The notes: generated from the letters alone by a model not told the origin. Positions 1 through 64,000 are shown, counted from the first letter of the stretch. The stretch: 64,000 nt of DNA from Dehalococcoidia bacterium (GCA_963664365.1 OY761144.1:2281596-2345595), one strand, 5' to 3'. Numbers and translations: made by a program.

Positions 1-3000
1 AGCACCTGTCCATCGTCGCGGTGGGGTCTATCCCCGCGTGTGCGGGGGAGCCGCATATCGAGCGAATCCGCCGGATCGCGGACTCGGTCTATCCCCGCGT
101 GTGCGGGGGAGCCGGAGACGCCGGACTATACAACCCCACCTACGAAGGTCTATCCCCGCGTGTGCGGGGGAGCCCGACGGCCCGACCATGCGATTCTCTA
201 GCTGTGAGGTCTATCCCCGCGTGTGCGGGGGAGCCAAAGACCGCCATTTCGTCGAGAATGTCCGCCAGGGTCTATCCCCGCGTGTGCGGGGGAGCCCCCT
301 CCATGGATAGGCAGCAGGCAAAGACCGAAGGTCTATCCCCGCGTGTGCGGGGGAGCCGATGTACTCAATGTTTCCCATCGCGCTGAACGAGGTCTATCCC
401 CGCGTGTGCGGGGGAGCCATAAAGGAGAGAACTATGCGGAAGAAATATCGAGGTCTATCCCCGCGTGTGCGGGGGAGCCCGAACTCCCAGAAGGCGGACG
501 GGTCCTGAGCCGGGTCTATCCCCGCGTGTGCGGGGGAGCCTGTTAGGCATGGATAAGCCGTACAGCAATCATAGGTCTATCCCCGCGTGTGCGGGGGAGC
601 CTCACGCTCGCCGCGCTCGCGGTCATGGCCGGGGGGTCTATCCCCGCGTGTGCGGGGGAGCCTGCTCGATGGGCGAGAGGTCCTGGCGCTGGACGGGTCT
701 ATCCCCGCGTGTGCGGGGGAGCCAAAGCGGCGATGGAGTTGGCCGAACTATATCAGGGTCTATCCCCGCGTGTGCGGGGGAGCCCTCTCCTCCTGTCGGC
801 CGTCGGCCGGCCGACGCGGTCTATCCCCGCGTGTGCGGGGGAGCCGGTGATCCTCATGAGTCGAAGATCGGCATCATCGGTCTATCCCCGCGTGTGCGGG
901 GGAGCCCCCAGATTCAAGCGCCCAGTCTTGACGAGAGCCGGTCTATCCCCGCGTGTGCGGGGGAGCCTACGCTAGGTCTTCCTCAGTCGCGTTTTCGCGC
1001 GGTCTATCCCCGCGTGTGCGGGGGAGCCTTATCGCACAAGTCATGCAAGTTATGTACACGGGGTCTATCCCCGCGTGTGCGGGGGAGCCAGCAGCAGGCT
1101 CATGGGGTCCCATGCTGCAAAAGGTCTATCCCCGCGTGTGCGGGGGAGCCCGGGTCGTCGGCCAGGACGGTGATCCCGATGGAGGTCTATCCCCGCGTGT
1201 GCGGGGGAGCCGCCTGTCCGCAACCCGCAGATTAGCACTTACGCGGTCTATCCCCGCGTGTGCGGGGGAGCCGCGCCCAAGGGGCCTGGGTTTCCCGGGA
1301 AATCAGGTCTATCCCCGCGTGTGCGGGGGAGCCTCCACATTGGGGTCGGAGGCATACGCCTACGAAGGTCTATCCCCGCGTGTGCGGGGGAGCCGGGTGG
1401 ATCGTGGTTAGTATGTCGGTGAACGACGGTCTATCCCCGCGTGTGCGGGGGAGCCGGCTTTGGCGTGGTTAGTATGTCGGTGAACGACGGTCTATCCCCG
1501 CGTGTGCGGGGGAGCCGGCTTTGGCGTGGACGGCCGCGGCGGCGGCGGCGGTCTATCCCCGCGTGTGCGGGGGAGCCCGACCCAAGCAGGTCATGATCAT
1601 CAAATGTCCGGGTCTATCCCCGCGTGTGCGGGGGAGCCCTGCCCGGACAACCACATCGCACTATGCGAGAGGGTCTATCCCCGCGTGTGCGGGGGAGCCA
1701 CGCCCAAGGGGCCTGGGTTTCCCGGGAAATCAGGTCTATCCCCGCGTGTGCGGGGGAGCCGGATAGCTAGATCCTATCACACTCGGTGGGACTGGTCTAT
1801 CCCCGCGTGTGCGGGGGAGCCCGGAGGGGATGGATGGAGCTATCGTACAAGCTCGGTCTATCCCCGCGTGTGCGGGGGAGCCGACTACGGACGATACCGT
1901 CCAGAAGGTGGCACAGGTCTATCCCCGCGTGTGCGGGGGAGCCGGAGAGATCACCATACGTCGGCGTCGCAGGTGAGGTCTATCCCCGCGTGTGCGGGGG
2001 AGCCGCCGGCAAGCACCTTTGGTCATACGACAAAGGAGGTCTATCCCCGCGTGTGCGGGGGAGCCTGCCGGCTCTGATGTAGTATTCACAGTGGTCTGGG
2101 TCTATCCCCGCGTGTGCGGGGGAGCCGTCCATGCCGAGATTGATGGCTACAATCTCGCCGGTCTATCCCCGCGTGTGCGGGGGAGCCCATTGGCTAGACT
2201 TTGCGTAGGTGTGGAAGTGCGGTCTATCCCCGCGTGTGCGGGGGAGCCAGACGCGCCCAGTTTTCAGTCCTCGATGGTGACGGTCTATCCCCGCGTGTGC
2301 GGGGGAGCCTGACTGCCACGCATATCTGCGCCTTGCGATGGCGGTCTATCCCCGCGTGTGCGGGGGAGCCGGTCGCGTGCGGCCCGTACTCCTCGTACTC
2401 CTCGGTCTATCCCCGCGTGTGCGGGGGAGCCCAATGTCTTCCCTGCCCCCTCTGGTCAGGAACGGGTCTATCCCCGCGTGTGCGGGGGAGCCCCCCACAG
2501 CACATTCAGGGTGGACGCCACCTACGGTCTATCCCCGCGTGTGCGGGGGAGCCTTCGCCCTCGACGAACGAGGCGTCGTCCGAATCGGTCTATCCCCGCG
2601 TGTGCGGGGGAGCCGTCATCAAGCTCTACGCACGTGTCTTCGGCGGGGGTCTATCCCCGCGTGTGCGGGGGAGCCCTGGGTTCCCCGAACCCCTGACTGG
2701 GTTCGTGAGGTCTATCCCCGCGTGTGCGGGGGAGCCCGCCATCCGGCCTGCTGGAAGCAATAGCCCGGAGGTCTATCCCCGCGTGTGCGGGGGAGCCATG
2801 TAGCGTAAGTTGGTGTCCAAATCCTCGATGGGTCTATCCCCGCGTGTGCGGGGGAGCCGAGCGTCATGCCTTGCAGATCAACGCTGTGCCAGGTCTATCC
2901 CCGCGTGTGCGGGGGAGCCTGATAGTCAGATGGGATCTCCTATGCTGAAGCCGGTCTATCCCCGCGTGTGCGGGGGAGCCCCGGGGTTCCTGAGTGGCAC

Positions 3001-3895
3001 CCGCCCGAATGGAGGTCTATCCCCGCGTGTGCGGGGGAGCCTCTGTGACGCTGATTCTGGTGTTTGCCGTGTAGGGTCTATCCCCGCGTGTGCGGGGGAG
3101 CCAACGGAGGACTGTACGCAGTCGGGGAAGAAACCGGTCTATCCCCGCGTGTGCGGGGGAGCCCGTATCGCCATTATCTTCTCCTTGGTTTTCTGGGGTC
3201 TATCCCCGCGTGTGCGGGGGAGCCTAGAACAGTCAAATACTCTTACGGCGCCGCCTGGGTCTATCCCCGCGTGTGCGGGGGAGCCTTGGACGACGACGAG
3301 CCGGAGGACGAGTTGATCGGTCTATCCCCGCGTGTGCGGGGGAGCCGGCAGGCCGGGCGGCGCCCAGCTCACCGGCTGCGGTCTATCCCCGCGTGTGCGG
3401 GGGAGCCGACCCGGGCAATCTCCTCACGTCGGACAACGCCGGTCTATCCCCGCGTGTGCGGGGGAGCCGGCAGCTTCGGCAGTCGCGGCAGGCTCGGCAG
3501 CGGTCTATCCCCGCGTGTGCGGGGGAGCCACGCGCGCCTCGACGGCGCGCAGGGGCGGAGGAGGTCTATCCCCGCGTGTGCGGGGGAGCCAACTTGCACA
3601 TAACTTGCACATTACGGAGGTCAGGTCTATCCCCGCGTGTGCGGGGGAGCCGAGATGCTCTATGAGCCTCTAGGGAGGCTGTTAGGTCTATCCCCGCGTG
3701 TGCGGGGGAGCCATCCCCGCGTGTGCGGGGGAGCTTCCTTAGATAGGTCTATCCCCGCGTGTGCGGGGGAGCCAGGGCGTCCCGGGCGAGCGCCAGATGC
3801 TCCAACGGTCTATCCCCGCGTGTGCGGGGGAGCCCTCCGCTTCCTGTCCTGCGTGACGGCGCGATTGGGTCTATCCCCGCGTGTGCGGGGGAGCC
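1..3895 (-). CRISPR. Type I-E CRISPR array, 64 repeats in window; array continues beyond the left edge
   Basis: GGTCTATCCCCGCGTGTGCGGGGGAGCC recurs with a strict 61-nt period from 25 to 3868 (28-nt repeat plus 33-nt spacer). Its reverse complement GGCTCCCCCGCACACGCGGGGATAGACC has the I-E architecture (6-bp GC stem, ACAC loop, AUAGACC handle), so crRNA sense is the minus strand, as for the cas genes. The window starts inside a spacer. Confidence 0.97.
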
Positions 3896-3946
3896 TCTTG
3901 ACAACGTGATTGAACACGGCCAAGAGTATTCGTAAACCGAATAATG
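3896..3946 (-). promoter_or_regulatory. CRISPR leader (only 51 nt between cas2 stop and first repeat)
   Basis: A+T-rich 51-nt stretch between the cas2 stop codon (3947-3949) and the cas-proximal repeat (3868-3895), at the position of the I-E leader. No promoter hexamers could be called confidently. Confidence 0.5.
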
Positions 3947-4234
3947 TTAGTTGTACTTTACCAAGTACACCCCGTCGGCGTCCACGATGGTCTTGGGGGC
4001 CTCGCCCAAGAGTCGTATCCGTTGTTCGCCGACTGCCGTGGAGTCGGTCCAGGTCATTACTATCGCCCCTCGGCCGGAGTCGTAGTACCAGCGGCTGAGG
4101 ACATCCCAGATCCGGTCTCTGATCCCGGTCGTCATTCGGGGGCTGGTATAGACGCCGGGGGCTATCTCCAGCATCACGGACGCCAGGAATCCCCTGTATC
4201 TCGCCTCTACGTTGACTGTGACTACCACTGTCAC
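3947..4234 (-). CDS. cas2: CRISPR-associated endoribonuclease Cas2 (I-E), 95 aa
   Basis: Last 95 codons of the 3947..4882 ORF (VTVVVTVNVEARYRGFLASVMLEIAPGVYTSPRM...), a typical Cas2 N-terminus. GTG at 4234 lies 11 nt downstream of the cas1 stop. The rest of the long ORF overlaps cas1 out of frame. Confidence 0.85.
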   Translation of the reverse strand: MTVVVTVNVEARYRGFLASVMLEIAPGVYTSPRMTTGIRDRIWDVLSRWYYDSGRGAIVMTWTDSTAVGEQRIRLLGEAPKTIVDADGVYLVKYN

Positions 4235-4245
4235 TTGGCGCCTCG

Positions 4246-5172
4246 CTAACTGTCGCCCGACGGCGTTTCCGACTCGTCTTTGTCTTCGGGCGGAGTGATG
4301 TCCTGGAAGAGTACTTTGATGCGGTCTATCATCTTGGGAATCACGCGCTCGGTCCGCAGCATCTCTCCCGTCGTGCGGCGGGTGTTCCTTTCGATGTTGA
4401 TCCTGGGGTTTTCCATGGCGGACTTCGCGGACTTGAACGCCGCAGGGAGCAGCACCGTGTCGCGGAACAGGTCGGCGATGTCCAGCGCGAAAGCGTCGCC
4501 GCTCTGTTCGTGTATGAACCCCAGTTGGGGGACCGCGCCGACGGACATTACGGCGATCACGGCCGCCGAGGTGACGGCGACGGATGCGTGGTTGATGGCC
4601 TGGTTGGGGATGTCGGCGGCGAGCGGGTTGGCGCGGTCGTAGCGTCGGCCTCTCCACACGATGCCGTAGCGCTGGGCGAGGTTTTGGTAGGTGCGCTTCA
4701 TTCGGGCGCCCTCGATTCCGCGCAGCGCCTCGATGTTCTGGTGGGGCAGCACTTCGCCTAGACGCATCGCGTACATCTTGCGGGCCACTACGATTCGGCT
4801 GCCCTCGGCGTCGCCCCACGCGCGCATCTGCCGTCGGGCGACGTCGGAGGTGTCGGGCATCAGGGGCGGAGCGGTGTAGCATCTGACGCCATCCTCTCCG
4901 ACGGCGACTAGCGCGGTGCCGTGACGGGCCATGAGTCGGAGGGCGTCGTGGCTGACGGTGGAGCCGGGACCCAGCAGTATCATCGAGAGGGACTGGAAGG
5001 GGATGCCGTATTCGCCGGAGTCGAGGGGGCTTCCCGAATCGGGGGCGGCCTGGCGCTCGAAGCGCAGAGTGCCGTCCCGGACGGTCAGCGCCCCTCGACT
5101 CAGCCAGAGAAGCCCCTGGCGGTCGGCGTGTGGAATTCTTGCCGTCTCAAGTCCGAGTCTGCCTCTCAGCAT
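4246..5172 (-). CDS. cas1: CRISPR-associated integrase Cas1 (I-E)
   Basis: 308-aa ORF, MLRGRLGLETARIPHADRQGLLWLSRGALTVRDGTL..., Cas1e-like. Sits between cas6e and cas2. Confidence 0.9.
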   Translation of the reverse strand: MLRGRLGLETARIPHADRQGLLWLSRGALTVRDGTLRFERQAAPDSGSPLDSGEYGIPFQSLSMILLGPGSTVSHDALRLMARHGTALVAVGEDGVRCYTAPPLMPDTSDVARRQMRAWGDAEGSRIVVARKMYAMRLGEVLPHQNIEALRGIEGARMKRTYQNLAQRYGIVWRGRRYDRANPLAADIPNQAINHASVAVTSAAVIAVMSVGAVPQLGFIHEQSGDAFALDIADLFRDTVLLPAAFKSAKSAMENPRINIERNTRRTTGEMLRTERVIPKMIDRIKVLFQDITPPEDKDESETPSGDS

Positions 5173-5225
5173 GTATATTCGCCTCCGGTTTGCGTTATTC
5201 GGTTGTTAAGGTGCTAGATATGCGG

Positions 5226-5966
5226 TCATTCGCGGGCGGGACGCAGCAGAAGCATCCCGTATCCGTAGGCGCGATGGCGTCCGACTCCGTTTGCCACGAG
5301 GTCTGCGAACTCTGCGGGGTCGGTCACAGTGAGGGTTCCCTGCATCACGGCGTCGGGGCCTTCGGATGCGCGGGCGCGAAGTTTGCGAACCACGCGGACC
5401 CTCTGGAAGGATTTCAAGCTCGCCTCCTCGAGGCGCGCGCCGCGCCGGGCGAGCCTGTCGGACAGCCAATCCTTGTAAACTTCCGCACGGCTGCGCTTCA
5501 TCTCCCCTTTGGCGTGGCGTTCCGCCTCCGACTGGAAGGCGTCCTGCTCTCTCATCTTCTTGCCCGCCTCGTCGGAGTCTCGCGCGTGTCTCACGACGGG
5601 GCGGATCAGGACCTCGAATCCCAGACGCTGCCCGGTTCGCCACGATTCGGGCATGGTCTTGCTGTCGATGCTCGAGGCGGGGAGTATCTTGGACTGGAGC
5701 GGACACGCGAAGGTTCGCGCCTCGTCTCGGAGCTCGTCGGCGTCGCAGGCGGCATATCCGTAGAACGTGCCGCGCCCGCTCTTGCGCTCGCGAGGGATGA
5801 TGACGCGGAACGGCTTTGGCGCGGTCTCGCGCCCGAAGCTCTCGGTAATGAGGCAGTGCATGGCGAAGCCGGGGTCGAAAGCGTTTCGGCTGATCATGCC
5901 TCTCGATCCGGCCCAGCGGTAGAAGGAGCGCAGGTCTATGTCGGCGCGTATCATGTTGGTGGTCAT
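5226..5966 (-). CDS. cas6e: Cas6e (CasE) crRNA endoribonuclease
   Basis: 246-aa ORF with C-terminal GVGRHRAYGYGMLLL, typical of the CasE glycine-rich loop. Canonical operon position, 4-nt overlap with cas5e. Confidence 0.85.
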   Translation of the reverse strand: MTTNMIRADIDLRSFYRWAGSRGMISRNAFDPGFAMHCLITESFGRETAPKPFRVIIPRERKSGRGTFYGYAACDADELRDEARTFACPLQSKILPASSIDSKTMPESWRTGQRLGFEVLIRPVVRHARDSDEAGKKMREQDAFQSEAERHAKGEMKRSRAEVYKDWLSDRLARRGARLEEASLKSFQRVRVVRKLRARASEGPDAVMQGTLTVTDPAEFADLVANGVGRHRAYGYGMLLLRPARE

Positions 5967-6712
5967 GGCTGTTTCTCCTTGATTCCGAAGCAGTCCTTGT
6001 CCGCGCTGCCCTCATGCACCAGTCGACCGCCGCCGTGAAGACCTGAGACCCAGTTGCGTTCGTCGGTGAGCATATAATCACGGTTGGAGGAGACGGCGTC
6101 CACGCCCTCGCCATCGGGCCAGAGCATCGCCACTCGCCGCGGTGCTTCTTTTGGGCAGGCGAGCGGCGTTTCCAGAAGCGCCGCCAGTACGCTCGGAGCA
6201 TCGACGAAGCCGCCGCACAGCCGCGTCGACGGCAGGCAAGGCTTCCGACCAATGAACAAGGGGCGCATCGGCTCGTCGAGTTTGGCCGCTAGTTCTTCCA
6301 AGGCCGGCTCTTCGTCCGCACACTCAAGGCGCAAGGCGACAGTGACGCGCATGTCGGCGTAGTAGTCGCGGTAGCGCAGGTGGGGCGCATTGTAAGTGTT
6401 TGCGCCACCGGCGCGGCCTTCCGGCGTCCCTCGGGTGGTCCAGCCTTTGTCGTCTTTGTTCAACTGCGCGGTCTGAAAGTCTCTCATGCTGAGACCGCCA
6501 TGTGGTTTGCGGTCGATTCGGGCGGCGAATATGATCCGGTCCTGCAAGTCCTGGTGCCGCGCTCTATCGACACGCCGCCAGCCGAGCGCGTTGGCGAACA
6601 GCCCGGTCAGCATGGACGCCGCCGGGAATGGACGGATGACGCCGTAGTTGTCTATGGTCTCGCCGCCGAACGCCATCATTGGCGATTCGAGGTTGAGTAT
6701 GAGGTGTCGCAT
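5963..6712 (-). CDS. cas5e: Cas5e (CasD) Cascade subunit
   Basis: 249-aa ORF, MRHLILNLESPMMAFGGETIDNYGVIRPFPAASMLTGLFANALGW, a Cas5e N-terminal pattern. Operon order fits. Confidence 0.85.
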   Translation of the reverse strand: MRHLILNLESPMMAFGGETIDNYGVIRPFPAASMLTGLFANALGWRRVDRARHQDLQDRIIFAARIDRKPHGGLSMRDFQTAQLNKDDKGWTTRGTPEGRAGGANTYNAPHLRYRDYYADMRVTVALRLECADEEPALEELAAKLDEPMRPLFIGRKPCLPSTRLCGGFVDAPSVLAALLETPLACPKEAPRRVAMLWPDGEGVDAVSSNRDYMLTDERNWVSGLHGGGRLVHEGSADKDCFGIKEKQP

Positions 6713-6715
6713 GGT

Positions 6716-7873
6716 TCACGCCGCCTTCCCGTCGCGGACGGCTCCGGCGGCCCAGGACGCGAGGTCGTCAAAGGGAACTCGCTCCGCATTGGGAACGTCG
6801 CAGTCGTCCACCGACATGATCCGCCGGCTCTCCCGTGCGCCGTATGCGTTGTCCAGCTTGGACAGATGGGAAGACAGGGCGTTTGTCGCCTTGTCAACTT
6901 GCGGATTCTTCACGGGACATCGGAAGGCGTTGGCGAGGCTGCGGGGCTGGCGCGACCCCGCCTCGACCAGCATCAGGTTGGCGTAGGAGTAGGGCGCGGT
7001 GGAGCCGAGTTTCGCGCCGGGCGACACGGTGGCGATCAGGTGGATGAGGTTATGCACCACTTGACCCGCCAAGACTTTTGACCCCGACAGGTTGGAGACC
7101 AAGTTGGGCACGTCCACGACGACGTAGCCGTAGAAGAGGCCGGCGGTGAGTTCGACGTCGCCGATGTGGTCCGCGCCCGGGTCTTCGTCGTCGCCTTGCA
7201 GGTCGTCCACGACGGAGAAGTAGTCGCTCTCGGACTCTTCAGGGTGTACGGTGAATGCGTGGGCGACGTGGACGGCGGCTTCGATGTTCGCTGCGGGGTC
7301 GGAGGTGACCATTCTGCCGAACAGCGCGCCGGTCAGTCCGCCGGGCAAGGTTGCGCTCTGCCTGAACGCGTGGAAGTTCTCGCGCTGCTCGTTGGCGCGC
7401 TGGCTGCTGAACAGCAACTTGGCGGCTTCGGCGGCGGCCTCCGCATCTTCCGAATGGGTCTCGCAGATCGTTTTGGCCTGCGTTTGGAGGTACTCGACCT
7501 CCGGGAGCCCGAGCAAGAGCGGCTGCCGTCCGCTCCTAGTCGTGCCCTTGTCTCCGTACACTCCCTTCTGGAACTCTTCCTCGACTCCGTTGAGGAGGTC
7601 GTCGGAGTAATTACCCGATTCACGGAGGGGCTGCATGATGCTGCGCGTGACGGTCTCGCGCGAGCGCACGGCGTCCGCCGCGCCGTCGATGTTGCCAACC
7701 GCGAACTCGTCGTCCGCCACGCGCCAGTGGCGCTTGAGGCACTGCGACGACACGCGAGTCCGAGTCGCGCCGCCGAACGGCATCCGCTTGGCTAGGCCGC
7801 TGTCGTCGCGGTTCAGCAGGGCGGCAGGGTAGGAGTGCAGCGTGTGGATTTGTAGGAATCTTGGGATGGTCAT
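6716..7873 (-). CDS. cas7e: Cas7e (CasC) Cascade backbone subunit
   Basis: 385-aa ORF, FLQIHTLHSYPAALLNRDDSGLAKRMPFGG...RVSSQCLKRHWR, a CasC signature. Operon order fits. Confidence 0.9.
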   Translation of the reverse strand: MTIPRFLQIHTLHSYPAALLNRDDSGLAKRMPFGGATRTRVSSQCLKRHWRVADDEFAVGNIDGAADAVRSRETVTRSIMQPLRESGNYSDDLLNGVEEEFQKGVYGDKGTTRSGRQPLLLGLPEVEYLQTQAKTICETHSEDAEAAAEAAKLLFSSQRANEQRENFHAFRQSATLPGGLTGALFGRMVTSDPAANIEAAVHVAHAFTVHPEESESDYFSVVDDLQGDDEDPGADHIGDVELTAGLFYGYVVVDVPNLVSNLSGSKVLAGQVVHNLIHLIATVSPGAKLGSTAPYSYANLMLVEAGSRQPRSLANAFRCPVKNPQVDKATNALSSHLSKLDNAYGARESRRIMSVDDCDVPNAERVPFDDLASWAAGAVRDGKAA

Positions 7874-7898
7874 TTGGTTTCTCCTTGTTGTGGTTTCA

Positions 7899-8513
7899 CT
7901 ATTCGCTTTCCGTGGTGTCAGGCTGGAAGCGACGCTGAGCCTGAAAGTATTCGCGGGCGATGCGGTGTCGGTGCCGCTCCGCCGCAGTATCGTTGAATCC
8001 GTTGTTGCGAATGAAGTTCGCCATCTCCCGCCAACTGAAGGTGACGTTTGCAGCGGCCAGCATCCGGAAGGCTCTCGCCAGCAGTGTTCGAGTCATGTCG
8101 CCGCGCGAGGTTAGCAACCGCTTGAGACGAGCTTCGCTGTAGAATCCCTGCTCCCGGGTCGTTTCGCCGCCAAGATATAGCGCGCGGCCGACCGGCATCT
8201 GCCCGTCATGCGCCGTTGCTCTATCATTATCCCCGCCCTTCGGCGTCATGAGGGCTATTCCATGAAGGATCAACGCCCATTTCTTTTCTACTTCGGGCGG
8301 ACCGAACAGTTCTTCCCGAGCCAGCAGTCCCATCAGCGCCGGCGAGTCGGTGCGGTCCGGGTCCATTCTGCGGAGTTCGGCCAAGTCACCTCGCCCGAAG
8401 CCTTCCTGGGCCACCTGCCAAGCGAATTTCGTTGCAATGTCGCCCCAAGTACGGGGCGCTCCGTTTTGACCTTCCACTTTCGACGTTGCAGTGTCAGACG
8501 AGCTAGTTGTCAT
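7899..8513 (-). CDS. cse2: Cse2 (CasB/Cas11e) small Cascade subunit, 204 aa
   Basis: ATG at 8513 (MTTSSSDTATSK...) overlaps the cse1 stop by 11 nt. The ORF-track start at 8615 lies inside cse1. Helical protein at the Cse2 position. Confidence 0.8.
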   Translation of the reverse strand: MTTSSSDTATSKVEGQNGAPRTWGDIATKFAWQVAQEGFGRGDLAELRRMDPDRTDSPALMGLLAREELFGPPEVEKKWALILHGIALMTPKGGDNDRATAHDGQMPVGRALYLGGETTREQGFYSEARLKRLLTSRGDMTRTLLARAFRMLAAANVTFSWREMANFIRNNGFNDTAAERHRHRIAREYFQAQRRFQPDTTESE

Positions 8514-10092
8514 TATCCTCTCCTTTCTCCGTGAACAAGAACGACAGTCCATTGTTGCCGCGTATGCGTCCCTCGAACAATCCCTCGGCGGCAACGCGGG
8601 CCTTGTAACGTTCAATCTCAGGACATGGTAGGGAGTCTATGGCGTCGTCCAGAATCTCGCGGGCGTGGTCAACCACGCCGTCCTTGTCGTCGTTCATCAG
8701 CCACTCGTTGAGGATGCGCTGCCGTTCATCCCTGTCATCGGCCTCGAACTCCGTCTGAAGGGCCTCAAAGAATTGGTCATCCACGATCTCGTCTAGTCTA
8801 TTCAACCAGGGACGAGCGAGGTTTCTATGCTCCGGGCTGACCTTGTCGGTCTCGCCTCTGGCCAAGAAGACCTGGATCGCATGGCTGAGTATTCGTTGGA
8901 CTATGCCGATCTGCTCAATGCGTTTGTTGGCGATCTGGCCGAGATCGTCCGTCGCTGGGCCTCCACGTAGCATGGCCGACTCTAGTTTCTTCCGAATGGG
9001 GATCGTACGCTCGTAGTAGCCCTCGGTCTTTCCTTGTCCACGCACCATCCCGCGCGCAACGAGTTGCATCGTGTCCAAAGAGTGAATCTCAGCGTTCGTT
9101 GGTCTGCACAGAATTGGCCGATCCCATTTGACGAGGTAGTCCACCGTGCGCTTGTAGGTGAACCCCCCGGAGGCGAGTGTCAGCGACTTGTTGCTGCCTT
9201 GGTCAACTGGAGTCCAAGGGTCACCCGTGATGCCGTTGAGCGCTTTGGCCTCGATACGGGCAGACTTCGACGTCGCCCTGACGGTATGTAGCCTTCCGTC
9301 GTCTCCGACGCGCAGACGTATTCGCCGGCAGACCTCTATGTAAAGAGGGTCAAGATCATTCAAGAGCAACGATTCCGACTTCGCGCCATCCCATGGAATA
9401 GTCCAGAGAAGGCCGGCGCCGCCCTCCCTCATGGGAAAGTTGTCCAACAGGTCGTTATATCGCTCCAACAGCACGACGATGTCGCGTCGGACATGTCCGC
9501 CCGTTCGGGTGGACGGGGTGACGCTGAACGCGGGTCTGCTGCCCAGTCCGCCGTTCATCCGCGAGATGCCATAGTTGCCCGCCCCCGAGAACCCCTCTGA
9601 AGTCTGAAGGCTGATCAGCGCGAGAATCAGGTCGTCATATTCGCTTGCGACGGCGACAGCCGATTTCACATCATGATTCTTGGACGTAACCAGCATGTCC
9701 AGCTCGTCAGGTGTTTGAACCGTGCTCTTGTACTCGGTTGCCTTGTCTTCAGAGGACGCGGGCGGCTGCATGAACGCGGGCTTGGTGATGTCGTCTACCA
9801 CCAAGTGACAAGGTTCGTCGTCGGGGAAGTCCGGCAGCGTGAGGCCGCGAATGAGGTTGTACCAAGTCTCGGCGTCCGCCGGGGGATCGGTCATGTCCGC
9901 CTTGTGCATCGCCATCGCCCCAAGCTGGACGAGGAAGGCGTGCCATGCGTGTCGCTGGTGAGGCCGCAGGGCGGTGAAGGCTTCCACCTCGTTCGCCATG
10001 AGCGCGGCATAGACTTCCGGCAGCGACGCCTTCTCGCGTGAGCCGTCGGATAGGTTCATTCGGATTAGGCGGTCATCTAAGATGTTGTGCAT
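8503..10092 (-). CDS. cse1: Cse1 (CasA/Cas8e) large Cascade subunit
   Basis: 529-aa ORF, MHNILDDRLIRMNLSDGSREKASLPEVYAALMANEVEAFTALRPHQRHAWHAFLVQL, a Cas8e N-terminal pattern. First gene of the Cascade block. Confidence 0.88.
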   Translation of the reverse strand: MHNILDDRLIRMNLSDGSREKASLPEVYAALMANEVEAFTALRPHQRHAWHAFLVQLGAMAMHKADMTDPPADAETWYNLIRGLTLPDFPDDEPCHLVVDDITKPAFMQPPASSEDKATEYKSTVQTPDELDMLVTSKNHDVKSAVAVASEYDDLILALISLQTSEGFSGAGNYGISRMNGGLGSRPAFSVTPSTRTGGHVRRDIVVLLERYNDLLDNFPMREGGAGLLWTIPWDGAKSESLLLNDLDPLYIEVCRRIRLRVGDDGRLHTVRATSKSARIEAKALNGITGDPWTPVDQGSNKSLTLASGGFTYKRTVDYLVKWDRPILCRPTNAEIHSLDTMQLVARGMVRGQGKTEGYYERTIPIRKKLESAMLRGGPATDDLGQIANKRIEQIGIVQRILSHAIQVFLARGETDKVSPEHRNLARPWLNRLDEIVDDQFFEALQTEFEADDRDERQRILNEWLMNDDKDGVVDHAREILDDAIDSLPCPEIERYKARVAAEGLFEGRIRGNNGLSFLFTEKGEDNDN

Positions 10093-10137
10093 AGGTGAAT
10101 CTCTTCTCCTACCAAGATATAGGTTGCCGGCGGCTGT

Positions 10138-10299
10138 TTAAGCACTGTTGTTTCTGGTATTATTATTGAGGATACTGATCGCAGACCTGAGTGTCCTGCA
10201 CTCGAAATTGAGCTTGTCGTACTTGTATTTAGCTTTTGCCAATTGAATCTCCCTGTGTTTAAGGCTATTCTCGAGGGCAGATTGTGGTGATGGTTTCAT
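10138..10299 (-). CDS. Small ORF (53 aa) in the cas3-cse1 gap, function unknown
   Basis: ATG at 10299 preceded by GAGG (6-nt spacing). Translation MKPSPQSALENSLKHREIQLAKAKYKYDKLNFECRTLRSAISILNNNTRNNSA. Codons mostly A/T-ending (AAA, AAT x3 in a row, AGA, AGG, TTG), unlike neighbouring genes. Below the ORF-track length cutoff. Coding status unproven. Confidence 0.3.
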   Translation of the reverse strand: MKPSPQSALENSLKHREIQLAKAKYKYDKLNFECRTLRSAISILNNNTRNNSA

Positions 10300-10337
10300 C
10301 AGCTGCCTCTGCTGAAACTTACCTAATCCAGATATTC

Positions 10338-10366
10338 ACCCTAGCAGACTATTCCTCCGCCGTCAA
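10338..10366 (-). promoter_or_regulatory. Candidate promoter for the small ORF (TTGACG-17-TAGGGT)
   Basis: The minus strand reads TTGACG (10366-10361), a 17-nt spacer, then TAGGGT (10343-10338), about 40 nt upstream of the 10299 ATG. Confidence 0.3.
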
Positions 10367-10442
10367 CCCCATGGTTGGCCAAAATCGGTTTTTGGCCTAG
10401 CTTAAGATGATGTATAGCATCCTATATTTCGCTGATTACGAA

Positions 10443-10451
10443 TGATATATT
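10443..10451 (+). promoter_or_regulatory. Candidate extended -10 promoter (TGATATATT) for the psi-CRISPR unit
   Basis: A TGnTATAAT-like element on the plus strand ends about 10 nt before psiR1 (10461). Confidence 0.35.
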
Positions 10452-10460
10452 AGCATCAAG

Positions 10461-10534
10461 AGCCTCATGCGAGGCGATAGACCCATCTGCATCAGTTTAG
10501 TGCAGTTTTCCCCATACACATGGGGTCCTCGACC
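10461..10534 (+). ncRNA. Degenerate CRISPR-like unit psiR1 - 21-nt psi-spacer - psiR2 (CreA/CreR-like candidate)
   Basis: psiR1 (10461-10483) AGCCTCATGCGAGGCGATAGACC is a 5-bp hairpin followed by the exact last 8 nt of the repeat. psiR2 (10505-10534) GTTTTCCCCATACACATGGGGTCCTCGACC keeps the ACAC loop and a 6-bp stem via two compensatory changes relative to CCCCGCACACGCGGGG, and ends in GACC. Confidence 0.55.
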
Positions 10535-10551
10535 GCCGGGGCTGTGTCCGC

Positions 10552-13251
10552 CTAGAGTTGGCGCAGCCCTAGGCGGTCGTACACGAAGCGGCGGTCACCG
10601 ACGGCGAACGTGAAGCCGCCCTCTGTCGGAGACGGGGTCTCCGGCGCCTCTCCCTCCGGCAGCCAGCGCACGGCGACGGACAGCTTGTTTATCTTCTTCG
10701 AGGCGTCGAACGGGCTGGGCTGAGGCGGGTCGAGGGATAGGTCTATGCGGTCGTCGCCGAGCCGCGTCCGAATCTTTTCTTCTTTGGCTCTGAAGAGAAC
10801 GTCGCCATTCGTCATCTCTGGAAACTTGAAGAACCGCTCGCCACGCTTGATGGTGACGCCGCTGGCGGTTTGCCCGTCTCCTATATCGCCGCCCTTGATT
10901 TGCTTCGTGTGTTCCTCCCATTTCTCGCCCTTCTCCTCGGAGATGGCCTTCAGCGCCTCGGGATGGGTCGCGCGCTCGACTAGTTGGCGGTTCATCTTTG
11001 GGATGCGCCATTCGGGGTGTTCGCAGATCAAGCGCCGCGTCGCTTCGAGAATGGCTAGGTTGGGGTACACGTGGCCCTTCGGACCGAGGCCGTTGGCGTA
11101 CTGTCCACTGTCCAGCAGGGGCGACAGATCGCCGCCGTCCGGCGTCAGGACGATGCACTTGGGGGAGTCGTAGCGGTCGGGACGGTCGTTGTCTTTGTGA
11201 CGGTGGAGGCGTCCGATGCGCTGGAGGAGGACGTCCACCGGGCAGAGGTCGGTTATGAGGAGGTCGGCGTCGATGTCGAGGGACTGTTCGAGGGTCTGAG
11301 TTCCGACGACGACGCGGCCTCCGGACTGCCTGCCCTTGCCGAGCAGTTCTTCTATTCGGTTGTCGAGCATCGCGCGGTCGCCGGCGGCGAACCGCCCGTG
11401 ATGCAGGGTCGTCTTTCCCATAAGGTCGAACAGCATGCCCCGGTCATCTTGACCGGCTATCTCTTCGAGCGCCTGCTGGGTTTCGACGGCGTGGCCTACG
11501 GTGTTCCTCACGACGAGAACCTTGGCGCCGGCGCGGGCGGCGTTCAGGGCGCGTTGTGCGGCGCTCTTGAAGTCGCGCATGGCGGGCGTCGCTTCCATGG
11601 AGACCGTCTTCTTCCGGTCGTTCTCGCCGGGGTCGGACATGTCCGCTCTCGTGCTGACGGCGGGGTATGGCTTGCGTATCTCATCGTCGAGAGCCGAATC
11701 GTTAAGGTCTCCCCTGCGTCCGCGATTCAGCCAGCGACGGCGGGCAGCGGAGCCGAGCGTGGCGGACATGAGAAGCGCGTATCCGCCCGCGCCGACGTGG
11801 GCATCGAGCAGCGCTTCGAGGACGACGCTCATGTAGGTGTCGGAGGCGTGTACCTCGTCCACGACGAGCAGGTTGCGGGCGAGGCAGGCGGCGCGCATGT
11901 GGGCGTTCTTGACTTTGAGCGCGCCCATCATGGCTTGATCGACAGTGCCGACGGCGACCTGGGCGGCGAGGTATCGCTTGCGGTTCTCGGATGCCCAGGG
12001 CCTGTCGTGGTCTTCATTGTGGCCGGCAGAGAGGGAGTCGTAGTCCCGCATTGCTACTTTGGCCGCGTCTTTGCCGGGTTCGTAGCCGGGCACGGCGCGC
12101 ACGACGGGCGGAGCGTCAAGGGGAAAGAGGTTGGCGATGAAACTCTCGACCCGCCCGTGTATCTGTTTGGCGGCGGAGCGTGTCGGCAGGGCGAAGTAGA
12201 TGCCGTCCACCAGTCTTTTCTCGTACATCTTGGCGAACCGCCATAGCGCGGCCTCCGTCTTGCCGGAGCCGGTCTCGGACTCGATGATGACGAGGGGTTC
12301 TTCCAGTGGCGTTTTGGTTGCGGCCTCCTGGATGGCGTTGGGCGGCTTGTCGATTTTGGGGAACAACTCCCCGAATTCGGGCACGCCCTTGAAGTCGTTT
12401 CTCTGAGCGGACAGATTCAGCCCTATCCCGTCGATAGCTCGCTTGGCGCGCTCCCTGGCAGTGTCAATGTAGTCGTCACGGGGTTCATCGCAGTATTCGA
12501 AGTAACATTCGTCGGAGCCGATCCAGTCGGCCCAGTTGCACAGGCCCAAGAACATGTGCTGAAAAGCGGGAGCGGCCGGCAGCGCAGACCCTCCCTGCTT
12601 GAACGCCTCAGGGAACCAGTCGCGAAGTCGCTTGCCGATGTCCTCAACGAAGCGGCGCGGACTCAGGTCGCCGAACTTGCGCCAGATAGCCGGGTTCTTG
12701 CTCAGGTCACTTTCCAGTTGCAGAGGCTTGCCGTGATGCGAGAGCGTAGCGACCAGCATCCCGCAGACAGTCTCGCCCTCCCTGTCGTCCCAAGTTAGGA
12801 AGTCGTCCCACCATCCCAGCGCGTCGAAGAACCACTCGGCGGTCTCTCGATCTTTATTGGCGTCGAGGACCGGAACCATATCGTTAGTGTGGCCGGCCCA
12901 ACCGGGCTCTCGTCTGCCCTGAAAGTCCTCGGGCCGCCATACCTTTGTCTGAAAGCCCATGTTGGCCTTGCCGATGTCGTGGAGGGCGGCGAACACGGAA
13001 AGTCGGGCAATGAGCGACTCGTCTAGGTCGTCGAGGCCGGCGGTCGTGGCGAGACGCTTCCGGATGGTGGGCTGTTGGACCAGGGCCTCGAAGCAGGCGC
13101 CGACGTCGGCTAGGTGGTGTTCGAGCAGGTGGATTCGTTTGGGATAGGCGTCGCGCGGCTCGGCCTTTGCCCAGTGGTATCGGGTATAAATCGCGGGTTC
13201 CATGTTGTTCATCGTCACTGCGCTCCCAATAGGCATTGTACAGGTACGCAA
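10552..13251 (-). CDS. cas3: Cas3 HD nuclease / DEAH helicase (I-E)
   Basis: 899-aa ORF with HD motifs (LLEHHLADV, ALHDIGKAN), Walker A ESETGSGKTEAAL and VVDEVHA. The true start may be ATG 13212 (GGGAG upstream) rather than TTG 13251. Confidence 0.93.
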   Translation of the reverse strand: MRTCTMPIGSAVTMNNMEPAIYTRYHWAKAEPRDAYPKRIHLLEHHLADVGACFEALVQQPTIRKRLATTAGLDDLDESLIARLSVFAALHDIGKANMGFQTKVWRPEDFQGRREPGWAGHTNDMVPVLDANKDRETAEWFFDALGWWDDFLTWDDREGETVCGMLVATLSHHGKPLQLESDLSKNPAIWRKFGDLSPRRFVEDIGKRLRDWFPEAFKQGGSALPAAPAFQHMFLGLCNWADWIGSDECYFEYCDEPRDDYIDTARERAKRAIDGIGLNLSAQRNDFKGVPEFGELFPKIDKPPNAIQEAATKTPLEEPLVIIESETGSGKTEAALWRFAKMYEKRLVDGIYFALPTRSAAKQIHGRVESFIANLFPLDAPPVVRAVPGYEPGKDAAKVAMRDYDSLSAGHNEDHDRPWASENRKRYLAAQVAVGTVDQAMMGALKVKNAHMRAACLARNLLVVDEVHASDTYMSVVLEALLDAHVGAGGYALLMSATLGSAARRRWLNRGRRGDLNDSALDDEIRKPYPAVSTRADMSDPGENDRKKTVSMEATPAMRDFKSAAQRALNAARAGAKVLVVRNTVGHAVETQQALEEIAGQDDRGMLFDLMGKTTLHHGRFAAGDRAMLDNRIEELLGKGRQSGGRVVVGTQTLEQSLDIDADLLITDLCPVDVLLQRIGRLHRHKDNDRPDRYDSPKCIVLTPDGGDLSPLLDSGQYANGLGPKGHVYPNLAILEATRRLICEHPEWRIPKMNRQLVERATHPEALKAISEEKGEKWEEHTKQIKGGDIGDGQTASGVTIKRGERFFKFPEMTNGDVLFRAKEEKIRTRLGDDRIDLSLDPPQPSPFDASKKINKLSVAVRWLPEGEAPETPSPTEGGFTFAVGDRRFVYDRLGLRQL

Positions 13252-13287
13252 ACATCCCGTCGCCGGAGGTCGCAGTTCAGGGCGTCA

Positions 13288-13365
13288 TGGTGAGCCGGCT
13301 GGGATTCGAACCCAGGACACCCTGATTAAAAGTCAGGTGCTCTGACCAAGCTGAGCTACCGGCCC
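13288..13365 (-). tRNA. tRNA-Lys (anticodon UUU), CCA encoded
   Basis: The minus strand reads GGGCCGGTAGCTCAGCTTGGTCAGAGCACCTGACTTTTAATCAGGGTGTCCTGGGTTCGAATCCCAGCCGGCTCACCA. It has a 7-bp acceptor stem, a GGTTCGAATCC T-arm and anticodon loop CTTTTAA. Confidence 0.9.
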
Positions 13366-13389
13366 ACGACTGTCGATGAGGGTGATAGT

Positions 13390-13419
13390 ATAGTAGCGTT
13401 GGCGGCGGATCAGTTACAA
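13390..13419 (-). promoter_or_regulatory. Candidate tRNA-Lys promoter (TTGTAA-18-TACTAT)
   Basis: Minus-strand hexamers with an 18-nt spacer lie about 25 nt upstream of the tRNA 5' end. Confidence 0.3.
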
Positions 13420-13442
13420 GACCATTATTCCCGCGAGGCGCT

Positions 13443-13760
13443 ATGCCGAGACCGATCTACGATAAGATACTCGACGTGGTCCGACAGATACCCCACGGCC
13501 AGGTCGCCACTTACGGCCAAGTCGCCATGATCGCCGGAGGCTGCACGCCCCGCATGGTCGGATACTGCCTCGCCGCGCTCGCCGCCGACAACGATGTCCC
13601 CTGGCAGCGCGTAATCAACCACAAGGGGATGGTGAGTCCTCGGACCAGCGGACACGGCAGCCAACTCCAGCGCGAGTTGCTCATCGAAGAAGGCGTGGAG
13701 TTCGACGCAGGCGGTCGTGTCAGCTTCAGAAAGTTCGGATGGATGGACCCCTATGCCTGA
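13443..13760 (+). CDS. Alkyltransferase-like (ATL) / MGMT-family DNA-binding protein lacking the catalytic Cys
   Basis: 105 aa, IPHGQVATYGQVA...VPWQRVIN. The MGMT C-terminal fold is present but PCHRV is replaced by PWQRV, as in ATL/YbaZ proteins. Confidence 0.8.
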   Translation: MPRPIYDKILDVVRQIPHGQVATYGQVAMIAGGCTPRMVGYCLAALAADNDVPWQRVINHKGMVSPRTSGHGSQLQRELLIEEGVEFDAGGRVSFRKFGWMDPYA

Positions 13761-14571
13761 AGCCCCGGAATTGCAGGTTGTCGCTGAGTTCCTCGGAGAA
13801 CGGCTACCCAGCAGCGCGATAGCCAGCGCCAACATACTCAAGCCCATCGTCAGGTCGCTGGCGGGCGACATGGAGGAGGATGCCGAGGGGCGCAGGTTCG
13901 AGTCGGTCGAACGAAGAGGCAAGTTCGTGCTGCTAGGACTGTCTGGCGGAAGGTCCGTCGTCATCAACCCCAAGCTGACCGGCGCGCTCCAATACTGCGC
14001 CAGCAAGACCAGGGTGCAGAAGCGCACCTGCGTACGCTTCCGACTCGACGGCGGCGTGGACCTCCGCTATACCGACGACCGGCAGATGGGCCAGTTCTAC
14101 TACGTCGGCGATGACCGTGTAGAGCAAGTTCCCGGCATTTCGGAGCAGGGACCGGACGTGTTGGACGATATCGAATTCGACGAGTTCGAGAACCGCCTAA
14201 AGAGGTTCCACGGCGAGATAAAGGGCGTACTGGCAAGGGGGCAGGTCATATCCGGAATAGGCAACGCCTACGCCGACGAGATACTGTTTGCCGCCCGCGT
14301 GTACCCGTTCAGGCGCCGCAAGGAGCTCTCCGAAGACGAGCTCCGCCGCATCCATGCCTGTTCCCGGCAGGTGGTTCTGGAGGCTATCGAAGATGTCAGG
14401 GGCCGAATGGGAGACAGAATAGACCACAAGGTTAGGGACTTCCTCAAGGTACACAACAGGGGCGGCCAGCCCTGCCCCGCCTGCGGCAACAAGATAACCG
14501 AGCTCAGGGCCAACCAGCGCATCACCAGCTACTGCCGCCGATGCCAACCCGGTATGCTGCTCAAGAACTGA
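13753..14571 (+). CDS. Fpg/Nei family DNA glycosylase-AP lyase
   Basis: Starts MPEAPELQVV (the N-terminal Pro nucleophile follows Met). C-terminal zinc finger CPACGNKITELRANQRITSYCRRCQ. Start chosen at ATG 13753, overlapping the ATL stop by 8 nt. Confidence 0.88.
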   Translation: MPEAPELQVVAEFLGERLPSSAIASANILKPIVRSLAGDMEEDAEGRRFESVERRGKFVLLGLSGGRSVVINPKLTGALQYCASKTRVQKRTCVRFRLDGGVDLRYTDDRQMGQFYYVGDDRVEQVPGISEQGPDVLDDIEFDEFENRLKRFHGEIKGVLARGQVISGIGNAYADEILFAARVYPFRRRKELSEDELRRIHACSRQVVLEAIEDVRGRMGDRIDHKVRDFLKVHNRGGQPCPACGNKITELRANQRITSYCRRCQPGMLLKN

Positions 14572-14666
14572 CCTCTGGGAATCGCCGCCCGGCGGTCGTC
14601 ACCTTGATTACTTGCGCCCCAGTACATAGAATTGAGCCGTGGACGGTTGCTCACGTCCCGTGTCTT

Positions 14667-15113
14667 ATGAACAGAAGAAGAAAAGTCCAAGAGATGATGT
14701 CCGCCGGAGGCGTGGTGTACCGCGTCAACGGAGAACGAGGCATAGAAGTCGCGGTCTGCGGCCTGCGCTGCCCTCCCCTACGCGCGCTGCCAAAGGGAAC
14801 CCCGGATCCCGGCGAGACCGAGGAGCAGACCGCGCTCAGGGAGGTCCGCGAGGAGACCGGCCTCGAAGTAGTTTCCGAACACTACATAGACAGTATAGAA
14901 TACTGGTTCGTGCGTTCCCAGGACGGAGTCAGATGCCACAAGGTAGTACACTTCTACCTGATGAAGGCCGTGGGCGGAGACATCTCCCAACACGACCACG
15001 AATTCGACTTCGTAACGTGGACGCCCGCTGAAGACTGCCGCCGGACTCTCACCTACGAGAACGAGGTGAAAATTGTTCAAAAAGGTCTTTCCCTGGTCGA
15101 TCGGGAAGCCTGA
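14667..15113 (+). CDS. NUDIX hydrolase
   Basis: Nudix box GTPDPGETEEQTALREVREETGLEV (GX5EX7REVXEEXGL). Start uncertain (ATG 14667 or 14694). The ORF-track start at 14541 overlaps fpg. Confidence 0.8.
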   Translation: MNRRRKVQEMMSAGGVVYRVNGERGIEVAVCGLRCPPLRALPKGTPDPGETEEQTALREVREETGLEVVSEHYIDSIEYWFVRSQDGVRCHKVVHFYLMKAVGGDISQHDHEFDFVTWTPAEDCRRTLTYENEVKIVQKGLSLVDREA

Positions 15114-15705
15114 TCGGATTGAGGGACGCGACAACGTCCTCATCTCCGGCGATAAGATAGTCCTGCGCGAAAAGCGCGCCTCGGACATTCCCGACGACTA
15201 CGAGTGGCGCTCCGACCCTGAGCTCGCCGAACTCGACGCCACCCGCCCATTGCACATGAGCTACTCAGACTTCGACCGATACTCCAGGCAGGAGCTATCA
15301 TCCCCTGCCCTCAGGTCGAAGAGGCTCGCCGTGGACACCGCCGACGGCGTACACATCGGCAACGTCATGTTCTACGACATAGACCTGCGCGACGGCGAAG
15401 CCGAGCTAGGCATCATGATCGGCAACAAAGACTACTGGGGACAGGGATACGGCACCGAGACCGTCAAGCTGCTCCTCGACCACATGTTTGAGGCATACCC
15501 CTTCAGCCGCGTCTATCTCCATACCCTGGAATGGAATCGCCGCGCGCAGAAGAGCTTCCACAAATCCGGCTTCAAGGATGTCAAGCCCGTGCGCCGCAGC
15601 GGATTCGACTTCATTCTCATGGAGATATGGCGGCACGAATGGGACGCCGTGAGAAACGGAAGCGACGCCAACGGCGCCCGCGCCTCCGAACTTGCCGCAA
15701 ATTGA
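15073..15705 (+). CDS. GNAT family N-acetyltransferase (RimJ/RimL-like)
   Basis: 210 aa, ELGIMIGNKDYWGQGYGTETVKLLLDHMF...VYLHTLEWNRRAQKSFHKSGF, the acetyl-CoA motif A pattern. TTG start overlaps the NUDIX 3' end. Confidence 0.8.
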   Translation: MFKKVFPWSIGKPDRIEGRDNVLISGDKIVLREKRASDIPDDYEWRSDPELAELDATRPLHMSYSDFDRYSRQELSSPALRSKRLAVDTADGVHIGNVMFYDIDLRDGEAELGIMIGNKDYWGQGYGTETVKLLLDHMFEAYPFSRVYLHTLEWNRRAQKSFHKSGFKDVKPVRRSGFDFILMEIWRHEWDAVRNGSDANGARASELAAN

Positions 15706-15731
15706 CACCGATTTGGCCCAGTGAATATAAT
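15702..15731 (+). promoter_or_regulatory. Consensus sigma70-type promoter upstream of rpmH (TTGACA-18-TATAAT)
   Basis: TTGACA at 15702-15707 and TATAAT at 15726-15731. A GAGGG SD-like motif precedes ATG 15758. Confidence 0.55.
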
Positions 15732-15757
15732 CCCCATGCTAAAGAGGGCCTATCCCA

Positions 15758-15895
15758 ATGCCAAAACGAACATATCAACCCAAGAAGAGACGGCGTATGC
15801 GCGTCCACGGATTCAGGGCGCGAATGCGTACCAAGAGCGGCAGAAGCGTCATCAAGAGGCGGATGTTCAAGGGCCGCCAAAGGCTGACGGTCTGA
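15758..15895 (+). CDS. rpmH: 50S ribosomal protein L34
   Basis: Translated by hand: [45 protein letters not shown] (45 aa). Not in the ORF track because it is under 60 aa. Confidence 0.95.
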
Positions 15896-15942
15896 GACTC
15901 CGAGCCGGACGCGTCACCGCCTGTACGGACATCAACGCGCAC

Positions 15943-16278
15943 ATGCACTTCGAGCGCCGACTCAGAAAGACCCGCGACTTCGCGACGGTCAGGCGCGAGG
16001 GCAAGAGCCGGTCCGACGGGAGGTTGGTCGTCATCGCGCGGCGCAGCGAAGCCAAGACTCGCTTCGGATTCTCCGTAAGCAAGCGGCTCGGCAAGGCCGT
16101 CACTCGAAACAAGATCAAACGGCGGCTGAAGTCCGCGGCGGCCTCGGCAAGAGTCCAAGAGGGTTGGGACGTGGTTGTAATCGCGAGGCAGGGCGCGGCG
16201 CCTTCTACATACTGGCAGCTAAGGCGGTCCATGAACCGGCTGCTCAAGCGGCTCGGCATATCTATATCGAAAAACTAA
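15943..16278 (+). CDS. rnpA: RNase P protein component
   Basis: MHFERRLRKTRDFATVRREGKSRSDGRLVV...SKRLGKAVTRNKIKRRLK. Immediately downstream of rpmH. Start chosen at the internal ATG of the 15721 ORF. Confidence 0.88.
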   Translation: MHFERRLRKTRDFATVRREGKSRSDGRLVVIARRSEAKTRFGFSVSKRLGKAVTRNKIKRRLKSAAASARVQEGWDVVVIARQGAAPSTYWQLRRSMNRLLKRLGISISKN

Positions 16279-16295
16279 ACGGCACGGAGGTTCGC

Positions 16296-16508
16296 TTGAT
16301 TCGCAGATTGGCCCTTGGGGGCATCAGGATTTACCAGGGCGCGGTATCGCCCTACCTTCCCCCATCGTGCCGGTACGACCCGTCCTGCTCCGACTACGCA
16401 TACGAAGCGGTCGCCAAGTACGGCCTCCCTAAAGGAGCATGGATGGCTATGAAACGTCTCGGCCGCTGCCGACCCTTCGGCGCGCGCGGATTCGACCCCG
16501 TGCGGTAA
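16296..16508 (+). CDS. yidD: Membrane protein insertion efficiency factor YidD
   Basis: IRIYQGAVSPYLPPSCRYDPSCSDYAYEAVAKYGLPKGAWMAMKRLGRCRPF. TTG 16296 follows a GGAGG SD. Confidence 0.88.
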   Translation: MIRRLALGGIRIYQGAVSPYLPPSCRYDPSCSDYAYEAVAKYGLPKGAWMAMKRLGRCRPFGARGFDPVR

Positions 16509-16512
16509 CGCT

Positions 16513-17667
16513 GTGATTCGAGCTCAGAATTTGAGAAAGCCCGCCCTCGCCTTCATCCTCATCGGATTGGTCGTCCTGTCCGCCTGCGACACCGCCCGAA
16601 TCGGCGCGCCCAAAGGCTGGTCGGCCGGCGCCGTCCAAGACGACGTCCTATACATCGGCACAATGGAGGGCGAAGTCCTCGCAGTAAACAAGCTCACCGG
16701 CGATACCCAATGGCGGCGCGAACTGCCCACCGAGCAGGACGCCGACCGCGCCATCTATGGACGACCCGCCGTCGGCGACGGCGTCATCATCGTCGGAGGA
16801 TACGACGGACGACTCTACGCCTACGACGACACCGGAGATCCCCTATGGCAGGAGCCCCTCACCGGAAGGATCGTCGGCGGCCCCACCGTCCATCAAGGAA
16901 TCGTCCTCGTCGGCACCGGAGAGGTCTCATCATCGAACGGCTCCGGCGGCGCCCTTCACGCCATCACTATCGAGACCAACGATTCCGCTTGGAGCTATCG
17001 CACCGCCGGACCGATATGGTCCACCCCGGTGGTTGCGGACGGCGTCGCATACGTCGGATCGCTCGACCACAAGGTACACGCCGTCAACGTCGAGGACGGC
17101 AAACGCAAGTGGACGTACCCCACCGGCGGCGCGATCGTCTCAAGCATCGCCCTACATGAAGGACTGGTCATATTCGGCGGGTTCGACAGCGCCCTCTACG
17201 CGCTGGACGCCGAGTCCGGCAGCCTCGTCTGGGAGTTCCGCGGCTCCACGAGGTGGTACTGGTCAACTCCGCTGGTCCACCAGGGAGTCGTTTACGCCCC
17301 GTCACTCGATGGAACGCTCTACGCCCTCGACGCAGCCAACGGAACGCTAAAGTGGCGCTACGAGACCGAAGGCCAGCTTGTCGGAGCGCCTGCAGTCGTC
17401 AACGACCTCATCGCCGTTCCGATTGCCGACGGTGGAGACTCCAAGATCGCCCTCCTCGAACTCAACGGCAGCGAGCAGGCCGCCTGCAAGATAGGCGCCG
17501 ACGTCCGAACCTCCCTTGAGGTCTCGGACGACCTGATATACTTTGGAGCCACAGACCACACAATCAGGGCGCTTCGAGTGAAGCCCAGCGGCAACCCGGA
17601 CGAGGAATGGGTATTCGTCACCAATGCGGACGACCCCCATCCCCCCGATCGCGCCAGGGCTTGCTAG
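16513..17667 (+). CDS. PQQ-like beta-propeller repeat lipoprotein (BamB-like fold)
   Basis: Lipobox LVVLSAC, then repeated motifs of the type LYIGTMEGEVLAVNKLTGDTQW and GGYDGRLYAYDDTGDPLW. Confidence 0.8.
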   Translation: MIRAQNLRKPALAFILIGLVVLSACDTARIGAPKGWSAGAVQDDVLYIGTMEGEVLAVNKLTGDTQWRRELPTEQDADRAIYGRPAVGDGVIIVGGYDGRLYAYDDTGDPLWQEPLTGRIVGGPTVHQGIVLVGTGEVSSSNGSGGALHAITIETNDSAWSYRTAGPIWSTPVVADGVAYVGSLDHKVHAVNVEDGKRKWTYPTGGAIVSSIALHEGLVIFGGFDSALYALDAESGSLVWEFRGSTRWYWSTPLVHQGVVYAPSLDGTLYALDAANGTLKWRYETEGQLVGAPAVVNDLIAVPIADGGDSKIALLELNGSEQAACKIGADVRTSLEVSDDLIYFGATDHTIRALRVKPSGNPDEEWVFVTNADDPHPPDRARAC

Positions 17668-17679
17668 TCAGGATATCCC

Positions 17680-18606
17680 TTGGAATTCATAATAGACACT
17701 TGGAACCAGATCATCATCCAGCCGATGATAAATACGCTGGTGCTCCTATACTCCTGGCTGTTCCTCGATTTCGGCATAGCTATCATCGCTTTTACGCTAA
17801 TCGTGCGGGTCATCCTCATACCCCTAACGGTCAAGCAGAGCCGCCAGATCAAGGCAATGACCGCGCTCCAACCCAAAATGAAGGAGATTCAGGAAAAGCA
17901 CAAGGGCGATAGGCAGCGAGCGTCACGCGAAACGATGGCCCTGTACAAGGAACAGGGCGTCAATCCCCTCGGATGCCTCGGCCCAATGTTCATACAGTTC
18001 CCAATCTGGATCGGACTCTACCAAGCCATCCTCCAGACAGTCCCCTCCAAGCCCGAAAGCCTCGTCGGGCTCTCCCAGCACCTGTACGACTGGCTGCCCC
18101 AGGTCCACAGCGTAATACCCATAGACAGCAGTTTCCTATGGATGGATCTCGCCGCGCCCGACCCCTCGCCCGTCGTCATGCCGATCCTCGTCGGCGCCTC
18201 CATGTGGGTCATGCAGAAGATGACCACCATGCCCACCGCCGACGAACGCCAGGCCTCCACCAACCGAATCATGCTCTGGATGATGCCGGCAATGTTCGGC
18301 TTCTTCACCCTCAACTTCCCCAGCGGACTGGCATTGTACTGGGTGGTGTCCAACGTCGTCGGCGTCGTCATTCAGGGATTCGTCACCGGATGGGACCCGA
18401 TTCTGAAACTGCTCAAATTCAACCGTCAGGAGGAAGCGCAGGCCGACGTCACGCCCGTGACAGCCGCTTCGATCGCCCCTCCTACCGTCGAGGAGACGAA
18501 CGATGAACGAGATCGAAATAACCGGCAGGACGGTAGAAGAGGCAATCGAAGTCGCCCTAAAGGAACTAGACGCCGATCGCAGCGACGTAGAAATAGACGT
18601 CGTTAG
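17680..18606 (+). CDS. yidC: YidC/Oxa1 family membrane insertase (short form) with Arg-rich tail
   Basis: FGIAIIAFTLIVRVILIPLTVKQSRQIKAMTALQPKMKEIQEKHKGDRQR...YKEQGVNPLGCLGPMFIQFPIWIGLY. The tail ...RRGNRSRPKGTRRRSQRRRNRRR overlaps jag. Confidence 0.9.
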   Translation: MEFIIDTWNQIIIQPMINTLVLLYSWLFLDFGIAIIAFTLIVRVILIPLTVKQSRQIKAMTALQPKMKEIQEKHKGDRQRASRETMALYKEQGVNPLGCLGPMFIQFPIWIGLYQAILQTVPSKPESLVGLSQHLYDWLPQVHSVIPIDSSFLWMDLAAPDPSPVVMPILVGASMWVMQKMTTMPTADERQASTNRIMLWMMPAMFGFFTLNFPSGLALYWVVSNVVGVVIQGFVTGWDPILKLLKFNRQEEAQADVTPVTAASIAPPTVEETNDERDRNNRQDGRRGNRSRPKGTRRRSQRRRNRRR

Positions 18607-19138
18607 CCGAGGAAAGGCCGGACTGCTCGGAATCGGCTCGGAGCCCGCCAAAGTCCACGTCAAGCTCCTCGACTCTCCCCCCGAGACCGTCACCGTGGCC
18701 TCCGAAGTCATAGACTCTCTCATCTCTCTGATGGATGCCGAAGTCATACTCACGCTAAAGCAGATGCACAACGACGACCTCGACGGACCCATCTTCGAAA
18801 TTGAAGGCGACGACGCCGGACTCCTCATAGGACGAAAGGGCGAAACGCTAAAGACCTTCCAATTCCTCGTCAGGTACATCGTCAGCCAGAGGCTGGACGA
18901 CCGCGTCAACCTCATGATCGACGTCGAAGGATACCAAGAGCGGCGTCGCCAATCGCTCGCCAACATGGCCCGACGGGTAGCCCGCAGAGTCACCGACACA
19001 GGCCAGCCGATCACCCTGGAGCCGATGCCCTCCAACGAGCGCAGGATCGTACACCTCACCCTCTCCAACCATCCCAAGGTCACCACCGAAAGCACAGGCG
19101 CCGGCAGCACCAGGCAAGTCGTCATCCTGCTAAAATAG
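18503..19138 (+). CDS. jag: Jag/KhpB RNA-binding protein (Jag_N, KH, R3H)
   Basis: MNEIEITGRTVEEAIEVALKEL..., GRKGETLKTFQFLV (KH), and EPMPSNERRIVHLTLSNHPKVTTESTG (R3H). Confidence 0.88.
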   Translation: MNEIEITGRTVEEAIEVALKELDADRSDVEIDVVSRGKAGLLGIGSEPAKVHVKLLDSPPETVTVASEVIDSLISLMDAEVILTLKQMHNDDLDGPIFEIEGDDAGLLIGRKGETLKTFQFLVRYIVSQRLDDRVNLMIDVEGYQERRRQSLANMARRVARRVTDTGQPITLEPMPSNERRIVHLTLSNHPKVTTESTGAGSTRQVVILLK

Positions 19139-19155
19139 ACACCCTTCGGACAACA

Positions 19156-19181
19156 ATCCCCTCTCCCTTGACCGGAGACGG
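19156..19181. repeat. Degenerate copy of the 40-nt hairpin element
   Basis: ATCCCCTCTCCCTTGA is identical to the first 16 nt of the element. The right arm is degenerate (CCGGAGACGG). Confidence 0.6.
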
Positions 19182-19194
19182 CGGAATCAACCAA

Positions 19195-19234
19195 ATCCCC
19201 TCTCCCTTGAGGGAGAGGGCTAGGGTGAGGGTGA
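19195..19234. repeat. 40-nt hairpin element copy 1, ending 2 nt before the crotonase ATG
   Basis: ATCCCCTCTCCCTTGAGGGAGAGGGCTAGGGTGAGGGTGA. Perfect 9-bp stem CCCTCTCCC/GGGAGAGGG with loop TTGA. 100 percent identical to 20035-20074. Confidence 0.9.
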
Positions 19235-19236
19235 AA

Positions 19237-19965
19237 ATGCCAACAAAACACATCCAAACCCTAACCCTCCCGGCCACCCGCCTCATAGACTTCGGTCTCG
19301 TGGCAGACCTCTCCCAACGCATCGCCGCCGTCCGCCAAGACGACCACGTCTGGGCCGTCGTGCTCGACTCCCAAGGCGACCACTTCTGCCTCGGAACCGA
19401 CCCCGACGCGCTCTCCGGCGACCACGCCGGTTTCGGCCCGCTCAGGCTCGCCCAGCGCGTCGCCGAGATAGAAAAGCCCGTCATCTGCGCCATCCACGGA
19501 TCCGCTTATGACCAGGGACTCGAAGTCGCCCTGGCCTGCGACATTCGCATAGCCGACGCCGACGCAAGATTCAGGATGGGACACATCCTGACAGGCGGAA
19601 TGCCCTGGGATGGCGGAACGCAGCGACTCCCGAGGCTCATCGGCCCCTCGCGGACACACGACATGCTGCTCACCGGCAGGGAGTTGGACGCCGCCGAAGC
19701 GCTCGACTTCGGCATCGTCAACGAAGTCGTCGCTCCCGGCAAGGCCGGCCGACGCGCCCACCAACTCGCCGAGTCCATAACCGAGCACGGCCCGATCGCG
19801 ATGCGTTACCTAAAAGAAGCCGTCCTCAGCGGCATGGACGCCGATCTGCGGCAGGGCCTAAGACTGGAAGCCGACCTCAGCTTCCTACTCCAGTCCACCG
19901 ACGACCGTCGAGAGGGAATCGAATCGTTCCTACAACGCCGCAAGCCAACATACACAGGCCAATGA
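19237..19965 (+). CDS. Enoyl-CoA hydratase/isomerase (crotonase) family protein
   Basis: EKPVICAIHGSAYDQGLEVALACDIRIADADARF...PWDGGTQRLPRLIG. Start chosen at ATG 19237, after the SD-like GAGGGTGA. Confidence 0.85.
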   Translation: MPTKHIQTLTLPATRLIDFGLVADLSQRIAAVRQDDHVWAVVLDSQGDHFCLGTDPDALSGDHAGFGPLRLAQRVAEIEKPVICAIHGSAYDQGLEVALACDIRIADADARFRMGHILTGGMPWDGGTQRLPRLIGPSRTHDMLLTGRELDAAEALDFGIVNEVVAPGKAGRRAHQLAESITEHGPIAMRYLKEAVLSGMDADLRQGLRLEADLSFLLQSTDDRREGIESFLQRRKPTYTGQ

Positions 19966-20034
19966 TCCTTACAACAATACCCACCAGAGGCAGACCCTCG
20001 TGGCTGCCCTCCCAGCCCAAGTGCCAGCCAACAC

Positions 20035-20074
20035 ATCCCCTCTCCCTTGAGGGAGAGGGCTAGGGTGAGGGTGA
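20035..20074. repeat. 40-nt hairpin element copy 2, ending 3 nt before the second crotonase GTG
   Basis: Identical 40-mer to 19195-19234. Confidence 0.9.
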
Positions 20075-20077
20075 CCC

Positions 20078-20794
20078 GTGACCACTGACTCCACAATCCT
20101 CTTCGCCAAGCAAGGCGCCGTCGCGCGCCTCACCCTGAACCGCCCCCGCGTCATCAACGCCTTCAACATCCGGATGCGCGACGACCTCTTCTACGCGCTC
20201 GAAGCCGTCAGGGACGACCCCGACGTCAATTCTGTCCTCATAGACGGATCGGGAGACAGAGGCTTCTGCGCCGGCGCCGACCTCACAGAGTTCGGCACAG
20301 CCCCGTCCCAGGCCATCGCGAGGCAGGTCAGGTGGGAACGCGACCTCTGGGGGATGTTCCTCGACATCCCAAAGCCAAAGGTCGCCGCGCTGCACGGCTA
20401 CGTGATAGGTTCAGGCGTTGAGATCGCCTGCCTGTGCGACATCAGGATAGCCTCCGAAGACGCCACCTTCAGAATGCCCGAATCCGCGCTCGGCATGGTC
20501 CCGGCGGCGGGCGGAAGCCAGACCTTGCCACGAACGATCGGGCTAGGCACCGCCCTGGACATGCTAATGTCCAACCGCGCGCTGGACGCTCAGACTGCCC
20601 TCGCCCTCGGCCTAGTACACCGAGTCGTCCCCCGCGACCGCCTGGCCGATGCCGCGCTCCGAATGGCTCAGCGGCTCGCCCGCTCCCCGGACGCAGCCTC
20701 CGCCATCAAGCGCGCCATAGTCGACGGCATGGACATTACCCTTGCCCAGGGACTCGCCCTCGAAGACCGTCTCGCCAGAACCATCCACCCCTAG
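20078..20794 (+). CDS. Enoyl-CoA hydratase/isomerase (crotonase) family protein, diverged paralog
   Basis: RLTLNRPRVINAFN...FCAGADLTEF...PKVAALHGYVIGSGVEIACLCDIRIAS...GGSQTLPRTIG. Confidence 0.88.
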   Translation: MTTDSTILFAKQGAVARLTLNRPRVINAFNIRMRDDLFYALEAVRDDPDVNSVLIDGSGDRGFCAGADLTEFGTAPSQAIARQVRWERDLWGMFLDIPKPKVAALHGYVIGSGVEIACLCDIRIASEDATFRMPESALGMVPAAGGSQTLPRTIGLGTALDMLMSNRALDAQTALALGLVHRVVPRDRLADAALRMAQRLARSPDAASAIKRAIVDGMDITLAQGLALEDRLARTIHP

Positions 20795-20829
20795 CCCCGG
20801 CCTTCGCACCCCCTAAAACTATCCCCTAA

Positions 20830-20868
20830 ATTCGGCTAATTCAAAATCGGATCTTGAATCAGCCGAAT
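20830..20868. promoter_or_regulatory. Imperfect 15-bp inverted repeat (operator or hairpin) upstream of the AAA ATPase gene
   Basis: ATTCGGCTAATTCAA - 9 nt - TTGAATCAGCCGAAT (14/15 complementary), 22 nt before ATG 20890. No T-tract follows. Confidence 0.35.
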
Positions 20869-20889
20869 ATCCCATGATACAGTCAGACT

Positions 20890-22071
20890 ATGACTGTCCA
20901 GCGAGACCTCGCGCCCAGACTCAGAGCGGCAGCGCAAACGATGCCGTCCATAACCCTTACCGGGCCTCGTCAGAGCGGCAAGACCACCCTGACCAAAGAG
21001 GTGTTTCCCCAACACAACTATGTCAGCCTGGAGGCCCCGGACGTTCGAGCCTTTGCCTCCGAAGACCCCCGCGCGTTCCTGTCACAGTATCCCGACGGAG
21101 CTATTATCGACGAAGTTCAACGCGCCCCCGAAATCCTCTCATATCTCCAGGAGATCATCGACGTCGACCCAAGACCCGGACGATGGATACTCACCGGCTC
21201 GCAGAACCTTCACCTCATAGAGTCCGTAAGCCAGTCCCTCGCGGGGCGGACCGCGGTTCATCACCTTCTACCATTGGCCCGCGGCGAAGTCGTCCGCTTC
21301 ACCCATCATCCAACCACCCTGGAGGAGTCCATTTTCGCCGGCGGCTACCCGCGCATATTCGACCGGAACCTCGACCCTTCCGACTGGCTCCGCTCCTACG
21401 TCGCAACCTACGTCGAACGTGACGTGAGGGCCATCAGCCAGGTCGGAGACCTCATAACCTTCCAACGCTTCGTGGAACTGTGCGCAGGCCGCGCGTCGCA
21501 GCTAATCAACTATTCCTCACTCGCCAACGACTGCGGAGTATCTCAGCCCACCGCCAGAGCTTGGCTCGGCATTCTCGAAGCCAGCTTCATCGCCTTCCGA
21601 CTCCCGCCTTTCCACAGGAACCTCGGCAAGCGACTCGTGAAAATGCCAAAGTTGCACTTCTACGACACCGGCCTCGTCTGCTGGTTGATCGGCATCCGAA
21701 CGCCGGACCAGCTACGCACTCACCCCCTGCGCGGCCCCATATTCGAGACCTGGGTGGTCTCTGAGATCGTCAAGCGCCGTATGAACATGGGCGAACCAAG
21801 AGGTTTGTTCTTCTACCGAAACCGAGACGGCGCTGAGGCAGACCTACTTATCGAGCATCCTTCCCGGGTTACGCTGATCGAAGCCAAGTCGTCCCAGACG
21901 CCCTCATCGAGCCTCTTCGACGGCGCGCGTCGTGTCCGCCGACATCTGGCCGACTCCTCCATCCCATCCGACATCGTCGTAGCCTACGGCGGAGGCGAGC
22001 GCCAAGTCCGGTCCGACGGACATCTGCTACCATGGAACAGCATACACGAAGCCTTAGAAGCGCCAACTTAG
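20890..22071 (+). CDS. AAA family ATPase with DUF4143-type C-terminal domain
   Basis: Walker A LTGPRQSGKTTL, IDEVQRAPE, WILTGSQN, SLAGR. The architecture is typical of COG1373-like ATPases. Confidence 0.8.
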   Translation: MTVQRDLAPRLRAAAQTMPSITLTGPRQSGKTTLTKEVFPQHNYVSLEAPDVRAFASEDPRAFLSQYPDGAIIDEVQRAPEILSYLQEIIDVDPRPGRWILTGSQNLHLIESVSQSLAGRTAVHHLLPLARGEVVRFTHHPTTLEESIFAGGYPRIFDRNLDPSDWLRSYVATYVERDVRAISQVGDLITFQRFVELCAGRASQLINYSSLANDCGVSQPTARAWLGILEASFIAFRLPPFHRNLGKRLVKMPKLHFYDTGLVCWLIGIRTPDQLRTHPLRGPIFETWVVSEIVKRRMNMGEPRGLFFYRNRDGAEADLLIEHPSRVTLIEAKSSQTPSSSLFDGARRVRRHLADSSIPSDIVVAYGGGERQVRSDGHLLPWNSIHEALEAPT

Positions 22072-22084
22072 GATGTAGAACCAA

Positions 22085-24064
22085 ATGAGACTTTCCCAAA
22101 CCGTCCGAAATCCTCTCCGACTCACCCTTACCCTTCTTCTCGCATCCGCCGCGCTCATTCTCGCCGCCTGCTCAGGCGACGCCGAGCCAACCCCAACTCC
22201 CCAACCCACGCCAACCGCTCAGCCCACGCCAACACCGTCCGCACAACCCACGCCGACCGCTCAACCTACCCCAACTCCGCGGCCAACGCCGACCGCGCGG
22301 CCAACGCCAACAGCACAGCCGACCCCAACCGCGCAGCCCACGCCTGCGGCCCGGACCCACGTCATCGACCGCCTCAAGAAGAACGCCCAGGAGTTCGAGT
22401 ACTCCATCGGAAAACACGGCGGAACCCTGACCTCGGCCACCATCTCCGAGCCTCTCACCTTCAACCTCGCCGTCTCCACCGACGCATCCTCCTCCGGCGT
22501 CCTCGGCTACCTCTTCGAGGGACTGACCGAAATATCATGGCTCACCGACAAGGTCGAACCCGCGCTCGCCGAGTCTTGGGAGCATTCCGAAGACGGCCTG
22601 ACATGGACCTTCCACCTCCGCAAGGACGTAACTTGGCACGACGGCCAGCCCTTCACCGCCCACGACGTGGACTTCACCTTCAACCGCATCATCTACAACT
22701 ACGACATACCCGCCAGCAGCCGCGCGACCTTCCACTTCCGCTTCCTCAACGAGACAACCGGCGAGTGGGAAGAAGCGCCCATGACCGTAACCGCCCTGGA
22801 CGACCACACCGTACAGTGCGTCCTTCCCCTGCCCTTCGCTCCCTTCCTGCGCTCCATGGGCGCCGCGATCTACCCCAAGCACATCCTCGAAAAGCATGTG
22901 GACGACGGAACCTTCACCTCCACGTGGGACATCAACACCGACCCCGCCGAAATCATCGGCGCCGGCCCGTTCACCATCGGCAACTACGTGCCCGGCGAGC
23001 GCGTCGTCATGCGGCGCAACCCAAACTACTGGCTCCAAGACGACGCCGGCAACTCCCTGCCCTACCTCGACGAAATCGTTCACGTCATCGTCCCCGACCT
23101 CGAGGCCGAGCTTGACAAGTTCCTCTCCGGCGAATCCGACGTCCACGGAGCGCTCGGCGAGGAACTCGCGCAACTCGAACCGCTCCAAGAAGAAGGCAAC
23201 TTCACCATCCACAAACGCGGCCCTGATTTCGGGACAACCTTCCTCGGATTCAACCAGAACCCCGGCGCCAATCCCGAAACCGGCGAGCCTTATCTCGACC
23301 CCATGAAGCTGGCGTGGTTCCAAAACAAGCAGTTCCGGCAGGCAGTCGCCTACACCATCGACAAGAACAAGATAATTGACGACGTCCAGCGCGGACTCGG
23401 CTACGCGCAGTGGTCGTCCGTAAGCCCCGCCGCGGGCGAATTCCACAACCCCGACACCCGAAAGTACGAATACGACCTCGACAAGGCCAACTCCATCTTG
23501 GACGACCTCGGCTGGGCCGACACCGACGCCGACGGCATACGCGAAGACGCCGACGGCAACCCCATCCGGTTCACCCTTTTGACCAACACCGGAAACAGCG
23601 TCCGCGAAAAAGTCGGCGACATAGTCAGCCGGGGAATGAAGGACCTCGGCATCGACGTGGACTACAAGCAGATCGAGTTCGGCGACCTCGTTGCCCAGCT
23701 AACCCAATCTTACGACTGGGACGCCATTATCATCGGCTTCACCGGCGGATCGGACCCATACGGCGGCATCACCTTCTGGCACAGCGGCGAGGCCCTGCAC
23801 CTTTGGAACCCCAACCAACAGCAGCCCGCCACCGAGTGGGAAGCCGAAATCGACGAACTCTACATCAGGGGCAGCCAAGAACTCGACCACGACAAGCGCG
23901 TCGAATACTACCACCGCGCCCAGGAAATCGCCGCCGAAAACGTCCCCGTCATCTACACCACCCAATCCGAGCGGCTAACCGCCGTCCGAAACATCTTCGG
24001 CAACACAACCGCCACCCTCTATGGCATTTGGGACACCCGATACCTCTACCGAACGGACCAGTAG
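22085..24064 (+). CDS. ABC transporter substrate-binding lipoprotein, family 5 (peptide/nickel type)
   Basis: Lipobox LILAACS, a long P/T linker, then GGTLTSATISEPLTFN...ESWEHSEDGLTWTFHLRKDVTWHDGQPFTAHDV. No cognate permease or ATPase genes are adjacent. Confidence 0.88.
   Translation: MRLSQTVRNPLRLTLTLLLASAALILAACSGDAEPTPTPQPTPTAQPTPTPSAQPTPTAQPTPTPRPTPTARPTPTAQPTPTAQPTPAARTHVIDRLKKNAQEFEYSIGKHGGTLTSATISEPLTFNLAVSTDASSSGVLGYLFEGLTEISWLTDKVEPALAESWEHSEDGLTWTFHLRKDVTWHDGQPFTAHDVDFTFNRIIYNYDIPASSRATFHFRFLNETTGEWEEAPMTVTALDDHTVQCVLPLPFAPFLRSMGAAIYPKHILEKHVDDGTFTSTWDINTDPAEIIGAGPFTIGNYVPGERVVMRRNPNYWLQDDAGNSLPYLDEIVHVIVPDLEAELDKFLSGESDVHGALGEELAQLEPLQEEGNFTIHKRGPDFGTTFLGFNQNPGANPETGEPYLDPMKLAWFQNKQFRQAVAYTIDKNKIIDDVQRGLGYAQWSSVSPAAGEFHNPDTRKYEYDLDKANSILDDLGWADTDADGIREDADGNPIRFTLLTNTGNSVREKVGDIVSRGMKDLGIDVDYKQIEFGDLVAQLTQSYDWDAIIIGFTGGSDPYGGITFWHSGEALHLWNPNQQQPATEWEAEIDELYIRGSQELDHDKRVEYYHRAQEIAAENVPVIYTTQSERLTAVRNIFGNTTATLYGIWDTRYLYRTDQ
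22187..22348 (+). repeat. Pro/Thr-rich (PTPTAQ-like) low-complexity linker inside the SBP gene
   Basis: Encodes PTPTPQPTPTAQPTPTPSAQPTPTAQPTPTPRPTPTARPTPTAQPTPTAQPTPA directly after the lipobox Cys. Confidence 0.9.
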
Positions 24065-24081
24065 AACAAGAGGAACATGAA

Positions 24082-24408
24082 ATGAACGCCACCAACCGCA
24101 TGAGACCCGTACATCCGGGAGAAATACTGGCTGAAGAGCTTCAAGAGCTTGGAATGTCCGCCAGTGCCCTGGCCAAGGCCCTGGACGTCCCCACCAACCG
24201 CATAACCGCGATCCTCAAAGGACAGCGCGGCATGACCGCCAACACCGCCCTGCGCCTGTCTCGCTACTTCGGAACGACCCCGCAACTGTGGATGAACCTC
24301 CAGAAGACCTTCGAGCTGCGCATGGCAGAAATCGAGTCCGGCGATGAAATCACGGAGCGCGTACAACCCCGCCAACCGCCGCAGACCATCGCCAGCCGAA
24401 CGACTTGA
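24082..24408 (+). CDS. higA: HigA-family XRE helix-turn-helix protein (orphan antitoxin or regulator)
   Basis: MNATNRMRPVHPGEILAEELQELGMSASALAKALDVPTNRITAILKGQRGMTANTALRLSRYFGTTPQLWMNLQ. No HigB-like ORF upstream. Confidence 0.8.
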   Translation: MNATNRMRPVHPGEILAEELQELGMSASALAKALDVPTNRITAILKGQRGMTANTALRLSRYFGTTPQLWMNLQKTFELRMAEIESGDEITERVQPRQPPQTIASRTT

Positions 24409-24453
24409 TACAAATATGCTATGATTTGCCAATAGCCTACAAAAGGATTCAGT

Positions 24454-25413
24454 TTGGATCAGAAGACCCTAGATGCCGTGACTAAAGCCCTAGACGCCAC
24501 CATCACCAAGGTGGCAACAGAACAGTTGGTATGGCTAAGCTCAGGACTCTCCTCAGGCGAAGTCGCGGCAGACCTGCACCGCTCACTCCGTTCCATCAAT
24601 AGATTAAGAACAGGAGGCATTCCGACTTACAACGCTTGGGACGCATTGTTCTACTTAGTGTGGTACCAGCCTAGCCAGATCAATCTAGCCTACACTTTGG
24701 CTCGGAACACGCGACAGGATAAGAACCCGCTTCAATCCGGCGCCGGAAGCCTCCAGGTTATCGATTTCGGCTGTGGCTCACTAGCAATGCAGTTCGGGCT
24801 GGCGCTTGCAGCGGCAGATACTCTTATGGAACATGGGACTCTCCCCCAAGTCGCCATCATCTCGGAAGATAGCAGCGCTCCGATGCGTGACATAGGATTG
24901 AAACTGTGGGTCAACTTCATCAACGAAATCAGCGATACGCAGAAGCACCCTGATCTTGAGTCTCTGCGGCAAGTGTGCGAGCAGATGAGATTCGATAGTC
25001 GCATTGCAGCTTCGATACATTGGCTATCCGCTCTCCACGTTGCCTATTCTGAAACGAAAGATCAAGTCAAAGTGGCTCTCGATAGCAGAGCCGAGAGCAT
25101 GGGTCCAGATGTGATCTTGGTGAGCCTACATCACAGAGCGCCCCAAGAGTTGGCATACTTTCCCCAAAATTCTGGCAAATATTCATCCAAAGAGGACATC
25201 ATCCTAAAAACTCAATTCAATCTGAGAGGAACGTTCGAGGACACGTCGGAGTTCAGACGCAAATTGTACTTTGAGAAGATCGAGGGTAAACTGACTTCTC
25301 AGGATGATCAGTTCATGTCCAACTACTTGACTACATATACGACTCAGTGGACAAACCCCGGAAGCGGCGCGCGGATAATGCGTTACTACGCCTTGGACGA
25401 CCTCCCATGGTAA
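24454..25413 (+). CDS. Hypothetical protein with class I SAM-methyltransferase-like motif I
   Basis: 319 aa. LQVIDFGCGSLAM (motif I-like) is followed by VAIISEDS (acidic post-I). Visibly more A+T-rich than its flanks. TTG start with an AAAGGA SD. The stop overlaps the next gene (ATGGTAA). Confidence 0.5.
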   Translation: MDQKTLDAVTKALDATITKVATEQLVWLSSGLSSGEVAADLHRSLRSINRLRTGGIPTYNAWDALFYLVWYQPSQINLAYTLARNTRQDKNPLQSGAGSLQVIDFGCGSLAMQFGLALAAADTLMEHGTLPQVAIISEDSSAPMRDIGLKLWVNFINEISDTQKHPDLESLRQVCEQMRFDSRIAASIHWLSALHVAYSETKDQVKVALDSRAESMGPDVILVSLHHRAPQELAYFPQNSGKYSSKEDIILKTQFNLRGTFEDTSEFRRKLYFEKIEGKLTSQDDQFMSNYLTTYTTQWTNPGSGARIMRYYALDDLPW

Positions 25414-26333
25414 CCGACACAACCCAACAACGGACTCTCCCAGGTTTAGGACCCCCTGGACATGCGCCAGAGGATCGTCCCGTCAAAGTCGGCCCCGTCT
25501 CCGTCTCCTACATTCAGTCCCGCGAGATACTGACCCGCGCCACCGGATTCATGGACGCTTACGACTTCACCTTGAATCCGTATAGCGGATGCTCTTTCGG
25601 CTGCACCTACTGCTATGCCGCTTTCTTCAGCCGAACTAGGGAAGCCCGCGATAGCTGGGGCCGATGGGTTAAGGTCAAGGAGAACGCGATTGACGCGCTC
25701 GCGCGGCGTGAACGCGGCGCCCTCGACGACAAGCTCATCTATATGAGCAGCGTGACCGACCCATACCAGCCCATCGAACGCGAACTGAAACTGACCCGTC
25801 GCCTGCTGGAGATCATGGCGGACCGGCATAGACCCAAGCTGGTAGTCCAAACTCGCAGCCCCGACGTGTCTCGTGACTGTGACCTATTTCACCAAATCGA
25901 GCGAAACGGTGGACGAGTACAAATAAACATGACTGTAACCACCGACGATGAAGACATACGCCGCGTGTTCGAGCCGTTCTGCCCATCCAACTCCGTACGG
26001 CTGCGCGCTATTGCGGAAGTACAGGCCGCCGGTGTTGAAACCTGCATAACCATGACCCCCCTGCTGATGGTTAGCAGACCTTACGATTTCGCGGACAGCC
26101 TGCTCCAAACCAACGTGGAGAAGTTCATCATACAGCCGTTCCATTTCCAGAGGGGAAAGTTCGTGGCAGCCACCCGTGACCAAGCCCTTGACTTGATGTC
26201 TGAGAAGTTCAACTGTGACAGGGAATCATTCCGAGACAGGTACCTAGAGCATTACCGGATGATCTTCGAAGTTCTTGACGAGAAACTGCCTCAGCTAGGA
26301 CAAGGCAAAGATGGTTTCATGCCACCCTTCTAA
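25407..26333 (+). CDS. Radical SAM protein, SplB / DNA-repair-photolyase-like (COG1533-type)
   Basis: LNPYSGCSFGCTYCYA (CX3CX2C cluster motif) near the N-terminus. ATG 25407 overlaps the upstream stop. Confidence 0.75.
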   Translation: MVTDTTQQRTLPGLGPPGHAPEDRPVKVGPVSVSYIQSREILTRATGFMDAYDFTLNPYSGCSFGCTYCYAAFFSRTREARDSWGRWVKVKENAIDALARRERGALDDKLIYMSSVTDPYQPIERELKLTRRLLEIMADRHRPKLVVQTRSPDVSRDCDLFHQIERNGGRVQINMTVTTDDEDIRRVFEPFCPSNSVRLRAIAEVQAAGVETCITMTPLLMVSRPYDFADSLLQTNVEKFIIQPFHFQRGKFVAATRDQALDLMSEKFNCDRESFRDRYLEHYRMIFEVLDEKLPQLGQGKDGFMPPF

Positions 26334-26452
26334 CCCACCTGCCTATCCATCCCTCCAACCTCCAGACCCACCGTAGAGCCTGCCCGTTCTCAATACGCTG
26401 GTGAGGGTGATTCAAGCGCATCATTCCCAACAATCGAAAGACCCTGGCCACA

Positions 26453-29400
26453 ATGCCCCTCCACATAGACTATAACGATTCCCGCTACGCCGACTCCGCC
26501 GCCGAGATTCTCCGGCGCCACCACAACGCCGAGCCCGAAGCCAACATCACCAGCGCAGTCCGCGACTTCCTGATCGTCACCGGACTCGCCGCGCCGAGCG
26601 AGATCGTCGAAGAAAACCCGCCTGCGGAGGGTTCCCGCCGCGCCGTCGATCTCACCGCCCTCGACACCTTCATCGAGTTCAAGCGCAGAATCGGCTCAGC
26701 CCGCGCGCTCGACCCCAACCCCGACTACGTCCGGCAGCTCGACGACTACCTGGCCCAGTCCGAAAAGCAGGGCCGCGTCCGCATGGGCATCCTGACCGAC
26801 GGCAGACACTGGCTCCTCCGATGGCCCGACGCCGAACCCGTCAAGCTCAGCCCGCCCTACGCCTTCACCCTCGAAGACCCCGACCGCTGGATCACCCTCT
26901 ACGAATGGCTCCGCGACCACGCCCTCTCCGCCGAGCAGAACACCCTGCCCTCCCGCGACGCCATCGCCGAGCGTTTCGGCCCCAACAGCCCCTCGTACCA
27001 GCGAGACATCTCCGCACTCAAAGCCCTCTACGCTGAGTACGCCGACTTCAACACCATCCGGGTCAAGAGACAGCTATGGCAGAACCTCCTGACCGCCGCC
27101 CTCGGAGAACTCGCCAGCAGTACCGATCAGTTGGACGACCTCTTCGTCCGACACACATACCTAACCGCCGTCATCGGAATGATCGTCCAGGCGTCTTTCG
27201 GCAGTGACATCTATCGATTGGCCGAGACCGACCCCGCCGATCTCCTGCATGGACGCGACTTCCGCAGCAAGACCGGACTTCAGGGCGTCGTCGAGTCCGA
27301 TTTCTTCGCTTGGCCCGTCGAGGTCGGCGGACTGCCCCTGCTCAAGACACTCGCCCGCCGCGTCGCCAAGTTCGACTGGCAGAAGGCCCCCAACGACGTA
27401 GCCGCCATCCTATACGAGACCGTCATCCCGCCCGACGAGCGACGCCAGCTTGGCGAATACTACACCCCCGACTGGCTCGCCCGCGCGATGGTCCGCGAGG
27501 TCGTAACCGACCCGCTGACTCAAACCGTCCTGGACCCCGCCTGCGGCTCCGGAACCTTCATCGCCGAGGCCGTCACCCACCTGATAGACGCCGCCCGGCA
27601 CACATCCCTCGATCCCAAGCAGGTTCTCGAACGTCTGAGATTCTCCGTCGCCGGAATCGACGTCCACCCCGTCGCCGTCCACCTCGCCCGCGCCGCCTGG
27701 GTTCTTGCCGCCCAGCCCGCCATACAGGCCGCCGTCCAATACGGCTTCGACGCCAACATCACCGTTCCCATCTACCTCGGAGACGCCCTGCAACTCCGCT
27801 TCCGCGCCGGAGACATGTTCGCCCAGCGCGATGTCACCGTCCAGGTGGACGACGTCCGCAACACCGAACTCGTCTTCCCCGTCAGCCTCGTCGAACGCGC
27901 CGACACCTTCGACGCCCTCATGGGCGACGTCGCCGAAGCCATCGAGAGGGGCGACGATCCCCTTCTGGCCCTCGACGACCACGCCATCACCGATCCCGCC
28001 GAGAGACAATCCCTTGAGAGAACCATCGCCGCGATGCAGCTACTCCACTCCGAAGGCCGAAACCACATCTGGGCATACTACACCCGAAACCTCGTCCGCC
28101 CCGTAGCCCTCTCGCGCGCCAAAATGGACATGATAATCGGCAACCCGCCCTGGCTCAACTACAACCAAACGATAAGCGCCCTCCGCTCAGAGTTGGAGCG
28201 GCAGAGCAAAGACCTATACGGCATCTGGGCGGGCGGCCGCTACGCCACTCACCAAGACGTAGCCGGCCTATTCTTCGCCCGCAGCGTCGATCTCTACCTG
28301 AAGAACGGCGGCGTCATCGGCATGGTCATGCCCCATAGCGCGCTCCAAGCGGGCCAACATTCCAAGTGGCGCGCCGGCGCGTGGCGGGCCAAATCCGGCG
28401 GCAGAGGAAAACGCCGAACTCCGGGGCGCGTACTCTCCGTCGATTTCGGACACAAAACCGCGTGGGACCTCGAAAGTCTGGAACCCAACACATTCTTCCC
28501 GATCCCCGCGTCCGTCGTATTCGCCCGCAGAGTCGGCGAGGGCGATGAGGCAACGGCAACTCCCCTAGCCGACAACGTGGACCGCTGGCTGGGAAAAGCC
28601 GGAGCGTCCAACATGCGGAGGGTGAGCGCCGGCATAACCGACACGTCCGGCGGCGGCGGCTCTCCCTACGATGACCTTTCCCGGCAGGGAGCGGTCATCG
28701 TGCCCCGATGCCTGTTCTTTGTCGAGGAGACCGAGAATCCCGCCATCGTACAGGCAGGCCAGACCGTCACCCTGAATCCAAGACGCGGCGCCCAGGACAA
28801 GGAGCCGTGGAAGAGCCTCGACCTGACCGCCATTTCCGAGCAGACGGTAGAAGCCGCGCACGTATTCGATGTGCATCTGGGCGAGACGGTCCTCCCCTAC
28901 GCAACACTAAAACCGCTAAAGGCCGTCCTGCCCCTGAGACGAGGCCAGTACGAAATACCGACCGGCAAGAACGGCGTGGGCGGCATCCGACTGGGAGGAC
29001 TCAGCCGCAGGATGCGCGACCGCTGGCGGACCGTCAGCAACCTGTGGGAGACGAACAGGGCGGCGGCCAACAAGATGAACCTCGTTCAACAGTTGGACTA
29101 CTACGGCAAGCTGTCGTCACAGCTTGATTGGCAGCAGGACCCCGGCGATAGACCCCTGCGGGTAGTGTACTCAGGCTCTGGAGCACCGACGGCGGCGCTG
29201 GCGAACAACCGCATCACCACTGTTGACTACACGCTGTTCTGGATTCCCTGCAAAGATGCGCGGGAAGCCAACTACCTGCTAGCCATCATCAACAGCGACA
29301 CTCTATACGAAGCCGTGGTGACCTTCATGCCGAAAGGCCAATTCGGAGCGCGTCACCTACAAAAACACCTCTGGAAACTCCCCATCCCCCAATTCGATCC

Positions 29401-29599
29401 CACAAACCCCATCCACGCCGCCATATCGAAAGCAGGCGAAGCCGCATCACTCGCCGCCGCCGACCAGCTAGCCCAACTCCACGAAGAACGCGACCGAGTA
29501 ACCGTCACCATCGCCCGCCGCGAACTCCGCAAGTGGCTCCGCACCTCCCCCGAAGGCCAAGCCGTAGAGGACGCGGTAAAGAAACTGCTCGGACAGTAG
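26453..29599 (+). CDS. Type IIG (MmeI-like) restriction-modification enzyme: N-terminal D..ExK nuclease, gamma N6-adenine MTase, C-terminal TRD
   Basis: 1048 aa. AVDLTALDTFIEFKRR (D-x8-E-x-K), ILTDGRHWLL, EYYTPDWLA...VLDPACGSGTFI (motif I) and IIGNPPWLNY (motif IV). Confidence 0.75.
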   Translation: MPLHIDYNDSRYADSAAEILRRHHNAEPEANITSAVRDFLIVTGLAAPSEIVEENPPAEGSRRAVDLTALDTFIEFKRRIGSARALDPNPDYVRQLDDYLAQSEKQGRVRMGILTDGRHWLLRWPDAEPVKLSPPYAFTLEDPDRWITLYEWLRDHALSAEQNTLPSRDAIAERFGPNSPSYQRDISALKALYAEYADFNTIRVKRQLWQNLLTAALGELASSTDQLDDLFVRHTYLTAVIGMIVQASFGSDIYRLAETDPADLLHGRDFRSKTGLQGVVESDFFAWPVEVGGLPLLKTLARRVAKFDWQKAPNDVAAILYETVIPPDERRQLGEYYTPDWLARAMVREVVTDPLTQTVLDPACGSGTFIAEAVTHLIDAARHTSLDPKQVLERLRFSVAGIDVHPVAVHLARAAWVLAAQPAIQAAVQYGFDANITVPIYLGDALQLRFRAGDMFAQRDVTVQVDDVRNTELVFPVSLVERADTFDALMGDVAEAIERGDDPLLALDDHAITDPAERQSLERTIAAMQLLHSEGRNHIWAYYTRNLVRPVALSRAKMDMIIGNPPWLNYNQTISALRSELERQSKDLYGIWAGGRYATHQDVAGLFFARSVDLYLKNGGVIGMVMPHSALQAGQHSKWRAGAWRAKSGGRGKRRTPGRVLSVDFGHKTAWDLESLEPNTFFPIPASVVFARRVGEGDEATATPLADNVDRWLGKAGASNMRRVSAGITDTSGGGGSPYDDLSRQGAVIVPRCLFFVEETENPAIVQAGQTVTLNPRRGAQDKEPWKSLDLTAISEQTVEAAHVFDVHLGETVLPYATLKPLKAVLPLRRGQYEIPTGKNGVGGIRLGGLSRRMRDRWRTVSNLWETNRAAANKMNLVQQLDYYGKLSSQLDWQQDPGDRPLRVVYSGSGAPTAALANNRITTVDYTLFWIPCKDAREANYLLAIINSDTLYEAVVTFMPKGQFGARHLQKHLWKLPIPQFDPTNPIHAAISKAGEAASLAAADQLAQLHEERDRVTVTIARRELRKWLRTSPEGQAVEDAVKKLLGQ

Positions 29600-29739
29600 G
29601 AATATGGATGCTCCTTTTATGGCGAACTCACATTCCGTTGACGTACTCGCGAGTAACCGCTAAAGTGAAGAGGAAAACCTGAACCTAACTATCAGAACAT
29701 TCAGATCCGAACTAAGTATCAGGATTGGAGAACCAACTC

Positions 29740-30852
29740 ATGACCCTTGATCAGGAAATCCAAGCCAGACGCGCTGAAATCCGCAGCGATGGATATGCGA
29801 TGTCCATAGGGGAGATCATAAGTCTGTACCGAGACAACGAACTAGACATACATCCAGAATTCCAGAGATTTTATCGATGGAGTGATGATCAGAAGTCACG
29901 TCTCATAGAGTCAATTCTCTTAGGGATACCGCTACCTTCTATCTTTGTGTCTCAACGTGAGGACGGTGTCTGGGATGTTATCGATGGATTACAAAGACTC
30001 TCTACTATCCTGCAACTGGTTGGTCACCTCAAGAATGATTCAGGCGACATAGTTAAGCCATTGATACTCAGAAAGACAAAGTATCTACCATCCCTTGAAG
30101 GAAAACAATGGAATAATGATAATCCATCTAAGACCATTGGAACCGCTAATCAACTCTTGATTAGACGCTCTAAAATAGACGTGAAGATTATTCTCCGCGA
30201 GAGTAGCGAATCAAGCAAATATGAATTGTTTCAACGATTAAATACTGGTGGTTCGCAACTATCAGATCAGGAACTCAGAAATGCAATACTTACCATGGTC
30301 AATCCAGATGCTTTCCGATGGATTGAACATTTAGCTAAGGATGAGAATTTTCAATCTTGTATCGCGCTCCCAGATGGAATGCTATCTCAGAGATACGACA
30401 TGGAATTGGTCATTAGATTTATAGTTTTTCGGAATCTAGAAGACAACCAGTTACGCGCTATCGGCGATATAGGAGAATTTCTGACCGATAAAATTGTAGA
30501 ACTAGCACAGTCTGAGCAATTTAATCGGATGGCCTCAAATGAAAACACTGCGTTTGAGAAGACTTTCTCTTGCCTCGCCCAATCTTTTAGTGATCGAAGT
30601 TTTCGGAAATACGACTCGGGGAAAGGACGCCATTCAGGAGGATTTTCGATTTCGGCTTTCGAGCCAATTGCATTAGGCGTAGGACACAATTTTGAACGTT
30701 TTACGAGTGCTAGCGATCTGTGCCAGATTAAGCAGATTAGCAAGGATCTTTGGTCCAACCCAGATTTTCTAAGCCATAGTGGTATGGGAGTTAACGCGTC
30801 AACTCGCATACGTTACAATATCCCTCTAGGTAAAAAGCTCTTTGCTATATGA
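29740..30852 (+). CDS. DUF262 (ParB/GmrSD N-terminal-like) domain protein
   Basis: IHPEFQRFYRWSDDQKSRLIESILLGIPLPSIFV...WDVIDGLQRLSTI (DGQQR-type motif). A+T-rich. ATG 29740 follows GGAG, and the ORF-track TTG at 29725 is also possible. Confidence 0.8.
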   Translation: MTLDQEIQARRAEIRSDGYAMSIGEIISLYRDNELDIHPEFQRFYRWSDDQKSRLIESILLGIPLPSIFVSQREDGVWDVIDGLQRLSTILQLVGHLKNDSGDIVKPLILRKTKYLPSLEGKQWNNDNPSKTIGTANQLLIRRSKIDVKIILRESSESSKYELFQRLNTGGSQLSDQELRNAILTMVNPDAFRWIEHLAKDENFQSCIALPDGMLSQRYDMELVIRFIVFRNLEDNQLRAIGDIGEFLTDKIVELAQSEQFNRMASNENTAFEKTFSCLAQSFSDRSFRKYDSGKGRHSGGFSISAFEPIALGVGHNFERFTSASDLCQIKQISKDLWSNPDFLSHSGMGVNASTRIRYNIPLGKKLFAI

Positions 30853-31499
30853 GAATACGTTCACTCGGACAATTAGTCGAGTTACTTGACGATGAACTAG
30901 CTTGGCGAAAAAGGGAGCTGACAACCCTGAAGTTCATGTTGCAGAGCACCCGACGGCAGCACCAGGAGTCATTGTTATTGCGAGCGGCCATTTGTATTCT
31001 TTACGCTCACTGGGAAGGATTTGTGAAGGCCGCGGCAACAGGCTATGTCTCATTTGTAGCTACACGTAACCTGAAGTATAGCGACCTAACCCCTAACTTC
31101 GTCGCATTGGGACTTCGATCTGAGATAATACGTGCGGGGCAATCCGACAAGCCCACGCTGCACACGAAACTGGCAGCCAGATTTATGATGGGACTCTCTG
31201 ATTCCATGTATATTGACCGTAATTTTTCGGTTGATACTCGCTCAAACCTCAATTCAGACAATCTCAATGAAATCTTATGTCTCTTAGGTGTAGAAAACGA
31301 TGAATACTTGCTGAAGAAGCAGCTACTCGACAAAGGGCTAGTAGAAAACAGGAACCGAGTTGCTCACGGCCAACAAATTGACATTGATCCAGACGACTAT
31401 ACTGGATTACATGACGAAATGATTCAGCTTGTGCAAAATATTCGAACTGATATAGAAAACCAAGCAGTCATGGAAGGTTTTCGGCGCGATCTTTCCTAA
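30849..31499 (+). CDS. HEPN-like nuclease (resembles the MAE_28990/MAE_18760 family usually paired with DUF262)
   Basis: 216 aa with ENRNRVAHGQQ (Rx4H HEPN motif). ATGA overlap with the DUF262 gene. The family name is from memory and needs an HMM check. Confidence 0.65.
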   Translation: MRIRSLGQLVELLDDELAWRKRELTTLKFMLQSTRRQHQESLLLRAAICILYAHWEGFVKAAATGYVSFVATRNLKYSDLTPNFVALGLRSEIIRAGQSDKPTLHTKLAARFMMGLSDSMYIDRNFSVDTRSNLNSDNLNEILCLLGVENDEYLLKKQLLDKGLVENRNRVAHGQQIDIDPDDYTGLHDEMIQLVQNIRTDIENQAVMEGFRRDLS

Positions 31500-31500
31500 A

Positions 31501-31600
31501 AGCCTCTCGTTTATCCCGATACCTTCTGGAACACCTCTCTAACCACAATCGGAGCCAGCCCTAACAGCGGCCACAATAGCCTAGTAGACCAGAACCAAGC
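31501..31600 (-). pseudogene. Decayed internal fragment of a livF-like gene (remnant A)
   Basis: Nucleotide similarity to 35513-35600. The minus strand translates to LLGLAPIVVREVFQKVSG*, compared with LivF TLGLAPIVVKEVFEKVSEISERL. Confidence 0.7.
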
Positions 31601-31610
31601 ATAAGTTCAC

Positions 31611-31650
31611 GACCCCAAAGACACCTGCACCAGAATACCCGTCCCCTAAT
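31611..31650 (-). pseudogene. Decayed livF 3'-terminal fragment (remnant B)
   Basis: GACCCCAAAGACACCTGCACCAGAATACCCGTCCCCTAAT compared with livF 35361-35400 GACCCCAAAAACACCTGCGCCAAAATGTCCGTCTCCCGAA (about 32/40 by eye). Confidence 0.6.
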
Positions 31651-31798
31651 CCCCCCATCATCCCAACCACACCACAACCCCTTACACCCTAAACCTTATC
31701 CCTAACTCCGCGCTGAGGTAGCGCCAATCTGGGTACCCGTGATGAAAATGGCCGGTTGTTGTAAAATGCCGGGTGTGGCTGAATACAGTCGAGAGGAG

Positions 31799-32082
31799 GT
31801 TGATAGGAGATCACTACGCCAACCCGTAGGCCCGCCGAGGAGACTGGACGCCTCGGCGACGAGATTTACGAGAGAGACATCCGACATCTCGTCCAGGCTG
31901 ACCACCATGGGGAGTTCGTCGCCATCGACGTGGAAAGTGGGGACTACGCCATCGCCGATAGCGTCCTTGCCGCGGCGGACAGCCTGCGCGCCCAACGCCC
32001 GGACGCCGATGGCTGGCTGGTGCGGATAGGACACCCGACGCTGCGCACCTTCGGGGGCAGTTCACTCTGGAGAGCCGGGTGA
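31799..32082 (+). pseudogene. Frameshifted or start-less paralog of the protease-partner gene
   Basis: Frame 1 reads ...PTRRPAEETGRLGDEIYERDIRHLVQADHHGEFVAIDVESGDYAIADSVLAAADSLRAQRPDADGWLVRIGHPTLRTFGGSSLWRAG*, homologous to the 32472-32780 product. The only SD plus start (GAGGAGG-TTG at 31799) is in another frame and hits a stop after 9 codons. Confidence 0.6.
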
Positions 32083-32103
32083 TCCAGAAGAGAGGATGAA
32101 CGG

Positions 32104-32475
32104 CTACTCTTTGGCTTGTATGACGACGTGCCCGCCGTCCACAACCTCGATGTTCAGGTCGTAGCTGTCCATAATAGCCATACCCACGAGTGGGACTGCT
32201 CCAACCGCCCCGGTCTCGACGTATCTGGGCTGTCCGTCCCAGAGCGCCGTAACGCCATACACGTCGAAAGTAGCCTCGCTGCCATCGGCCAGAACCGCCT
32301 CGCCGTCGCCCACAACAGGCAGCCCCAAGTCCGCCACTAACGTCGGCGGCAAGATCAGATAGCCGTTGAAGCCTGTATCCACCACGGCATCTACTTCCCG
32401 CGCCTGCCCTGCTGGGCCTAGCAAGGGAAGGGTTATCATGGCTTCAAGATGGGCATTCACGGTCCCTTCGATCAC
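32104..32475 (-). CDS. Retropepsin-like clan AA aspartic protease (DTGF type)
   Basis: 123 aa, EVDAVVDTGFNGYLILPPTLVADLGL. Size and motif fit single-domain bacterial and archaeal retropepsin-like proteases. Confidence 0.75.
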   Translation of the reverse strand: MIEGTVNAHLEAMITLPLLGPAGQAREVDAVVDTGFNGYLILPPTLVADLGLPVVGDGEAVLADGSEATFDVYGVTALWDGQPRYVETGAVGAVPLVGMAIMDSYDLNIEVVDGGHVVIQAKE

Positions 32476-32780
32476 TCTGCCCTCCGAAGGGAACTGCCGC
32501 CGAAGTGATACAACGCCCGATGGCCGACCCGCATCAGCCAGACATGGGCGTCCGGGTGTTGGTCACGCAGGCTCTCAGAGGCAACAATGGCGTTCTTGCC
32601 GAGCGCATAGCTTCCACTCTCTACGTCGATGGCAACGACCTCCCCCACATGGGCTGCCTCGACCTGCGAACGAATATCGCGTTCGTATATCTCCTTGCCC
32701 AGCCGCGCGATCTCTTCATTGGGACGAGTTGGGAGCTTTCTGTCCGCCATCGCTTGTGTCGGCGTATCCGTGTCTCGCAT
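32472..32780 (-). CDS. Small partner protein of the aspartic protease (DUF5678-like pattern)
   Basis: ATG 32780 follows GGAAGGGGG. Contains GEVVAIDVESGSYALGKNAIVASESLRDQHPDAHVWLMRVGH. 4-nt overlap with the protease gene. The family assignment is from memory. Confidence 0.6.
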   Translation of the reverse strand: MRDTDTPTQAMADRKLPTRPNEEIARLGKEIYERDIRSQVEAAHVGEVVAIDVESGSYALGKNAIVASESLRDQHPDAHVWLMRVGHRALYHFGGSSLRRAE

Positions 32781-32823
32781 CGAATCCCCCTTCCATAGTC
32801 GTACTACTATACACATCATTAGT

Positions 32824-33060
32824 TTAAGACCCCAAAAACACCTGCGTCAATATATCCGTCTCCCGAACCGACTGAGGGGTGCCCTCGAATACCACGCTGT
32901 CCTTGTCCAACACATAGGCCCGGTCCACGATGTTCAAGACGCCCTTGATGTTGTGCTCCACCACCAGGATAGTCGTCCTCAGCCTCTCGCTTATCTCCGA
33001 CACCTTCTCGAAACCCTCCTTCACCGCTATCGGAGGCCAGCCCCAACGAGGGCTCATCCG
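32824..33060 (-). pseudogene. Displaced livF 3' end (remnant C, about 77 codons)
   Basis: The ORF ...IAVKEGFEKVSEISERLRTTILVVEHNIKGVLNIVDRAYVLDKDSVVFEGTPQSVRETDILTQVFLGS is near-identical to the LivF C-terminus (35357-35590). It lacks the Walker A/B part. Confidence 0.85.
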
Positions 33061-33066
33061 AATTTC

Positions 33067-33095
33067 TTGACATTAGAACATACACGCCGTATAAT
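33067..33095 (+). promoter_or_regulatory. Perfect consensus sigma70 promoter TTGACA-17-TATAAT
   Basis: TTGACA at 33067-33072 and TATAAT at 33090-33095, about 70 nt upstream of ATG 33163 (AGGAGG SD). Confidence 0.6.
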
Positions 33096-33162
33096 GCGGC
33101 TGTCGGCAAGATGTAGTAAAATCCTGCAACCCGAAAAACCCAACATGACAAGGAGGGAAGAG

Positions 33163-33708
33163 ATGACGACAGACAGCTTCACTCCGGTTACAGATCACAC
33201 CAAGGATCGCATTTGGGAGGAGATGTTCGATCTCCAGCGTTACATTCAGTACTACTCTATGCAGAGCAGCCGACTGAGCTCCCGTAGCAAGATCCTCAGA
33301 GTGCTTCTATTGGTTGGAGCCGGTTTGGTTGCCGGTTCCGGGTTTCAGGCCTTGCATCCGGCATGGGGAGCCGGCGGCGCCGTGTTTCTGCTGACGCTGA
33401 CCGTCATAGACTACGTCTTCGATTGGGGCGCAAGGTCCGCGCTTGCACATGCCATCAGCCTTGAGTGCTGCGTAATCGAAAAAGACTACGAAGACCTGTG
33501 GACCCTGGTTAGAACGAATCAAATCAGCGAAACCGATAGCCAGGCCAGGGTCAACCGGCTAGTAATGCGGGTCATCGCCGCCACCGCCCAGTTGAGCGAC
33601 ACCGATAGCGGACTCAACAAGAAGGCATCGAAGGCGGCATATCAGATTCTCGAAGCGAAATGGGGACAAACTAGTGACAACTCGACGCGAGCCGCCACAA
33701 CAGCCTAG
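33163..33708 (+). CDS. Hypothetical two-TM membrane protein
   Basis: 181 aa from ATG 33163, after AGGAGG. Two hydrophobic helices (ILRVLLLVGAGLVAGSGFQAL and GAGGAVFLLTLTVIDYVF) are followed by a helical tail. The ORF-track start at 32629 is an upstream read-through. Confidence 0.55.
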   Translation: MTTDSFTPVTDHTKDRIWEEMFDLQRYIQYYSMQSSRLSSRSKILRVLLLVGAGLVAGSGFQALHPAWGAGGAVFLLTLTVIDYVFDWGARSALAHAISLECCVIEKDYEDLWTLVRTNQISETDSQARVNRLVMRVIAATAQLSDTDSGLNKKASKAAYQILEAKWGQTSDNSTRAATTA

Positions 33709-33883
33709 CGGACCAAACCCACGTCCATCACCCAGCAAGATAGAAAAGGCGACGCCTGACCGACGACATGATCATTCCCAGCCGCCGCCCCCACGCCACC
33801 CGGATACGCCCTCGCCTCCAAAGCGGCCAGACTAGCCTGCCAAGTCAAACCGCAATGGCCGGTAATGACTTGAAGGAGACTCC

Positions 33884-34039
33884 ATGCCATCCAAGCAAAC
33901 AGGCAAGAGATCTGAGACAAATGCCAAGCGGGTTCGACCCCACGTCGTCATAAAAGCTGGCCGCCCGGTTCAGATTACCAACTTCCAACCGCGACGACTC
34001 TCTGGACGCACCCCCAAAAGCTCTCCCACAAAGTCCTGA
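33884..34039 (+). CDS. Possible small basic protein (51 aa)
   Basis: AAGGAG SD, then ATG 33884. Translation MPSKQTGKRSETNAKRVRPHVVIKAGRPVQITNFQPRRLSGRTPKSSPTKS. No recognisable family. Confidence 0.25.
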   Translation: MPSKQTGKRSETNAKRVRPHVVIKAGRPVQITNFQPRRLSGRTPKSSPTKS

Positions 34040-34146
34040 GCCCCCCAACGTCGTAGGCATTCCCCATACTCGATACGGGGCGCAACCCTCCTAGTTGCCC
34101 ACACCCTTAAACCTTACCCCCTAAACCCCAATCCTAAAATCCCCCC

Positions 34147-34175
34147 TTGACATTCGTTCTCACACCCTCTATACT
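34147..34175 (+). promoter_or_regulatory. Near-consensus promoter TTGACA-17-TATACT
   Basis: TTGACA at 34147-34152 and TATACT at 34170-34175, 36 nt upstream of ATG 34211. Confidence 0.5.
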
Positions 34176-34210
34176 ACGCACATTCGTACCACCAATCACT
34201 AAAAACTCCG

Positions 34211-35197
34211 ATGACTACCACAACACAACAGACAACAGACAACCCGGCCCTCGACCACGCCAACGCCATTCTCGAGGAGACCAACAACGCCCTCGAACTC
34301 ATCGAGATACTACATGGTATCGCCGAAGGCAGCGACCCGAGGGCCACCACCAACGACCGCATCGCGGCCGCCAATATCCTCAGCGACAGAGGTTTCGGCA
34401 AGTGCCCCAAGCAAGCGCCCGCCCCCAACCCGGACCCTACCCCCAAATCAGCGGAATCCCAAAATCACGGTTCAGACAACCCTTCGCGTTCTTTCGTGCC
34501 CTTAGTGGATAACGCCCCCGACACAACCGCCAACCCCAGGCCCGTAACCCAAATCAAAGACACCCTCGACCAGGCCCTCGGCCCGGCCCCAACTACCCAC
34601 TCACCACTAATAGCCAACAACTCACTACTAGAAACTATCCAACAGCACATCCTGACCATCACCAACAACGGACAGACCCTCCGAGCCACCCTGCTGGAAA
34701 TCGCCAGGACCGAAGACGACCCAAAGATCACCCCATACCACCGGCGCAGGGCCGCCGGACTCCTGCTCGACCGAGTCCTCGGCGCAAACCCAACGCTCAC
34801 CCGAAACGCACTGTGCCCCGACTGCCGACAAGGCTGGACATCCCACGCCTGCTCACCCGACCACCTTGAGCAAGCCCCCGACCAGCCCGAAGAAGACGAC
34901 TTCGACGAAGAACTCTGGGCAGGCATCATCGCCGAACTCAAGCAGAAAGAAGAAGACGGCATACTCCACCCGGACCCCAACGCTCCCAAGAAGCGATACC
35001 CGATCAGTATGCCCCCCAAAGGCTTCGACCCCGACCTTCTCGCCCAGGAAGCCGCCAGGTTCAGGGCCGAAAACGAACGCAGACTCCAACGACAGAAGAA
35101 CTGGCCCCAAATCGAAGAGCGCCGCCGACAAAAGCGCGCCGAGATGTACCCATCTCACTCAAACGACGACGAAGACGCCGAACCACCTGAACCATGA
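34211..35197 (+). CDS. Phage-like hypothetical protein with two terminase-small-subunit-like motifs
   Basis: 328 aa. NDRIAAANILSDRGFGK and HRRRAAGLLLDRVLG resemble the (R/K)xxAAxxLLDRGxGK motif of phage small terminases. Acidic/Pro-rich linkers and a basic coiled C-terminus. Confidence 0.45.
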   Translation: MTTTTQQTTDNPALDHANAILEETNNALELIEILHGIAEGSDPRATTNDRIAAANILSDRGFGKCPKQAPAPNPDPTPKSAESQNHGSDNPSRSFVPLVDNAPDTTANPRPVTQIKDTLDQALGPAPTTHSPLIANNSLLETIQQHILTITNNGQTLRATLLEIARTEDDPKITPYHRRRAAGLLLDRVLGANPTLTRNALCPDCRQGWTSHACSPDHLEQAPDQPEEDDFDEELWAGIIAELKQKEEDGILHPDPNAPKKRYPISMPPKGFDPDLLAQEAARFRAENERRLQRQKNWPQIEERRRQKRAEMYPSHSNDDEDAEPPEP

Positions 35198-35356
35198 CGA
35201 CCCTAACCGTTGACAAACTGCTATCTGAGATCATAGACGAGCTGAGCGCGATTCCGCGCGAACGGCGCGTGGTCGCCCTCCGCGCCGAACCCGTCGCATC
35301 CCTCTACGAACAAGGCAAAGTCCACCGCGTCGGCGACTTCGCCTACACCCAAAAAC
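35194..35356 (+). pseudogene. Remnant of a phage/GTA-type large terminase C-terminus
   Basis: MTTLTVDKLLSEIIDELSAIPRERRVVALRAEPVASLYEQGKVHRVGDF. RAEPVAxLYEQGxVHH is the conserved TerL C-terminal motif, and everything upstream of it is missing. The ORF then runs into livF antisense. Confidence 0.55.
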
Positions 35357-36073
35357 CTATGACCCCAAAAACACCTGCGCCAAAATGTCCGTCTCCCGAA
35401 CCGACTCAGGAGTGCCCTCGAACACCACGCTCCCCTTGTCCAAGACGTAGGCCCGATCCACGATGTTCAAGACGCCCTTGATGTTGTGCTCCACCACCAA
35501 GATAGTCGTCCTCAGCCTCTCGCTAATCTCAGACACCTTCTCGAAAACCTCCTTCACCACAATCGGGGCCAGCCCCAGCGTCGGCTCATCCAACAGAAGC
35601 ATCTCCGGCGATGCCATCAGGCCCCGCCCCAACGCCAACATCTGCTGCTGCCCTCCCGACATCTGGCTCGCCGGATCCCGCCGCTTCCCGTGCAGTACCG
35701 GAAACAACTCCATCACCGAATCCAGCCGCCGCTCCCTCTCCGCCCTGTCGTTCAGATACAGGCATCCCATCTCCAGGTTCTCTTGGATCGTGAGATGCGT
35801 AAACACTCGCCTGCCCTGCGGCACGAAGGCGAGACCCTCTTTCACTATCTCGTGCGTCGTCGCCGCCAGCAGCCCCTCGCGCCAATAGACCTCACCGCCG
35901 ACCACCGGCGCAAGCCCCATGATCGCCTTCAAGACAGTGGACTTCCCCGCGCCGTTCGGCCCCATCACCGCCACCACCTCGCCCTTCTCGACTCCGAGCG
36001 ACACCGCCTCCAGAGCGGACACCGCCCCGTACCGCACCGATATGTCTTTCAACTCCAAGAGCACAGTCCCCAC
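35357..36073 (-). CDS. livF: Branched-chain amino acid ABC transporter ATP-binding protein LivF
   Basis: 238 aa with GPNGAGKST, LSGGQQQMLALGR and LLLDEPTLGLAP. Confidence 0.92.
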   Translation of the reverse strand: MGTVLLELKDISVRYGAVSALEAVSLGVEKGEVVAVMGPNGAGKSTVLKAIMGLAPVVGGEVYWREGLLAATTHEIVKEGLAFVPQGRRVFTHLTIQENLEMGCLYLNDRAERERRLDSVMELFPVLHGKRRDPASQMSGGQQQMLALGRGLMASPEMLLLDEPTLGLAPIVVKEVFEKVSEISERLRTTILVVEHNIKGVLNIVDRAYVLDKGSVVFEGTPESVRETDILAQVFLGS

Positions 36074-36085
36074 CTCGCTCCTATG

Positions 36086-36844
36086 CTAGTTGCCCAAATA
36101 GGCGTCCTTCACGATCTCCCTCCCCAGCACCTCGTCCACCTCTCCCACCGCGAGGAGCGTGCCGCTGTCCAAAACGAAGAGATGGTCCGACAACTCCCGA
36201 ACGATGTCCATGTTGTGAGAGACGAACACGATCGTCCGGCCCCGCTCGCGCATCTCTTTCATTATGGACTTCACCCTCTCCAACATCTGCGGAAAGAGGC
36301 CGGCGAAAGGTTCGTCGAACAGGTAGATGCCCACGTCCAACGCCATCGCCCGCCCGATCTCAAGCAACTTCCGCTGACCGTAGGAGAGGTCCATCGCCAT
36401 CGAGTCCCGCTTCTCCCACATGCCCACGCCCCGCAAGATGCTCTCCGCCTTCTCCCTGTGATGGGGTTTCGTCCGTTCGAAGAGCGAACGAAACGGGCCG
36501 CGCTCCGTCAACACCACCATGATGTTGTCCCAAACGCTGATCTGCTCGAACAGCCGCACCTCCTGAAACGTCCGCGTGATGCCGTGATCGGGGTTCTCGT
36601 GAGCCTTCACCACGCGCAGGCCCGCGCCGTCCACGACCACCATTCCCTCATCCAAAGGCAAGATGCCGCTCAGCAGGTTCACCAGCGTCGACTTCCCCGA
36701 CCCGTTCGGCCCCACGATGCAGGTAATCCACTCCCGAAAGATCGACATCGAAAGCTGATCGACGGCTTTGACCGCCCCGAATCGCTTCGAGATCTCCTTC
36801 GTCTCGAGGACGAAGACTCGCGGATCCACCTGTGTCTCGCTCAC
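36086..36844 (-). CDS. livG: Branched-chain amino acid ABC transporter ATP-binding protein LivG
   Basis: GTG 36844 overlaps the livM stop (GTGA). Contains VSETQVDPRVFVLETKEISKRFG...GPNGSGKSTL...LSYGQRKLLEIGRA...YLFDEPFAGL. The longer ORF-track start lies inside livM. Confidence 0.9.
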   Translation of the reverse strand: MSETQVDPRVFVLETKEISKRFGAVKAVDQLSMSIFREWITCIVGPNGSGKSTLVNLLSGILPLDEGMVVVDGAGLRVVKAHENPDHGITRTFQEVRLFEQISVWDNIMVVLTERGPFRSLFERTKPHHREKAESILRGVGMWEKRDSMAMDLSYGQRKLLEIGRAMALDVGIYLFDEPFAGLFPQMLERVKSIMKEMRERGRTIVFVSHNMDIVRELSDHLFVLDSGTLLAVGEVDEVLGREIVKDAYLGN

Positions 36845-37896
36845 AGCCTGAACCTCCCGACCAAACCCTGCGGCCTGAACAGCATCAGAACGACCAGCAG
36901 CACTCCCAGAACGACCAGCCGCGCCTGCCCGACATACTCCGATGGTATGAACGGCAAGAACCGCATCCCCTCTTCCAGCAGAACGAAGGCCATCGCGCCA
37001 AGAAGCGACCCCCAGATAGTCGCCAGCCCGCCGAGTATCACTATGCACACCAGCAGCATAGACTCCAGCAGTATGAACGAGTTCGGGTCGATGAAGGTCG
37101 TCCAGCTTGCGAACAGCCCGCCCGCAAGCCCCGCCATCATCGCCGATACGGTCCACACCGCCAGCTTGAAGTGCGTAGCCTTGTATCCAAACACCTCAAT
37201 CGCCTGCTCATCCTCCCGAATGGCGGTCAACACCCGCCCGAACGACGAGGTCACTATGAACCAGCAGACCAAAACGACCAGCGCGAGGAGTACGAGTCCG
37301 AACATCAGGAACTCCAACTCGCCGCTGAGCCGCCAGCCGAAAATCTCGGGCCGCGCGACATCGTGGATGCCGAACGCGCCCCTCGTAAGGCCTCGCAAGC
37401 TCAAAAACGTGTTGAACGCGATGATGGCGAATCCGAACGAGACCAGGACGAAAATATCGTCTCTGAACCTGTTGAGAACCACTCCCACCACCAGGGCCAC
37501 CACGCCCGCCAGGATTGCGCTCACGGGCAGCGCCGCGAAGAACGGCCACCCGAAAGTCGGAATCTCCTCCGTCCGTAGCAGTTCATAGTTGGTGCTCGAC
37601 GTGAGAATCGCCATAGCATACGCCCCGATGCCGAAGAAGCCGACGTGTCCCACCGACAGCAGACCCGTGAAGCCGACGACCATGTTCAAGCTCACCGTCA
37701 AAATAGCCCAGATAGCGAATACAGTGCCCAGCGAGATCGCGAATCCGACGCCCTGCCACAGCATGAACCCGACCGCCCACGTAATGATCAGCAGATTCGC
37801 CCACAACTCCACGTTGCCTCTGCCGGATGCCAGAAGCTCTCCGGGATTGCGGACAAGCCTTGCCAGACCTCCAATTCGACTTGAGTTCATCGACAT
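36841..37896 (-). CDS. livM: Branched-chain amino acid ABC transporter permease LivM
   Basis: 351-aa polytopic protein with GLLSVGHVGFFGIGAYA, typical of LivM. Confidence 0.88.
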   Translation of the reverse strand: MSMNSSRIGGLARLVRNPGELLASGRGNVELWANLLIITWAVGFMLWQGVGFAISLGTVFAIWAILTVSLNMVVGFTGLLSVGHVGFFGIGAYAMAILTSSTNYELLRTEEIPTFGWPFFAALPVSAILAGVVALVVGVVLNRFRDDIFVLVSFGFAIIAFNTFLSLRGLTRGAFGIHDVARPEIFGWRLSGELEFLMFGLVLLALVVLVCWFIVTSSFGRVLTAIREDEQAIEVFGYKATHFKLAVWTVSAMMAGLAGGLFASWTTFIDPNSFILLESMLLVCIVILGGLATIWGSLLGAMAFVLLEEGMRFLPFIPSEYVGQARLVVLGVLLVVLMLFRPQGLVGRFRL

Positions 37897-37900
37897 AACG

Positions 37901-39289
37901 CTACTTCCTCGGCAGAAGGCCCTTGGGCCAGAACGACAGGAACAGGATCAGCACGAGGAACGATATAACGTCCTTCCACTCACCCGCCAGGTCCCAGATT
38001 CCGAACTGCTCGATCATCCCCAGCGCGAACCCTCCGACGATCGCGCCGTAGATGTTTCCAATGCCCCCGACTACGGACGCTATCCAGCCCTTCAGCAGAA
38101 GCAGCAGTCCCATCCTCGGCTGTATCGCCGTATCGTGGCCGCTCAACAGCCCGCCCATGGCCGCATACACCGCTCCAATGAAGAACACCGCCGCGATGAC
38201 GATGGTGGTATTTATCCCCACCACCTTGGACACCTCTTCGTCGTCTCCAATCGCGCGCACTGCCTTTCCGAACGAGGTCATCCTCAGCAGAACCAGCAGC
38301 GCCCCGAACCCAACCAGCGCAACCCCGATGGTGAAGACGTTGAACCCCTTGATGTTGCCGCCCCAGATCGTCCAGGGTTCGCTGCCGAAGGCGTCCGGAA
38401 GCGGACGCGGCGCACTCTCGAACACAATGACCGTGGCCGCCGTCATCGCCAGCAAGATTCCCAGCGAGGCCACCAGCATTATCAGCGGCGACCTTGCCCG
38501 CTCGCGCATATAGACGTACAGGCCGCGATAGAAAGCGAGACCGATGACTCCGGCCATCAGACACGACACCGCCCAGCTAAGGTACAGCTTGGAACCGGGC
38601 GCGCCCGCCACCAGGAGCGCGCAGTACGCGCCGAGCGCCACGCCCACAATCGCGCCAAGAACGAGGAACGGAGCCGGGCCGACATTCGGGAACACGCCCT
38701 GGCCGCCGCGGTACACCGCCCACATCACCGCCGCCGCGACCACGACTCCCACCGCCGGACTGAGCATCACGTTGATCTCACTCGGGTATGTCAAGACCAG
38801 TCCGACATACGCCCCGACTCCCGCCGCCAGCAGCCCGCCTATCACAAGCGCAGCCCTCGGATTCATTCGGGCGCTCAGCCGTCTGAAAAAGCTCACGTGG
38901 AGCGCCCACGCCACCACTCCGGCTGTAACCACCGCGAAGAGGATGTTGACATACGGGTTGTTCACCTCGTACAGCCCGCCCAGCGCTTCCTGGGATCTCA
39001 GGTAGAAGACGCCATACGCGCCCAGCGCCGCCGCCGCGCCGTAGTAAAGATCGAAGAACCAGACGGTGCTGTAAACGAGCGTGAAGCCCATCGCCAGCAG
39101 CGCGTACACCGCTCCGACGGACAGCCCGTTGAAGGCGAATTGCACGGCCTGGCTAGGCGATTCGGCAATCTTCCAGCAGATATAGGCCGCGACTGCCGCC
39201 GTCAGTACGACCGCCAATACCTTGTCCGGGCGGTCACGGTATGCAAGCAAACGTGTCACCGGAGAAAGCCCCAACGTTTCAAGCGTCAT
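37901..39289 (-). CDS. livH: Branched-chain amino acid ABC transporter permease LivH (extended form)
   Basis: 462 aa with FNGLSVGAVYALLAMGFTLVY, a LivH N-terminal motif. Longer than typical LivH; start not verified. Confidence 0.85.
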   Translation of the reverse strand: MTLETLGLSPVTRLLAYRDRPDKVLAVVLTAAVAAYICWKIAESPSQAVQFAFNGLSVGAVYALLAMGFTLVYSTVWFFDLYYGAAAALGAYGVFYLRSQEALGGLYEVNNPYVNILFAVVTAGVVAWALHVSFFRRLSARMNPRAALVIGGLLAAGVGAYVGLVLTYPSEINVMLSPAVGVVVAAAVMWAVYRGGQGVFPNVGPAPFLVLGAIVGVALGAYCALLVAGAPGSKLYLSWAVSCLMAGVIGLAFYRGLYVYMRERARSPLIMLVASLGILLAMTAATVIVFESAPRPLPDAFGSEPWTIWGGNIKGFNVFTIGVALVGFGALLVLLRMTSFGKAVRAIGDDEEVSKVVGINTTIVIAAVFFIGAVYAAMGGLLSGHDTAIQPRMGLLLLLKGWIASVVGGIGNIYGAIVGGFALGMIEQFGIWDLAGEWKDVISFLVLILFLSFWPKGLLPRK

Positions 39290-39352
39290 CGACGATTGGG
39301 GACGCCCGAACCGCCTATCGAGGCAGACGCCGGGCGTCCCATAAGACCGAGG

Positions 39353-40558
39353 CTACTCGCTCGGAGCCGCGCCCAAGTACTTGAAACCCTGGTTCTCTTC
39401 CGTCCTCTGCGCGGTCGGCAGAACCTCGACCACCTCATTGGAAAGACCCACGACCTCGCCCTTGTCGTCGAAGCTGTAGTCATCTCCGATTGCGCCGCTC
39501 CAGGTTATGTCGTAGAGGCAGTCCCTGAACCCGTTGGCGTCCTGATCGTCCCCGGTCTTTTCGAGGCACTCAGCCGCGATGTAAACGTCGTCGTAGGCCG
39601 ACCCCAGGAACCAGGCCAACGTGACGTAACCGTAGCGGGACCTGAAGTTGTTGAGGAACTCCTTGCCCTTGTCCGTGGTCAGGTCGGGGCTGGGGATGAT
39701 GCCCTTTATGCCGTTTGCGGCGTCGCCCGCTATCTCAAGGGCGGTCGTCCCGGTGGTCACGGACTCCCCGTAGATCGGGCCGGTGAAGTCGAGTTCCCGC
39801 GCCTGCTTGACGATGGTGCCGCCGGTGAACTCCGACTGAGCCGCGACGTGCAGCGCGTCCGGGTTCCCGCCCAGCAGTTTCGTAAGCTGGCTTCTGAAGT
39901 CGGTGGCGTCGGAGGCGTAACGCTCGGCGCCGACCACCTGACCGCCGCGCTTCTCGAACTGCGCGACCGTAGTCCGACGCACGCCCTCGGCATAGTCTGT
40001 CTGCTCGGTAATCGTGGCCAGCTTGCGAATTCCGTCCGCCCACAACACGTTGCCCGTATCCACGCCAAGCTGATTGTCGTTTATCGCCGTGCGGAAGATA
40101 TAGTCGCCCGCCTCGGCGATGTCGGGATTCGTCGCCGACGCCGAGAACAGGACGACTCCCTCCGCCTCAGCCAACGGAGCCGCTCCAAGCATCGCGCCGC
40201 TGCACGAAGTGCCGAGGATGATCTTCACCCCCTCCACGTCCGTCAGCTTGTTGTAGGCTGTGATCGCGTCCTGCGCGCCGCACTTCGAGTCCTCGACGAT
40301 GAGCTCCAGCTTGCGGCCATCGATCCCGCCCGCCTCGTTGATCTCGTCCGCGGCCATCTGCTTCGCCTGGACCATCACCGTGCCATAGGTCTCGCCCGGC
40401 CCGGTGACAGATTCCATCACCCCTATCTTGAAGGGTTCCTGTTCACCCTCTTCTTCGACTTCACAAGCCAGGGCAGCGGCTACCAGCGCCGCCAGCGCTC
40501 CCAGCAAGACGATTACTTTCCAAGACCAAAAACGCATTGCACGCCTCCTGTTCATCAC
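39353..40558 (-). CDS. Branched-chain amino acid ABC transporter substrate-binding lipoprotein (LivJ/K family)
   Basis: Signal/lipobox ...AAALACE, FKIGVMESVTGPGETYG, ELIVEDSKCGAQDAITAYNKL, ILGTSCSGA. Confidence 0.88.
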   Translation of the reverse strand: MMNRRRAMRFWSWKVIVLLGALAALVAAALACEVEEEGEQEPFKIGVMESVTGPGETYGTVMVQAKQMAADEINEAGGIDGRKLELIVEDSKCGAQDAITAYNKLTDVEGVKIILGTSCSGAMLGAAPLAEAEGVVLFSASATNPDIAEAGDYIFRTAINDNQLGVDTGNVLWADGIRKLATITEQTDYAEGVRRTTVAQFEKRGGQVVGAERYASDATDFRSQLTKLLGGNPDALHVAAQSEFTGGTIVKQARELDFTGPIYGESVTTGTTALEIAGDAANGIKGIIPSPDLTTDKGKEFLNNFRSRYGYVTLAWFLGSAYDDVYIAAECLEKTGDDQDANGFRDCLYDITWSGAIGDDYSFDDKGEVVGLSNEVVEVLPTAQRTEENQGFKYLGAAPSE

Positions 40559-40645
40559 GGATCGATTAACTCTTTGTATTATCCCATCATATTCATGTTA
40601 TCATACTTCCACCGACTCCGCCGCCCGGACTACAAGAGGCATCCT

Positions 40646-41401
40646 ATGGCAACCCAACCCGCATCCAAACACCGCACGGGCCGCAGGCTCACCCCTTACG
40701 ACGAGTTCGCTCACCTCGTTCCCCTGCCCGACCCGCCGCAGAGGACAGACATGGAGCAGCACGAACATATCACACGGTATGACCAGACCCTTCGACCGCA
40801 CTACCGCCACCGCTCCGACGTCCTCATCTCCGGCGACGGATTCCTATGTTACGACAGGCAGACCCCACGCACACGCTGGCTCGTCCCCGACCTCGTCGTC
40901 GCATTCGGTGTAACCCCGGAACCCATCGTCCACACCAACGGCTACGTCATCAGCGAGGTCGGCAAGCCCCCCGACTTCGTCCTCGAAGTCGCATCCCGCA
41001 CCACCGGACGCCGCGACTACACCGCCAAGCCGGACATCTACGCCGCCTACGAGGTCGGCGAGTACTGGCGCGCCGACCCCAGCGGCGGAAAGTATCACGA
41101 CGCGCCGATGGCCGGCGACCGACTCGTGAACGGAGCCTACGAACCGATACCCCTTGTCACCGAGGCCAACGGCCTCATTCGCGGATACAGCCCGGTCCTC
41201 GACCTCGAACTGCACTGGCGGGACGGCTGGCTGCGCTTCTGGGACCCCGCGACCCAACAGTACCTGCTCGAACCCAACCAGTCCCACGACGCCCTCGCTT
41301 CCACCGAGGCCGCTCTGCGACACGAGACGGCCGCCCGACAACAAGCCGAAGCCCGCCTCCGACAACTCCAAGACCAAATCCGACGCCAATCCGAACAGTA
41401 G
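40646..41401 (+). CDS. Uma2 family (DUF820) PD-(D/E)XK endonuclease
   Basis: LVPDLVVAFG...PPDFVLEVASRTT...DYTAKPDIYAAYEVGEYW. This is the real part of the spurious 1270-aa ORF; ATG 40646. Confidence 0.85.
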   Translation: MATQPASKHRTGRRLTPYDEFAHLVPLPDPPQRTDMEQHEHITRYDQTLRPHYRHRSDVLISGDGFLCYDRQTPRTRWLVPDLVVAFGVTPEPIVHTNGYVISEVGKPPDFVLEVASRTTGRRDYTAKPDIYAAYEVGEYWRADPSGGKYHDAPMAGDRLVNGAYEPIPLVTEANGLIRGYSPVLDLELHWRDGWLRFWDPATQQYLLEPNQSHDALASTEAALRHETAARQQAEARLRQLQDQIRRQSEQ

Positions 41402-41470
41402 CCGCCAAGTGTACAGTGCCCCGTCCGCTTTGATATTATTAGCCCATTACTTCTAATAGGAGCGTAACCC

Positions 41471-41689
41471 ATGAGCACACTCGAAAGCCTAGATACCAGA
41501 GCGACAGTCTTGGAGACCGAGTTTCGGACTGAGTTGCGACACCTTGCCACCAAAGCCGACCTTGCGAACCTGCGCGCCGAGTTCATGGGCGAACTCAAGG
41601 CTATCGAGAATCGGCTCATGCTCAGGCTCGGCGGACTCTTCATCGCGGGGATTGGCGTGGCCGTCGCGATTTTGAAACTGTGGCAGTAA
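41471..41689 (+). CDS. Small coiled-coil protein with C-terminal TM anchor (DUF1640-like)
   Basis: 72 aa, LETEFRTELRHLATKADLANLRAEFMGELKAIENRL, then LGGLFIAGIGVAVAILKLW. Confidence 0.55.
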   Translation: MSTLESLDTRATVLETEFRTELRHLATKADLANLRAEFMGELKAIENRLMLRLGGLFIAGIGVAVAILKLWQ

Positions 41690-41716
41690 TTCGGTTCGGC
41701 AGCGCCCGATGCCCGT

Positions 41717-41738
41717 AGGGGCGATTCGCGAATCGCCC
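41717..41738. repeat. Perfect 22-nt palindrome GGGGCGATTCGCGAATCGCCCC (REP-like or terminator hairpin)
   Basis: An 11-bp self-complementary arm pair, 28 nt after the 41689 stop. No T-run follows. Confidence 0.5.
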
Positions 41739-41766
41739 CCGTCCGCCAAAACCCTCCCGCCCTGCC

Positions 41767-43170
41767 ATGAGACCCCTGACCGACAAACTCCTCTCCTCCT
41801 CTGACCGCCGCGTTGCCCGACAGACCTTCTGGCTCGGAGCGTCATCCGGCGTCATCCTCATCGGCGGAATCGTGCAAGTCGCCATCACAGCGCGGATGCT
41901 CGGAGTCCAGGGATACGGCGCGCTCGCCGCCGTCATCGCCTTCTGCGCCCTCATACACGGACTCATGGCCATCCCCGGCGGCGACATGGTTACAACCTTC
42001 GTCACCCGCGCCGTCACCGAGGGACGCAAGCAAGAAGCCGCCCGCATCGTCCGTTTCGGACTCGCCCTCTCCCTCGCCATGTCCCTAATCGGATACGCCG
42101 CCATAGTCGCGCTTACATTCGCCGCCGTCGAACTTCTCGGAATATCCGACAACGACACCTACAAGAACGCCGCCCTGCTCTACGGAATCATGGGAATACT
42201 CGCCGCGCCCGCCACCGACTGCCAGGCCATTCTGAGGCTCGCCGACCGCGTATCCCTCGCTTCCCTAGTGACCCTCGTCTCCACCATCGCCCGCGTCGCG
42301 CTCATCGCCGCCGCCTGGTACGCCGACGCCGGACTCATCGGCGTCATTCTCGCCCACGTCGTCGCGACCGCTCTCAGCTCAGCCGGCATGTTCCTAGCCG
42401 CCGCCCTGTCCGCCAAGCGCGCCGGCATAGACCGCCTTCTCCGCTCCGCATCCGTCCACGTTCCGCCCGATGTTCTCAGATTCCAGTTCGGCTCATTCGG
42501 GACCTCCGCCCTCGGAACCGCCAGTACCAACCTCGACACCATCCTCGTCGCGCAACTCGCCAGCGCAGCCGACGCCGGAATCTACCGCGCCGCCCGACAG
42601 ATCGTCGATTACGCTAAGACCCCCTTCAAGCAGCTATCCATCGCCACCAGGGCCGAGTTCAGCAGGCTATGGTACACCAACGACATAGCCGGACTCCGCG
42701 CCATGGCCCTCAAATTCGCCCTGCTCGCCGCGGCCCTTGCGATTGCCGGCTTCGGCCTGCTCGCCTACTTCCGAGAATACATAATCTCCCTGGCGCTCGG
42801 AGACGACTTCGCCGCCGTCGCCGCTCCCCTGCTCATCATGATCGTCGGAGCGACCCTAGCAGCGACCACATCCTCGTTGGCAGCCCTTCCGAGAGCCGCC
42901 GGAAGAGTTCATCCTACGCTGGTATCCCTAGGATGTAGCCTGGCAACCTCCGTAGCAGTCATCATCCTGCTGGTCCCGACCAGAGGCGCCGACGGCGCGG
43001 CCTGGGCGAATACGATTGGCGCTATCGCAGCCGTAGCCGCCCTGACCCCGTTCGTCATCTCGATCCTTCGCCGAGGACGACAGACGCCAATCGATTCATC
43101 GGACACAGACGAGGACATCGCCGAAAGAACCCCCGCCCAAGCCGGCCCGCGCGAACTCATATCATCATGA
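41767..43170 (+). CDS. Polysaccharide flippase, Wzx/MOP superfamily
   Basis: 467-aa protein with about 12-14 predicted TM segments. The N-terminal WLGASSGVILIGGIVQVAITARMLGVQGYG pattern is typical of Wzx-like exporters. Confidence 0.75.
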   Translation: MRPLTDKLLSSSDRRVARQTFWLGASSGVILIGGIVQVAITARMLGVQGYGALAAVIAFCALIHGLMAIPGGDMVTTFVTRAVTEGRKQEAARIVRFGLALSLAMSLIGYAAIVALTFAAVELLGISDNDTYKNAALLYGIMGILAAPATDCQAILRLADRVSLASLVTLVSTIARVALIAAAWYADAGLIGVILAHVVATALSSAGMFLAAALSAKRAGIDRLLRSASVHVPPDVLRFQFGSFGTSALGTASTNLDTILVAQLASAADAGIYRAARQIVDYAKTPFKQLSIATRAEFSRLWYTNDIAGLRAMALKFALLAAALAIAGFGLLAYFREYIISLALGDDFAAVAAPLLIMIVGATLAATTSSLAALPRAAGRVHPTLVSLGCSLATSVAVIILLVPTRGADGAAWANTIGAIAAVAALTPFVISILRRGRQTPIDSSDTDEDIAERTPAQAGPRELISS

Positions 43171-43694
43171 ACCAAGAAGGCCGCAAAATCCTCATAATCG
43201 CCGGCCCCAACGGCGCGGGCAAGACCACATTCGCCTACGACTTCCTGATGAACGAGGCGGACTGCCCAACGCTGGTAAACGCCGACCTCATAGCGCATGG
43301 ACTCAGTCCTCTCCAACCGCAGCGCGAGGAACTCCAAGCAGGCCGGCTCATGCTCAGCCTAATCGAAAAGCGCGTCCAATCCCGCGAGAACTTCGCGGTC
43401 GAGACGACCCTAAGCGGTCGAGGTTACGCCCGCCGGATTCCCCGCTGGCAACAAATGGGCTACCAAGTTGTGCTATACTACCTGATGTTGCCTTCGCCCG
43501 AATACGCCATAGAACGGGTGGCGGAGCGAGTGAGGAGTGGAGGACATGACGTCCCCGCCGACACCGTCCGGCGGCGATTCCATGCGGGGCGGCGCAACTT
43601 CGACCAAATCTATCGAGACATCGTCGATGAATGGTTGCTGTTCGACAATCGGGGCGATACTCCCATACTCTTGGCCAGGAGGCGCAACACATGA
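43167..43694 (+). CDS. Zeta-toxin-like P-loop kinase (COG4185-type)
   Basis: KILIIAGPNGAGKTTFAYDFL...VNADLIA...FAVETTLSGRGY. ATGA overlap with the wzx stop. Confidence 0.7.
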   Translation: MNQEGRKILIIAGPNGAGKTTFAYDFLMNEADCPTLVNADLIAHGLSPLQPQREELQAGRLMLSLIEKRVQSRENFAVETTLSGRGYARRIPRWQQMGYQVVLYYLMLPSPEYAIERVAERVRSGGHDVPADTVRRRFHAGRRNFDQIYRDIVDEWLLFDNRGDTPILLARRRNT

Positions 43695-43957
43695 AGCCGA
43701 GCGACCTGTATGCCGAGGACGAGATGTGGTGGCTCAGTTTCGACCCCACCGACGACCCGCCCGACGAACACGCCCTCGGAGCGCTCGCCGCCATGACCCG
43801 CGCCGCCATCAAAGCGCGCAAGCGAGCCCTCGCCCGCGACGGATACGTTTGGATGGAGTGGAACGGCAAGTTCCAGCCCGTCTCAGACCCCGACATCATC
43901 TTCCCGAACGGCATGGACGAAGACGCGCTGCTCCCGCAAAAGACGCCAGAGCGATAA
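43691..43957 (+). CDS. Small acidic protein coupled to the zeta-like kinase (88 aa)
   Basis: ATG 43691 overlaps the kinase stop (ATGA). Translation begins MKPSDLYAEDEMWWLSFDPTDDPPDEH... No recognisable family. Confidence 0.45.
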   Translation: MKPSDLYAEDEMWWLSFDPTDDPPDEHALGALAAMTRAAIKARKRALARDGYVWMEWNGKFQPVSDPDIIFPNGMDEDALLPQKTPER

Positions 43958-44007
43958 TTCCCATTCAATCTCCCAAGACATCTCTGACACAACTAGGAAT
44001 AATTGAA

Positions 44008-44952
44008 ATGGCAACGCGCAATCCATTGAGACGCTTGACTCGAGCTATCAATAGACATGGTCTTTATTCGACAACGAAAATGTCCCTTCGTCTACTGCGT
44101 AACAACATAACCTCGATTAGACCTAATGCTAAAGTGATGTGGAAACGGCTGTCATCTGGAAATATTGTAGTTTGCCAAGTTCAGGGTAGTCACATGAGAT
44201 TAGATTTGTCTGATGTTGGCATCTCACGAGAGCTTTTCCTCACTGGCGTTCACGAAGTCAATAGTACGCGCCAATTCAAAGAGGAACTCAAGCCCGGGAT
44301 GGCCGTATTGGAAATTGGAGCGAATATCGGATACTATACTCTTATTGCTGCGCGACATACCATACCAGGTGGAACCATAGTGGCGTTGGAACCTTCACCG
44401 GTCAACCTGCGTTCGTTGGGACAGAACCTTAAGCTGAACGGAATCCAAGACAGAGTTAAGGTATACCCATTAGCCGCAGGGAGACTGGCTGGCAAATTAC
44501 CATTTTATTTGATGTCTAAAGGTAATCTCAGTAGTTTCGTCAAGAGGGACGATTACCAAGTTCAGATGATTTCCCAAATTGACGTGCCCGTACTGCCAGT
44601 CGACGATTTAGTAAAGAATGAAAATCTGAAGATAGATTACTTCCGTATGGACGTGGAAGGTTTTGAAGTTGAAGTAATTGAAGGTATGGTCTATACTCTG
44701 ACCGGAACGGAACCTCCGATTGGAGGCTTCATTGAAGTACATCCGCAACTGCTTAAAGAGAGAAAGTCATCGGCACATTCATTCGTAGAAAGGATGGCGG
44801 ATCTAGGTTACCGAGTCAAAACCGCTCGCTACCGAGGACGTGATGACATTGCGGTATTTTCCAATGAGGAACTTTACGCTCATTCGTTGCTTGAGGCAAA
44901 TGGATGTTGGGAGACATTCTTTGAAAGGATCGACAGAGAGCCGGTTCTATGA
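44008..44952 (+). CDS. FkbM family methyltransferase
   Basis: VLEIGANIGYYTL, IVALEPSPVN and DYFRMDVEGFEVEVIEGM. A+T-rich relative to flanks. Confidence 0.8.
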   Translation: MATRNPLRRLTRAINRHGLYSTTKMSLRLLRNNITSIRPNAKVMWKRLSSGNIVVCQVQGSHMRLDLSDVGISRELFLTGVHEVNSTRQFKEELKPGMAVLEIGANIGYYTLIAARHTIPGGTIVALEPSPVNLRSLGQNLKLNGIQDRVKVYPLAAGRLAGKLPFYLMSKGNLSSFVKRDDYQVQMISQIDVPVLPVDDLVKNENLKIDYFRMDVEGFEVEVIEGMVYTLTGTEPPIGGFIEVHPQLLKERKSSAHSFVERMADLGYRVKTARYRGRDDIAVFSNEELYAHSLLEANGCWETFFERIDREPVL

Positions 44953-45302
44953 ACATCGGACCGAAGGTACGACATCTCTTAGCTATGAGTGTAACTCCAT
45001 CTAAGGTCAAGATACACGCCGCTTGGAACGAACCCTCTTCCAACGCGATCATGGAAGCTATGGCCTGCGGCCTGCCCGTCACATACCGCGACTCCGGTGG
45101 CAACAGAGAGCTTGCAGGAGACTACGGCGTACCCTTGACGGATGACCCCGCGGATGTAGTGGACCACCTGAAAGAGCACTACGTCGAGCTTCGCAAGAGA
45201 ACTATTGAAGATGGGGACAAGTTCGCCATCAAACGAGCGGCGGATGAGTACCCGTCTCTGTTACGATACGCCATTGACACACTAGATGCGGGAATACGAT
45301 GA
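44949..45302 (+). pseudogene. C-terminal fragment of a GT4/GT1-fold glycosyltransferase
   Basis: Only 117 aa, containing NEPSSNAIMEAMACGLPVTYRDSGGNRELAG (EX7E region). The entire N-terminal Rossmann domain is absent. Confidence 0.6.
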
Positions 45303-46285
45303 AAAGAGCGCTCATCACAGGCATCACAGGACAAGACGGCTCATATCTGGCTGAGTCCCTACTTGCGAAGGGTTACGAAGTTCACGGAATCGTCAGACGA
45401 GTCGCGTCTGACAACTACACACAACGCCTATCGCGCATTGGGCATCTCTTGGACGATGTCCACATACACGGTGGCTCAATGGAAAGTTTTCCGAGCATCT
45501 ACCGTGTAGTCAGCGATGTAATGCCTGACGAATGTTATCATTTGGCCGCGCAAAGCTTCGTCTCCTATTCATTTGAAGACGAATTCTCCACTATGTTGAC
45601 AAACGTGAATGGGACACACTTTGTATTGGCGGCGTTGAAAGACTTGAAACCTGATTGCCGATTCTACTTTGCCGGCTCAAGCGAAATGTTTGGTTTGTCT
45701 GAGACGTATCCCCAGTCCGAGACCACATCGTTCCATCCTCGATCCACTTATGGCATTTCCAAAGTTACGGGCTATCACTTGACTCGGAACTACAGAGAGG
45801 CCTATAGGCTTCATGCCTCTAATGGTATTCTCTACAATCACGAATCTCCGCGTCGAGGTCAGGAATTCGTCACTCAGAAAATAGCTTCCCACGCCGCAAT
45901 GATTAAACTGGGTATGCGGTCAGAACTTAGATTGGGAAACCTAGATGCCAAACGCGATTGGGGTCATGCCAAGGAGTATGTCGAGGCAATGTGGATGATG
46001 CTTCAGCAAGAGCGTCCTGACGACTATGTCATAGCAACAGGTGAGAGTCATTCCGTTCGAGAGTTCGCTGAACTCGCATTTTCCGTACTTGACTTAGACT
46101 ACCGGCAATATGTGGTGATAGACCCACGATTCTACAGACCTGCCGAGGTGCATAATTTAGAGGGCGATACTTCCAAGGCCATGAGCATACTAGGATGGAA
46201 GCCAAGCATTAGATTTGACGAACTAGTCAGAGACATGACCTTTGCAAGCCTAGCAAAGCTGGAAACCGACTCGAGAACCATTTAG
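45299..46285 (+). CDS. gmd: GDP-mannose 4,6-dehydratase
   Basis: MKRALITGITGQDGSYLAESLLAKGYEVHGIVRR..., YGISKV, and LYNHESPRRG. Confidence 0.92.
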   Translation: MKRALITGITGQDGSYLAESLLAKGYEVHGIVRRVASDNYTQRLSRIGHLLDDVHIHGGSMESFPSIYRVVSDVMPDECYHLAAQSFVSYSFEDEFSTMLTNVNGTHFVLAALKDLKPDCRFYFAGSSEMFGLSETYPQSETTSFHPRSTYGISKVTGYHLTRNYREAYRLHASNGILYNHESPRRGQEFVTQKIASHAAMIKLGMRSELRLGNLDAKRDWGHAKEYVEAMWMMLQQERPDDYVIATGESHSVREFAELAFSVLDLDYRQYVVIDPRFYRPAEVHNLEGDTSKAMSILGWKPSIRFDELVRDMTFASLAKLETDSRTI

Positions 46286-46294
46286 CTAACTCTT

Positions 46295-47452
46295 ATGTTT
46301 TCTCTCGCCAACATATTGCATTCCCCTTCTAGGCACTTAGTCAAATCTACGGCTAAAGCAACAATCCCTTGGTATATAGGCAGATCCATGTTATCTGCAA
46401 GATATGGATGGCCCAAGCCTCTTATAACGTACATAGGCGATAGTAATTGGGTGCTTTCAATTATTGGAAACTACATTCGTGATCATTTGGAATCTTACTA
46501 TAGCTTTGGAATGCCATATTTTTGGCAGAGCGTCAGAGGTTCTATCATCCACTTTGGATCTCCACCAGCATACATGAATCAGCATTTGTACCGTCAAGTT
46601 CACCCATCCAACAAGCAAATCTTGACATGGACACATGGTCAACGGTCGAACCTTGACCCGCAGTTCACCGAGAGGCTGGACGCAATAGGCGAAGCCTCTC
46701 TTATTACGGACAAGATCATAGTTACTTCCAGAATTGCGGAAGACACCCTGATTACTGAGGGAGTTGATCGGTCTAAACTCACATATATACCCTTTGGTAT
46801 TGACACTCATCTATTTGCCCCACCCAGTACTGAACAGCGCTCTTATATAAGAAAGCAATTGGATATTCCCGACACTGCTTACTGCATTGGCTCTTTCCAG
46901 AAGGACGGAGACGGATGGGGCGAGGGCATGTCACCCAAGTGGGTCAAAGGCCCGGATGTATTCTTGAGCGTAATTCAACAGCTAAGCCACAGCTATGAGA
47001 TATGCGTACTCCTGACAGGCCCAGCCAGGGGTTACGTAAAATCAGGACTCGATGAAATGGGTGTCTCATATCGCCACGTCTGGCTTAAGGACTACACCGA
47101 CATAGCCAAACACTATTGGGCATTGGACTTGTACATCATAGCCTCCAGAGACGAAGGCGGTCCTATGGCCGTCCTAGAATCTATGGCTAGCGGTGTGCCG
47201 CTTGTATCAACAAGGGTCGGAATGGGTGTCGATCTTATTGATGACGGCGCTAACGGTTTTCTGAATCAAGTCGAAGATGTAGATGGTTTGGGGACAAGCG
47301 TATCTAGAATCCTAGATCAACCCAAGCTCAAACAGAGTTTGTCTGCCAATGCTGTAATGACCGCGCAAAACTACGATTGGAGAATCATATCCAAAAGATA
47401 TGATGACGAAGTTTATCGGCCGTTGCTGGTAAACTATGAGTTGATTAGATAG
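46295..47452 (+). CDS. Glycosyltransferase family 4
   Basis: SRDEGGPMAVLESMASGVPLVSTRVGMGVDLIDDGANGFL. Confidence 0.8.
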   Translation: MFSLANILHSPSRHLVKSTAKATIPWYIGRSMLSARYGWPKPLITYIGDSNWVLSIIGNYIRDHLESYYSFGMPYFWQSVRGSIIHFGSPPAYMNQHLYRQVHPSNKQILTWTHGQRSNLDPQFTERLDAIGEASLITDKIIVTSRIAEDTLITEGVDRSKLTYIPFGIDTHLFAPPSTEQRSYIRKQLDIPDTAYCIGSFQKDGDGWGEGMSPKWVKGPDVFLSVIQQLSHSYEICVLLTGPARGYVKSGLDEMGVSYRHVWLKDYTDIAKHYWALDLYIIASRDEGGPMAVLESMASGVPLVSTRVGMGVDLIDDGANGFLNQVEDVDGLGTSVSRILDQPKLKQSLSANAVMTAQNYDWRIISKRYDDEVYRPLLVNYELIR

Positions 47453-47539
47453 TAACGTGATGGACCATGTCTCGGCGAATTCAATGCGAACTTGCCTTAA
47501 TGGTTTCGTTTGCTTTAGGAAACTATAGGGGGAGATCTA

Positions 47540-49318
47540 ATGAAACCTGTTGCCTTCTCTCGCCTACACCGCGACCGTTTCACCCTGCTTCTGGCGGCGC
47601 TGGGTATTCTCGGTGCGATAATCATCCTTCTGCGTGTCCATCATGGCATAGGCGTTAGCGGCGACGCCAAGTATTACATCGAGCTCGCCAGGGCATTCGC
47701 GGAGGGTGGACGAGGGCTGGATTGGCTGTTGGGGCAAGCGCCGCATCTGGTATGGAACGACTATTCGCGCTGGGCAGGCCCATCATACCTTTCGCTGAAG
47801 CTATCCGCGATCTGGCCGCCGCTCTACCCCATGATGCTGGCCGCCAGCGGCGGTTTCGTATTTGATGCGCGAGACGTTGCCGGGCCGTTCAACGCAGTGG
47901 CGTTCGGGCTGACCGTGTTTGTCGCGGGTCAGTGGATGCGGCTTCACGTCAGTTCCAAGCCCCTCGTCGCGCTCGGATGCGCCGCAATCGTCTTTTCGGT
48001 TACGGTGTCCTACTGGGCGTCTTGGGCATTCAGTGAAACCGCCTTCATACTGCTTGCCACACTCGCACTCTACTTCATAGAAAGATTTTTCATCTCGGGA
48101 AATCGCTCGTTCCTGATCTGGGCAGCCATATTCACCGCTCTGGCCTGCATGACCCGCTATCCCGGAGTTGTTCTGGTTCTCATCATAGTTCCGCTAATAT
48201 ACCTGCGGAGCGAGGCAGACTTGACCGAACGGTTGAAGCGCATTGGATTGTACGTCGCGATCGGCGTTACGCCTCTCGCCTTGTATCTTCTGCGAAACTA
48301 CCTCGTCTTGGGAGCGCTTACCAGCCATTCAGAGAACCTCAAGTATGGAGGCCCTGTGAAACAGTTCGGGCGCGGACTGAGTTCCATCGAGGCGTGGAAC
48401 CCTCTAATAGTCGATATACGCGCTATCCTGCTGCCTGTGGACTTTTACACTGGACGGATCATCGGCGCCGGGTTTGCTGGTGTCGTTCTGATTGCGTTCG
48501 CCACGATCACCCTATGGGGACTTGTGAGGTGGATAAATGAAGGCGTACCGGATACGAAATCGAAACTCTCCTGCTTGACCGTAGCGGGATCATTCGCCTT
48601 TGGCCATCTTGCCTTCATGATTGCGATCTTCTTGCTATCGACTTATTTCCATATAGACTCCCGCCAGATCATCCCCGCATACGTTCCGCTGGTTGTGGCA
48701 ATCACCATCGCCGTTGACACGATCTGGAACAATCGCGGTAAGCCGTTCGTTCTTGGGCCGTTGACCAATCTCCCTGTGGTTCGGTCGTTGAATCCAGCGC
48801 GTACCCTGCCCGCAGCGGTAGTTGTCGCATTCGCTCTCTGCGTGATCTATGCCGGGTTCGTCAGCATCCGAGATACTCACAAGGCTGTCTTCGAACCTGA
48901 AGTCGGTTGGAACGCCTACGTGTACAACGGCGACCGCATAGACATTCAGACAACCTCCCTGACTGAGTATCTTAAGAGCTTGGTCGGCGACGCCCAGCCC
49001 GTCGTCCGCGACCACTTCGACCTCTACTTAGCCGACGGCTCTCTCATCTACTTCAAAGACGGTTGCGACGAGGAGGACATGGAGGAAGGAGTCCGGCTCC
49101 GCGTAGAACCGGCCAGCAAGCTGGTCCTAAGCGGCATCCGCAAGAACTTCGGAATCGACATACTCGACTTCTACCCCGTGAGGCAGGGCGCAATTCTGGA
49201 CGGCAAGTGTTTGATGCTGGCTCCCTTGCCCAAGTATCGCATCGCGAATATAAGCACCGGACAGTATCACAACGACGCCGTTGAACTATGGGCAGCTAGC
49301 TTCGTTATAAACCCCTAA
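47540..49318 (+). CDS. GT-C fold membrane glycosyltransferase (ArnT/PMT-like) with C-terminal soluble domain
   Basis: 592 aa, many TM helices, first-loop motif GVSGDAKYYIELARAFAEG. Confidence 0.6.
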   Translation: MKPVAFSRLHRDRFTLLLAALGILGAIIILLRVHHGIGVSGDAKYYIELARAFAEGGRGLDWLLGQAPHLVWNDYSRWAGPSYLSLKLSAIWPPLYPMMLAASGGFVFDARDVAGPFNAVAFGLTVFVAGQWMRLHVSSKPLVALGCAAIVFSVTVSYWASWAFSETAFILLATLALYFIERFFISGNRSFLIWAAIFTALACMTRYPGVVLVLIIVPLIYLRSEADLTERLKRIGLYVAIGVTPLALYLLRNYLVLGALTSHSENLKYGGPVKQFGRGLSSIEAWNPLIVDIRAILLPVDFYTGRIIGAGFAGVVLIAFATITLWGLVRWINEGVPDTKSKLSCLTVAGSFAFGHLAFMIAIFLLSTYFHIDSRQIIPAYVPLVVAITIAVDTIWNNRGKPFVLGPLTNLPVVRSLNPARTLPAAVVVAFALCVIYAGFVSIRDTHKAVFEPEVGWNAYVYNGDRIDIQTTSLTEYLKSLVGDAQPVVRDHFDLYLADGSLIYFKDGCDEEDMEEGVRLRVEPASKLVLSGIRKNFGIDILDFYPVRQGAILDGKCLMLAPLPKYRIANISTGQYHNDAVELWAASFVINP

Positions 49319-49333
49319 AGCAAACGGAACACA

Positions 49334-49912
49334 ATGCTCTATTGGAGCTTTCGGAATAGCGATGGGAACACAATGATCAGAAAAATACCCGCTCCCGTTA
49401 AGGACAAGCTCAAAACGCTCGCCAGAACCTCCCTGGGGTTGGACATCCGGTTTGCGCCCAGTCGAAAGTTCGACATCCAGCTATACGAAGGAAATACCAA
49501 GTACACCCGGCGGCTGTTCCACTTTGAGTGCCTGCTCCAACAGGTGGAGCATGTCGAAGGTCGGATCGTAGAGTGCGGCGTAGGCCCCGGCCGCTCCATC
49601 TTCGCCTTCTCCGTCATATCCCAACACGTCACCCGCCCGCGCCAGATTTGGGGCTTCGACACCTTCGAGGGGATGCCTCCGCCGACCGAGGAAGACGGCA
49701 AGGAGAACCGGCGCAAGGCCGGAATCTGGAACTATCCTCGCCAGCATGTCGCCCCCGGAGGCATAGTCGCATTCGACGAATACAACAGCCCCGCGTGGCC
49801 CGGCGCGACCCAAGCGATTGACGAGTTCTTTGCCGACCGCCCGGAGCAAATCGTCAAGTCCTCAGTCGTCGACCTCTACTACGTCGTCAAACAACCCAAT
49901 CCCGACCAATGA
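49334..49912 (+). CDS. TylF/MycF-like methyltransferase, apparently internally shortened
   Basis: IVECGVGPGRS, FDTFEGMPPP and GGIVAFDEY...WPGATQAIDEFF. Only about 25 residues separate FEGMP from GGIVAFDEY, where family members carry a much longer segment. Confidence 0.55.
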   Translation: MLYWSFRNSDGNTMIRKIPAPVKDKLKTLARTSLGLDIRFAPSRKFDIQLYEGNTKYTRRLFHFECLLQQVEHVEGRIVECGVGPGRSIFAFSVISQHVTRPRQIWGFDTFEGMPPPTEEDGKENRRKAGIWNYPRQHVAPGGIVAFDEYNSPAWPGATQAIDEFFADRPEQIVKSSVVDLYYVVKQPNPDQ

Positions 49913-50853
49913 CCGCCACCACCCCGCACAACGCCAGAGTAACCCCGCTCGAATACAAGCTGTCTGACCTGGACGCCCCCGCCCCGCCCTCCGGCTGGTA
50001 CGACCGAGCCGCTTGGGTCCTGCGCGGCGGCGACGGCGGCGAACACGGCATACTCCTATACAAGCTCGTCCGCCGTCTCAGCCCCGACCGCTCACACGCA
50101 CTGCTCGACGTTGGAACCGCCAGAGGCTTCTCCGCAATAGCCATGTCCCGCGCGCTGCTGGACGCCAACCTGACCGGCAGCGTCCACACCATAGACATCA
50201 TAGACCACTCCCAACCCGTCAACTGGCATTCCGACACAGAGGGCAAACAGCATCCCGACGAACCGCTCGCCAACGAAATCATCAGCCGCTCCGAAATCTG
50301 GAGCCGATGGTTCCCCGACGAAGCCGAACCGGTCTCCCCCATAACCGCCACTTCCCACCAGGTCCTCCGAGACTGGAACGACGGCCCCATCTCCCTTGCC
50401 TTCCTGGATGGCAGCCACACCTACGAAGCGGTCATCGAAGAACTCCGCCTGCTCGATCCGCTTCTCTCCGAAGACGGGCTGATCGTCCTCGACGACTACC
50501 ACACCGGCGAAAGCGCGGCGCGAATCAACTCGCGCGCGGTCAATCTCGCCGGGTGGATGACCGGACGCGCCCTCGGCAAAATCTGGCCCGCCGCCAATCT
50601 GCTCGCCCCCAGGCTCGGCGCCCAGAACGAATACATAATCGTCAAGCGCAGATACTCCGGCATCGCAAGAGCCGTAGCCGACTTCCTCCAAGAACGACAA
50701 CCGAGCTGGAACCTCGAAATCGTCCCAATGCCCTCACGCGGAGAGTACCAAGGCAACGACTACTCCCTAGCCATCCTAACAAGAGTCTCGTCACAACCCA
50801 ATCTCCAGTATGATAAACTCTACCTTCGGATTGCTAACACCTTGGAGGGATAG
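49909..50853 (+). CDS. Class I SAM-dependent methyltransferase (Methyltransf_24-like)
   Basis: LLDVGTARGFSAIAMS and FLDGSHTYEAVIEELRLLDPLLSEDGLIVLDDY. Confidence 0.7.
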   Translation: MTATTPHNARVTPLEYKLSDLDAPAPPSGWYDRAAWVLRGGDGGEHGILLYKLVRRLSPDRSHALLDVGTARGFSAIAMSRALLDANLTGSVHTIDIIDHSQPVNWHSDTEGKQHPDEPLANEIISRSEIWSRWFPDEAEPVSPITATSHQVLRDWNDGPISLAFLDGSHTYEAVIEELRLLDPLLSEDGLIVLDDYHTGESAARINSRAVNLAGWMTGRALGKIWPAANLLAPRLGAQNEYIIVKRRYSGIARAVADFLQERQPSWNLEIVPMPSRGEYQGNDYSLAILTRVSSQPNLQYDKLYLRIANTLEG

Positions 50854-50859
50854 GTCGGC

Positions 50860-51090
50860 ATGCAGAAGAAGCTCACCATATCAATTGACGAGGATGTGTA
50901 CCTCGGCCTCTGCAGAGTTGCGGGCAGACGCAAGATCACCGAATTCGTGGAGTCCCTGATCCGTCCATACGCAATACGTGACGACATTGCCGAGGGCTAT
51001 CGGCAGATGGCGGCAGACACCGAACGGGAATCAGAGGCGATGGAATGGATAGAGGGGACTTCCACGGACTTTAGCGATGAAGCGCGGTGA
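50860..51090 (+). CDS. Type II antitoxin (RHH/MazE-like)
   Basis: 76 aa, MQKKLTISIDEDVYLGLCRVAGRRKITEFVESLIRPY. 14-nt overlap with mazF. Confidence 0.7.
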   Translation: MQKKLTISIDEDVYLGLCRVAGRRKITEFVESLIRPYAIRDDIAEGYRQMAADTERESEAMEWIEGTSTDFSDEAR

Positions 51091-51400
51091 AGTCTGGTGG
51101 GTTTCATTCGGTCGATCCGTTGGCGGCGAAATCCGCAAAAGTAGGCCCGCTGTGGTCCTTACCAACGACATTGCCATAGTTCACCTAAATAGAGTTCAGG
51201 TGGCGCCGCTTACTACCAATGTCAACAGGGTGTATCCCGGCGAAACCATCGTTGAGATAGATGGCCGACCCCACAAGGCTATGGCGGATCAACTGACCAC
51301 CGTGAGCAAGGCACGGATCTCTAATATCTTTGGGGAGTTGTCTGCCGACGACATTGAAAAGGTTGAGGAGGCCGTCAGGCTTCAGTTGGGCCTGCGCTAG
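51077..51400 (+). CDS. mazF: MazF/PemK family endoribonuclease toxin
   Basis: MKRGEVWWVSFGRSVGGEIRKSRPAVVLTND...VAPLTT... Confidence 0.88.
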   Translation: MKRGEVWWVSFGRSVGGEIRKSRPAVVLTNDIAIVHLNRVQVAPLTTNVNRVYPGETIVEIDGRPHKAMADQLTTVSKARISNIFGELSADDIEKVEEAVRLQLGLR

Positions 51401-51421
51401 AAGGCCGGAAGGATTGAGCAC

Positions 51422-51520
51422 ATGGGAGCATTCACCGTCACCGTCGGAATAGGCAACCCCGGCGGCGGAGACCTCGTCCCCGTGGAGGCAATGGTGGACA
51501 CCGGCGCCGCCCACTCTTGA
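51422..51520 (+). pseudogene. N-terminal 32-codon fragment of a retropepsin-like aspartic protease
   Basis: MGAFTVTVGIGNPGGGDLVPVEAMVDTGAAHS*, truncated exactly where the next GT gene starts. Confidence 0.5.
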
Positions 51521-52587
51521 TGCACTTCCTCTTCACCGCCCCCAGATTCCACACCAACCAGCGCTTCGCCGTAAAAGCCCTGCTGGACGCCGGACACCGC
51601 GTTTCATTCCTAGCGCTCAGAAGACAGCACAGCGAGACCTACGACGCCCTCGACCCCATCGTTCTCGGACTTCGCGGCGGCAGATGGGATTTGCCCCCCC
51701 TGACCGACTTCCGGAAGCGGATGCGAAGTCTCAAGCCCGACGCCGTAATCGTCCGAGACCCCACAACAGCCTACGGCCTGCTCTCCACAGTCGCCGGCAA
51801 GATGGTCGGCGCCAACGTCATCTTCTACAACCAATCTCCCATGCACCGCAGGCTCAGCCGCTGGAAGAAACTCGCCAACGCGCTCGCCGTCCGAGCCGCC
51901 AGCGCCAAGTGGATAACCCCAGTCCTCGGCTCCCCCGACCTCCATCCCCCCGCCTCCTCCGCCCTCAGCTACGTCCCATTCGTCATGGAGCCTCAGACCT
52001 CCCCCGACCAAAAGTGGTGGTTCAGCGACGGCGCGGTCAACATACTCGCCATCGGCAAGTTCTACCCACGCAAGAACCACCCGATGTTCCTCCGGGCCAT
52101 AGCCAACCTCTCCAAACGCTATCCCATCCGAGCAACCATAATCGGCGAGTGTACCAACGATGACAACCGCCGCGAATTCGCCCGCGCCGAAGAACTTCAC
52201 GCATCGCTTGGACTTCAAGACATCGTTCACATCAAGACCAACATCCCATACTCCGAAGTCCAACGCGAATACGACGCGCACGACCTCTTCGTCCTGCCCA
52301 GCCGAGACGAGCCCGCCGCCGTCTCCCACCTCGAAGCCATGGCCCACTCCCTACCCGTGATATGCAGCGACTCCAACGGCACGCAATGCTACGTCAGACA
52401 GGGAGAAAACGGCCACGTCTTCAAAACCGACGACATTGACGACCTGATAGATTGCATAGAGCGCATCATCAGCGACCGGAGCAAGATGGCGGATATGGGA
52501 GCGAGAAGCTACGATCTGGTAGTCTCTGAGCACTCCCCCGCAAGATACGTCGAAACGCTCCTTGCCATCGCCGAACGACGGGTGTAG
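51517..52587 (+). CDS. Glycosyltransferase family 4
   Basis: LFVLPSRDEPAAVSHLEAMAHSLPVICSDSNGTQCYVRQGENGHVF. Confidence 0.8.
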   Translation: MMHFLFTAPRFHTNQRFAVKALLDAGHRVSFLALRRQHSETYDALDPIVLGLRGGRWDLPPLTDFRKRMRSLKPDAVIVRDPTTAYGLLSTVAGKMVGANVIFYNQSPMHRRLSRWKKLANALAVRAASAKWITPVLGSPDLHPPASSALSYVPFVMEPQTSPDQKWWFSDGAVNILAIGKFYPRKNHPMFLRAIANLSKRYPIRATIIGECTNDDNRREFARAEELHASLGLQDIVHIKTNIPYSEVQREYDAHDLFVLPSRDEPAAVSHLEAMAHSLPVICSDSNGTQCYVRQGENGHVFKTDDIDDLIDCIERIISDRSKMADMGARSYDLVVSEHSPARYVETLLAIAERRV

Positions 52588-52598
52588 TGTGAAAACCC

Positions 52599-53726
52599 GT
52601 GCCCGATACACCGGAAACCACTCGACCGCGCAGAGTCGCGCTCTACCTGCCATCACTCCACGGCGGCGGAGCCGAACGCGCCATGCTCACAATTGCCGCC
52701 GGCATGGCGAAACGAGCCGTACCCGTGGATCTCATACTGGTCAAGGCTGAGGGAGAGTACCTCGACCAGGTTCCCCCCGACGTGCGCGTCATAGACCTGA
52801 ACTCTCGCAGAACCGCAACATCCCTTCCGAAACTCATACGCTACCTCAGACGCGAGCGCCCCGTTGCCCTCCTTTCGACTCTCGACGAAACCAACGCAGC
52901 CGCGCTGGTCGCCAAGTTCGCCTTCCGTGGCAGATTGCGGCTGGTGGTGCGCCAATCTACCACGCTGTCCGAGGCGGCCAGAATCGAAGGTTTCAAAGTG
53001 CGGTTGGTATCCCGCGCCTTCAAGATGCTGGTTCGAGCCACCGACCGCGTCGTAGCCGTCTCTCAAGGTGTTGCCGACGACCTGCGCGCGCAGATTCCCG
53101 CCGCTTCCCACAAGATAACCGTCATCCACAATCCCGTAGTCACGCCCGACCTCACCGACAAAGCCGCGCTGTCCGTGTCCCACCCCTGGTTCAACGATGC
53201 TGCCGTCCCCGTGATACTATCCGCGGGCCGTCTGGGACTCGAGAAGGACTACGCCACACTATTGAGAGCATTCGCTGAGGTCACCCGCTCCCGGCCTGCG
53301 CGCCTTGTAATTCTGGGAGAAGGCGCTGAGAGACAAAACCTGCTAGATTTGGCGGAGAGTCTGGGCATCTCTCGATGCTTCGACCTTCCCGGCTTTGACG
53401 TCAACCCGTTCGCGTACATGGCAAAAGCTAACGTGTTCGTTCTCTCCTCCAAATACGAAGGATTCCCCAACGTACTCGCTCAGGCCATGGCCTGCGGCGC
53501 GCCCGTCGTCAGCGCAGACTGCCGCAGCGGGCCCAGAGAGATTCTTCAAGACGGCAAATACGGTCTCCTCGTCCCCGTCGGCGACTGGCGGCAAATGGCA
53601 AAAGCCATACTAGACACCCTCGACAACCCCATCCCAGCAGACCGTCTAATTTCTCGCGCTTCCATCTACTCAGCCGACGCCGCCGTGGACCGCTACTTGG
53701 AAGTCCTGCTCGGAAGTGAAATTTGA
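52599..53726 (+). CDS. Glycosyltransferase family 4
   Basis: VALYLPSLHGGGAERAML and VFVLSSKYEGFPNVLAQAMACGAPVVSADCRSGPREIL. Confidence 0.85.
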   Translation: MPDTPETTRPRRVALYLPSLHGGGAERAMLTIAAGMAKRAVPVDLILVKAEGEYLDQVPPDVRVIDLNSRRTATSLPKLIRYLRRERPVALLSTLDETNAAALVAKFAFRGRLRLVVRQSTTLSEAARIEGFKVRLVSRAFKMLVRATDRVVAVSQGVADDLRAQIPAASHKITVIHNPVVTPDLTDKAALSVSHPWFNDAAVPVILSAGRLGLEKDYATLLRAFAEVTRSRPARLVILGEGAERQNLLDLAESLGISRCFDLPGFDVNPFAYMAKANVFVLSSKYEGFPNVLAQAMACGAPVVSADCRSGPREILQDGKYGLLVPVGDWRQMAKAILDTLDNPIPADRLISRASIYSADAAVDRYLEVLLGSEI

Positions 53727-55219
53727 CCCGCGCCCCAAGCATCCGCGCCCTCCCGGCGATCGTAACCGGGCTGCTCGCCCTGACCGTCGCCGCCCACGTC
53801 TGGGCCGCATCTACGCCCCTACCGTTCGGCGGCCCCAACGTCTGGGCAGCCGCCCTCACCGTAGCCGCCGCCGGCATCTACGTCATTGCCATGAAAATAA
53901 CAGCCAGACCCACCAAACCGTCATTCAGGCGAAGGCCGGAATCCAGAGGGGTTTGGGCGCTGGTCGTCACCATTTTCATTCGCTTGTATGACCATGCGAA
54001 GGCCATAGTCATCCCAAGGCGACATTTCACCCTTGACAGGCTGACCCGCCTCGCGCTGGCAGTCTCATCCTGTCTTCTACTGTGGGCCGCCGTCTCGGTC
54101 TGGATAAACGACCAGTATCCGTCCCACCTGACGCGATTGGGCCAGACCGCAATGGGAATCGCCATGCTCTGGGTCGTCAGCGCAACGATAGTCACTCTGC
54201 CAAGAATCCGGAGCGTAACCGCCGCGATAGCCGCCTCTACATTCGTCTCCGCCCTCGTCGGCATCGGCATCCTTCTCTGGGGAGAGCCTTTCACGTCCCT
54301 ACGGCTCTGGATCATGCAGGTCCCGGAAAGTGCAGTCCAAGCAGCCCAAAATATCAGAACGGCGGGCCTGTCCGTCGCGACCGTGACGTTCTCCTACCAA
54401 CTCGCCGCCGCCATCCCCCTTGCCGTCGGCCTGCTGCTGGTCTTCCCATTCCGCCGCCCAGCCGAGCGCGGCAATACTTCGAGGGACGAATGGATCTGGC
54501 GCGGAGCCGTCGTAGCGCTTCTCACTATCCTGACCTCCGCGCTCATCCTGAACGCCTCCCGCTCCGCGATCTTGGGCGTCTTCTTCGGAGCGCTGGCCGC
54601 CCTATCGCCGCTGCTGCTGAAACGTCCCGGACTTCCCAGAACCCCAAACCTGCTGTCGCTCGCCATAGTCGCCGTCGCCACGTTCGCCCTCGTAAACCTG
54701 ATCGAAGAAGGGGGAGTCAGCGGACGCATCGTCAGCGTCCAAGATACCTCCGTCAGGGCGAGGCTGCCGATGGCGATAACCGCCCTCAAATACGCCGTAG
54801 AATACCCGCTCGGCACAGTTGCATACCACCCGCAGCCCAGGCACCTGCCCTCCGGCCTCGATCCCGTCGTTCAGAAGGAGGTTCTCCGCCACACGCCCCA
54901 CAACCAATTCTTGGTCGTGCTCGTTTACTACGGATGGCCCGGACTCGCGCTCCTCATAGCCTTCTACGGGGTCATAGCGAGCTCCCTTCTGTCCTCGGCG
55001 CGTCTCGCCCTGAAGCTGGGAACCGCCGAGTCCGTCGTTCTCGTCGCGGCCATAGCCGGCTGCATCGCCGCATACGGCTGCAACAGTCTGTTCCACAACG
55101 CGGGCCCGTTCGTCTCAGACTGGTATCATTGGATAGCGATCGGGCTAGTCTTCAGCATCCACGCCGCGCTGAAGGGGGTAGCGCGAAACCCCGACCCGAA
55201 TCCGTCGAAGGGAACATAG
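53723..55219 (+). CDS. O-antigen ligase/polymerase (Wzy-like) family membrane protein
   Basis: 498-aa polytopic protein with LNASRSAILGVFFGALA and HTPHNQFLVVLVYYGWPGL, typical of the Wzy_C region. Confidence 0.7.
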   Translation: MTRAPSIRALPAIVTGLLALTVAAHVWAASTPLPFGGPNVWAAALTVAAAGIYVIAMKITARPTKPSFRRRPESRGVWALVVTIFIRLYDHAKAIVIPRRHFTLDRLTRLALAVSSCLLLWAAVSVWINDQYPSHLTRLGQTAMGIAMLWVVSATIVTLPRIRSVTAAIAASTFVSALVGIGILLWGEPFTSLRLWIMQVPESAVQAAQNIRTAGLSVATVTFSYQLAAAIPLAVGLLLVFPFRRPAERGNTSRDEWIWRGAVVALLTILTSALILNASRSAILGVFFGALAALSPLLLKRPGLPRTPNLLSLAIVAVATFALVNLIEEGGVSGRIVSVQDTSVRARLPMAITALKYAVEYPLGTVAYHPQPRHLPSGLDPVVQKEVLRHTPHNQFLVVLVYYGWPGLALLIAFYGVIASSLLSSARLALKLGTAESVVLVAAIAGCIAAYGCNSLFHNAGPFVSDWYHWIAIGLVFSIHAALKGVARNPDPNPSKGT

Positions 55220-55220
55220 C

Positions 55221-56558
55221 ATGACCCCCAGTGAAATAATCCGCAGTCGAATCGCCGACAAAACCGCCATAATCTCCGTCGTCGGACTCGGCTACGTCGG
55301 ACTGCCCCTTGCTGCGACGTTCGCAGAAGCCGGTTTCAAGGTCCATGGCATAGACACCGACCTAAGCAGAGTCCGCTCCGTCAACGCGGGGCTGTCGCAC
55401 GTCCAGGACGTCCCTTCCGACACCATCCGCAAGCTGGCGTCTGAAGGCAATCTGACCGCGACCACCAACTACGACGCGGTGGCAGAGTCCGACGCGATCC
55501 TAATATGCGTCCCCACTCCACTCAGCAAGACCAAGGAACCCGACGTCTCATATATCGCCTCCGCCGCGCGTCAAATATCGCCCCGGCTGCGAGAAGGCTC
55601 CCTCGTGGCGCTGGAGAGCACGACGTACCCCGGCTCCACCGAAGACCTGCTGCTGCCCCTACTGCTGGAGAACTCTCCCAAGAATCTCGAAGTTGGCGAA
55701 AATCTCTTTCTCGCCTTCTCACCCGAGCGCGTGGACCCCGGACGAAAGGACTGGACCATCGCCAACACGCCCAAGGCGCTGGGCGGAGTCACCCCAACCT
55801 GCACCGAGGTCGCGTCGCGCCTTTACGGAGCGGTCATCGACGAGGTCGTTCCGGTTTCGTCATCGAGCGCAGCCGAAATGGTCAAGCTCTTGGAGAACAC
55901 CTTCCGCGCCGCCAACATAGCGCTCGCCAACGAAATGGCGATCATGTGCGAACGCTTGGGAGTAAACGTTTGGGAAGTGATCGACGCCGCCGCCACCAAG
56001 CCGTTCGGATTCATGCCCTTCTATCCCGGCCCCGGCCTCGGCGGACACTGCATACCCATAGACCCGCAGTACCTGGTCTGGAAGATGCGAACCCTGGGAT
56101 ACAGTCCGCGCTTCATCCAACTCGCGGACGAGATCAACTCAGCGATGCCGTACCGCGTCGTCGAAAAGATAACCCACGCGCTGGGCGCTGAGTCCAAGCC
56201 CCTCAACGGCTCGAATATACTCGTGCTCGGCGTCGCCTACAAGCCAAACGTCAGCGACACCCGGGAGTCGCCCGCCCTTGACCTCATACACCTGCTGAAC
56301 CGGATGGGAGCCGAAGTCTCATATCACGACCCGCTGGTCCCCGACATTAGCGAGGCCGGTCTGAACATGTCCAGTGTTGGAGACGAGGGCGGCCCCCCTC
56401 CGCAAGACGCCCTATCGGAATCCGACTGCGTCGTCGTCGTCACCAATCACGATGCTTACGACTGGAACGCCGTCATCGAACACAGCCGAGTCATCGTAGA
56501 TACCAGAAACGCTACTGCCAGCATGGACGCGGCGGGCGCAAAGGTCTTCAAGCTGTGA
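55221..56558 (+). CDS. Nucleotide-sugar dehydrogenase (UDP-GlcNAc/ManNAc dehydrogenase type)
   Basis: ISVVGLGYVGLPLA, ESTTYPGSTE, GFMPFYPGPGLGGHCIPIDP and VLGVAYKPNVSDTRESPA. Confidence 0.9.
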   Translation: MTPSEIIRSRIADKTAIISVVGLGYVGLPLAATFAEAGFKVHGIDTDLSRVRSVNAGLSHVQDVPSDTIRKLASEGNLTATTNYDAVAESDAILICVPTPLSKTKEPDVSYIASAARQISPRLREGSLVALESTTYPGSTEDLLLPLLLENSPKNLEVGENLFLAFSPERVDPGRKDWTIANTPKALGGVTPTCTEVASRLYGAVIDEVVPVSSSSAAEMVKLLENTFRAANIALANEMAIMCERLGVNVWEVIDAAATKPFGFMPFYPGPGLGGHCIPIDPQYLVWKMRTLGYSPRFIQLADEINSAMPYRVVEKITHALGAESKPLNGSNILVLGVAYKPNVSDTRESPALDLIHLLNRMGAEVSYHDPLVPDISEAGLNMSSVGDEGGPPPQDALSESDCVVVVTNHDAYDWNAVIEHSRVIVDTRNATASMDAAGAKVFKL

Positions 56559-56564
56559 CCGCCC

Positions 56565-57131
56565 CTACTCCCCGCTCTCCGACGGCGGCGGCTCGTCGAA
56601 CGGCTCGCCCTTCGCCTCCGCCTCCTCCCTGCGGCCCAGCCACGCCCGCCACTCCGCGTCGCTCTCAGCGCGACCCCCGGCTATGCCCTCCGCTAGGCCC
56701 TCTGCGCGGCCCCGGGCCAACCCCTCAGCCATGCCCTCAGCCATGCCCTCAGCCATGCCCTCAGCCATGCCCTCAGCCATGCCCTTAGCCACGGCCTCAG
56801 CCACGGCCTCAGCCATCTGCCTCTCGCGGCGCCTCTTCAGTCTCTCTTCCAACATTCCCGCAAGTATCATGGTGTGCCTCACTATCTCCGTGTTGAAGTA
56901 GCTTATGCCGGCCGAGGCCAGCGATACCAACCCCACGCCCCGTATTATTTCGTATATCGTATCACTGAGGGAGTCATCCGTCTGCTGTGTCAACTCGCGC
57001 CAGACTACGAATGCAAACCCTATTGCCATCAGCAACAGGAGTTGCGCCAGATATGCCTCGCGCCACTTCGGAGGGATGATGTTCAATAACAGTTCTCCAG
57101 GCGCAGGCTGCTGTATATTTGGGTTCGCCAA
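56565..57131 (-). CDS. Hypothetical membrane protein with (A-E-G-M)n tetrapeptide repeat tail
   Basis: 188 aa with two TM helices, then AVAEAVAKGMAEGMAEGMAEGMAEGMAEGLARGRAEGLAEGIAGG and an acidic C-terminus. Confidence 0.55.
   Translation of the reverse strand: MANPNIQQPAPGELLLNIIPPKWREAYLAQLLLLMAIGFAFVVWRELTQQTDDSLSDTIYEIIRGVGLVSLASAGISYFNTEIVRHTMILAGMLEERLKRRRERQMAEAVAEAVAKGMAEGMAEGMAEGMAEGMAEGLARGRAEGLAEGIAGGRAESDAEWRAWLGRREEAEAKGEPFDEPPPSESGE
56724..56819. repeat. 12-bp tandem repeat (CTCAGCCATGCC x5 perfect, then 3 degenerate units)
   Basis: Perfect units start at 56724, 56736, 56748, 56760 and 56772. Degenerate units are CTTAGCCACGGC, CTCAGCCACGGC and CTCAGCCATCTG. Confidence 0.95.
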
Positions 57132-57208
57132 TGTTCTCCCATCCCAGTTTGTTACAATAGCGGGTCAGTGTCAAGAAACTTCACGGCAAGGGGCATCCGT
57201 CGGTTGAG

Positions 57209-59089
57209 ATGTGCGGAATCAGTGGCATAGCATACCGGAACCGTCAGACGGTCGATCGAAACATGGTCGAGCGGATGGGAGCATGTCTCAAGCGCCGCGG
57301 ACCGGATGACGACGACGTCTATACCAACCCCGGCATCGGCCTCGCCCATACGCGGCTCAGCATCATCGACCTGACCGCCGACGGTCGCCAACCCATGCGC
57401 TCCGACGACGGCAGATTCGTCATCACCTACAACGGCGAAGTGTACAACTTCCAACGTCTGCGCCGCTCGCTGGAGGAATTCGGCCACAGTTTCCGAGGAC
57501 ACTCCGATACCGAGGTCGTTCTTCACGCTTTCATGCAGTGGGGCGAGGACGCCTTCCCCATGCTGGAGGGCATGTTCGCCATAGCTATCTGGGACAACGC
57601 CGAAAGACGCCTCCACCTCGCCAGAGACCGCTTTGGCATCAAGCCCCTGTACTACCGAGCGGACGCGTCCGGCCTAGTCTTCGGGTCGGAGATAAAGGCC
57701 CTGCTGGCATCCGGAGAAGTCCGGCCCCAAATAGACTGGCATGGACTCCACGAGTACCTCTACTACAACACCGCGTTGGGGACCCGCACGACCTACGCCG
57801 GCGTCAGCAAGCTGCTGCCCGGACACAAGCTCACCATGGACGCATCGGGCGTGAAAGTCAAGCCGTACTGCTCCATTTTCGACGTGGACGACTCCGACGA
57901 CGACTATCCCACCGCCGTCGAAAAGGTCCGCGGCCTGCTCGACCATGCCGTCAAAGACCATCTGGTCAGCGACGTACCCGTTGGCGTGTTCCTCAGCGGC
58001 GGCATAGATTCGTCCGCCATAACCGCGTTCGCCTCCAAGCATTACGACGGGAAGCTCAAGACCTTCTCAGCCGGTTTCGACTTCGAAGGCGGCAGGACAG
58101 TGAACGAGCTTCCGAGGGCGCGCCTTGTGGCGGAGCGGTTCGAGACCGACCACCACGAACTCCACGTCGCCGGCGGGAACGTGGCTTCCGTGATAGAGAA
58201 GCTGGTCGAATGTCACGATGAACCCTTTGGCGACGCGGCCAACATACCGCTATACCTGCTGTGTGAACAGCTAGACGGAGACAGCAAGGTCATATTACAG
58301 GGCGACGGCGGCGACGAGGTTTTCGCGGGCTACCTCGTCCATTCCCTCATGGCGATAGAGCGTTGGGCCGCCCTGTTCGCCCGGTCCACCTCCTGGGCGC
58401 GGCCTGCGCTGCCGACGCGCGCCGCGTGGACACGCTACTATCACCTATTACAGCGCCTCATCCACCCGGACCGCTCCCTCCGCTACGCTATGGTCATGAC
58501 GAACCGCCACATTGACGAACAACCTACGCACATCTTCGAACCCGGCGCGCGCGCGCTGCTGGAGGCCAATGACCCCTTCAGCCGCTACCGAGAGATGTAC
58601 CGCGAACTCGAACGCCTGGACACCGTGCAGCGCGCGCTCTACACCGACTGCGCCATCATCATGCCGGATATGTTCTTCGAGAAGGTGGACAAGGCCACCA
58701 TGGCGCACGGGATCGAGGTCCGCGTCCCAATGGTGGACACCCGCTTGGCCGCCTACGTCATGGGACTGCCCTCGAAGTACAAGATCAGGTGGCTGCACAA
58801 GAAGCGCATACTTAGGAGCGTCCTGCGGGGCATCGTCCCAGACGAGATATTGGACCATCCAAAAGTCGGATTCGGCGTGCCCGTCTCACATTGGCTCAGA
58901 ACGACTCTAGCCGGATACATGAAGGACGTCCTGCTGGACGACTCCCGCCCGAGCGCGGCGCTGTTCGACGGAACGCAACTGCGCGCCCGCGTCCAAGACC
59001 ACGTCGAGGGTAGGCGCGACTACGGCTTCCTCCTATACAAACTGCTCAACCTGGCCCTCTGGTACGACCGCTATGGAGTCGCCGCGTGA
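57209..59089 (+). CDS. asnB: Asparagine synthase (glutamine-hydrolysing) family amidotransferase
   Basis: MCGISGIAYRN (N-terminal Cys nucleophile), YNGEVYNF and SGGIDSSAI (PP-loop). Confidence 0.9.
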   Translation: MCGISGIAYRNRQTVDRNMVERMGACLKRRGPDDDDVYTNPGIGLAHTRLSIIDLTADGRQPMRSDDGRFVITYNGEVYNFQRLRRSLEEFGHSFRGHSDTEVVLHAFMQWGEDAFPMLEGMFAIAIWDNAERRLHLARDRFGIKPLYYRADASGLVFGSEIKALLASGEVRPQIDWHGLHEYLYYNTALGTRTTYAGVSKLLPGHKLTMDASGVKVKPYCSIFDVDDSDDDYPTAVEKVRGLLDHAVKDHLVSDVPVGVFLSGGIDSSAITAFASKHYDGKLKTFSAGFDFEGGRTVNELPRARLVAERFETDHHELHVAGGNVASVIEKLVECHDEPFGDAANIPLYLLCEQLDGDSKVILQGDGGDEVFAGYLVHSLMAIERWAALFARSTSWARPALPTRAAWTRYYHLLQRLIHPDRSLRYAMVMTNRHIDEQPTHIFEPGARALLEANDPFSRYREMYRELERLDTVQRALYTDCAIIMPDMFFEKVDKATMAHGIEVRVPMVDTRLAAYVMGLPSKYKIRWLHKKRILRSVLRGIVPDEILDHPKVGFGVPVSHWLRTTLAGYMKDVLLDDSRPSAALFDGTQLRARVQDHVEGRRDYGFLLYKLLNLALWYDRYGVAA

Positions 59090-60237
59090 GAGACCCTGAA
59101 CCCATGCGCGCCCACGTCATGTTCGTCATCTCCGGCCTCGAGATCGGAGGCGCAGAGCGCCAACTCGTTGTCACCGCGAACGCTCTTGCCGAAAGGGGTT
59201 GGAAGGTCTCAGTCGTCTCATATCTGCCCTTTTCGGCTACGTCGCTGCGCTGGGAACTGAACGACTCCAAAGTGAATACGATCACCCTGAACTCACCGTC
59301 CGGCATCGGAAAGTACGGCGTCGTCATCAAGGCCGTCAGGACGATCAGGCGCTCCCGTCCCGACATTCTGGTTGGCTTCATGTTTCACGGCATAATGACC
59401 GCCCGCATCGTTGGGCGTCTAACCCGTGTGCCCGCCGTCGTCTCAGCGATACACAGCGAACTCGACACACCGAAAAGGGAGCGCATATTGGCCCTGACCG
59501 ACCGGATGACAGATGCCGTCACGATCATGTCCGACCACCTCGCCTCGCGCCTTGCCGACAGGAGAATCGCTGCCCCCTCCCACACGTTCGTAATTCCCAA
59601 CACCGTGGACTTCGACCGCTTTCGGGCGGATTCATGCCGCACCCGGACTCGTGAGAATCTGGGCGTGACGGATGACCAATTTCTGTGGCTGGCGGCGGGG
59701 AGGCTGGCCCCAGAAAAAGACTACCCCGGCCTGATTCGCGCGTTTTCAATCTTGCCGCGCCAGCATCCGGCCCATCTGATCATCGCTGGAGAAGGACTTC
59801 TGCGCGACGACCTCACCCGACAGATCGACGACCTCGGCCTGTCCGACCGCGTCCAACTCCTCGGACTCCGCGGCGACATGCCGGACCTCTATCGCGCCAG
59901 CGACGCTCTCGTGCTATCGTCCGAGTGGGAGGGAATGCCCAACGTAGTCCTGGAGGCTATGGCGTCCTCCATCCCTGTCGTTTCAACCGCCGTCGGAGCC
60001 GTGCCCGAACTTGTCACGAACGGCGAGTCCGGGTTCATAGTCCCGACCGGAGACCGCATCTCGCTCGCCGACGCGATGGAGCGTATGATGGACCTCCCCG
60101 TCGAAACGCGGCGGTCGTTCGGAGAGGTCGGATATAACCGCGCGCGCGCCGAGTTCTCGCTAGACCCCGTTATCGACAGGTGGGAAGACCTGTTCAACCG
60201 ACTGCTTGAAAGCAAAGCTCGCGGCCGGAGTACGTGA
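59086..60237 (+). CDS. Glycosyltransferase family 4
   Basis: VISGLEIGGAERQLV and LVLSSEWEGMPNVVLEAMASSIPVVSTAVGAVPELVTNGESGFIV. Confidence 0.85.
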   Translation: MRDPEPMRAHVMFVISGLEIGGAERQLVVTANALAERGWKVSVVSYLPFSATSLRWELNDSKVNTITLNSPSGIGKYGVVIKAVRTIRRSRPDILVGFMFHGIMTARIVGRLTRVPAVVSAIHSELDTPKRERILALTDRMTDAVTIMSDHLASRLADRRIAAPSHTFVIPNTVDFDRFRADSCRTRTRENLGVTDDQFLWLAAGRLAPEKDYPGLIRAFSILPRQHPAHLIIAGEGLLRDDLTRQIDDLGLSDRVQLLGLRGDMPDLYRASDALVLSSEWEGMPNVVLEAMASSIPVVSTAVGAVPELVTNGESGFIVPTGDRISLADAMERMMDLPVETRRSFGEVGYNRARAEFSLDPVIDRWEDLFNRLLESKARGRST

Positions 60238-61439
60238 ATCCGTTGACCGATCTACCGAAGTCAGTCGCGATAGTGTCCAACTCGGACGAACGGCTCTACC
60301 AGTTCCGCGCCCCGATCATGAGGGCGCTGCTGGATAACGGCATCCGCGTGTACGCGATCGCGCCGCCCGGCCGGTTCGTGGAAGAAATCGAGAGTCTTGG
60401 CGTAGAGTTCGTCCCTTGGCGGCTAGACCGAAGAAGCGTCAACCCCATATCCGAGGTCATATCTCTAGTCCGTCTTGTGCGGATATACCGCCGTCTGAAG
60501 CCGGACGTCGTCCAGCACTTCACAATCAAGCCCAACCTGTACGGCGCGATAGCCGCCAGGCTCTCCGGTGTCACCGTCGTCGTAGGCGGAGTGACCGGAT
60601 TGGGATACGCATTCGCGCAAGACAGCCGCCGACGCGTCCTGCGTTCATTCGCCGCGCTTCTGTACCGCATGTCGGCGGCCCTGAGTGACCGCCTCATCTT
60701 CCAAACAGCCCACGATGCCGACCTGCTCTTCGGAGCGTCCGGCGCATTCCGAAGCAAGGCGCTGGTAGTCCCCGGCGGGTCTTCCGTCGATCTCGCCGTC
60801 TTCAGCCCCGACTCCGTCAACCCCAAAGACCAAGACGAGATGCGGGCGTCGCTGGGGATTCCGGCCAACGCCCTCGTCGTCACTATGGCCTCCAGACTTC
60901 TGTACGACAAGGGCGTTCTGGAGTTCGTAGAAACCGCGCGAACGATCAGAGCGAAACGGGAGGACACCGTGTTCATTATGGCCGGAGCGGCAGACCCGGC
61001 CAACCCGGACTCCGTCACCAACGAAGACCTGAATGAATGGGCCGAATCGGGCGACGTTCTGATCGCCGGGCACGTGAGCGACATGCCCCGCCTGCTGTCC
61101 ATCTCGGACATCGTGGTTCTCCCCACATACTATCCGGAGGGCATCCCGCGCGTCCTAATCGAGGCCGCCGCCATGCGAAAGCCCATCGTATCGACCACAA
61201 TCCCCGGCGTCGCGGAGATAGTCGAGGACGGCGCTAACGGCATCCTCGTGCCCCCGCGTGACGCACCCTCCTTGGTGTCAGCCATCCAAGAACTCTTAGA
61301 CAACCCCAAGACGCGCTCCAACTACGGCGCCGCCGGCCGCCTAAAGGCCGAAAGAGACTACGACGACAAAGCCGTCGCCGAACGCTACCTTGCCGAGTAC
61401 CGAAGGCTTTGGGCCGCTAAGCGGCTTGGCGCGAAATGA
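60234..61439 (+). CDS. Glycosyltransferase family 4
   Basis: VVLPTYYPEGIPRVLIEAAAMRKPIVSTTIPGVAEIVEDGANGILV. Confidence 0.85.
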   Translation: MNPLTDLPKSVAIVSNSDERLYQFRAPIMRALLDNGIRVYAIAPPGRFVEEIESLGVEFVPWRLDRRSVNPISEVISLVRLVRIYRRLKPDVVQHFTIKPNLYGAIAARLSGVTVVVGGVTGLGYAFAQDSRRRVLRSFAALLYRMSAALSDRLIFQTAHDADLLFGASGAFRSKALVVPGGSSVDLAVFSPDSVNPKDQDEMRASLGIPANALVVTMASRLLYDKGVLEFVETARTIRAKREDTVFIMAGAADPANPDSVTNEDLNEWAESGDVLIAGHVSDMPRLLSISDIVVLPTYYPEGIPRVLIEAAAMRKPIVSTTIPGVAEIVEDGANGILVPPRDAPSLVSAIQELLDNPKTRSNYGAAGRLKAERDYDDKAVAERYLAEYRRLWAAKRLGAK

Positions 61440-61502
61440 AACAGTTAGGTGTACAATGTGTCGAACGGACTCCACGGCCCTCACCATACAAGGAGCGCCA
61501 AC

Positions 61503-61859
61503 ATGACTCCAGACGAACGAGACAAAATCATCAAGTCCATCATTAGAGAAACCCTCGCCGAACGTTTCTCTGACGACGAGTTCGTGTTCGGTCCCATAGT
61601 GGTAATACCCACTTACGATGAATTCGGCGACGGTGACGGCGACCTGTATTATCGCATTAGCATCATATTCGACGGCGACCAGAAAAATCTCGATCCGGAC
61701 TGGACGGGTGGAGCGCTAATCACGCGCATACGCCCGAAGCTCATCGAGGCCGGCATAGAAGAGTTCCCCAGTCCGGGCTTTATAGGAAAGTCGGAGTGGC
61801 GGAGCCTCTTTCCCAGATGGCGGCGCCTCCATCCGGAGGTGAAGGTTGAAACCGGCTGA
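61503..61859 (+). CDS. Hypothetical protein A1 (118 aa), paralog of 61932-62285
   Basis: AGGAG SD, then ATG 61503. Translation MTPDERDKIIKSIIRETLAERFSDDEFVFGPIVV...IFDGDQKNLDPDWTGGALITRIRPKLIEAGIEEFP. The ORF-track start at 61449 is upstream. Confidence 0.6.
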   Translation: MTPDERDKIIKSIIRETLAERFSDDEFVFGPIVVIPTYDEFGDGDGDLYYRISIIFDGDQKNLDPDWTGGALITRIRPKLIEAGIEEFPSPGFIGKSEWRSLFPRWRRLHPEVKVETG

Positions 61860-61935
61860 CTTCATAGCCACCGCCAAGAATCTTGTACAACCAACTAGAC
61901 AAACCCGACCCCCAGAAATAAGGATGTCGCTATGA
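61846..61935 (+). pseudogene. Truncated 5' copy (29 codons) of gene B
   Basis: TTG 61846: MKPADFIATAKNLVQPTRQTRPPEIRMSL*, compared with B MKPADFIATARDLAQANTRGRPRETNLRR... It ends where A2 starts (ATGA). Confidence 0.6.
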
Positions 61936-62285
61936 CCCCGGACAAGCGAGACAAAATCATCAAAACAATCGTCAGAGAAACCCTCGCCGAACGCTTCACC
62001 GCAGATGAATTCGTGTTCGACCCCATAGTGGTGGAACCCCCTATCGACGTTGGCGACGGTGACGACAAGCTGTACCTACGCATTCTGGTCATCTTCGACG
62101 GCGACCAGAAAGAACTCGACCCGGACTGGACGGGAGGGGCACTGATCAGGCGCATACGCCCAAAGCTCATCGATGCGGGCATAGAAGAGTTTCCCGGTCC
62201 GGCGTTTATAGGCAAGTCCGAGTGGCGGAGTCTCTTCCCCAGGTGGCGGCGGCTCCATCCGGAGGTATCGGTTGAAACCGGCTGA
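61932..62285 (+). CDS. Hypothetical protein A2 (117 aa)
   Basis: MTPDKRDKIIKTIVRETLAERFTADEFVFDPIVV...IFDGDQKELDPDWTGGALIRRIRPKLIDAGIEEFP. Confidence 0.65.
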   Translation: MTPDKRDKIIKTIVRETLAERFTADEFVFDPIVVEPPIDVGDGDDKLYLRILVIFDGDQKELDPDWTGGALIRRIRPKLIDAGIEEFPGPAFIGKSEWRSLFPRWRRLHPEVSVETG

Positions 62286-62748
62286 CTTTATAGCTACCGC
62301 CAGAGATTTGGCCCAAGCCAACACTAGGGGCCGCCCACGCGAAACTAACCTGCGCCGCGCCGTCAGCACAGCCTACTACGCATTGTTTCACGGACTGGCA
62401 GAGTGCTGCGCCGACATGCTTGTCGGCGGATCTGGCGCTAACCGCAGTCAAGCCGCGTGGCGTCAGACCTACCGCGCGTTGCAACATGGAACTATCAGGC
62501 AGCGTTGCCAACATCAGGCCGTAATCAGAAAGTTTTCAACCGAAATCCAGAACTTCGCAATCCAGTTCGTGATTTTGCAGAAAGAACGGCATCGCGCCGA
62601 CTACGATCCAGAAGGCGTTTACAATAAGGATGAAGTGCTCCAAAAGATTACTGAAGTGGAGCGGCGACTTAAAGGCTTCACAAAAGTTCCTGCTAGGGAT
62701 CGCCGCGCCTTCGCCATCTATGTTCTGCTGGATATCCGGAGCGACTAG
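62272..62748 (+). CDS. Hypothetical alpha-helical protein B, HEPN-like pattern
   Basis: 158 aa. The TTG start overlaps the A2 end by 14 nt. NLRRAVSTAYYALFHGLAE and LQKERHRADYDP resemble HEPN (PF05168-type) helices. Not verified. Confidence 0.5.
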   Translation: MKPADFIATARDLAQANTRGRPRETNLRRAVSTAYYALFHGLAECCADMLVGGSGANRSQAAWRQTYRALQHGTIRQRCQHQAVIRKFSTEIQNFAIQFVILQKERHRADYDPEGVYNKDEVLQKITEVERRLKGFTKVPARDRRAFAIYVLLDIRSD

Positions 62749-62758
62749 GAAAACCCCA

Positions 62759-63160
62759 ATGCAAAGCTGGCCAGCCTCAGACTCCCGTATAATCTATCGC
62801 CGCTTCCAGCCCGGCGAATCGCTGATCGCCGACCTCGAGTCGTTCGCCCTCTCCGAGGGCATCACGGAAGCAGCCATAACATCCTGTATCGGGAGCCTCA
62901 CGCAGTTGAAACTACGCAACCTGTGCAGGCATGACGAATCCGGCTCACCCGAGTTCCAGAGATCCACTATCGACGAAAACCTCGAGCTTGTGAGCGCCGA
63001 GGGCTACGTCCAGCCGATGCCAGAGGGAGGCATACGGGTACATATACACGTCGCCGCCGCGCGGCCCTCCGGCGAGATGGTCGGCGGACACTGCGAAGAC
63101 GCCACCACCTACACTGGCGCGTTCATGTACCTGCACGTCCTCGAAGAATCGGGAAGCTGA
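62759..63160 (+). CDS. PPC (DUF296) domain protein
   Basis: 133 aa from ATG 62759. ITSCIGSLTQLKLRN...ELVSAEGYV...VHIHVAAARPSGEMVGGHC fits the PPC/DUF296 fold pattern. Confidence 0.55.
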   Translation: MQSWPASDSRIIYRRFQPGESLIADLESFALSEGITEAAITSCIGSLTQLKLRNLCRHDESGSPEFQRSTIDENLELVSAEGYVQPMPEGGIRVHIHVAAARPSGEMVGGHCEDATTYTGAFMYLHVLEESGS

Positions 63161-63168
63161 CTCGGCCC

Positions 63169-63966
63169 ATGCAAACCCACACGTCGGGGAGGCTCAGAGG
63201 AAAGGTCGCCATAGTCAGCGGCGCGGGAACCTACGGCGGCAGCGGAGTCGGCAACGGAGCGGCGGCCGCAATCGTGTTCGCCCGCGAGGGAGCCAAGGTC
63301 GTCCTGGTGGACGCCGTCAAAGAATGGGCGGATGCGACGCGAGCGATCATCGAGAAGGAAGGCGGCCAGGCGATGACCGCCGTCGCCGACGTCACCAACT
63401 CGGAGGAATGCAAGTCCGTCGTCGAGGCGACTGTTGACAGATTCGGCGGCCTCCACATCTTGCACAACAACGTCGGAGGAGGAGGGTTTGCCGGCGTCGT
63501 GGACTCGACCGACGAGGATTGGCTCCGCAGTTCCACCATCAACCTCATGAGCGTCATCAACATGTGCCGATTTGCCGTCCCGCTGATGAAGTCCGGCGGT
63601 GGCGGCTCGATAATCAACGTCTCGTCGGTAACGGCGCTAAGGCCCAAGACAGGCGTCTCATCAGCATCATACACGGTCAACAAGTCGGCGGTCGTCGGAC
63701 TGACGAAAGCGATGGCAGTCGATCACGCCGCGGACAACATCAGGGTCAACTGCATCATGCCGGGCCTGATATGGACACCAAGAGTCGCGAGCGGTTCCAC
63801 CGACATGCGCGAGACACGCCGCGTCTCGACTCCTCTCCCAATCGAAGGCCAAGGCTGGGACATCGGCTGGGCTGCCTTATACCTAGCGAGCGACGAAGCC
63901 AGGTTCGTCACGGGCGTAGTCCTCCCCGTGGACGGCGGATTCCTGCTGACAAGCGCCCCCAACTGA
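63169..63966 (+). CDS. SDR family oxidoreductase
   Basis: GKVAIVSGAGTYGGSGVGNGAA (TGxxxGxG-like), NNVG, SSV...YTVNKSAVVGLTK (YxxxK) and PGLIWTP. Confidence 0.9.
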   Translation: MQTHTSGRLRGKVAIVSGAGTYGGSGVGNGAAAAIVFAREGAKVVLVDAVKEWADATRAIIEKEGGQAMTAVADVTNSEECKSVVEATVDRFGGLHILHNNVGGGGFAGVVDSTDEDWLRSSTINLMSVINMCRFAVPLMKSGGGGSIINVSSVTALRPKTGVSSASYTVNKSAVVGLTKAMAVDHAADNIRVNCIMPGLIWTPRVASGSTDMRETRRVSTPLPIEGQGWDIGWAALYLASDEARFVTGVVLPVDGGFLLTSAPN

Positions 63967-64000
63967 CCCCATACGGGGCGGGGCTGGCGATCTGAGTCAT

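Follow-up and report, generated by a model that had tools for sequence, protein, structure and literature searches.

A probable CreR-type mini-CRISPR unit directed at the Cascade promoter of a Dehalococcoidia type I-E locus

Introduction

CreA, the RNA half of the CreTA modules found in type I-B systems of Haloarcula and others, is a crRNA-like RNA of limited complementarity that turns Cascade into a repressor of a cas-adjacent promoter. Related RNAs denoted CreR have been defined for types I-B, I-E and V-A, and the type I-E CreR of Salmonella enterica has been shown experimentally to be part of a feedback that senses crRNA load as well as anti-CRISPR proteins (Liu et al., bioRxiv 10.1101/2023.03.10.532045). 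In the survey by Shmakov et al. ~19 % of bacterial I-E loci were found to carry mini-arrays, which as a rule sit in the cas3-cas8e interval, in the orientation opposite to cas3 and with the cas8e promoter as target; a PAM is present, sixth-position mismatches are tolerated, and cargo genes sometimes lie between mini-array and effector genes (bioRxiv 10.1101/2023.03.03.530964). Short guides are likewise on record. The type I-F viral Cracr and host CreA/CreR RNAs carry short spacers and give Csy complexes with fewer Cas7 (bioRxiv 10.1101/2024.10.29.618823), and E. coli Cascade loses one, two or three Cas7 subunits, with weaker binding, when its spacer is cut by 6, 12 or 18 nt, although with a fully matched target interference remains possible for guides > 20 nt (Kuznedelov 2016, PMC5159557).

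The unit described here lies in a 64,000-nt stretch of Dehalococcoidia DNA, in the following referred to as the window. It resembles the Salmonella CreR in being a degenerate mini-CRISPR within an I-E cas locus, in having a first repeat remnant (psiR1) that keeps the 5'-handle nucleotides and a second one (psiR2) that keeps the 3'-handle hairpin, and in the partial complementarity of its pseudo-spacer to a PAM-flanked site upstream of casA/cse1. The outcome is also the same, Cascade autorepression, which for the window is predicted from sequence alone. With the mini-arrays of Shmakov et al. it shares the long cas3-cas8e gap, the antisense orientation relative to cas3, a seed and PAM in the cas8e promoter, and the cargo; with CreA it has in common a crRNA-like RNA aimed at a promoter next to the cas genes. 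An initial annotation of the region had proposed a Cascade-loadable, CreA/CreR-like unit antisense to the cas genes, a proposal now supported by 39 loci, by covariation and by guide-target co-evolution. Its implied novelty did not survive the comparison with the literature, in which both the I-E CreR of Salmonella and the cas3-cas8e mini-arrays are already described; the unit represents an already known kind of element (CreR) and no new kind of system.

Results

The type I-E locus and its adaptive array

The minus strand of the window encodes a complete type I-E system:

25-3895: CRISPR array with 64 identical repeats (28-nt repeats and 33-nt spacers)
5226-10092, minus strand: cse1-cse2-cas7-cas5-cas6e, with NCBIfam matches to type I-E equivalogs
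10092-8503, minus strand: cse1, followed by cse2, cas7, cas5, cas6e, cas1 and cas2
13251-10552, minus strand: cas3

The cse1-cas6e genes form the operon that is predicted to be repressed, and their products would also process and carry the RNA considered below. In the crRNA sense, i.e. on the minus strand, the array repeat reads GGCTCCCCCGCACACGCGGGGATAGACC. All array spacers are 33 nt long, and their first nucleotide is distributed as G24/T22/C16/A1. The cas3-cse1 gap spans 459 nt and is AT-rich, with 44-45 % GC vs ~62 %.

A mini-CRISPR unit in the cas3-cse1 gap

Inside this gap, 6.5 kb off the array, the plus strand carries psiR1 (AGCCTCATGCGAGGCGATAGACC, 10461-10483), a 21-nt pseudo-spacer (CATCTGCATCAGTTTAGTGCA, 10484-10504) and psiR2 (GTTTTCCCCATACACATGGGGTCCTCGACC, 10505-10534), which can be divided into the following parts:

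10461-10476, plus strand: psiR1 stem-loop AGCCTC ATGC GAGGCG, the presumed Cas6e site giving the 5' end
10477-10483, plus strand: 5' handle ATAGACC, equal to the final 7 nt of the repeat in the array
10484-10504, plus strand: pseudo-spacer of 21 nt, with the guide ATCTGCATCAGTTTAGTGCA at 10485-10504
10505-10525, plus strand: psiR2 3' handle, GTTTT followed by the hairpin CCCCAT ACAC ATGGGG
10526-10534, plus strand: degenerate psiR2 tail TCCTCGACC, which Cas6e cleavage would remove

The sequences quoted in the initial annotation are all present where it placed them, those at 10461-10483, 10484-10504, 10505-10534 and 10443-10451 included, and its reading of the individual parts held up against the array repeat. 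Thus, the 8-mer GATAGACC that it had equated with the end of the repeat is indeed identical to the last 8 nt of the crRNA-sense repeat. The psiR1 hairpin has exactly the 6+4+6 geometry of the array repeat hairpin, with five pairs and one A.G, and the handle adjoins it. The psiR2 stem differs from that of the array repeat by two compensatory pairs while forming a perfect 6-bp stem, and the ACAC loop is unchanged, again as annotated. The pseudo-spacer was correctly described as 21 nt in length, two Cas7 steps short of the 33-nt array spacers, and pseudo-spacers fall into 33-, 27- and 21-nt classes across loci. The C at 10484 would be the eighth handle nucleotide.

The frequency with which such a unit arises by chance was estimated by scanning for ATAGACC followed by 15-39 nt, a further 5 nt and a perfect hairpin with a 6-bp stem and a 4-nt loop. 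Outside the array (~60 kb) the window contains one such unit. Over 200 dinucleotide shuffles a mean of 0.005 units also had the psiR1 hairpin, and none of these had the ACAC loop as well; the equally good hits in shuffled controls that the initial annotation had named as a potential refutation are not seen. The mini-CRISPR unit is real and chance is excluded. An Rfam scan of 9900-10800 (E <= 10) returned noise only, with no CRISPR-DR and no other family. Folding of the whole precursor RNA was uninformative (z = -1.4), as the minimum-energy fold pairs other segments; the psiR2 hairpin appears in the centroid alone.

The unit is also distinct from an adaptive array. Such arrays have identical repeats and spacers of canonical length that turn over between relatives, and the mini-CRISPR unit is unlike them in both respects: its repeats are degenerate, and its single, self-targeting 21-nt pseudo-spacer is identical at 21/21 positions in a related locus (L066, see below).

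Conservation and covariation in related loci

A scan based on Cse1, with one genome per species, provided 57 loci of type I-E with Cse1 identities of 82-42 %, the majority of them in MAGs of Dehalococcoidia and Caldilineaceae. The unit was found in 38 of these (mostly Chloroflexota MAGs) and in the window, i.e. in 39 loci in total, and its position is constant throughout: upstream of cse1 and on the strand antisense to it. It is present in 37/43 loci with a cas3-cse1 gap of >= 195 nt and in 0/10 loci with a shorter gap, and its clade-wide retention reaches ~50 % Cse1 identity. A corresponding metagenome scan with Cse1 gave 8 loci, 0 of them with a unit under the criteria used. The 19-mer comprising handle and pseudo-spacer was also considered as a possible viral mimic; it matches one AT-rich phage gene family that lacks the hairpins, which was set aside as chance, and a generic short-spacer pattern gave no viral matches.

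The consensus of the units consists of a variable stem-loop, ATAGACC, the pseudo-spacer, (G/A)GTTC followed by CCCCGCACACGCGGGG, and a degenerate tail. Handle positions T18, A19, C22 and C23 are invariant across 37 loci, and the psiR2 tail has degenerated in almost every related unit with the hairpin retained. Judged from these patterns, the conserved parts are those that a mature I-E crRNA would keep, and the drifting parts those that Cas6e would discard.

Both hairpins covary, in line with the expectation set out in the initial annotation. For psiR1, 74 % of cells in the 37-locus alignment are paired vs 66 % after shuffling; none of the 500 shuffles and none of the slid controls reaches its covariation score. 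For psiR2, double-sided changes occur at three pairs among the related units, and the 100 % pairing observed is partly by construction, as the unit finder demanded a perfect psiR2 hairpin. Alignment by synteny, which is free of this bias, nevertheless gave stems of CCCCAT/ATGGGG in the window and L066, CCCCGC/GCGGGG in L001 and L068, CTCCGC/GCGGAG in L002 and L003, and CCCCGG/CCGGGG in L069.

A PAM-flanked target that co-varies with the guide

Targets were searched as the best match within the gap to guide positions 1-17, with positions 6 and 12 ignored, with the first pseudo-spacer nucleotide counted as the eighth handle nucleotide, and without any PAM constraint. In 38/39 loci the match that scored best is on the cse1-sense strand, directly behind an AA-N trinucleotide, which is AAT in 18 cases, AAC in 15, AAG in 4 and AAA in 1. 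At a background frequency of 0.083 for AA, the probability of 38/39 is about 3e-40. The array spacers almost never start with A, which fits a PAM composed of AA and a non-A base, with the last base co-acquired with the spacer.

Guide-target identity amounts to 97-100 % at positions 1-5 and 10-11 and to 76-92 % at positions 7-9, vs 34, 21 and 32 % at positions 6, 12 and 18, which is the background level. This 6-nt periodicity is the signature of the bases flipped out by Cascade, and argues against a simple sequence duplication. Guide and target moreover co-evolve, each guide being far better matched to its own locus than to others: the own-gap score averages 12.6 of 15 vs 9.06 +/- 0.87 in the gaps of other loci, and for 28/39 guides the own gap is the uniquely best match.

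The corresponding site in the window is located upstream of cse1:

10334-10336, minus strand: target PAM AAT
10314-10333, minus strand: protospacer ATCTGgATtAGgTaAGTttc, pairing with guide positions 1-5, 7-8, 10-11, 13 and 15-17

The guide matches at 13/15 scored positions, and 0/300 shuffled guides did as well. The seed is exact (1-5, 7-8) and preceded by AAT, and this is the sole site with a full seed and an AA PAM in the 64-kb window. Mismatches are found at positions 9, 14, 19 and 20, so that the duplex is weaker than in most relatives. The protospacer is offset by -241 from the cse1 ATG, as is the target in L001. A different target had been suggested at 10174-10191 in the initial annotation, albeit hesitantly; it had to be abandoned, as pairing there requires a 1-nt bulge, the PAM is out of register, and the site falls outside the top matches of the unconstrained scan.

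Promoters on the two strands

The target site adjoins a promoter facing cse1, and a promoter-like element is also found on the opposite strand, upstream of psiR1:

10338-10366, minus strand: sigma-70-type promoter toward the small ORF and cse1, with -35 box TTGACG (10366-10361), 17-nt spacer and -10 box TAGGGT (10343-10338)
10443-10451, plus strand: candidate extended -10 element TGATATATT for the mini-CRISPR transcript, with a predicted start at ~10458-10460, just before psiR1

The target site begins 1 nt past the -10 box TAGGGT and covers the expected transcription start. The arrangement recurs, as in most of the 38 loci the PAM is preceded, at a distance of 0-11 nt, by a TTGAC(A/T/G)-16..18-TAnnnT motif, and the cse1-facing promoter of the window is identical at 27/30 positions in L066. 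A scan of 9900-10800 for consensus promoters and terminators found nothing; for the promoters, this is because the local -10 boxes deviate from the consensus, e.g. TAGGGT, which leaves the cse1-facing promoter under the scanner's threshold.

On the plus strand, the extended -10 of the initial annotation is present in the window as described, but its conservation is weak: the closest relative has CATAGT at this position, with A2 and T6 kept and the TG lost. A search across loci for a conserved promoter of the unit found none. In compact loci psiR1 adjoins the -35 box of the cse1-facing promoter, and the promoter of the unit must consequently overlap there. TTACGAAT and TCAAGAG occur both in the leader of the array and upstream of psiR1; homology of the two regions was rejected, with an alignment P of 0.22 and the motif absent from the leaders of other loci.

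Selective constraint in a close relative

The locus L066, reached through homology of the small ORF described below, allows the unit to be compared with its immediate surroundings. Handle, pseudo-spacer and 3' handle are identical to those of the window at 48/49 positions (handle 7/7, pseudo-spacer 21/21, psiR2 3' handle 20/21), whereas identity amounts to 76.5 % in the cse1 5' region, ~70 % in the cas3 3' region and 76.6 % in the non-coding DNA from the -35 box to psiR1. Between the window and L066, psiR1 has changed from T-A to G-C at pair 5, which is compensatory, and from G-C to G.U at pair 2, and the target has changed at positions 6, 12 and 19 alone. In combination, an identity of 48/49 amid flanks at 70-77 % argues for purifying selection and against a dead relic.

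A small ORF behind the targeted promoter

The first gene behind the targeted promoter is not cse1 itself:

10138-10299, minus strand: gene for a 53-aa protein predicted to form a single helix, with the Shine-Dalgarno sequence AGAGG at 10310-10306

The protospacer occupies the positions 15-35 nt upstream of its start codon, so that the ORF begins 15 nt past the protospacer end. Homologues occupy the same slot in L002, L003, L008, L053 and L066-L069. The family is small, comprising 13 clusters in 5.8 billion proteins, and 4/4 members with contigs examined sit between cas3 and cse1. AlphaFold2 models the protein as one helix spanning residues 5-52 (pLDDT 93); in Pfam only weak coiled-coil matches below the cut-off were obtained, and PADLOC gave none.

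More generally, where targets lie >= 240 nt from cse1 a small ORF begins 25-50 nt past the protospacer; this cargo slot is used by no fewer than four unrelated small-ORF families in related loci. Conversely, ten or more related loci have the target directly before cse1, without an ORF between. Since at least ten loci have this arrangement, the conserved target is, on comparative grounds, the Cascade promoter.

Discussion

Proposed mechanism

The unit is most probably a CreR-type cas autorepressor, i.e. a crRNA-like RNA that guides the cell's own Cascade to the promoter of the Cascade genes. Plus-strand transcription would start just upstream of 10461, and Cas6e would cut each of the two stem-loops at its 3' base, after 10476 in psiR1 and after 10525 in psiR2, recognition of both hairpins by Cas6e being assumed. 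Following canonical I-E processing anatomy, the product would be a 49-nt RNA (10477-10525), in which the AUAGACC handle and the pseudo-spacer of 21 nt are followed by a hairpin 3' handle of another 21 nt. The data on E. coli lead us to expect that a guide shortened by 12 nt assembles a Cascade with about four Cas7, where a full-length one takes up six. The complex would then read the PAM AAT and pair with 10333-10314; anatomy, PAM and pairing pattern are observed features, and binding is what we infer from them. With a 20-nt guide and four mismatches the resulting R-loop would be short and imperfect, and published data on CreR and short spacers suggest that it would block RNA polymerase without licensing Cas3. 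With RNA polymerase blocked at the cse1-facing promoter, Cascade would repress its own synthesis. By analogy with published CreR circuits, the repression would be lifted if crRNAs from the 64-repeat array compete with this RNA or if Cascade is inhibited.

Some features sit less easily with this scheme. The 5' flank of psiR2 is GTTTT, not GGCTC, and the pair adjoining the psiR1 cleavage site is A.G. The unit's own promoter is likewise poorly defined and not conserved across loci, and in E. coli a spacer truncated by 12 nt lowers the affinity for the target. We have somewhat less confidence in full activity in this particular genome because four guide positions (9, 14, 19 and 20) are mismatched and psiR2 has a GTTTT flank.

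Alternative explanations

The prominence of the small ORF raises the alternative that the unit is the antitoxin half of a CreTA-like module, in which the RNA chiefly represses the ORF at 10138-10299, the product of which becomes toxic once Cascade is lost or inhibited, with cas autorepression as a secondary effect. The ORF is the first gene controlled, with the protospacer 15-35 nt ahead of its start codon, its family is confined to the cas3-cse1 position, and the presence of four or more unrelated small-ORF families in the slot resembles the published cargo/toxin-antitoxin hotspot. Still, the 53-aa protein bears no resemblance to a known toxin or defence protein, given the weak sub-threshold coiled-coil matches in Pfam and the absence of PADLOC hits, and it is modelled as a soluble, charged single helix and no membrane peptide. 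The ORF is apparently co-transcribed with cse1, a poor fit to a toxin that needs to be silenced, and at least ten related loci carry the unit and a target directly before cse1 with no ORF between. We therefore regard this reading as unlikely.

A role for the unit in the past only, as part of a mini-array or of a divergent second array that has since decayed and lost its function in this genome, would account for psiR1 and psiR2 having moved further away from the array repeat than they have in the majority of relatives, and for a duplex with four mismatches. Such decay does take place, as relatives like L052 have lost the unit by deletion, leaving a broken psiR2, and in L019, L038 and L044 the unit heads a real multi-spacer array, so the two forms interconvert. 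Decay is nonetheless difficult to reconcile with the 48/49 identity to L066 in handle, pseudo-spacer and 3' handle against 70-77 % around them, with changes limited to one compensatory pair and one G-C to G.U in psiR1 and to positions 6, 12 and 19 in the target, or with a seed and PAM that are intact and unique in the window; we consider a relic quite unlikely. The hairpins could finally be a chance likeness or serve another role, as a cas3 terminator, a protein-binding palindrome or an antisense RNA to the cas3 3' end. A distance of 27 nt separates psiR2 from the stop codon of cas3, RNA made from the plus strand would be antisense to cas3, E. coli has an anti-Pcas promoter, and the region is without an Rfam match. 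Against this, only 0.005 such units are expected from shuffles, the hairpin has no U-tract behind it on either strand, the scan of 9900-10800 gave no terminator, and a terminator or palindrome would leave the strand-specific handle, the PAM-flanked target co-evolving with the guide and the 6-nt periodicity unexplained. Explanations of this last kind are highly improbable, and the CreR-type autorepressor remains the preferred reading.

Comparison with described systems

Compared with the CreR of Salmonella, an enterobacterium, the unit belongs to an uncultivated Chloroflexota lineage and differs in several details. The PAM is AA-N, here AAT, vs AAG; pairing is interrupted, with 13/17 pairing positions, vs 15 consecutive nucleotides; and the target is at the -10 box and transcription start vs ~140 bp upstream of casA. 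The 21-nt length of the pseudo-spacer and the small ORF between target and cse1 are also unlike the Salmonella case. In the survey by Shmakov et al. the upstream repeat is the better-kept one, whereas the upstream repeat of the window is degenerate beyond handle and stem geometry. The I-E cases of that survey are scattered over the Cas3 tree, in contrast to the clade-wide retention in 37/43 long-gap loci observed here. CreA, finally, is defined by its toxin partner creT, whereas the unit of the window fronts an uncharacterised 53-aa helical protein and many of its relatives have no such gene.

If the CreR-type reading holds, RNA-guided cas autoregulation is extended to uncultivated Chloroflexota. 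The comparison of loci further provides an unusually clean evolutionary signature of Cascade binding, comprising PAM, seed and neutral sixth positions, from nothing but sequence data, and yields the PAM (AA-N) for this repeat family without recourse to phage data. For annotation, both the promoter of the Cascade operon and its operator become assignable, and the 53-aa ORF can be included in the regulated unit.

Guide-length classes and cargo

Two aspects appear mildly new, namely the 33/27/21-nt classes of pseudo-spacers and the position of a gene for a small helical protein first behind the targeted promoter. The unit finder admitted any pseudo-spacer length from 15 to 39 nt, and the lengths found were 33 nt (19 units), 34 nt (three), 32 nt (one), 38 nt (one), 27 nt (5) and 21-22 nt (9), with no pseudo-spacers between the 33-, 27- and 21-nt classes. 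No statement of such length quantisation was found in the mini-array, CreR and short-spacer literature compared. The short guides of type I-F and the engineered guides of E. coli are similar to that of the window in that a smaller backbone is expected, with four Cas7 for a 12-nt truncation and DNA binding retained; these precedents are, however, of type I-F or artificial, whereas the units here are host-encoded, of type I-E and distributed over 33/27/21-nt classes.

It is possible, though we put this forward only tentatively, that guide lengths are quantised by Cas7 (33/27/21 nt), that mini-Cascades with four or five Cas7 are formed, and that interchangeable small cargo is placed under the repressed promoter. 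Truncation by Cas7 steps may be an alternative to PAM-distal mismatches as a means of keeping the R-loop too short for Cas3 licensing. The 33/27/21-nt classes constitute a natural test set for how guide length and R-loop length separate repression from interference in type I-E. The small cargo proteins could be toxins or Cascade modulators, in which case the unit would be a protein-toxin analogue of CreTA. The length classes, taken together with the extent of pairing in each, suggest that the cells deliberately build mini-Cascades: in the long guides complementarity is gone after positions 11-17, and the 21-22-nt guides are paired through position 17, those of 21 nt over nearly all of their length, often with a mismatch at position 9.

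Small ORFs in front of cse1

At least four mutually unrelated small-ORF families are found in the slot that separates cse1 from the targeted promoter, in the window and the related type I-E loci L001-L057. In the latter, these ORFs lie 25-50 nt downstream of the predicted protospacer, the pseudo-spacer match at the cse1-facing promoter, and no ORF of ≥35 aa was found in the slot of those L001-L057 loci in which the target is ≤150 nt from cse1. The slot seems to be a cargo hotspot subject to the same control.

Small-ORF families of the slot and the loci that carry them
Coiled-coil family: window, L002, L003, L008, L053
Second family: L001, L007, L035, L041
Third family: L017, L026
Cys-rich CxxC family: L028 and L044 (by BLAST); L029, L030 and L038 (by eye)

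The ORF behind the predicted protospacer of the window is the following:

10138-10299, minus strand: 53-aa ORF, Shine-Dalgarno AGAGG, start 15 nt past the predicted protospacer

Its product is predicted by structure modelling to form one long helix. The family comprises only 13 clusters in a collection of 5.8 billion proteins, and all four members with contigs examined are placed between cas3 and cse1. The homologue in L066, a further relative found via the small ORF, is 85% identical at the protein level and longer (75 aa).

An extra gene and a loss in the cas3-cse1 gap

The gap of L067, another relative, is enlarged and contains an extra 73-aa gene (2266-2487) upstream of the mini-CRISPR of that locus. 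The gene product gives a weak Pfam match to ribbon-helix-helix (RHH_1), and the gene is possibly an extra regulator or antitoxin-like cargo. L052, a close relative (Cse1 identity 81%), is a case of circuit loss: a deletion has removed psiR1, the pseudo-spacer, the target and the small ORF, leaving a gap of 146 nt in which only a broken psiR2 adjoins the cas3 stop codon.

Relation to true arrays

A short-pseudo-spacer unit heads a multi-spacer array in L019, L038 and L044, so a true array can be contiguous with the regulatory unit. In each array the unit is the first, cse1-proximal one. The stretches concerned lie on the antisense strand upstream of cse1, at -401 to -570 in L019 and at -469 to -770 in L038 and L044, and all three arrays run divergently from cse1.

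The leader of the main array in the window (3896-3946, minus strand) measures only ~51 nt from the cas2 stop to the first repeat. It has TTACGAAT and a TCAAGAG junction in common with the DNA upstream of psiR1 (10420-10460, plus strand); the alignment of these two stretches was not significant (P = 0.22), and the shared motif was absent from the leaders of other loci. Near the leader end (3685-3773), the repeats at 3746 and 3685 enclose a 33-nt 'spacer' that is repeat-derived or corrupted: most of it (3708-3735) is an incomplete copy of the repeat, from which it differs by 4 mismatches.

Pseudo-spacer lengths and folding

Across the 39 loci with a unit, pseudo-spacers fall into classes of 32-34, 27 and 21-22 nt, with a single 38-nt case and no intermediate lengths. 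Guide position 9 is often mismatched to the target in the 21-22-nt and 27-nt classes, pairing in 44% of the short and 60% of the mid-length class versus 92% of long guides. Many long pseudo-spacers are self-complementary in their PAM-distal, non-pairing part (33-nt examples include L005, L008, L022, L028, L033, L035, L041 and L057); the mean folding z-score was -1.2, compared with -0.27 for the 63 array spacers of the window.
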